A stretch of 63,557 nt of DNA, filler included, from Ministeria vibrans ATCC 50519 (taxonomy: Eukaryota > Protista > Filasterea): the NCBI GenBank assembly GCA_943704425.1. It is 8 parts of 8 records of this genome, joined end to end, with 100 filler letters (N's around TTAATTAATTAA, not from the genome) between each part and the next. Parts side by side here need not be neighbours in the genome. Positions count along the whole stretch, not along the records: positions 24,345 to 31,115 come from CALSCP010001244.1; 7 more parts are not named here. One strand, written 5' to 3'. Position numbers and translations under genes: made by a program. Below are positions 1-63,557 of the stretch, one piece after another. A model generated the notes under the pieces. The model did not search any database, was not told the DNA's origin, and worked only from the letters and a program-made list of their open reading frames with translations. The stretch's first letter is position 1; each line of letters begins with the position of its first letter.

Positions 1-36
1 TTTAAAAAAAAAAAAAAAAAAAAAAAATGGCTTTAC

Positions 37-236
37 CTTCCAAACGGCCCCACGCAGTTCCGCTGGAAGAGCCCGATTGCGACAGAGACGCCGAACTGAG
101 TCACTATCAGAATGCGGACTACTGAGCTCCGCTTTGAGTTTGTCGGCCCTAAAATGAAATTAATGCCAAAATGAGTTCAAAAAATGATTGAAACGGCAAA
201 GCGTCGTGTGCAAAAGAAAGCGCACCAGTCAGTCAT
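37..236 (-). CDS. TBC1D23: TBC1D23-like Rab-GAP-fold protein, N-terminal two exons (gene runs off the window start)
   Basis: ATG at 236, exon 226-236, GT-AG intron, exon 37-148. Spliced: MTDWADKLKAELSSPHSDSDSVRRLCRNRALPAELRGAVWK, resembling the TBC1D23 N-terminus (W..DL..AL...D...LR.....R.LP..LR..VWK). Not in the ORF track. Confidence 0.6.
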
Positions 237-405
237 GGTGGAGGTTAAAACTGGTATCGCAAATCACAGTGATCACAATCAATAAAGACAAGTAGAGTGG
301 TAAGATAAAGAATAAGAAATAAGTTAAAGATCAAGATTAACGGAAGATTATCATTTTTTTTGAAGCAAACAACGATACGCTACGCATTGACCCCGTTGAA
401 TCCGA

Positions 406-3400
406 ATGATCAGCAGAGCGCATTTGTGGCTCGCCCCTCTGCTGCTTCTGGCTTTCGATGTTCAGGGGCAACCGCAGCAGCTGCGCAACATCTTCAACGA
501 GATCGAAACCACAACGACACGTCCGTCCGCTCGCTTTGGGCACAACATGGCCAGCTTTGCGGGCGAGTCGGTGATGTTTGGAGGCTTCAATTCAACGCTT
601 TGTAGGGGCTCCTCACTCACGCACTCACTCACTCACTCACTGACTCACTCACTCACTCACTCACTCACTTTGAACGTCACATCTGCCGCTTCTCCTTAGA
701 CGCCAACGTCCACCTCAACGCGACCTACCTCTACTTGCCAGTGACCTCGCTGTGGGAGGAAGTGACCACGACGGCCGCGTACACGCCTCACGCGCGCGGC
801 TACTTCTCCTTCACGGCTGCCTCGGCACCCTTTGCACCGCTCGGCTGTGCCGTGCTCTTTGGCGGCCTCTACCTTGGCAGCGACAACGCCGCCGTTGCGT
901 TCAATGACTCCTACCTCTTCTCCTATGCCACGCTCGACTGGGTGCCCTTCGATACGGGCACGCAACGTCCGCTGGGCCGCTACGCCCATACCATGGTCGT
1001 TGCCGAGACTCCCGAATTTTATCTGTACGGAGGAGTCACGGTTGACAACCAAATGCTCGGCGACCTCTGGCGTCTCACTCTAACCTCTGAGAGCACTGCC
1101 ACCTGGACTCTTCTCTACAACGTGGACAGCGCCACCACGGATAATATGTTGTACCGCATGTCGCCAGGCGGCTTTGCAAGGCGTCTCTTTCTCACATCAA
1201 GGCAGTCCAGTGGTATTCCCGGCCTCCAGGCACTACCCTCCACTAAACCCACACCACAACAGACGGTAACATCAAACAACAGCACGACCACTTCACCGTA
1301 CCCTCGCCACGGCCACGTCTCGGTGCTTCTCGACAACTGTGTGTACGTCGCGGGCGGCATGTCAGCGCCCGGCCAGTGCACCGTCGCCGGTATCCATCTT
1401 GCCGACGTCTGCTACGATCTGTGGCGCTACAACTTGACAGCAGCCGCCATGGCCGGCGCCGCCAGCAACCAATGGGAGCTGGTCCAGACCATTCCGATCT
1501 ACTTGCCCATCTCAGTCTACATGATGACTGCCATTGCCACACAGACCGATGCCTTTCTCATCCTTGGCTTCACACAGTCTGCCCTCTACAATGTCATTCT
1601 CAACGTCAACATCACCTCGAGCACCTTGCAAACCTTCTCTCACTATCCCACCAACCGCGAACATCGCCGTCTTGATGCCATCTCCGCCTCGTCCTTCTCC
1701 CAAGTCCACAACCAGAATGTCCACATCATTTCCTTTGGAGGGTAAGTTGTATCTTGAAACACACATCAACATTTTTGATTATTTTCTTTCTCTTTTTTCC
1801 AACTCCTTCACTCTAGTCTGTCTGTGGACGACATCCAGACGCCCCTGAACGATACATGGGCACTGGCTGTTGACGGCAACATTGCCGTGTATACCAACGT
1901 GAGCCCACCTCCGACGTCTCCTCCCTTCTTCGAGACGGCCGGCGCAACCCTCACTCCGCTGGGTGTCATTGAAGACATGGGCTTCTATGTGTTTGGTGGT
2001 CAGTCGACACAGTCTGTTGTTAGCGGCGAAATGTGGCGGCTGTCTTTGCAGTCGTTTGTGTGGGAGCGCCTCGTGCGTCAACAGCCCGACCGAATGTACA
2101 CTATTGGTCCGTCGTCACGCATTGCGCCTACCGTGTCGGTATTTGGGCCGCGCAACGAGTCTTTTGTGCTATTTGGTGGTGCCCCTAGTGTTCCCTATGT
2201 GATGTACTCGGAGACTTGGGTGCGTGACTGTGTCTCCTTTTCTCTACTGTGACTGACTTTTTGTTTGTGCAGGTGTTCAACTCTTCCGATGCCACTTGGC
2301 TTGAAATTCTTCCCGCTCAGCGGCCACCCGGACGCTACCAGTACGCAATGAAGACCATCGAAATCTCCATATATATCGTCCCCTCAACCCCGCTTTTCTT
2401 TGGGTTTTAGTCACGTGGCCGTGCGCACTGCCGTGGACCAGTTCTGCATTTTCGGGGGCGAGCGAGTGAATCACACGACGGGTGAAACAGTCTACCTAGA
2501 CGATACCTGGTCGTTTGAGGGCACAGCATTACGACCTCCGACAGGCAACTGGGCTCCCGTTGCTCTAACAGGTGTACATCCACCCGCACGCGCTTACACC
2601 ACTTTTGTGTTTAGTGAGCTTTTTCGTGAAGCTTTTCTCTACGGCGGAAAAGTACGAATGGCCTTTTTTGAACTTCGTAAAGTTATTGAGTGGTTATTTT
2701 GTTATATTATATTGAAGGGACCGTCTTCGCCGGAGGGTATGAAGGACGTGTGGCGACTGAGAACGGTCGTCGGTCCTGACGGTGAGTCGCAGATGGAATG
2801 GGAAGAGCTCGATATCATCACAACACCCAGCATGCCGACTGCCCGCTACAACCAGGCTGCAGTCATGCTGGGCACCAAGATGTTTATTTACGGTGGACAG
2901 GCACGTCACCTTGTTTCTCTCTGTCTCTATCATTTTTTTTCTTCTTCTCACTCTTCCCTCTTGCATATTTTAGCGGACTGACACAACCACAGGCATCACC
3001 TACGTGTATTCGGACCTGTGGTCGTTTGAGGTCGTGGTTCGTCGATGGGAGTTGCTGTCGCCGTCCACAAGCAGCAGCAGTACACCGCCCCCCAGCATCA
3101 CGGGCGCCATTGCAGGCACACCCAATGGCGAGACTTTTATTGTGTTTGGGGGACTGCGTGTGAGTGACACCAATGCCGATTCGCCCGGTCCCTTTGGCGT
3201 CATTCATCCAGGCTGCTCGCCCGGTTACTTCTCCGTCAAGTTCTTTTCCACCCTTTGTGAGATTTGTCCATTGGGAAGCTACTCAGCGAATGCCGGTCAG
3301 TCAGAGTGCAGTGATTGCCCCGGCGATTCCTCCACCGTGTCCCCTGGTGCCAGCTCGATCAGTCAGGTACAATCGAGTAGTACATTCGTTGTCGAGCTCT

Positions 3401-5214
3401 GAACCTTACTTATATAATATAATAATTTATAATATTATAATTATTATTATTGTTTTTGTTTGTTTGTTTCTGTAGTGCACAGTTTGTGCGCCAAATGCGT
3501 GTCACCATGGCGAATGCACCCTGGCTGATGATTTCACGGCGACATGCGACTGCAATGCCTTTTACCTGCGCAGCGACAACTGCGCCATTCCCAGTGTTGG
3601 CATTGCCATTGGTTCTGTCTTCTTTGCCATTATCCTGATCGTCGCCTTCGTCTGGTACTTGCGTCGCTCACAGCGTCTCAAGGTCTCCTATGAAGAAGCC
3701 TACCATCTTCTGGGCATTTCCCGCCACGCACTTGCCGAACGCGACGAAGAACTCAAAAGGTGTGTGCGACGCATTCTCGTCAAATCTCACCATTTTTTGT
3801 TTTCACTCAGGCTACGCCGACTGATGATCAACGAATCGCAACTGCAGAATCTCGAGAAGATCAATGCAGGAGCGTACGGTGAAGTGTACCGTGCACGCTG
3901 GACCACCCACACTGTGGCAGTCAAATTCCTCAAGGTCGCCGTGCTCGAGTCCGACGCAGGTCTGAATTTTAATTTTGTGTTTCTTTCTTGGAGGGAGGTT
4001 TTTTTTTAATTTTGCATTTTTACAACTATATTATATACATTAATAACTATTATTGTGTTTATTATGTTTAGTGTCAGAGATTGAGTTTGCATCAGAATGT
4101 CAGATTCTTCGGTATGTGAAACAAATACGAAAAAAAACAACGTCAATTGCTGACACGACGATATTTGTGTTTGACGGTGCAGGTCGCTGAAGCACCCCAA
4201 CATCCTTGGGCTGTGGGGCGCTGGCCTGCGTCCCCATCTCAACACTCCCTTCCTCGTCACTGAGTACTGCGAACGAGGTTCGCTGCGCGATCTTCTTGAT
4301 GTTCCCGTGCAGTCGGAACCGCTTGGTTGGCGCTTGCGCGTGCGTTTTCTCTCCGACATTCTCATGGGAATGGTCTTTTTGCACAACCAGAGTACGCGGA
4401 GTAGCAAAACAAACATTCACCCACCATAGTGGGCTTTAGATTTTGTCTTGTGGTGACAAACTTTGTTGTAGATCCACCAATTTTGCATCGAGACTTGAAA
4501 GGCAGTAACATTCTTGTGACCGAGAACTACACCTGCAAAATTGGAGACTGTACGCTTACTTTTTATTAGTTTATTAATTATTACATATTTTTGTCTCATC
4601 CACTTTATATCACAACTTTTCGTGTTTCATTTGATAGTGGGCACTGCGAAATTGCTGCGATCACTGCGAAGACGAGCGCAGAGCTCGCAAATGAGTGACA
4701 TGGGCGACGTGGAGTTGACCGCAGCTGAGACGGAGGTCCCAGTGTTCTGCGGAACATTACAGTGGATGCCGCCCGAGGGACTTGACGGGGTCTTTGACGG
4801 CAGCATGGCGGGCGACGTGTACGCCCTTGCAATTGTCATTTATGAGATTGTCACACGTCGCTTACCCTACTTTCACCTTGAACATGTAAGTTCCACGCAC
4901 ATCTCTTGTCTATTTATTTTTTGACCTGCTTGGTTCGTTTCCTGAAGAATTCATGGCAACTGGAAGAGCACATTTGCGACGGAGGACGGCCTATCAAGCC
5001 AGACCTTGACTCGCTCTCGCCGGCGCCCGTGCAGCAGATTGTACGTGTGCTCATGCACATCTGTGAGCATTGCTGGCAGCATGAGATGACCGACCGCCCC
5101 ACCATGGAGAATGTCCGTGAGCAGATCGAGACGCTCTCGCTCGTTGTGCGTGACTGGCCCCATGACTATCTCTCCGAGGTGCTTTATTTCGAGTTTCTAA
5201 CCTCTGACGCGTGA
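406..5214 (+). CDS. Multi-exon receptor-like Ser/Thr (TKL) kinase: signal peptide, many Kelch-like repeats, Cys-rich/EGF-like module, TM helix, kinase domain
   Basis: Signal peptide MISRAHLWLAPLLLLAFDVQG. Repeated Kelch signatures (PSARFGHNMA..VMFGG, GRYAHTMV..LYGG..LGDLWR, PRHGHVSV..VAGG, ARYNQAAV..IYGG). CEICPLGSYSANAGQSECSDCP Cys-rich repeat, TM at about 3590-3660, kinase motifs AGAYGEV, VAVK, HRDLKGSN, DLG, GTLQWMPPE, DVYALA. Confidence 0.85.
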
Positions 5215-5616
5215 GACGCGTGAGAGTGCGTTTCTCTATGCGGTTTATTCAAATTTGTACACAATATTACAATATTATACGCTTCATTCTCGCACTTGCT
5301 TTCGTAGCCGAAGTCTCATTATACGCTATATATAACAGCTGGTCGTGTACTCTCCTTGCTGCTCTATTCACATTCCCACATCTTGATTTGAAGAATTTTA
5401 GCGTGACTTGGCTTCCATAGAGCGTACTGGGCAGAGATGAAGCGTATGTACGAAACGTGTTCTTCAATTTCAATGCTTCCCACCAATGTAACTCATCAAT
5501 GTTGACTTTAAAACTTGAAACTTTGAAGGATACTGTGTCACTCAAACAATCCCCCCCAACCACAACCCAAAAGAAAAAAGAGTGAAAGAGTAATGAAAGG
5601 GGTATTCATTTTTACT

Positions 5617-5906
5617 TCAATGATGGAACGTGACCTCAAAGGTCTTGATCTCCATGGGCTTCAGGGTCACAGTGAGGTCGTTTGGCGCAGACTGAGAAAC
5701 GGCCTTAGGACCGGCGGCAGTAACACGAGCGGTGCTAAATGCACTGTCGCTGCCGGTGATCCACGACAGACGGTGAACGTTGGCCTCGGGCTGGTTGCCT
5801 GACAGGCTCAGCTCCACCGCGCTGCTGATGCCAATCGCTGAGAACAGCGTCCTACATATACAACAAACAGTGTTGGTATGAGAACGGAATGCCACATACA
5901 CACACC

Positions 5907-5940
<34 letters not shown>

Positions 5941-8900
5941 CACATATATANNNNNNNNNNGTTTGTAGGCCACGTTACCTCCATGGCGTGTTGGTCGATA
6001 GGAGATAGGCATACGAGAGATCAACGGTCGCCGGTGTGCTGTACTTGGCGTCCTCGTCGACGGCGTAGATGTGCTCAAGACGCAGCAGCGCCTCAGACGA
6101 GGAGCGCATTTCGAGCGTGAGCAGGTTCACATTAGGCGGGAGCGCCATTGCAGCGGCTGTGTAGTTGACGCGGTGGGTGCGGATGAACTCGGTCACATTG
6201 GTTGTGATGGGGGCAAACATGGCGCGCGGCTGAGCATATTTGGCAATAGCAAGGGGGCGATGCTGCGCAGCGCTGTCTGCGGGGGTGTCCAGAATGAGGT
6301 TGTGCGACAGCGACGTGACCAGTCCCAGACCGTGCAGTCCCGTCTCGTTCATAGGCTCGCCCACGCCACGGTGGTCGTCATGAAGAGTCCTGCAAAAGTC
6401 AGTGACATGTTAATACAAAACAAAAACGCAGAACGTATTATCATGCAATTCAATCATAATAAATACCGGCGATGAATCATGATTTCAAGCTCGCCCGGCT
6501 TAAGGGAACCGCCGCCACAGCTGCGGTCGGTGACGACGGTGAGCTGTGCAGCGGAGTCCTTGATGAAGGCGCGTGAGTTGATGGGGTAATAGTTGCCCGA
6601 GACGGGTTCGGTGACGTTGAGCTTCCATGTGGGGCGGAAGTTGACACGACGCTCCATCATTTCACGACCATTCGAATCGGTGTAGAAGGTATCGGCGCTC
6701 GCAATGGATGTCTTAAAGCGCGAAATGACCTCACGACCAATGCCATCCTGGAACGGAATGGGACCCACTGTCGTCTCAAAGGTCGCATGTGCGTGGTCCG
6801 GATGAAGGCGCACCGTCTGTACCAGCCACGGAGCAAACTCCTGTCGCACCTCCGAGACCACGCCGCCCGAGACAGTACTCTTGATGGTCGCCGTAGAGCC
6901 AATCTCCGTTGCGGTTTGCTCCGACGGGCGGAAGATGTACGCTCCAGAGGCTCTAAAACGAAAACAAAATAATGTAAAAAGTTGCAGATCTTTTTTGACA
7001 CTTGGGTACGTACTGGTCGTCCTTCTTGGTACCGGGAAAGGCGGTGTAGTAAAGAAATTGCTGGTCAATGTCGATCGCAACGTTCTTGTCCTTGTTGTGG
7101 GCGTGCTTGAGACGGCCCGACGTCGCGTCAAAGGTGAGTGCAATGTGCGCATTCTCGAGGACAGTGTCGTCCTTGGGGCCCTTGACAATCTGAGCGGGAC
7201 GCTCCTCCTTCCACTCGCCGCTGGGCTGTGCCGTGACAAAGTACGTGTTGTATCCGAGTGCGGGAAGGTGCATCTTGAAGACAGCTTCGTGTGTCGCGAC
7301 AGTGTCAACGAGCTTGTTGCGCTCCTGCGGCAGCTCCACCACCTGCGACACGACCTCCTTGCCCTGCTCGTTGAGCACCGACACGTGCGTGACGCCACGC
7401 TTAAGAGGCACATGGACATAGTGGTCGCGTTCCTGTGCCTGCGGGTTGTACACGACCACAGAGAGGGTCACGCCTGCGGCAGCACTCTCGCTCGCGTCGC
7501 AGATGCTCACATTGAGCAGTGGACACATTGTCAGAGGGACACCTAAAAAGGGGGTTCGAGTGTGAGTGTCACATGCAATCGTTGCATTAGTGGGCCTCTC
7601 GCACGTACTCCCAACCATAGTGCCCCAAGCACCCGTGACAACTTTCTCGCAGTTGGCCTGGCCAATCGCCAGTCGCTTGGCATAGTCAAACGCAACGTGT
7701 TGCTTCTCCGTGCCCGTCACCGCATCGTGATGTTGAGTCTACACGTAACCCATCGAGATTCTGATCGTATTCTACAACGTAAATTTTCGCTCCGTATCCG
7801 TACCACACCGACTGCCTCCTTGAGCGCACGGCTGGTCATGCCGGCCGGCACCTGCGCCGTATCAAAGATCTCCGTCTGACGACAAGTTTGCAAGAAGTCG
7901 TCCATGTCGCGCACGTACTTCTTGACGGCGACACGCGACACAAAGTAGCCAGTCCACATGCAATGCTCGCAGTCGCTGTACGGGAAGAAGTCGTCCGTCT
8001 TGAGCTCCCACTTGAGCTTGGCGTCGTTCTTCTGCTTGGTGTAGATGGTGGGCGTGCTGTAGAATACATTGATGCGCCCGTCTGCGTTCACGTAGTGAAT
8101 CAGCTTGTCGAGGTTCTTAAACCAAGTGTTGGCGTTCTCATACTAAAAAAGAATACGTGTATGAGATGGTGACAAAGTCTACACTTTACGTTACTTTTTT
8201 AATACCTCAAAATCAGAGCCCATCGTCATAAGAATGTGATTCGTGCGGTAGTTTGTCTGCTGGTCCTGTGCGGCCTTGACAAAGTCATCGACGCGGCTCT
8301 TGACGTTCTCGTCAAAGAGACGCGGGTCGTCCTGGATGGGTGCATCGCCACTGCCGCTGTTCCAGTTGAAGCCGTCGGGCGGGCCGTAACCGTTGGCGAG
8401 GACTCCAGTGAAAATGGCGTTGGGCAGTCCCTGCGATGCGCTACCTTGCCACATCTGCGAGTGGTGACGTTGTGTGAGTGTTTCGTCAGATGAATTGACA
8501 TGAAGAGTAGGGTGGTGTGTGTACCATTTCCATGCGCTGCTGCTTGAGACGCAGGTCCTTGTCCTGGTAGTCGATACGGCCAAAGTAGAAAGCGTCAAAG
8601 CCCATTGAGGCAAACAGCGACGCTTGCGCCGCACTGTGCCCAAACGGATCAATGTGCCACCCAATGGTGGGTGTCACGCCAAACGTTTCTTTCAGGAATT
8701 CATGCCTTTTTTTTTGATCAAGAGAAAGAGAAGAGAAGAAGGGGAATTAGTACACTTTCAAGTCGCTGTCAAAAACAATCACAAGCAAAGTACAACAATA
8801 CACCCCGCTCAGAACCACTTCAGCGTCTGTTTGTGCTTTTGTCTCACCCGATGGCCATGTTGTCAATGATTGAACGATAGTAGGTCGATGCTTCGTCGTT

Positions 8901-9659
8901 CATTGACCAGCCACCGTTGATAAACTCAAGACGTCCCGCTTCAACAAACCCCCGAACCTTGACTTGCATTTCAGGCGTCTGCAGCAAAAAAAACCCCCAT
9001 TCAAACATCAGTCAAGCAAAGGCCCTCCGTCGCGTCTGCACGTACCTGCTGCCGCCACCAGCGCAGAAAGAAGGCGATTTCGACGTAGATGAACTTGCGA
9101 TCAGGGTTGGCGTCAAGCGCGAGCATAACCGAGTCGAGAATGTATTGGACGCCGGCGCTGCGGAGCGGAAAGGCAAAAAGAGTCAACACAATGACACACT
9201 AACACAATCATAACACAACAAAACACAAATGGGAAAAGCAGAAGAAAAAAAAAACGAAAAAAACAGAGGAAAGAGAGGTGCGTACTTCTGAATGGAGTTG
9301 TTGGCACCCATGTAGTACTCATCGACAGTCTTGAGCCAGCCAACGTCGTCCTGTCGATGAGAGAGAAGCGAATGAGAAGGAGTTCAAAAAAAAAAAAAAG
9401 ATAAACCATTGGCACACTTGAAATTGCAGCAAAACGACGTCATTTGCTTACGTGAGTGTGTGCAACAAGATGGACGTTGAGCTACGTAGAATTGGGGGGG
9501 GGAGAAAGTAGAGGGATGAGAAAGAGAGAGAGAGAAGAGAGAGAGAAAGTGACACAATTGTACTTTGTCGGGAACAGGTCCGCCGCCCGTCTTGTACTTG
9601 TGGTTCGCTGGCATTGCATAAGCACATGCCAGGATCGCCATCAAGACCAAGAGCTTCAT
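5617..9659 (-). CDS. MAN2B1: Lysosomal alpha-mannosidase (GH38, MAN2B1-like), multi-exon
   Basis: Signal peptide [15 protein letters not shown]. Motifs [72 protein letters not shown]; ends [15 protein letters not shown]. Confidence 0.93.
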
Positions 9660-10088
9660 AATGGCAAAATTAGGGGAAAAAAAACTCTCAAAAAAAGTAG
9701 AAGTGAATAGTCTCATTGTCTCAAAAATCTCATTCGACCTTTTTTTTTGTTCTCCTCTCAAAGTAAGGCACTCCTATGGTTGTATTGGTTGATCCTCTAG
9801 ACCTTTCCGGGCGCATTGGCGTCATCCTCGGTGTTTTGAGTGCTTCTCATGTTCTCGTTGCGACTCCTCCACGAACGCCCCAATGAAGCAGCTCTTCTCC
9901 CTCTCCCAGGGCCGTCGGCATGCCCGATGCATCCTACCACCCATCCCTCTTTGCTGTTTATCGCCCCCTTTCTTCCTCGTGTGTCCTTTCAACATGAACA
10001 CTTTTTGCCTTTTTTTTTTCTTTCGCTCCACACACACTAACCCGCTCGTCTTTTCCTTTCCTCTCTCCCCTCGGCCACTCTTTGTAGC

Positions 10089-11123
10089 ATGTCTAAGCGC
10101 GGTAGGTTGCCCCAAAGCGTGTCGATGGATTGTGTGTACTGATTCGTCTCTTTTTTTTTTTTTTTTTTTTTTTTTGTACTCTTTCCTCTCTCTCTCTCCT
10201 CTTCCTCTCGGCGCATCCCAGCTCGCAAGGCCGGAGGTGCCCGTTTCAAGATCGCTCTCGGTCTTCCCGTTGCTGCCATCGTAAGCTCATTAACGTGTTT
10301 CTTTTTTTTTTTTTTTTTTTTTTCTGTCTCTGTCGTTTTCATTCCATTCGCTCTCCATCTCACGTCTGACTGTGCTCGTTTGCCCCCATTGTGTAGATGA
10401 CAGCGGCTGATAACAGCGGAGCGAAGAACTTGTACATCATGGCCGTCGCTGGTGTCCAGGGTCGTCTGAACCGGTAAAGAGAGAACGAGAGCAAGTTGTT
10501 CTTATATAAATTAATTATATCAACGTGTCTCTGACCTTTTTTTTTTCTTTTTTGTTTGTAGACTCCCTGCTGCCGGTGTTGGCAGCCTCGTCATGGCTAC
10601 GGTCAAGAAGGGAAAGCCTGATCTGCGTAAGAAGGTGCACCCCGCTGTGGTTGTGCGACAGCGAAAGACGTACCACCGAAAGGACGGAACCTTTATCTAC
10701 TTTGAGGGTAAGTCGTTTGTCATTTTATGTGGTGTGTATGTGTGTGTGTCTTCTCGATGATGATAACGTTCCATAAAACTGAGTCAAAAGTGCTGACAAT
10801 CCAGAACTTTTTAATATTCTCTTTCGGGGCTGATGGGAAACTCTTTGTCTTTTTGTTTTATCATTTGTCATTTGTTGCTTTTGTGTGTGCTTTTACTGAA
10901 TTGGATGTCATGGCATGTAGACAACGCTGGCGTGATTGTGAACAACAAGGGCGAAATGAAGGGTAAGCGATGACGAATGACAGCAGAAAAATGCAAACCC
11001 AAATCATTAAAACTCTTTTGGTCATTTGTTCTTTGTTTAGGATCTGCCATCAACGGCCCCGTCGCCAAGGAGTGTGCTGATATCTGGCCCCGTATTGCGG
11101 CCAACGCCCCCAGCGTCGCCTAA
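10089..11123 (+). CDS. RPL23: 60S ribosomal protein L23 (uL14), six coding exons
   Basis: Spliced exons: [107 protein letters not shown]. Confidence 0.96.
10751..10839 (+). ncRNA. Intronic box C/D snoRNA candidate in RPL23 intron 4
   Basis: C box ATGATGA 10757-10763, D' CTGA 10779-10782, C'-like GTGCTGA 10790-10796, D CTGA 10830-10833, terminal stem TTCTC (10751-55)/GGGAA (10835-39). Host is a ribosomal-protein intron. Confidence 0.75.
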
Positions 11124-11249
11124 GCCTCTCTCCTGCCCCTCCTCTCCTCCCCCTGTTCAAAATTACAGACAACTCAACTGTTAAAAACAACCATGTCTCT
11201 TTCCTATATTGTACATATCTTTCTCCCTCTGTGTGTATGTGTGAGTGTG

Positions 11250-12299
11250 CTATTCGCCGAGTGAGGAGTAGGTGGGCTGATGGCGTCCGCACGTGAACAC
11301 GAAGAGGACTCCGTCCTTGACGAGACCCGGCAGTGCCACCCACAGCGCCTTGTTGGGCACCAGCTCAGAGGCAGTCCGTGCCTCTGTGAACTGATAGCGG
11401 TAGGAGACGCCGCAGAAGACGTAGGTCACAAGGACAAGCTAATGGAAAGAAAACAAAAATGCAAGTGAGAGGGAAAAACACGATAGTATTGTCTCATCCA
11501 ATCTTTGTTGTGGCGTACGCAAAAGAGAACCATCATCCAGCTGCCTGCTGAAAGAGAACTATTGCCCGCTGAGGAGCCACCACCGCCAGGACACGCTGCA
11601 GTGGATCGCCAGAGGATGGTGGCGTCGCAGCTTGTTTCGGACATGAGGACGGGAGCCCCTGCGCACACGAAACAAGGGTCAAGATCCGTCCAAATGGCGT
11701 CGTTGTTGCGTACCAATCACTGTGCCACACTGGAAAATGACGCGTCCGAGAAAAGGCTGTTGTGTTGAGGCGACGCAGTATTCGGTAGAGGTGAAGACAA
11801 GATGGACATCGCCCGTCGCCGCATCGTACTCGGGATTGGTTGAGTATGGCCCGTAGCCAACAAGACCACTCTGGCCCGACGCCCCATTGTAGACTTGACA
11901 CAAGCCCGTGCCTGCCGGACAAGTTTGGTCGCTGAATGTGAGGGGCCTGGACAGAGAGAAAGAGAGAGAGAAAGAGCGGTGGATGAGCGCACAAAAACGA
12001 GTCGCATCATCCGCTGGGCCAAAGCGACAGAAAGCCCTCCTTGCCGCATACGTACCCGCAAATGTTCAGAAGGAACGAGAAGGACGCAGACGTCCCGGAG
12101 AAGGTGTAGTCAGTGGCTCCCTGTGGCCGTGATGGTCCGGTCAGGCGTTCATCTCCTTTTTTTTTTTTTTTTTTTTTTTCCGTACCGCAGCGAGAGTGAG
12201 AGACGATAAATCCACTGTTCCCCCTGGAGTCGACACTGAACATGCCGCGCTCGATAATCTCGCGAGCGCTAGCGTCGCTGCGACAAAGAGAGTAAGCAT
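11250..12299 (-). CDS. Mannose-6-phosphate receptor homology (CD-MPR/ATG27-like) type I membrane protein
   Basis: Signal peptide MLTLFVAATLALARLSSA. MRH-like Cys pattern (FLLNICG, CQVY, VIFQCG, SCDATILWRSTAAC), TM LSAGSWMMVLF..LVLVTYVFCGV, tail VPNKALWVALPGLVKDGVLF..TYSSLGE* with a YxxL sorting motif. Confidence 0.75.
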
Positions 12300-12462
12300 T
12301 GCTTCGTAATTTGTGTGATCACTGAATACTGATCAGCGTAACTCAATCTGTGAATTTACCAGACTGTCCAACAGCACTACAATTAAGTTCAAACTTCAAA
12401 CATTTTTTGTAGACTAATAGTCTTAGCGTATTTGATCTCTCAGGGGTCTCGGTGCGCCAAGA

Positions 12463-13145
12463 ATGGGAGACAGTGATGAACGGACAGATGAAAACGAGGC
12501 GCCCGCATCGGCACCTCCACTGACTGCCTCGAAAGCGTCTCGCACAGCCAATCTGCTGCCTCTCAGTCGAAGCGTCTCGCTGCAAGGCATGCCGATGGAT
12601 CAACAGTCGTAAGTGAGGCGATCCCTGCGGCCCTACGCGCCTCCCTCCGCCCAAATTGCCCCATCGCGATATTGTCGCTGTTGATAACACAAACTCATCC
12701 CGCATTGCCTCTCACGCGTCTGCTGCCCTGCCTAGCACGCATCCCTGTGCGCTGTTAAGCCCGTGTGGCTACGTACATCACGACTACACTCATGCCCTGC
12801 TGTTTTGCTCGCTGTACCGTTTGCGTACCGTTTGAGAAGAAGTTTTTTTTTTTTCTTCGTTCTCGCCACAACAAATTGAATCACGCACAACAGTCTGTCG
12901 ATCGCCTGGCGACGCTTTGGGAGCGTCAAACGGACTACTACTACATACTGATACTTGTGTCGCACAGCGATGCTGACGACGACAGTGCTGCTGTGTCTGT
13001 GAGCGACATGTCGATTGCGCGTCGAATGAGTCGCAAACGCCTTGAGTCGCAGTCATGTGCCGACGACACGCCGATACGAGAGCCGTCGCGTTTTGTCGAG
13101 GTACGTGTGTATACGTATGCACAGAGCTCCATTCTTACAGATCTG

Positions 13146-13180
<35 letters not shown>

Positions 13181-15147
13181 TTGTGTGTGTATGATGTGCT
13201 CAGGAGAAAATGCTCGAACACAGTTCACCGGGAGTCGGCGAGGCCTTTGGCGGAAAGTAAGGCAACCTGTCTCTTTTTAAATGGATTGAGATGCCCTTTT
13301 AATGCTTGTTGTGATATAGACCGAGTGGACGAGAGATGGAGAAGGTCCAAGAGCAGTTTGCGGCGATGTTTGTCGATGAGTTACGGGAACAGATTGAGGC
13401 GGAGAGTCAACATGACTACATTCGCACGACCAAGTTTGGGTTTCTGGACATGGCACCGTCACTTCGCTACGCAGCCGAGTGCATTGTACAGGATAGCTTC
13501 ACGTGCTGCTTCACCTCGGCGCCGATGGAGCGATGGAACTTCAATATTTACCTCTTTCCACTGTACTATCTGGGTGTTGCAGTGCGCTACCTCATTCTCT
13601 TCCCTTTGCGTCTTCTGGGTCTCCTTGTGGGTGTCCTTGTCTTTGCGATTGCCATGGTTGTCTCTGTTTTTATGCCTCCTTCCAATCGTGTTGCGCTCCA
13701 ACGTCGTTCCATCACATGGCTTGCCTTCGCCTTTGGTCAGTTTCCTTTTTTCCTTTTTTCTTTCCTTTTTTCCCTTTTTTTTCCTTTTTTCCTCTTTTTT
13801 TCCTTTTTTCTGCGTGTGTCTCTCTGACTGTCTCTTTGTTGTACAGCATTTGCTTTTACTGCGGTGATTCGCTATCACGGAGCGTTCCCTCGAAAGGGCG
13901 GGAAATACGTAACGAGACAGCTAGAGAGAGGGAGAGATTGAACGTGTGTGTGTGAGATAACACCCTGTGATTAGATTTATGTGTCGAACCACACAAGTCT
14001 GATTGACACAGTCGTGCTGATGCAACACCGCCCCTTTGCGCTTGTGGGTCAAGTACGAAACATGACGCACATGCCCACAGAGCACACACATCCATTTGCC
14101 CGATGCGTTTATTGCTCACTTTGTCTTGTCTTTGTAGGCGCATCAAGGGTTCATTGGGTGGTGTCAGAAGTACCTTTTGGGTTCAATGAATAATCTCTGG
14201 TTTGAACGTTTCGAAACAAAAGACCGAAAGGTGAAGAACAAACCCAAATCAATTTATTTATTTTCAAGTCAAAATACGTTAATTTAGTAATATTAATTAT
14301 TATTTTAATGCATTCCTAATAATATGTTTATTAATTATGATTAGGTTGTCGCTGAGCGAATCGAAGAGCATATTGGAGACGCGTCAAACCCGCCTTTGGT
14401 GGTATTCCCTGAAGGGACGTGCGTCAACAACGAGTACGTCGTCATGTTCAAGAAGGGTGCCTTTGAGCTGGATGCATCCGTCGTCCCCATTGCCATCAAG
14501 TACAACAAGATCTTTGTGGATGCCTTCTGGAACAGTCGCAAGCAGACCTTTCCGGAGCACCTCTTCCGTCTGATGACTGCTTGGGCTGTGGTCTGCGACG
14601 GTACACACTAGCCACACACCAAAAAAAATTGACTCTCAACTCTTTTCATGCTCACTTTGTTTTGTTCCTTGTTTCCCTCGTTTTTTTTCTTTTCTTTTTT
14701 TCCTTGTTTTTTTCTGTTTTGTTGTAGTGTGGGTGTGTGAGCCGACATCAATTGGTGAGGATGAGACGCCGACTGAATTTGCCAATCGAGTACAGCAGAT
14801 CATTGCAGATCGTGCCAAAATTACTGCAGTGCCGTGGGATGGTACCAGTCAGAGATCCATTGTAACGCATAGGACTCATGCCCTATTTCTTTGTAGGGTA
14901 TTTGAAGTACATGAAGCCCAACAAGCGTGAACTGGAGGCGCGTCAGAGGGTTTTTGCCGATTTGCTGCGCGTGCGCTTTAACCTGCCCCCGAACACTACC
15001 ACTACTACTGCTGTTGCTGCGACTGCACCGTCTTCCACTGTCAGTGACTCAGTCAGCTCCTCTTCTGCTCCGCTTTCCTCCTCCTCTTCCCATGTCCGTC
15101 AGCGCAAGATTAACTCTGACGCAAAGAGAATACCTACAACGCAATAA
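12463..15147 (+). CDS. Glycerol-3-phosphate acyltransferase (GPAT3/4, plant GPAT9 type)
   Basis: IVQDSFTCCF..WNFNIYLFPLYYLGV..RY, YVSNHTSLID (HxxxxD), VVFPEGTCVNNEY..FKKGAFE, PIAIKYNKIFVDAFWN, PWDGYLKY. Start ATG is inferred. Confidence 0.9.
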
Positions 15148-15307
15148 ACATTTTGCTCTGTTCTTCCTCCCCTCTTTACAAAAAAAAATCAACACAAAGC
15201 AAAAAAAATCAACATAGGAGACTCTATAGACTCACTGGCCGTTCAAGTGTATGTGAACAGGGGGTTGGTTAGTTTGTACTGTGACACGAAACAACACGCA
15301 GAGCGGT

Positions 15308-15808
15308 TTACTTCTGGGCCTTCATGACACGCTTGACAATCTTCTGTTCCTCCACAAGGAAGGCACGCACGATGCGCTGGCGAACGCAGCCAGCGCAGCG
15401 GGCACCGCCGTATGCGCGGCTCACGTGCTTCTTGGTCTTGGAGATGCGGTGGTACTCGAGCGGGCGCAGGGTCGGCACCTATATAGAAAACAGCATGTTG
15501 TTTAGGAAGCAATGACATAAAGACATAAAAAGACACGTATGGCACATCAACACAATCAAAGCCAAACTGCCTCGCTAACAAGACACACAGAGGAGCACGT
15601 CGATGTCACAGTCACGCAAACGAGACTCTCGCAATCTCACTCGCTCCCTTGTCTCCACTCTCTCTCCCTTGTCTCTCTCCCCATACCCTCTTTTCCTCTC
15701 TCCAACTCTCTCAAACACACACTCTCTCTCTCCCACTTCGACGTCACATCCACCCGGCCCCTCCTTCTCCTCCTTCCACCACTCTCAACCAAAAAAAANN
15801 NNAGTCAG

Positions 15809-15861
<53 letters not shown>

Positions 15862-15982
15862 CAAAGGAGAAGGAATGGGGTTTGACGGGAGAGAGGGACT
15901 TACCGGGGGTCTTGACCTGCACGATCTTGTTCGAGCGGGTGTTGTACGACAGTCGTCGGCGGTAGGTGACACGCTGAACCAT
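15308..15982 (-). CDS. RPL34: 60S ribosomal protein L34 (eL34)
   Basis: [27 protein letters not shown] ... [40 protein letters not shown]. Confidence 0.95.
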
Positions 15983-16451
15983 AGCTGGATTCCTTGCTGG
16001 TCCACAGAGAGAGAGAGAGAGAGAAGAGAAGAGAGAGACAAGACAGAGAGAGAAAGTGAAGAGAGAACAGAAAAAAAAAAAAAAAAAAAAAAAGAATCAG
16101 TTGTTGGAGGCATGCAACGAGGCCGAGGAGGGGGGAGAGGGGATCAATGGTAAGTGCGTAGGCGACTACATACCTCGAACAGGTGAAAAAAAGAGACCGA
16201 TTAGTCGGAAAAGAGTCCAAAGACGCAAGTCAGTCAAGTCGCACTGGTTCGACTTTGGCACCCCTCTTGCGCCTCGCTCCAAGCCATTCAGCACCCGCTG
16301 TGTCGTGGAAAGCCTCCAAAGTTGATCTGATCAAGCGTGAACGAGTGCCGCGAGTTGAGAGAAGAATGGAGGACGGCGTGGTGTGCGCCAGATCAAACGA
16401 CTGCACAAGCCCCAAAAGGCGTTTACTCTTTTCTCCTGCTTTTTCATAAAA

Positions 16452-18476
16452 ATGCGTGTGCTCTCTGTCACAGCGCTTGTGGTCCTGCTCGCCGCTGTCG
16501 TTTCCGCGACGTCGACAGGCACGCGGACGCTTGTTCTGTGTGACGATCTCGGCATCAAACTGACACACTCAGCGTTCTTTGCGGCTCTCGAAGGTAAAGA
16601 ACAAAACGAGAAAAAAAAAAATCACCGTCTTGTCAATGCCATCGCCCGCATCATGCCATGATCCCTGGCACACCTGCTTCCATCTCGGCGGATGCACGCT
16701 CTTTCAGGGGCTCCCGTAGCTGTGCTAAGCGCCTGTGACACGTCGCATGTCTGAAATGCTGATCCTCTTCGTTTCCCTCCTCCTACCCATCGCTGCCCTC
16801 TCCCGTTTGCGCCCACCCAGGTCGCCTTCTGCTGATACTTGCTTTTCGCTTTCCTTCGGCCTCTCTCTCTCGCTCACTTGCGCTTTTTTATTGCATTATT
16901 TTTTTTTTGGTTTAACTTGGTCTCCTTTGATACACACACACACTAAGCACTCTACTCACGCGCCTAATCACATCTCCGCACGCACACACGTACACACTAA
17001 GCACACTCGTTGTTTTTTTCTCTCTTTCTCTTCCTCTCTCATTTTGTTATGTTGTCTCTTTCTCTCTCTCTGTAGCTCGCGGCCACAAGCTCACGTTTAA
17101 GCTTGCTGACAATGCAAACCTGGCGATCATCCGCTATGGTGAGGCCGTGTTCGACAATCTGGTGGTGTTCTCGCCGTCTGTCGAAGAGTTTGGTGGAGAC
17201 GTGAGCGTTCAGTCGATCCTCAACTTTGTCGACGAGGGTGGTAACGTCCTTGTTGCCGCCAACTCGGATGTGGGTGACCCGATCCGTGACCTGGCAAGCG
17301 AGTGTGGTGTCGAGTACGACGAGGAGAAGACCTTTGTCATGGATCACATCAACTTTGATGCCGCCGACGAGGGTGACCACACTCTCATCAAGACCAAGAA
17401 CATGGTGAGAAGAAAGGGAAAGTGGGTTGTTTTTTATTGTGTGTGTGTGTGTGTGTGTATGTGTGTGCGAGGAGAAAGAAAGACGATACTGAACATGTGC
17501 GTGTTTTGTATTGTAGCTGAAGAACCCGCTGATTGTTGGAGGGGCCGCAGGCAAGTCGATCCTCTTCCGTGGCGTCGGCCTCACCACCGACCCTGCTAAC
17601 AACATTATCCAGTCTGTCGTCGCTGCCGAAAGCACCGCCTACTCTTACTTCCCCGATGAGAAGGTTAGAAAGCAGTTCTAGTTTATTTTTTATGTTGTGA
17701 TGCGAGGAGGGAGGGGATTGGGTGAAAGCAGTTCTAGTTTATTTTTTATGTTGTGATGCGAGGAGGGAGGGGATTGGTGACACAACTAACTCACACCTTT
17801 TCTTTTTTGTTCCTTACAGATCACCGACTTCCCTCATGCCGTTGGCAAGAACACGGTTCTGGTGGCAGCACTTCAGGCGCGCAACAACGCACGAATGGCC
17901 TTCACCGGCTCGATTGATATGTTTAGCGACCGTCTGATGGCGCAGTCGGAGGGCAACTCCGTCTTTGCCAAGGCACTGTCCAAGTGGGTCTTCAAGGACG
18001 TTGGCGTGCTCCGTGCGCGCAACGCCGAGCACCACATCCTGGAGGGCGCCCAGCCCCATGGTGGCTACACCGTCACCGACCCCGTGGGCTTCTCCATTGT
18101 CATTGAGGAGCAGGTGGACGGCAAGTGGGTGCCCTTCACGGCCAACGATGTCCAGCTTGAAGTCATCCGTCTCGACCCCCACCTCCGCCTCAACCTCAAC
18201 GCCTCGTCCACCGGCAAGTACACCGCCGAGTTTGTCCTGCCCGACGTCTACGGCGTCTTCAAGTTCCAGGTGCAGTACCACCGCCTCGGCTACACCTTCC
18301 TCTCCGAGACCATCCAAGTGCCCGTCCGCCCCCTCCGCCACACTCAGTACGAGCGCTTTATCTTCAGCGCCTACCCTTACTACGCCGCCTCCTTCTCCAT
18401 GATGGCCGGTCTCTTCGTCTTCTCCTTTGTCTTCCTTAACTTTCGTGCTCCCGCAAAAAAGGCCAAGACAGACTAA
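16452..18476 (+). CDS. DDOST: Oligosaccharyltransferase 48 kDa subunit (OST48/WBP1)
   Basis: Signal peptide, RTLVL..THSAFFAALE, FDNLVVFSPSVEEFGG, GGNVLVAA, ALQARNNAR..FTGSIDMFSD, LPDVYGVFKF..YHRLGYT, RPLRHTQYERFI..AYPYY, C-terminal TM and di-lysine-like tail KKAKTD. Confidence 0.95.
17668..17777 (+). repeat. Tandem duplication of a 56-bp unit inside an OST48 intron
   Basis: GAAAGCAGTTCTAGTTTATTTTTTATGTTGTGATGCGAGGAGGGAGGGGATTGG begins at 17668 and again at 17724. Confidence 0.9.
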
Positions 18477-18676
18477 AAAACAACTTTGTTTTTTATTGTT
18501 TTTCTCCCTCCCTCTACTCCTCACTCAATGAAACTCCTTTTATTCTTTCTGTCAAACACAAAAAAAAGTTTTTTTAAGAATTGTCGTTTGTTTTTCATCT
18601 CAAATTAGTCGACTTACAGCTACAAACAAATTAATATTATCGTACACTTCTAAATACACCAACACTACAAATGGTG

Positions 18677-21205
18677 CTACTCATTGTCCTCCTCAATATC
18701 ATCATCATCCAAATACAGGTCAGCAACGGCCGATAAACCCGACGCACTGTGCTCAACCGCACCACCAGACACACCCACTCCCATGCCTGCTGATCCACCC
18801 TCCTCCTCCTCTTCTTCCCCCTCCTCCGCCACAAGCACATCGCGCTCGCTCAACCGTCCCCCCACATGTCCCACTGGTGCAAAGCGAGTGAGCGACACCA
18901 CCAACGCAAGACCCTGTGGCAGCATCCGCACTTGCCGCGCCATCGGCTGCATCAGTGGAATCGTGTCCGTGCACAGCTCAACGCACGAACTTCGCTCCAC
19001 TACGCAAAAGAATGGAGCTGTTTTAGTTGAAATTTTTACGCTTCACAATTCTGTTCGAGGGAATGACAATGGCATGTCCTCCTGATAAAGAAAAGATTGT
19101 TCTTTTCACCCTTTCTCAAATCGACGTGAACGTACAGAGTGAGAGAGTGTGGTGCTCCACGTAAGCTGAGGGTGGGTGCCGCAGGAAGAGGTCAACCTGA
19201 GCCATGCGCTCGCGACACTTGCGATCCGTCTCGGGCGCAAGCGAGCGACGAATCTGTCGCATTTGACCGGTCGACGCAGGTCGCGTTGCCTGTGCGTACT
19301 GATACCCGCGAACAGCAACGGAAGCAGACGCGCTCGACAGCATCTCGCGAGTCTATGCAATACGAAAAGAATTATAGTATTAATGATTGATTCACCAAGC
19401 TGGGTGGTTGCATGTGCAAGGCAAAGACACTTCAAAATAACGTACAGTCCAAGGACCCACAAGAGTATCGGCCGCAGAAATGGCATCCAGTGCCTCCCAC
19501 AGCGGCTCAACGTCGCTAAAGTATTCAACGCAATTCTCGTGCAGAAACAATGTAAATCGATTCGGGTCCAAGTGCGACCGCTCAACGACATCCTGAGTAA
19601 AATAATAATAATATGAGAATATTGTGTTTCACGACGAGGAATAGAGAGAAGGTTGCTTGCTAGATGTACCTCTGGACAGTATGTGTTCATTCGTCGTGTG
19701 CGCGAGGCCACTGCACCCGGTAGGCGCTCGTCCGTCTCAAGAGACTCTCCTACATATGTGCAACGACATCAACATAATAATTAAACACCCAGTACACAGG
19801 AAAAATTGAGAGAGCAGGATACGTTTGCAATGGAGAATCTTGCCGAGCGCATGGAATATGTACATGGAAAAGTCGCGACCGCCGACAGCGCCATCGCGAT
19901 GCAGCGAACGCACAGTGTCGTCTGAAAGTGCCGTGCTACGACGCAACGGAGCCATAGCTGCCTTTTTGGCAGTCTTGGTCGCGCTCGTGCTACTGCGCTT
20001 GCGTTTCCTGCTACTGCTGCTACTGCTGCCATTGGTCGTGGATGAGACGATTTGAGCGGAGCCGCTGCCGGTGGCACAAGCAAACTGAAGGGTGTTGATT
20101 GCGGCGCGAATGTCGCCGGGACAAGCGAGGGCGGTCGCCTCCATAAAGTTGGGGCTGGGCACGGGCAGTGGGGGTGTGGCGGAAAGACGTAGTTCCACAA
20201 TGCGGTTCATCGCCTTGAGCAGGAGGGTGTGCGAGGCGGGGTTAAAAGGAATCTGGTGGACGAGAGGCGATGCAAGCATATCGGCAGGCACAAGCTGACG
20301 CAACTCGGACTCGCCTTGGCGCGTGTCTGACACAATCAACACCAGGGGGTAGCGTCCTTGACGCGCGTAGGCGCGCAAGCTAGCGTGAAGTGCGTCTATT
20401 TGGACACGCGTCGACATGGAAGGCATATCTTCAATGAGGATGACCTTCCTGGGACGCTGCTGGTCGTTTGCAGTCGTTGTTGCGCTCGTTGCAAGCGACG
20501 GGTACTTTTCGTCGCGTAGTAAAAAGTTGTTAAACTGTTTCCAGAGCGGTGTGTAGGCGACGTAGTCCTCGGCGGCGATGTTCGACGACGAGAAGGAGTG
20601 GGTAAACGACGACCAGGACTCGCGCGACGGATTGATCCATTCACTCACACTCGCGTCGAGAGAGCGAGCAACCGCTCGCAGTGCGGCGGTCTTGCCACCA
20701 CCCGGTGGACCCTTAAGAAGCAGAATGCGACAGACATTGAGGTGTGGCGGTACGTCGCCAGAGAGAACTCCAAGCCGTGGCGCAAGCCACTTTTGAATTT
20801 CTTCAATCTACAGTAAGTGAGGAACCAAATCAACGCACGAATGGATATATATGTGTGTGTATGTGTGTATGTGTGTGTGTCGGGGAATGACGCAAAGGCA
20901 AAGGGGCGCAAGGGTGTTTTGCCGGAGGTGCGCGAGTGCGACACGAATGAAGCAAAGGTCGTGGTAGCGCGCGCGTTTTTCGAAACCTTTTTCGGATGCA
21001 CCGACACGTCGGCAAGCTCGACGGGTGTGTACTCGTCAGACCATTGGCTGACGCTTCTGGACGAAGCAGGGGCCGACAAAGCAGGACGAGTCTTTGATGA
21101 TGATGACGCAGCAGCAGACGACGCTGTGACGGGCGCAGGACGACGCCACGAGTCGTCGCTGTCATCGGAAACAATGTCGTCGTCCTCGTTTGCATTGGAG
21201 GACAT
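18677..21205 (-). CDS. RAD17: Checkpoint clamp loader RAD17 (Rad24)
   Basis: QWSDEYTP..LADVSVHPKK, Walker A LLLKGPPGGGKT, EWINP, VILIEDMP, YPLVLIVSD, GDIRAAINTLQF, GGRDFSMYIFHALGKILHCKR, acidic C-terminus DDDDIEEDNE*. Confidence 0.9.
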
Positions 21206-21362
21206 GGTGGAAGAAAAAGAAGTTAAAATGAATGATTGATCACGAATAGTGGAATACGTCAAATCGTCAATACGCGATGATTGTAACGAATGAATATATT
21301 ATCGTCATTCATTCTGTAACATACACATAAGAATAAGGAGAAAAGTTAAGTGAGTTTGTTGT

Positions 21363-24101
21363 TCATTTGTCACAAGTCGCAACGGGAACAGCTTCCCCAG
21401 CAATTGTGATAGAGAGCGGTATAGAATGGGAGGTGCGAGGGTCGGTGGGCAGTCCAGTGGCGGCAAAGAGCGTAAAGTGACCTGGCTCAATCGTCTCTGT
21501 CGCGTCGTAGTCGGTCACAATGCTGAAGGAGACACCCGCCACGGTGACGGCAACCTGCTTGCTCTCACCTGCCTCAAGCGCCACTTTGAAAAATCCCACC
21601 AGTTTGATGTGTGGTGTGGGCACGGTGGCGTTCTCATAGCGCACGTAGACCTAAAAGTAAGTTGATAGAAGTGCACACACACACACACCCCACAAAGACA
21701 CACACACACCACAAAGACACACACACACACCACAAAGACACACACACACACCACAAAGACACACACACACACACCACAAAGACACACACACACCACAAAG
21801 ACACACTCACTCACTCACTCACTCACTCACTCACTCACACACACACACACACACTCAAAGAAAATACACAAAGAAAATACAAGTGCAACAAGGCATAATT
21901 GATGCATGACTCACCTGCAAGACTTCAGAGCCCGCACGCGACCCTGTGTTTTTTAGGGTGGCCGTCACATCGACTGAGTCGCACGGAGCGAGTGTGGTGT
22001 GGGACACTGTCGCGTCGCTCAGAATGAACGTTGTATAGCTGAGGCCATAGCCAAAATGGTAAAAGACGCTCCCAACGTTGTACTACTTGGCGCAAAAATA
22101 GCAATGAAAAAGAGCCACTGAGACTATATGCATCTGTGTGACAGTCTCACCTTGTAGGTGAAGCCGGGAGGAGACGACATGTCGTACGACGTGATGGGCG
22201 GTACTTGGTCGACGTTGGTGTACCACGAGCAGACAGTCTTGCCCGAGGGATTGACAGTACCTGTGAGCACATCGACAATTGCATGACCCGCTGGTACCAA
22301 AGAGATAGAGAAGAGGGTGTGCCTGTAAAGCACACTGTCGTTGTGACACTTCTTTGAACTGTACCTTCTTGTCCACCGTACCCTGCGCTGACGACAGCGC
22401 CTGCTTTGGCAAAACCTGTGGGTGTCACTAGGATAGAGCCATGTGCAAGCACCACCACAACAGTAGTGCCGGTGGCCACAAGCTGCTGCAAAAGCAACTC
22501 TTGCGCGCCGGGCAGAGTGATGTTGGTGCGGTCGAGACCTTCGCGCTCCACTGTCGTGTCAATGCCACCCACAAACACAACAAGGTCGCTGGCACGTGCA
22601 GCCGTGAGAGCCGCAAGAAAGCCAGAAGTGTCCTCGCAATGGACGTCCTTGCAAGCAGGCACCGCCGTCACATGGAAGGCAGTGTTGTTGAAGGCGGCGG
22701 CGGGTGTGACCACATAGCGTGGAGTGGGGTTGTAGTCACCCTCAAAGCAGCCGGCAGCGTCAATACACGGCCCCACCAGCGCAATGGTCTTAACGGTCGC
22801 CGTTGATATGGGCAGCAGTCCATTGCGGTTCTCAAGCAGCACCACAGCCGACTGAGCTGCAGTGCGCGCCAGCGTCTGATGCTTGGTCACCGCGTCACTC
22901 AGCACAATCGAATCGTACACCGACGCACCGTCAAACAGGCCAAGTTTGAAGAATCCTTTGAGCGTGCGCGACAGTCCAACGTCCAGACGTTCCATCGTCA
23001 CCATGCCCTAAGAATATCAGAGAGAGACAGAGAGAGACAGAGAGAGAGACAGAGAGAGACAGAGAGAGAGAGACAGAGAGAGAGAGACAGAGAGAGACAG
23101 AGAGAGAGAGACAGAGAGAGAGAGAGACAGAGAGAGAGAGACAGAGAGAGACAGAGAGAGAGAGACAAGAGAGAGACAGAGAGAGACAGAGAGACAGGGG
23201 GAGACAGAGAGACAGGGGGAGACAGAGACAGACAGTCAGACAAACACAGACAGACGCAGACAGAGACAGATTAGAACAGATAAACAAAGTGACAGAGAAA
23301 CAAAGATGGAGAGGTGTGAGAAAACAACAGGTGGAAACGTGTGCTGTGGAACCTGTTCGACTGCGTTCTGTAATTTCGCGTATTCCTGGTCGCAGGCCCA
23401 ATCGCATCCGGCCTCAAGGCAGAACGACGCCGCTTCCACATCGTTTTGTGCAAAGTGATGTGCGTTGTACACGCCACTCACCGCACCGCAGTCTAAAAGT
23501 AAACAAAAGAGCCTGTTTAGAGAGTGTTGAGTTTCATATGAGAGTGAGTACCGGACACTACAAACCCCGTAAAGTTCCAGGAATCGCGCAATAGTTTTGT
23601 CAATAGGCGATTGTTTGCGCACGATGGAACTCCATTGATCTAATGTAAAAATGGATTGATATTTGATTGATTGTTTCTTGGCAGAGACAAACTTACTGCA
23701 TTGTATGAGCACATAACTAGACAGGGGGAAAATAAACAAAATTAATAAACTCATATAAGACGCTGGCTGATTCATAGTTGCAACTTACAGCTCTCTACTC
23801 CAGCCTCAACGGCCTTTTTGAACGCCGGTTGAAAACTCTCGATCCAATCACGATCAGACACAATCGAGTCAAAAGAAAATCGACTGGAGGGAATGTTCTC
23901 GGGACCGCCGTGGACATCAAAGTGCTTGGCGGTCGCAACCGTCTGTAGCTGAGGTGTGTACTGCACCTCTTCCGCGGTTCTTGTTGTGGTGGTGGTGGTG
24001 CGGTGGCCCTCTTGGCGGTTCTGCAGCGCTGTAATGTACGCGTGCGCCATTTCCCCCTGAAGGAATGGGCTCTCGCCGTATCCCTCTTGGTTCCGTCCCC
24101 A
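21363..24101 (-). CDS. Glycoside hydrolase family 3 (beta-xylosidase/beta-glucosidase type), 5' end lost at spacer
   Basis: WGRNQEGYGESP, TAKHF, MCSYNAINGVPSCAN, WNFTGFVVSDCGAV (nucleophile Asp), VVLLEN..LP, EREGLDR, GYGGQEG, NPSGK, YHFGYGLSYTTF, Fn3-like C-terminus. Confidence 0.92.
23020..23270. repeat. (GA)n/(GAGACA)n compound microsatellite in a GH3 intron
   Basis: Direct inspection; it produces spurious ER/SL ORFs in the track. Confidence 0.9.
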
Positions 24102-24186
24102 CTGAAAACAAACGTGTTATCCGCTATCTATCTTCTCTGTCACTCAGTTTCTTTTCCTCCCTCCACTCTCTCTCTCTCTCTCTCTT

Positions 24187-24244
<58 letters not shown>

Positions 24245-24344
24245 NNNNNNNNNNNNNNNNNNNNNNNNNNNNNNNNNNNNNNNNNNNNTTAATTAATTAA
24301 NNNNNNNNNNNNNNNNNNNNNNNNNNNNNNNNNNNNNNNNNNNN
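24245..24344. other. Artificial contig spacer (44 N + TTAATTAATTAA + 44 N). The same spacer occurs at 31116-31215, 32947-33046, 40692-40791, 52966-53065, 56656-56755 and 59580-59679
   Basis: Seven identical 100-nt pads carrying an all-frame stop palindrome; flanking genes are truncated. Confidence 0.95.
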
Positions 24345-24365
24345 AAAAAAAAAAAAAAAAAAAAA

Positions 24366-24397
<32 letters not shown>

Positions 24398-24412
24398 CAA
24401 CAAACAAACGTA

Positions 24413-25954
<1,542 letters not shown>

Positions 25955-26210
25955 TGAGGGAAAACAATCAAAACTCTGTTCGCGTATCGAATTCTCCTCA
26001 TCGCGATCATTCGATTCGTTCACTTTATTTTTTTTTTCGAAAAAAAAAAAAGAAAAAAGAAAAGAAAAAAAAAAGAAGAGAAAGGGGAAAGTGCTGACAA
26101 AAAGGCCTTGCAGCGACGCAACGCGTGTTTCCGACACGAACTGTTGCTCTGCTTCCTCTCTTTTCTCTTTGTCATCTTTCCCGTCTGTATATCCTCACAC
26201 CCCCTGAAAA

Positions 26211-28993
26211 ATGGCCGAAACCGCGTCGAGAACCACAGCGCCCGCTCCCCTCGCTGGCGACGCTGAAGACGCTTCGACGCCGCCTCTGTTGGCCACGCGT
26301 GTCAGCAGTGGTCTGAGCGTTACCTTTGGAGATCTACACGTCCGTCCAGCAACCACAGTGGCCGATGGCGACGATGACGACCCAAACACCGACACGCCTT
26401 CTCCAATCGACCCAAAAGTGCTGAGCCGTCTCAAAAGCCGTGCTCCCGACATCCTTCTGGAGCTTGCCGGTGTTCAAAGTGCGATTTCCATTGGTTTGGC
26501 CAACGTTGAGTCGCTCAGACGCGAGGCTGGCGATGAAATGGATGACGACGACGACGACGACGACGACCACAGCGACCACAGCGACCTCAACGATCGCGCT
26601 TTTGATGGATCCGATGACAGCGATGATGGTGCTGACGACAGCGACGGGCAAAGGCGCCAACGGCGCCTCAGAAGACAACGCAGAAGGCGCAGAAGAATAC
26701 GACAGGCCGAATCGGGCGATCGCGAGTTCATTGACGAAGAGATCCGTCTACTTCAGGAAAAACTCTGTCAGCACATTGCCTACCAGTTGATGCTGGTCAA
26801 CGACATGTCGAGACTGCTACGCAAGGGCAAAAAGGACACGTCCAACAATGTGTCGCCCACCGATCCCCGTCTGCCCCAGGACGTCCGCGTCGCTCTTGAA
26901 AAGTCTGCCAAGTACCCAAGTCTTGACAATTGGCTACGTGTCATCAATCTCACCACCACCGAAGTTGAGGTACGCCCTTGACTTGTTACCTTTCGTCGAG
27001 CCCACTCACACTCACTCACTCGCCATGTGTATTCTTTTTCTCCTGTCTCACGCTGCACTCAACAGCAATTCAAGTCAGTTGTGCCCTCGGTGGAAGACCT
27101 GGTGTTTCGTATCGACTCGAGCAATCTCGAAGACGTCATGGTTTATCAGCTTCATTTTGCTGAGTGTACGCGCAATCGCATTGTGACCTCGACAGAGCGC
27201 CTGCGGCTGCTTGCCGAGGAAATGATTGCCTCGCACGCCTCGTCGCACGCCTCGACGCACTCGTCATCTCGCAGTGCAAGCAAGAAGTCCTCGATTCGCA
27301 AAAGTCGCAAGGAAAAGGACACTGCCGCTCGTCTCTCGCTCAGCCCCAACGAACTTCGCAAGCGCATTTCAAAATCCGGTAAGACACTAATATTATTATT
27401 ATTAAAATTTTGATGTTATTATTATTATTATGATTATTATTATTATTATTATCATTGTAATCCTATTATTGTACTTTTTCTTATTATTATTAAAATAATA
27501 ATAATTATTATTAATTTATTCTTTATTTGTTCTCCCGGTACACAGCTCCTCGAATGCGCACCACCCTCCGCTCGCGCCCTGCCCTCCCTGGAGTTGGCAG
27601 TGGTGGTGCCCCCAACGTGTTTCTTCCTCCTAACATGGACGTTGATGGTCACCACTCTCCGGGCGACATGTTGCTCACCCCAAATGTGTCGTTGCCCAAC
27701 GTGAGCGTCTCCATCTCGTCCGTCACCAACCCCCATCACAAGCACCTCACCTTGTCCGACTCAGTTAAGCGCCGGCACTCCGCCACCGCCACTGTCTTCC
27801 AACACCGTCGTGGCGACCTGCCCATTGTTGATCCTCTCATGTGTCCGGACGGTGTCTCGCTCAACCCCGATACGCTCTCGCCCATGACTGTGCTTAACAA
27901 GCGCATCTCACATGCCATCCAGCATCGCTTCAGTGTGCGCACCTTCATGTTGCCCACTCCCTGCGATTTTTGCCACAAAATTGTCATGTTTGGTGTCATT
28001 TGCAAGCACTGCGCCAACAAGTATCACAGTCGATGTGCCGAGCTTGCACCACCCAGTTGCGGTCTTACCAACGAGATGGAGGACGCCTTCAAACGTATCC
28101 TCTACGATGCCGGCGGTTCTTCCAACCCCGCTGTCATCTCTTCCATGATTGGTGCCGCCGTACGCAACACCGGCTCACCTCTCGACGACGATTCCACCCG
28201 CAGTCGCGCTTCCACAGACCCTTCGTCGCCCCCAACGTCTGCCTCCTACTCGGCTGCATCCTGTTTCACGACCGACCCTTCATCAACCTGTAACACGGAC
28301 AACTCTGGTGCACACGGCGCCCCTTCTTCCTCTCTTCCTCTCCCTTCCAATGCTGCTTTTTCCTCTGTTGGTGCTGCACCATACCCTTCGGAGCCCTCGT
28401 CATCCGACAGTGGCACCGGCACTCCATCAACACCTGGCTCCCCAGGTCTTTCCATAGCATCATGCAACGCGGGCGACGCAACTCCTGGCACGCTCGACTC
28501 GGTGCCGGGCAATCTGCGCCTCAAAGCGCTCGCCGCCGCCACCGCGCGGTCCATCAGCTCCATCATTCCCTCTGCGCTTGGAGGGAGTCATGGCAACAAT
28601 TCCACACCCAATTCGCGTGCCAAAACGCCCTTGGTGCGTCTTGTGCCTCGCAGCGCCGGTGTTAACCCACCCACCCTTGCCTTTTCCACTCCCGAAGAGA
28701 ACCAAGTGACGGCACGCGCTCTGCGTCGTCGCTCCCTGTCCAACCCCGTTCTGGTCACTGAGTCGCTTGTCAAGGCGGGTAGTGGGAGTAGCAATGGCAG
28801 TAGCGTCGACGACAGCGTCCTCCATACCACCTCCAAGACGACCGAGGCGGCTCTCTCACTCGAAAATGGCTTCAAACGCTCCTCGTCGCTGGCCGAGTGG
28901 GAGATTCCCTACAATGAACTTGAATTTGGCGAACAGATTGGCGTTGGTCTGACGGGCATCGTCTTCAAGGTATTATTTCCACCGCAGTATTCT

Positions 28994-29054
<61 letters not shown>

Positions 29055-29056
29055 AT

Positions 29057-29099
<43 letters not shown>

Positions 29100-30026
29100 T
29101 TTTTTTCAATTCCTCTTTGTGTGTCTGTGTAGGGCAAGTGGCATGGCGATGTGGCCATCAAACAGATCAATGTGGAGGAGGCAACATTCACCTTTGAGCA
29201 TCTTCTGGGCTTCCGACGTGAGGTGTCGATCTTGCGACGGACGCGACACGAGAACATTGTGCTGTTTATGGGTGCGTGCACCCGGGATCACCTGTGCATT
29301 GTGACCAAGTTCTGCAATGGACCCACACTCTATGCTCATATCCACGTGGAGCGCACTCGGTTCAGCATGGCTCAGTCGGTCGAAGTGATGCGCCAAATTG
29401 CACAGGGCATGGAATATTTGCACGCAAAGAACATCATCCACCGCAACCTCAAGACAAAAAATGTGTTTCTCGAGCAAAATGGCAAGCTCTGCATTGGTGA
29501 CTTTGGACTGGCGACCGTGGGGCTATTCAGCGTGCAAGAGATCAGTACGTTGACGGAGCGCAAGGATAGCGTGCGCCATCTGTCGCCCGAAGTGCTTTCG
29601 CTTGGCGGCGAGGCAACCACGCAGTCCGATGTGTACTCGTACGGTGTCGTCTGTTACGAGTTGATGGCTGGTGTACCAGTCTACGACGGCATTGCTCCCA
29701 CCGACATCATTGAAATGGTCGTACGCCGTCAGGAGCCCAACTTTGATCTCATCCGAAAGGTACCAACCACCACACCCACATCTTTGGCTTCATTCACTTT
29801 TGCCCCCCTTTTTTATTCTTCTTCTTCTTTTTCTCACTCTTCCACTCTATAGGATTGTGGTGCGACGCTCAAAGAGTTTCTCATGAAGTGTCTGTCGTTC
29901 CGTGCCAACGTGCGACCGTCGTTTGAGCGAATTCTAGACCGACTTGAACCGCTCCCCCGCGCGCCGTTCATCAGTCCTACCGATGCCCGCGACAAGCTAC
30001 GTCGTGCTATGACTACCGACTTGTAG
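26211..30026 (+). CDS. KSR: KSR-like (Kinase Suppressor of Ras)/RAF-family pseudokinase: CC-SAM, C1, Ser/Pro-rich region, kinase domain
   Basis: CC-SAM-like VQSAISIGLANVESLR..EEIRLLQEKLCQHIAYQ..YPSLDNWLRVINL. C1 domain HRFS..CDFC..FGVICKHC..HSRC..PSC. Kinase EWEIP..WHGDVAIK, FRREVSILRRTRHENIVLFMGAC, GMEYLHAKNIIHRNLKTKNVF, DFG, SPE; ends RRAMTTDL*. Confidence 0.8.
28994..29100. repeat. (TAT)n microsatellite in a KSR intron; similar AAT/TAT tracts at about 27390-27515, 30045-30123 and 51745-51960
   Basis: Direct inspection. Confidence 0.9.
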
Positions 30027-30077
30027 ACTATACAAACTCATCCTAATAACAATAACAATAACAATTATTACTATTAC

Positions 30078-30123
<46 letters not shown>

Positions 30124-30161
30124 GGTAAAAAAAAATTTCACTTCGAATTACACTGTGTGTT

Positions 30162-30978
30162 TCAGCGGCCGACGCGTTGAGACTGGCCAAAGAACTTGCG
30201 TCGGAGAGCCCTACGCTGGACAAAACCCCAAGCAGCGAGAGACACGACTAGGGCAATGAAGAACAGGCCGGAGGTAGAGGTAGACTGGATGATGATCTTC
30301 TGGGTCGCAGTCAATGTGCTGAAGCCCACCTGAAAAAAATCAAAGAACAAAGTGGTGTCAATAAGGCTTGAGGAGCGTCCCAAGTGAGGAATGGTTGAAT
30401 ATATGTCTCAGTATGCGATTGCTGTGCGTATAAAATGGTAGCGCGCGTACATAATTATATAAACACATAAACATAAACATTGTGTCTGCGGATATGTATA
30501 TTAGCATAATGGTGTGTCGACCTTTTTGTTCGGGGAGAGAGGATATCCGTTGGAGATAAGATAGTTGTAGACGGGGTGCTTGTAGACGCGGTTCTTCAGT
30601 TCCGCCGTGAGCCACAGGTACTCCTGGACGACGTCGAGGTCAAGGAAAGGATAGCGACCCTCCATCGAGTGTGCGCCCGCAATGTACTCCTGCATCGAAG
30701 AAGTCAGAATAAAAAGAGTGAATAAGTGGGGACGACAGATGGAAAAAAAGAAAGAAAAAAAACAAAGTACAAAGGAAAGCAAAGTGAAAGAGCAGGCAAC
30801 ATCATACGAATCACCAACCATAAAAATATCACATAATTTTCTTACCTCCTTGCGCAAATAGTTGCGCTGCGTGCTCATGAAGAAGCTGGGCCAGGGGTAA
30901 ATGGTGGAAAGGTCATCGGGAAACAGTCCGCCAAAGGAACTGTGCGGGTAGAATTTTTTGCCTTGGAACCCATAGTCA
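30162..30978 (-). CDS. Asparagine-synthetase-like protein, C-terminal part with a TM anchor (5' lost at spacer)
   Basis: Spliced: DYGFQG..SSFGGLFPDDLSTIYPWPSFF..YLRKEEYIAGAHSMEGRYPFLDLDVVQEYLWL..KKVGF. The E.RxPFLD and KxGF motifs match the ASNS synthetase domain. A hydrophobic segment GLFFIALVVSLAAWGFV follows. Confidence 0.7.
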
Positions 30979-31050
30979 CTAAAAGAAAATTGAAAAAGAG
31001 AGAGGAAGAGGAGGAGGGGAAAAGAACAAAGTGATAAAAAAAAACCAAAG

Positions 31051-31115
31051 CCCGAGAGCGTGCGTCGCATTGTCGACGCCGGTGTGCCCGTCATGGGCCA
31101 TGTGGGTCTGCTGCC
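31051..31115 (+). other. panB: Orphan coding fragment of ketopantoate hydroxymethyltransferase (PanB/ECM31) at a contig end
   Basis: Translates PESVRRIVDAGVPVMGHVGLLP, matching the PanB G[IV]PVMGH[IV]GL.P motif. Confidence 0.7.
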
Positions 31116-31249
31116 NNNNNNNNNNNNNNNNNNNNNNNNNNNNNNNNNNNNNNNNNNNNTTAATTAATTAANNNNNNNNNNNNNNNNNNNNNNNNNNNNN
31201 NNNNNNNNNNNNNNNAGTTTCGTTGGCAATTACAATATTCATTTGATTG

Positions 31250-31282
<33 letters not shown>

Positions 31283-31402
31283 AAGCAAAGTGATGTAGAG
31301 AGGAGAACGAAACATAGTGATAGAGAGGAGGAGGAAGAAAGAAACAAATGCGTGATAGAAGACTCACTGACTGATTGACTTGCTTAATCGCACTGGCTAT
31401 AG

Positions 31403-32186
31403 GCTTCCGTACGGAGGTGTTTGACGTGATGCAGGAGGGCATCAGCACCCCAGAGGAGATGAGCACAGACAACATGGTCATCAGCATCAACGGAAGCAAG
31501 CACGCCTACAACCCAGACCACTCCGCCGTACCCATTTCCACTTCCAGTCTATCACTTTCAATCTCACCACTTGTGATGTCTGCGTTAGATTTGCGATGCG
31601 ATTGTTGAAGCTGCGACAGATGTGCTTGCTAAGCAAGCAAGCACACTCGCCACAAATTCAGAAAAGGTATTAATTATGTACCACACTCACACACAGCTCT
31701 CTCAATCTTTATCACTTCGCTATTACCCCCCCCCCCCCCCCACCCATCTCTCTATCACACACTCTCTCATTCACACACTCCATGTTGTCTATCTATTGTC
31801 TCAGCGCAAGGCAGTCAAGCGTGCGCTGACTGTTGTCGAGTCAGTTCTGAAGCTGTACATTGGAGCCAAGCGGTCACTGCAGTGCGTTGCGCTGTCCCGT
31901 CTCGTCACTGCCTGCACAGCCCACCTCTCTCTCCGACCCCTCCTTCAGACTTTCTTTCAGCTCTTCTACGACATGGTAACTCCTCTCATGTTATAAACAT
32001 TCACATAGTCTCACTGGCCCATAGGACATTGTTGGGGAGGAGAGCATTCTGTACTTTGCTGAAACGCAGCTGAGCGCGCTCTCTGACGACGAACAGAGTG
32101 TCTTTGAGGCGGGTGCCCGTCCCTTTATCGATTGGCTTAGCAAGGCCGAGACCGACTCCGAGTCTGAGTCCGACGACGACGACTGA
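31403..32186 (+). CDS. EIF2B5: eIF2B epsilon subunit, C-terminal W2 domain (5' lost at spacer)
   Basis: FRTEVFDVMQEG..DNMVISINGSKHAYN; LLQTFFQLFYDMDIVGEESILYF; ARPFIDWLSKAETDSESESDDDD*. Confidence 0.8.
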
Positions 32187-32295
32187 GACTGCTCTTTCTT
32201 TCTATGTTCCATTGCAGTTTCTCATACTATATTACTAGTAATAATTATTATTGGTGTCCTTACTATTTATCTATACATTCTTTGTATTCTGCGTG

Positions 32296-32460
32296 TTATT
32301 CTGTCATGATCCCCCTGATAAACCCACCCCACGACGATCCCGACGCACCTGCCTCGCGCGGCTCAACCACATTGATCTCAGGCATAAACGTCACTTCGTT
32401 CTGATTGGGAACCTGACAGAGACAAAAAAAACCCCCCCCCGTCTCAACACACACGCACAC

Positions 32461-32549
<89 letters not shown>

Positions 32550-32801
32550 GGGAGAAAGAGAGAAAAAGGTTCTTACTCCTGGAATGTGCGAGTGCTTCTT
32601 GTCGACAATATTCACAATGGTGCCCATGAGACTGTACAGGTTTGCGGCGGTCCGTGCGCGGCGGTCGCGCATGAAACCCTCTGAGCCGGACGATGAGGTG
32701 TCGACACTGACCGAAATTTGCCACTGTTCCCAACACTGCGTTGTCGTTTCCGTTCGGAAGAACGCCTTGCGCTCAATCTTTTGCGTAAACGAACACGATA
32801 G
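32296..32801 (-). CDS. ATG101: ATG101-like HORMA protein, C-terminal exons (5' lost at spacer)
   Basis: LSCSFTQKIERKAFF..QCWEQWQISV..LYSLMGTIVNIVDKKHSHIPGVP..FMPEINV resembles the ATG101 pattern (F..K..K.WF..CWE.W; IV..V....HIP). Confidence 0.6.
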
Positions 32802-32821
32802 CTACACACACACACATAGAG

Positions 32822-32946
<125 letters not shown>

Positions 32947-33076
32947 NNNNNNNNNNNNNNNNNNNNNNNNNNNNNNNNNNNNNNNNNNNNTTAATTAATT
33001 AANNNNNNNNNNNNNNNNNNNNNNNNNNNNNNNNNNNNNNNNNNNNATTGATCATTCATTTTCTTATTATTGTGAT

Positions 33077-34653
33077 ATGCTGCGACTGGCAGTACGATCA
33101 ACCATTGGGTTGAGGCTACAGAGCTCGCCGCTGCGGTCGCGATCGCTTGCAACGCGTGCGTTTGGGACGCTTCGAGTGACAGCCAGCGTCGCCCGTTCTC
33201 CCCAACGACGACTGCTCTCCGTTTCGGCCGTGCGGGCCGCCGATCAGCCGCCTACGAGCAGTGCTTCGGAGTTTCTTCGGGACGAGGCGGCGGTGCCTAT
33301 CGAAACAGTCCCATTTGTCGACGAGAGCACCGTTCGAAACATGATCATCAACTCGCGCACGGGAATCGAAGCGACCGGCGAGAACATTGGCGATCTGGCT
33401 GCATTGGGCTTCTGCAACTACACCCCCGTAGGGCTTGTTCAGACACTGCTCGAAACATTGCATGTGGGATTGGGGCTGTCTTGGTAGGAGTGTGCGCGAA
33501 AGAAGCACAAGACGCACTCGCGCACTCACACATGCTCACCACAGGGCCACTACCATTGTCTCCTTTACCATCACCTTTCGTCTGATGATCCTCCCACTCA
33601 TTCTTGATGCTACGCGTGCACAAGCAGCGCTCGGGGACGTCAAGCCGCTCATAGAAAACCACACTCAACTCGCATCGCAGTTTGAGAAAGGTCACTGGCG
33701 CTTTCGTCATCTTAATGATACTGATGCTTCGATTATACTATATTATATATAGAGGGCAACTTTGCGGCGGCGACGAACGAACGACGACTGATGCAGGGAG
33801 TGCTCAAGAAGAGCCGCGTCGGATTCCGCCATTTGTTTGGGGGCATTGTCGTGCAGATGCCGGTTGTGCTGTCCATGTTTTTGGCACTGCGACAGCTGGC
33901 GGAGCTGCCTGTGCCGTCCCTGACACACGGCGGCTATGCGCCGTATGCTGACTTGACTGTCGTCGACTCGACGTATGTTCTTCCTGCGATTGCCGCGTCG
34001 CTCATCTTCACCTCTGGAATGGTAGGAATAATGATTCGACATAGTGACGACTAAACTTGGTGTTGTTGCTGCTACTGTTGCTGTTGTGGCATCCCCAGGT
34101 GAGTGCATTGTCTGTGCCCAAGTACAACCACCGCAAGCTCATGCGCGTGGTTTTTGGCGTCATCTCCATCATCTCCATTCCCATCATGGTCCGTCTTCCA
34201 GTGGTACACACACAGAGACACTTAAAGAGAGAAAAAGAGAGACTCTACTCACCCTTTCCCCACCCAGATTCTCTTTTACTACTGGATCCCCACCAATCTG
34301 TCTGTGCTTCTTCAGGCGACCATTTTGCGCTCTCCCACCCTCCGTTCTCGCATTGGCCTCAAACCTCTCCCCAAGATCGAAACTTACAATCCAAACGACA
34401 CTACTTCAAGTACCCCGCCTCTGTATCACTCTCTGCTTCTTTCTCATTCCCATTCTCTATGTTAGACCCGCTTTCGGAGGTTTGGCTGAGAGGGCGCGAG
34501 ATGTTTCGCGAACAGGAAAAGCAGTACCGCAAAGACACTCAGGTGCGGACTCAGGCGGAACTGGGCATGTACGCACGCAGAGCCAAGCAGCTGGACAAGA
34601 AAGTCGAGCGCACCCCTCCCAATCGCATTCAGAGACGGAAGAGAAATGAATAA
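33077..34653 (+). CDS. OXA1: Mitochondrial inner-membrane insertase OXA1 (YidC/Oxa1 family)
   Basis: Arg/Ser-rich presequence; YTPVGLVQTLLETLHVGLGLSWATTIVSFTITFRLMILP, VQMPVVLSMFLALRQLA..PSLTHGG..DLTVVDSTYVLP, LFYYWIPTNL; basic C-terminal tail. Confidence 0.88.
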
Positions 34654-34665
34654 TGAATAAAAATA

Positions 34666-35307
34666 TTACAATGAGTCTGGTGAGTGGTTGCGACTGTCGT
34701 TTTGGTTTGACGGTCGCTTTTTCTTGATTGCTTCGTATGCGTCGCGAATGACGATGAATTTTGCTGGGCATTCTTTGCAGTCCGGGTGTTTGTCGGGGTG
34801 GCTAAATGAAACGAATGAGTCGCGAAGAGAGACACTGTGCGCCTCGTACAATTTCAGGACAAGTTCTTTGAAGGCAGAGCGAATCTCAGAGCGCGACGCA
34901 CCAATTTCCAATCCGAGCGTTCGGTAGTGGTCTACGTGGCTTGTGTGCTGTCGGCCGTGTCTCGACCAGCCTTCCCACTCCTACAGATGGCCAATTAAAA
35001 TGTGCAAGATGGCTCGACAGCACACTCTCCATTACATGGTCGTCGTTGAAGCTGTACTCGTAGTCGCCCGCCTTGACGCGCACTCGAATGCTGCCTACGT
35101 GCGCGTGTGAGAGAGCGCGAGTGGGGGGGGTCAGATGCGATACCAGGAGATGCTATCATCAGGACGACGATGAGCGCCACTAGGGCGGCACCCAGGAGGC
35201 AGGAGCACTTCACCTGCACGGACAGACCAAACCAGCACTGCCTCAGTCACACACAGAGAGAGAAAGACACACACACAGAGAGAAAGACACACGCACACAC
35301 ACACACA

Positions 35308-35347
<40 letters not shown>

Positions 35348-35386
35348 TCTCACAAGGCCCCAGCAGCATCGGCTACACACTGACAT
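34666..35386 (-). CDS. Membrane-anchored protein with a C-terminal J domain (DnaJ)
   Basis: N-terminal hydrophobic LLGAALVALIVVLMIA; J domain YRTLGLEIGASRSEIRSAFKELVLKL|HPDK..KFIVIRDAYE. Start and middle exons uncertain. Confidence 0.7.
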
Positions 35387-35743
35387 TCAAAAAAATATTT
35401 CTGATTATTTTTGATAATATTTTGATTTCAACAGATTCAACTGTGAGTCTGCAACATTGCTACTACTTACTTAGACAAGAAGTTACCCAAATGTTTATAA
35501 TAAAGAGCCTATGACTGGACTTTTAGCTCTAAGTTCTAAGCTCTAACCCCTTTCTAGGTCTATGGCGGAAGCATTGTCTCTTTTTTGACTGTCGCTGATT
35601 AAAAAAATTCCTTTCTCTTCTCATTCATTTAAATTCAATTAATAGTGATCTTTGGGTCGATACACTAGTACGTCTTGGTGTGTGGTTCAGTGAGTTGAGT
35701 CGCGGATGCCCTGATTCTCGTGCGACATTAATGATTAGTGCGA

Positions 35744-36875
35744 ATGGAGCAGGACGATGTGATGGAGTCGGCTGACGCAGTGGACGCGGACGCTGGAGAC
35801 CTCGACGACCGCGTCCAGGTGTCTCTGTCGCGTGCCCGCCAGATTCATCAGCGAGATGTGTTTCCCAATGAGCGAATGTGCGCTTTTAGGTGAGGCACGA
35901 TCAATCGACGTGGGATTGTCTGGAAAACTCCCCGTCGTCTCTTCCCCATTTCTGTACTCCTCTTCTCGCTTCTTTTGTGGCACCGCATGCCTTTGTGCCC
36001 ATTGCCATTCCCACTGACTCCCTTTTTGTTGCCTGCCCTGCTGTGCTAGCGACGCCGTCTTTGCCATCTCGTCAACAATTGGAATAGTGCATCTGCAAAT
36101 CGAAGCGACCGACGTGAACTCGGCAGATCAGCTGCGTGAGGCGCTCAGGGACGCCAGTGGCGGCATGGCCACCTACCTTGTGGGGTTCTTCATTGTGTCG
36201 TCCTTCTGGCGCAACCATGTCCAGATGTTCCGGTCCATTGTCAACATCGACACGGTTTTGCTCACGGCAAACGCAGCGCTGCTCCTTCTCATCACAGTGA
36301 CACCGTTTATCAGCGGTCTTATGGGAACGTACGGCTACGAAAACGACAAGACGGGACGAGTGTGCACCGGAAGCATGCTTGTACTGCTTGTGGCACAGTC
36401 GCTTGTACTGGCCCTCATCAACATCTACGGCTTCTCCGTCCCGTCTCTCGTCGAAATGAACAGCTACACACCCGTGCGCCTGACCATCTTGGGCAAACGA
36501 CGGGCGCGGATCGTGGCGCTGTTTCAGTCCTTTGCGCCGGCCGTTGTCGGCATCGTGGGCCTCATTGTCATGTTCTCTGGCGGGACCATGGTCGGTACTC
36601 TCATCGTGCTCTACCTGCTGCCCCTCTCGCCGCTCGTCACCCGCCGCATTCAGGCATACTATCTGGGCGAAACTCCAATCAACGTTCTCAAGGGCGTCTC
36701 GCGCTTTCGTGAGAACTTTGCCGGTCCGCGCCTTGAAGGTACCCAAAGGAAAAGAGCAGGAGTTGCAAGCAGCTTAAACGCCTCGCATTTAACCTTTTAC
36801 TCTCCTCCCTTCTCTCTCTATCACTTTGTTTCTTTCCCCCTCCTCTATCACTTTGTTTCCCCCTCCTCTATCACT

Positions 36876-36924
<49 letters not shown>

Positions 36925-38108
36925 ACTTTGTTTCTCTTTCTCTCTTTCTTTCTCTCTGATCTTTTGCAGCGTTTGCGGACGGCATCTTCTCGATTGTGGC
37001 GACGCTGATTGTACTGGACCTGCAAGTGGAAGGGCCCCGTGCCGACGTCATTACGCAGCTCATCTCCAACTGGCATCAGTATCTTTCCTTTGCGTCCTCC
37101 TTTGTTATTGTCTTTGACTTTTGGATTCTGTACGTGACACACACGTGACACAATCACTCACTCACTCACTGTGGTGTTTACTGTCTCTTTGTGTCACAGA
37201 CACCACTCAATCCTCCACTCCATCAAGTATGTCACCGTGGGCAGTATGATCATGCAGATCCTCTTCTTTGCCTGCCTTGGTCTCATTCCCTTCCAGTGCA
37301 ATCTCATGGCCAACTTTGGACACGATAGTCGCTACTCAAACGCCACAAACTCAACCATTCCCCCAGACCAGGTCAGACCCATTACTCATTCACCCACTTA
37401 TTCACACACAAACTATATACTCTTCCTTTCTTTCCAGGTTGAGGAGATGGCATCCATCAGTGTCAATGTTGCGTGCATCCAACTGCTTGTCACGTCGGGT
37501 CTTCTCCTGCTCGTGTGGCTCGTAGCTATTTCCAATGGCCGTCGCCAGTTCCGCAAGTTTGCCATTGAGGAAGACCAACGAAAGTACATTCTGTGGAAGG
37601 TATTTGTATTAATTTTTTATTTAGCGCACTAATATAATTCATTGAACGTATGGCAACTCAGATTCTGACACTCCCGGTTCTCGTTGGGATTGTGATGATC
37701 ATCTCGCTCGAGTCGCCTGAGTCGGCCTTCATCGCGTACCACACGGCAATGTTGCTCTCTCCCGGCGTTTTTATCTGCATTCGCGTGTGGGAGCTGTGGC
37801 AAAACCGCCATCTATTGCAGAGCGACGTCCTCAACATGCATGAGAGTGTAGGAGGCGATCATCCGCCTTCGCTTCCTTCCTCCCACAGCATTCACTCGCC
37901 CCTCCTCACCAAACATTCGCAGCTGCAACAAGAACAACACCCAAAAAGTATCAGCACTATCATGAACAACACCGGTAGTGATCTGCCTTACCTCGAATCC
38001 ACGCAAGGCTCGACCACCGGCTCCTTTGTCAACATCGAACGTGTGCCCCTTCGCTCCTCTCACCAGGACGATATTGACGACGGCGTGTCTTCCTACGACG
38101 CTCTCTAG
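35744..38108 (+). CDS. TMEM175: Lysosomal K+/H+ channel TMEM175, two-repeat form
   Basis: Repeat 1 RMCAFSDAVFAISSTIGI..FWRNHVQMF; repeat 2 RLEAFADGIFSIVATLIVLDL..FWILHHSILH. Multiple TM helices and a C-terminal YDAL motif. Confidence 0.88.
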
Positions 38109-38386
38109 TCCCGATTCCAGCTTGTACACTATAATGCAATCCTACACACGCAGATGAACGCCTTTTTGCGTCGCACACATTACTGTCGTATGAGCACCAT
38201 TCTCACTCACTCGCTCACTCTTTAACGTCTTTCATCTCACTATCACTGCACCGTATAAGCATCACACACTGACTCGTTCGCTCCCTTACTCACTGTCACT
38301 CCACGCATCGTATGAACATCTCTCTCCGACTCGTTTACTTATGAACGTTATTCTCACACGGACTATTGCACAGTGTGTGCGTTTGT

Positions 38387-63557: not shown

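What the first reader, a model, noticed from the sequence alone, without database searches (positions are those of the whole stretch)
26211..30026. KSR-type MAPK scaffold with CC-SAM domain and a catalytically dead (HRN) RAF-like kinase in an apparently non-animal genome
Seen: the N-terminus matches the KSR-specific CC-SAM (QSAISIGLANVESLR..EEIRLLQEKL..YPSLDNWL), followed by a KSR-like C1 domain with no recognisable Ras-binding domain. There is a mode-I 14-3-3 site (RSLSNP) and the RAF/KSR side-to-side dimer motif RRTRH. VAIK and DFG are intact, but the catalytic HRD is HRN. Known: CC-SAM defines KSR, which is generally described from animals; mammalian KSRs instead have VAIR and HKD. Inference: a RAF-KSR allosteric module may predate animals, with a different route to pseudokinase status. 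This is my best candidate for an undescribed system here.
Basis: partly seen in the sequence, partly recalled or inferred. Interest (0 to 1): 0.85.

Follow-up and report, generated by a model that had tools for sequence, protein, structure and literature searches.

The report
KSR-like pseudokinase outside animals
This is a real, expressed five-exon gene from a small marine protist that encodes a KSR-like signalling protein with a dead catalytic site; its nearest relatives are in single-celled relatives of animals, although KSR has been listed as an animal-only gene family.

Summary
Positions 26211-30026 (+) are one five-exon gene of about 1098 aa. Spliced transcript contigs from three studies confirm all four introns. 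The Asn codon of HRN (29445-29447) is identical in one DNA run and three spliced transcript runs.

Architecture, N to C:
- A KSR-type helical hairpin plus the first SAM helix. Custom KSR profile: 16.6-27.9 bits, 0 of 3000 shuffles as good. Pfam itself gives no hit, and the rest of the SAM is not detectable.
- A KSR-like C1 domain and no Ras-binding domain.
- A Ser/Thr-rich linker carrying RSLSNP.
- A RAF/KSR-family kinase domain with an intact Gly-loop, VAIK, DFG and RRTRH, but HRN in place of HRD.

The nearest relatives are Capsaspora CAOG_08997, Pigoraptor, Ichthyophonus and one metagenome fragment. Each carries its own catalytic lesion (HRN, GFG, ARK/GFS), so the whole clade looks like pseudokinases.

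The tree puts this clade beside animal KSR (98/90), but AU tests do not reject the alternatives. Whether it is a true KSR orthologue or a pre-duplication RAF/KSR gene is therefore open. No non-animal RAF was found, and the animal KSR ERK-docking motif FxFP is absent. "KSR-like pseudokinase predates animals" is supported; "RAF-KSR module predates animals" is not shown.

The parts
26211..30026 (+). Whole coding region of the KSR-like gene: 5 exons, about 1098 aa, stop TAG at 30024-30026.
   Evidence: Read from the sequence. Spliced 3.4-3.5 kb transcript contigs in X7 and X11 cover it end to end.
26211..26969 (+). Exon 1 (253 aa): disordered N-terminus, hairpin helix A, acidic/basic insert, hairpin helix B, first SAM helix.
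   Evidence: KSR CC-SAM profiles score 16.6 and 27.9 bits. hhalign gives 80-92% probability.
26463..26522 (+). Hairpin helix A (aa 85-104, contains SAISIGLANVESLR).
   Evidence: Aligned to profile positions 5-24 and 8-24. Helical in the AF2 model, at low confidence.
26532..26705 (+). 58-aa poly-Asp then poly-Arg insert in the hairpin loop. Pigoraptor has an insert at the same place.
   Evidence: Disordered in the AF2 model.
26697..26804 (+). Hairpin helix B (aa 163-198, contains EEIRLLQEKL).
   Evidence: Profile positions 22-57; hhalign; pLDDT 75-88.
26895..26969 (+). Start of the SAM-like domain (aa 229-253, contains YPSLDNWLRV).
   Evidence: Profile positions 64-86, 10.7 bits. P and W are invariant in alignment A1.
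27066..27378 (+). Exon 2 (104 aa plus 1 nt): presumed remainder of the SAM, then a Ser/basic-rich stretch.
   Evidence: Splice confirmed. Not significant alone against CC-SAM profiles; the best local piece is collinear.
27546..28969 (+). Exon 3: C1 domain, Ser/Thr/Pro-rich linker, start of the kinase domain.
27923..28060 (+). Atypical C1 (zinc finger) domain of KSR type: HRF start, FGV.CK.C core, SCGL after the last Cys.
   Evidence: Pfam C1_1 1e-8, 35.3 bits. KSR1 C1 (1kbe) 34.1 bits against BRAF C1 26.9 bits. Alignment A1.
28730..28747 (+). RSLSNP, a mode-I 14-3-3-type site about 55 aa before the kinase domain.
   Evidence: RxxSxP lies at a comparable place in Capsaspora (RTSSEP), Pigoraptor (RTVSAP) and Ichthyophonus (RSLSRP).
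28940..28957 (+). Gly-rich loop GVGLTG.
29133..29759 (+). Exon 4 (209 aa): core of the kinase domain.
   Evidence: Pfam PK_Tyr_Ser-Thr 4e-45. RAF1 190 bits in PDB. Trees.
29151..29162 (+). VAIK, with the ATP-anchoring Lys intact.
29235..29249 (+). RRTRH, the RAF/KSR side-to-side dimer-interface motif, with the Arg kept.
29439..29462 (+). Catalytic loop HRNLKTKN. The catalytic Asp is replaced by Asn (AAC 29445-29447). The TKN ending is shared with animal KSR, not RAF (SNN).
   Evidence: Codon identical in 4 runs.
29499..29507 (+). DFG intact.
29853..30026 (+). Exon 5 (57 aa plus stop): kinase subdomain XI and a tail ending RRAMTTDL.
   Evidence: RRxxT three residues from the C-terminus is shared with Capsaspora, Pigoraptor and P0012.

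Best explanation
The gene encodes a KSR-like pseudokinase of the RAF/KSR branch of TKL kinases, from a non-animal holozoan: a marine protist with a small genome whose species I could not name.

Shown:
- It is transcribed and spliced into one mRNA.
- The protein has an N-terminal KSR-type helical hairpin running into a SAM-like start, a KSR-type C1, no Ras-binding domain, and a Ser/Thr-rich linker with an RSxSxP site.
- The kinase fold keeps the ATP-binding motifs (GxGxxG, VAIK, DFG) and the dimer-interface Arg, but Asn replaces the catalytic Asp.

Inferred mechanism:
- It binds nucleotide but does not phosphorylate.
- It acts non-catalytically, as animal KSR does. It would dimerise side to side through the RRTRH face and hold the MEK-type MAP2K for, or allosterically switch on, a partner kinase.
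- 14-3-3 binding at RSLpSNP, and perhaps at the C-terminal RRxxT, would gate it.
- The C1 and hairpin-SAM region would provide membrane targeting.

It belongs to a clade (Capsaspora CAOG_08997, Pigoraptor, Ichthyophonus, one metagenome fragment) in which every member has a different catalytic lesion. Loss of catalysis therefore looks old and tolerated. Whether this clade is the orthologue of animal KSR or descends from the single RAF/KSR gene before it duplicated is unresolved.
For: - Gene model, expression and the real AAC codon.
- Domains: Pfam C1_1 and kinase. The C1 is closer to KSR1 C1 than to RAF C1.
- No RBD.
- Hairpin and SAM start: 16.6 bits against an animal-only profile, 0/3000 shuffles; 27.9 bits with the extended profile; hhalign E = 1.4e-5 and 8e-7.
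- The nearest relatives carry Pfam SAM_KSR1_N above the gathering score: Capsaspora 27.8 bits, Ichthyophonus 33.6 bits.
- Names of relatives.
- Lesions across the clade: HRN here, in Capsaspora and in P0012; GFG in Capsaspora and Pigoraptor; ARK/GFS in Ichthyophonus. The catalytic-loop ending TKN is shared with animal KSR, and K109 and T108 are derived relative to outgroups.
- Careful tree: unicellular clade 99/96; with animal KSR 98/90; RAF/KSR as a whole 100/99.
- The upstream RxxSxP site and the C-terminal RRxxT are conserved in the clade.
Against: - Pfam's own KSR models do not hit the exon pieces.
- The second half of the SAM is undetectable in exon 2.
- The AF2 model of the exon-1 part found no PDB match.
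- In raw score the kinase exon is closer to RAF1/BRAF (190/182 bits) than to any KSR in PDB.
- AU tests do not reject the clade branching outside RAF+KSR (p 0.57; p 0.20) or with RAF (p 0.42).
- The animal KSR ERK-docking FxFP is absent.
- No RAF partner is known outside animals.
- MEK binding, dimerisation, ATP binding and lack of activity are all inferred, not tested.
Confidence: 0.7

Rival explanations
1. It is a working MAP3K and the organism's functional RAF equivalent. Asn in the HRD motif would still allow some catalysis, or be compensated, and the protein would phosphorylate MEK directly after C1- and hairpin-mediated recruitment.
For: - All nucleotide-binding motifs are intact: Gly-loop, VAIK, the alpha-C Glu in FRREV, the LKxxN Lys and Asn, and DFG.
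- The kinase exon scores best against RAF1/BRAF.
- The activation-segment end (SVRHLSPE) is RAF-like rather than the animal KSR GWLCYLAPE.
- No separate RAF has been found in non-animals (bioRxiv 10.1101/767913), so some kinase must activate MEK.
Against: - From general kinase biochemistry, the Asp of HRD is the catalytic base, and Asp-to-Asn is a standard kinase-dead substitution.
- Sister proteins carry further lesions (GFG, ARK/GFS). That fits relaxed selection on catalysis across the clade.
- Other MAP3K families (MLK, STE11-type) exist in holozoans and could activate MEK (bioRxiv 10.1101/2024.10.01.616093).
Confidence: 0.15
2. The N-terminal likeness to KSR is chance or convergent coiled-coil similarity. 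The protein would then be a RAF-family kinase that lost its RBD, with no special relation to KSR.
For: - No Pfam SAM_KSR1_N or SAM_KSR1 hit on the exons.
- Pairwise N-terminal matches to Capsaspora, Pigoraptor and Ichthyophonus are insignificant.
- No PDB hit by sequence or fold.
- AU does not reject holozoan+RAF (p 0.42).
Against: - Three collinear profile matches, with 0/3000 shuffles as good; 27.9 bits and hhalign E = 8e-7.
- Relatives pass Pfam's gathering score for SAM_KSR1_N.
- The invariant YP...W of the SAM start is kept.
- The C1 is closer to KSR1's.
- The catalytic-loop TKN is shared with KSR.
- No trace of an RBD in this protein or in any of the three relatives.
Confidence: 0.1
3. 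The piece comes from an animal, or from animal contamination, and is simply a divergent animal KSR.
For: KSR is otherwise known from animals.
Against: - It groups (99/96) with Capsaspora, Pigoraptor and Ichthyophonus, outside the 100/99 animal KSR clade, which has a long stem and its own HKD, GWLCYLAPE and FxFP signatures.
- The holding runs are small (47-150 Mb of contigs) and include seawater and algal metagenomes.
- The gene is compact, with four short introns and 256 bp to the neighbouring gene's start codon.
Confidence: 0.03

Closest known systems
Animal KSR1/KSR2 (kinase suppressor of Ras), e.g. Diadema KSR2-like P0075, Cordylochernes KSR1 P0149
   Same: - Domain order: N-terminal helical hairpin running into a SAM, atypical C1, Ser/Thr-rich linker, C-terminal RAF-like kinase.
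- No RBD.
- Dimer-interface R.TRH.
- Catalytic loop ending [ST]KN, followed by NVF.
- SCGL after the C1.
- Impaired catalytic machinery.
   Different: - HRN instead of HKD.
- A 58-aa Asp/Arg insert inside the hairpin.
- No FxFP ERK-docking motif.
- RAF-like activation-segment end (SVRHLSPE, not GWLCYLAPE).
- A different C-terminal tail (RRxxT, not RSPSHP..LSRSAE).
- Only 41-50% identity in the kinase exon.
- The SAM second half is not recognisable.
- Non-animal host.
Capsaspora owczarzaki CAOG_08997 (P0014; UniProt name 'TKL/RAF/RAF protein kinase')
   Same: - Nearest full-length relative: 53-58% identity over the kinase exon, depending on the tool (BLASTP 53%, HMMER 57%, tree alignment 58%).
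- Same architecture and the same HRNLKTKN catalytic loop.
- Near-identical C1 flanks (NKRISH..HRFS..SCGLT.EMED).
- An RxxSxP site before the kinase and an RRxxT tail.
   Different: - Capsaspora also has GFG for DFG.
- It has no insert in the hairpin loop but one inside the SAM.
- Its N-terminus passes Pfam SAM_KSR1_N, whereas this one does not.
Animal RAF (RAF1/BRAF; Oscarella, Hypsibius and Clavelina RAFs)
   Same: - Best raw scores for the kinase exon (RAF1 190 bits).
- C1 followed by a linker with an RSxSxP 14-3-3 site.
- Dimer-interface motif.
- HR at the start of the catalytic loop.
   Different: - No Ras-binding domain.
- The catalytic Asp is lost.
- Catalytic loop ends TKN, not SNN.
- C1 of KSR type.
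- An N-terminal hairpin/SAM in place of the RBD.

Membership tests
KSR | N-terminal CC-SAM (Pfam SAM_KSR1_N PF20406 plus SAM_KSR1 PF13543) | tested here: inconclusive
   Pfam gives no hit on exon 1, exon 2 or sub-pieces. Custom KSR profiles hit exon 1 at 16.6 and 27.9 bits (0/3000 shuffles) and cover the hairpin plus the first SAM helix. The exon-2 half is not detectable. The intact domain spans an exon junction and was not searched joined.
KSR | Atypical C1 domain (CA3) | tested here: met
   Pfam C1_1 35.3 bits. Among PDB C1 domains the best is KSR1 1kbe at 34.1 bits, against BRAF at 26.9.
KSR | No Ras-binding domain | tested here: met
   No Pfam RBD at E <= 1. The custom RBD profile finds nothing in exons 1-3.
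KSR | Kinase domain groups with KSR rather than RAF | tested here: inconclusive
   The careful tree gives 98/90 for the unicellular clade plus animal KSR. AU does not reject the alternatives (p 0.57; p 0.20 and 0.42).
KSR | KSR catalytic-loop signature HKDLK[ST]KN | tested here: inconclusive
   The TKN ending is shared, but the loop starts HRN, not HKD.
KSR | FxFP ERK-docking motif in the linker (CA4) | tested here: not met
   Absent here and in Capsaspora, Pigoraptor and Ichthyophonus. Present in 6 of 7 animal KSRs checked.
KSR | Binds MEK and transactivates RAF by dimerisation | not testable with these tools
   Only the dimer-interface motif RRTRH can be seen. No partner sequences from this genome are available.
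RAF | Ras-binding domain before the C1 | tested here: not met
RAF | Complete catalytic motifs (VAIK, HRD, DFG) | tested here: not met
   HRN replaces HRD. Confirmed in four runs.
RAF/KSR family of TKL kinases | Kinase domain inside the RAF+KSR clade, apart from other TKLs | tested here: met
   100/99 support against ten other TKL representatives. There is a clear score gap between family members (>=141 bits) and the rest (<=128 bits).
Pseudokinase | Loss of at least one of the catalytic Lys, HRD Asp or DFG Asp | tested here: met
   HRD Asp to Asn, codon AAC at 29445-29447.

The most novel reading that the evidence does not exclude
The KSR-type architecture (hairpin-SAM, C1, catalytically impaired RAF-like kinase, no RBD) is the ancestral form of the whole RAF/KSR family in Holozoa, and unicellular relatives of animals have only this form. 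RAF, with its Ras-binding domain and full catalysis, would then be the animal novelty that arose by duplication of a KSR-like gene: the 'scaffold' came before the 'kinase'. In these protists the pseudokinase would work with MEK without any RAF.
Probability: 0.35. Interest if true: 0.75.

Novelty: new variant of a known kind. Interest (0 to 1): 0.58.

Why it matters
[quoted passage not shown] 2018, PMC6040629). A 2024 preprint (10.1101/2024.10.01.616093) dates the RAF/KSR split to the animal stem.

A KSR-architecture pseudokinase is expressed in this protist. It is shared with filastereans and an ichthyosporean. That moves at least the KSR-type design before animals. It also raises a concrete question: what does a KSR-like pseudokinase do where no RAF is known?

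The clade offers natural variants of kinase inactivation (HRN, GFG, ARK/GFS). One member is in Capsaspora, which from my own knowledge can be transfected. The origin of the Ras-RAF-MEK-ERK switch could therefore be tested experimentally.

The point is partly visible in databases already: Pfam SAM_KSR1_N is precomputed on the Capsaspora protein. I found no paper that states it.

Tried and rejected
- Pfam on separate exons and on sub-pieces of exon 1 and exon 2 gave no KSR SAM hit.
- PDB sequence search with exon 1 and exon 2 returned only low-complexity noise.
- ESM Atlas on exon 1 gave no usable hit.
- The AlphaFold2 model of exon 1 aa 77-253 used a 14-row alignment and reached mean pLDDT 67. 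It is helical where expected but is an incomplete domain, and MAFFT misplaced helix A in that alignment.
- Foldseek against PDB then found nothing at E <= 0.001.
- Pairwise phmmer of exons 1 and 2 against the N-termini of the three unicellular relatives was not significant.
- Word-index homologue searches:
  - Capsaspora protein, whole: swamped by low-complexity words.
  - Exon 3 C1 region: nothing in the allowed length range.
  - Capsaspora kinase region: only Pigoraptor plus animals.
  - None returned a full-length protein of this organism.
- Naming the organism failed:
  - Run labels are coded.
  - The contigs that encode P0001 and P0012 are metagenomic.
  - Ministeria vibrans, a marine filasterean with RNA-seq from 2025 (PMC13366479), is only a guess.
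- A 9-bit match of my RBD profile to exon 5 lies in kinase subdomain XI. I rejected it as chance.
- A first IQ-TREE constraint run timed out. A '-fast' run ranked the topologies differently from the thorough run, which itself shows how weak the signal is.
Full report
**What is there**

The piece (24345-31115) carries one gene on the + strand from ATG 26211 to TAG 30024-30026. It is not a continuous ORF. Reading the sequence gives five exons:
- 26211-26969
- 27066-27378
- 27546-28969
- 29133-29759
- 29853-30026

Four GT..AG introns of 96, 167, 163 and 93 bp separate them. Two of the introns are mostly (TAT)n microsatellite. The predicted protein is 1098 aa.

**Reads and expression**

Twenty public runs from eleven studies hold the stretch. 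They include a 2011 DNA data set of a coded 'organism A' with only 47-150 Mb of contigs. They also include algal, seawater and marine metagenomes.

I laid four runs on the gene. Runs X7 and X11 each have a single spliced contig of 3.4-3.5 kb that skips exactly the four predicted introns. Pieces in X12 show three of the joints. Not one exonic letter differs in X2 (DNA), X7, X11 or X12. The gene is therefore expressed and the model is right. The AAC codon at 29445-29447 (the Asn of HRN) is real.

**Domains, searched exon by exon**

Pfam finds C1_1 in exon 3 (1e-8) and a protein kinase in exon 4 (4e-45). It finds no RBD and no KSR SAM model in exons 1 and 2, and none in sub-pieces either.

Against PDB:
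- The kinase exon scores best with RAF1 (190 bits), then BRAF (182) and ARAF (179). KSR is not in the top 60.
- The C1 matches the KSR1 C1 (1kbe) at 34.1 bits, better than the BRAF C1 at 26.9.
- Exons 1 and 2 find nothing.

**Relatives**

A full HMMER scan of 1.84 billion representatives with exon 4 gave these closest full-length proteins (identity per HMMER), named:
- Capsaspora owczarzaki CAOG_08997 (57%)
- a Diadema KSR2-like protein (54%)
- a Pigoraptor chileana protein (53%)
- an Ichthyophonus hoferi protein (50%)

A 278-aa metagenome fragment, P0012, is also close (58%).

Pfam on these proteins shows SAM_KSR1_N above the gathering score in Capsaspora (27.8 bits) and Ichthyophonus (33.6 bits). 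All three unicellular proteins have a C1 and a kinase, and none has an RBD. Animal KSRs have both KSR SAM models. RAFs have RBD plus C1. Every named RAF or KSR representative I looked up is an animal.

**The CC-SAM claim**

I built a profile from five animal KSR CC-SAM regions only. It scores exon 1 at 16.6 bits in three collinear pieces: aa 85-104, 163-198 and 229-251. None of 3000 shuffles reaches that score; the best shuffle is 7.9.

Adding the three unicellular N-termini raises the score to 27.9 bits. The match becomes one alignment that spans a 58-aa Asp/Arg insert in the hairpin loop. Pigoraptor has an insert at the same point. hhalign gives 80% (E = 1.4e-5) and 92% (E = 8e-7).

Exon 2, which should hold the rest of the SAM, is not significant on its own. 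An AlphaFold2 model of exon 1 aa 77-253 is helical where expected but is an incomplete domain, and it finds no PDB match.

The intact SAM, which straddles the exon 1/2 junction, therefore remains untested. My reading is that the hairpin and the start of the SAM are real, and the remainder is unproven.

**Kinase anatomy**

| Feature | State |
|---|---|
| Gly-loop | GVGLTG, present |
| VAIK | present |
| alpha-C Glu | present |
| Catalytic-loop LK..N Lys and Asn | present |
| DFG | present |
| Dimer motif | RRTRH, present |
| Catalytic Asp (HRD) | replaced by Asn (HRN) |

The catalytic loop differs by group:

| Group | Catalytic loop |
|---|---|
| RAFs | HRDLKSNN |
| Animal KSRs | HKDLK[ST]KN |
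| This protein and Capsaspora | HRNLKTKN |
| P0012 | HRNLKAKN |
| Pigoraptor | HRDLKTKN |
| Ichthyophonus | ARKLTSKN |

Capsaspora and Pigoraptor also have GFG in place of DFG, and Ichthyophonus has GFS. Every member of the unicellular clade thus has at least one lesion, and the lesions differ. That pattern argues for pseudokinases of long standing. Invertebrate KSRs keep VAIK, so that feature is not unusual.

Other motifs:
- RSLSNP has counterparts before the kinase domain in all three relatives.
- A C-terminal RRxxT is shared within the clade.
- The ERK-docking FxFP, present in six of seven animal KSRs checked, is absent from this protein and from all three relatives.
- The intron just before GKWHG is conserved in the metagenome relative, whose Asn codon is AAT.

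**Phylogeny of the exon-4 region**

The careful IQ-TREE (LG+C20, 50 rows, 220 columns) gives:
- RAF/KSR against other TKLs: 100/99
- the unicellular clade including the query: 99/96
- that clade plus animal KSR: 98/90
- RAF: 95/91

Topology tests are not decisive:
- Holding animal KSR+RAF together is not rejected and even scored slightly better (p-AU 0.57).
- With 28 taxa under LG+G4 the three arrangements differ by about 3 log-likelihood units (p-AU 0.69, 0.20, 0.42).
- Signature columns are few in every direction. The TK of the catalytic loop is the only clearly derived pair shared with KSR.

The protein is therefore KSR-like in design. Whether it is a KSR orthologue or a descendant of the unduplicated RAF/KSR gene is open.

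**Literature**

- Richter et al. [quoted passage not shown]
- A 2024 preprint (10.1101/2024.10.01.616093) places the RAF/KSR split on the animal stem. It notes an 'MRCA_RAF/KSR' orthologue in Ichthyosporea.
- A 2019 preprint (10.1101/767913) found no RAF candidates in choanoflagellates.
- I found no paper describing a KSR-architecture protein outside animals. The Pfam hit on the Capsaspora protein is, however, already precomputed in public data.

**Verdict**

- Supported: a KSR-like pseudokinase with its own lesion exists and is expressed in a non-animal holozoan and its relatives.
- Not shown: a RAF-KSR allosteric pair before animals.
- Organism: not named. A marine filasterean such as Ministeria vibrans is a guess only.

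The mechanism is inferred from the motifs and from what is known of animal KSR. It comprises ATP binding without catalysis, side-to-side dimerisation, MEK holding and 14-3-3 gating.

Noticed in passing
window 24345-25954 (- strand): The upstream neighbour is a CDC73/parafibromin gene (Pfam CDC73_N in two exon pieces). It is transcribed divergently. Its ATG at 25954 lies only 256 bp from the KSR-like ATG, and the KSR-like mRNA contig reaches back to about 26002, so the two genes share a very short bidirectional promoter region.
   Followed up: partly
window about 25190-25406 and 25407-25520: A run of N (assembly gap) inside the CDC73 gene region, flanked by a (CT)57 microsatellite and a 30-bp repeat.
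   Followed up: no
window 27391-27513, 28993-29101, 30064-30123: Three long (TAT/ATT)n microsatellites fill most of introns 2 and 3 and lie just after the stop codon. DNA contigs of run X2 break at each of them.
   Followed up: no
window 30501-31094 (- strand): A downstream ORF piece has a weak Asn_synthase hit (E = 0.007, below the cut-off). It is probably an exon of a neighbouring gene that runs off the piece.
   Followed up: no
P0109 (1424 aa, Logan contig): A RAF-like kinase with an intact HRDLKSNN loop but no RBD or C1 by Pfam. It branches at the base of the RAF clade (93/65). Its organism is unknown, and it could be a non-animal RAF-side relative.
   Followed up: partly
L002 1-60: The metagenome relative P0012 has a splice acceptor (tttgcag) directly before GKWHG, the same intron position as intron 3 here. 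It has no intron at the place of intron 4.
   Followed up: partly
window 27055: A G>A difference in intron 1 in DNA run X2. It is the only difference seen in any run.
   Followed up: no
P0047 (813 aa): One representative in the protein library is a KIAA1549-BRAF fusion (Pfam KIAA1549 plus kinase), that is, a tumour-type fusion protein filed among natural proteins.
   Followed up: no
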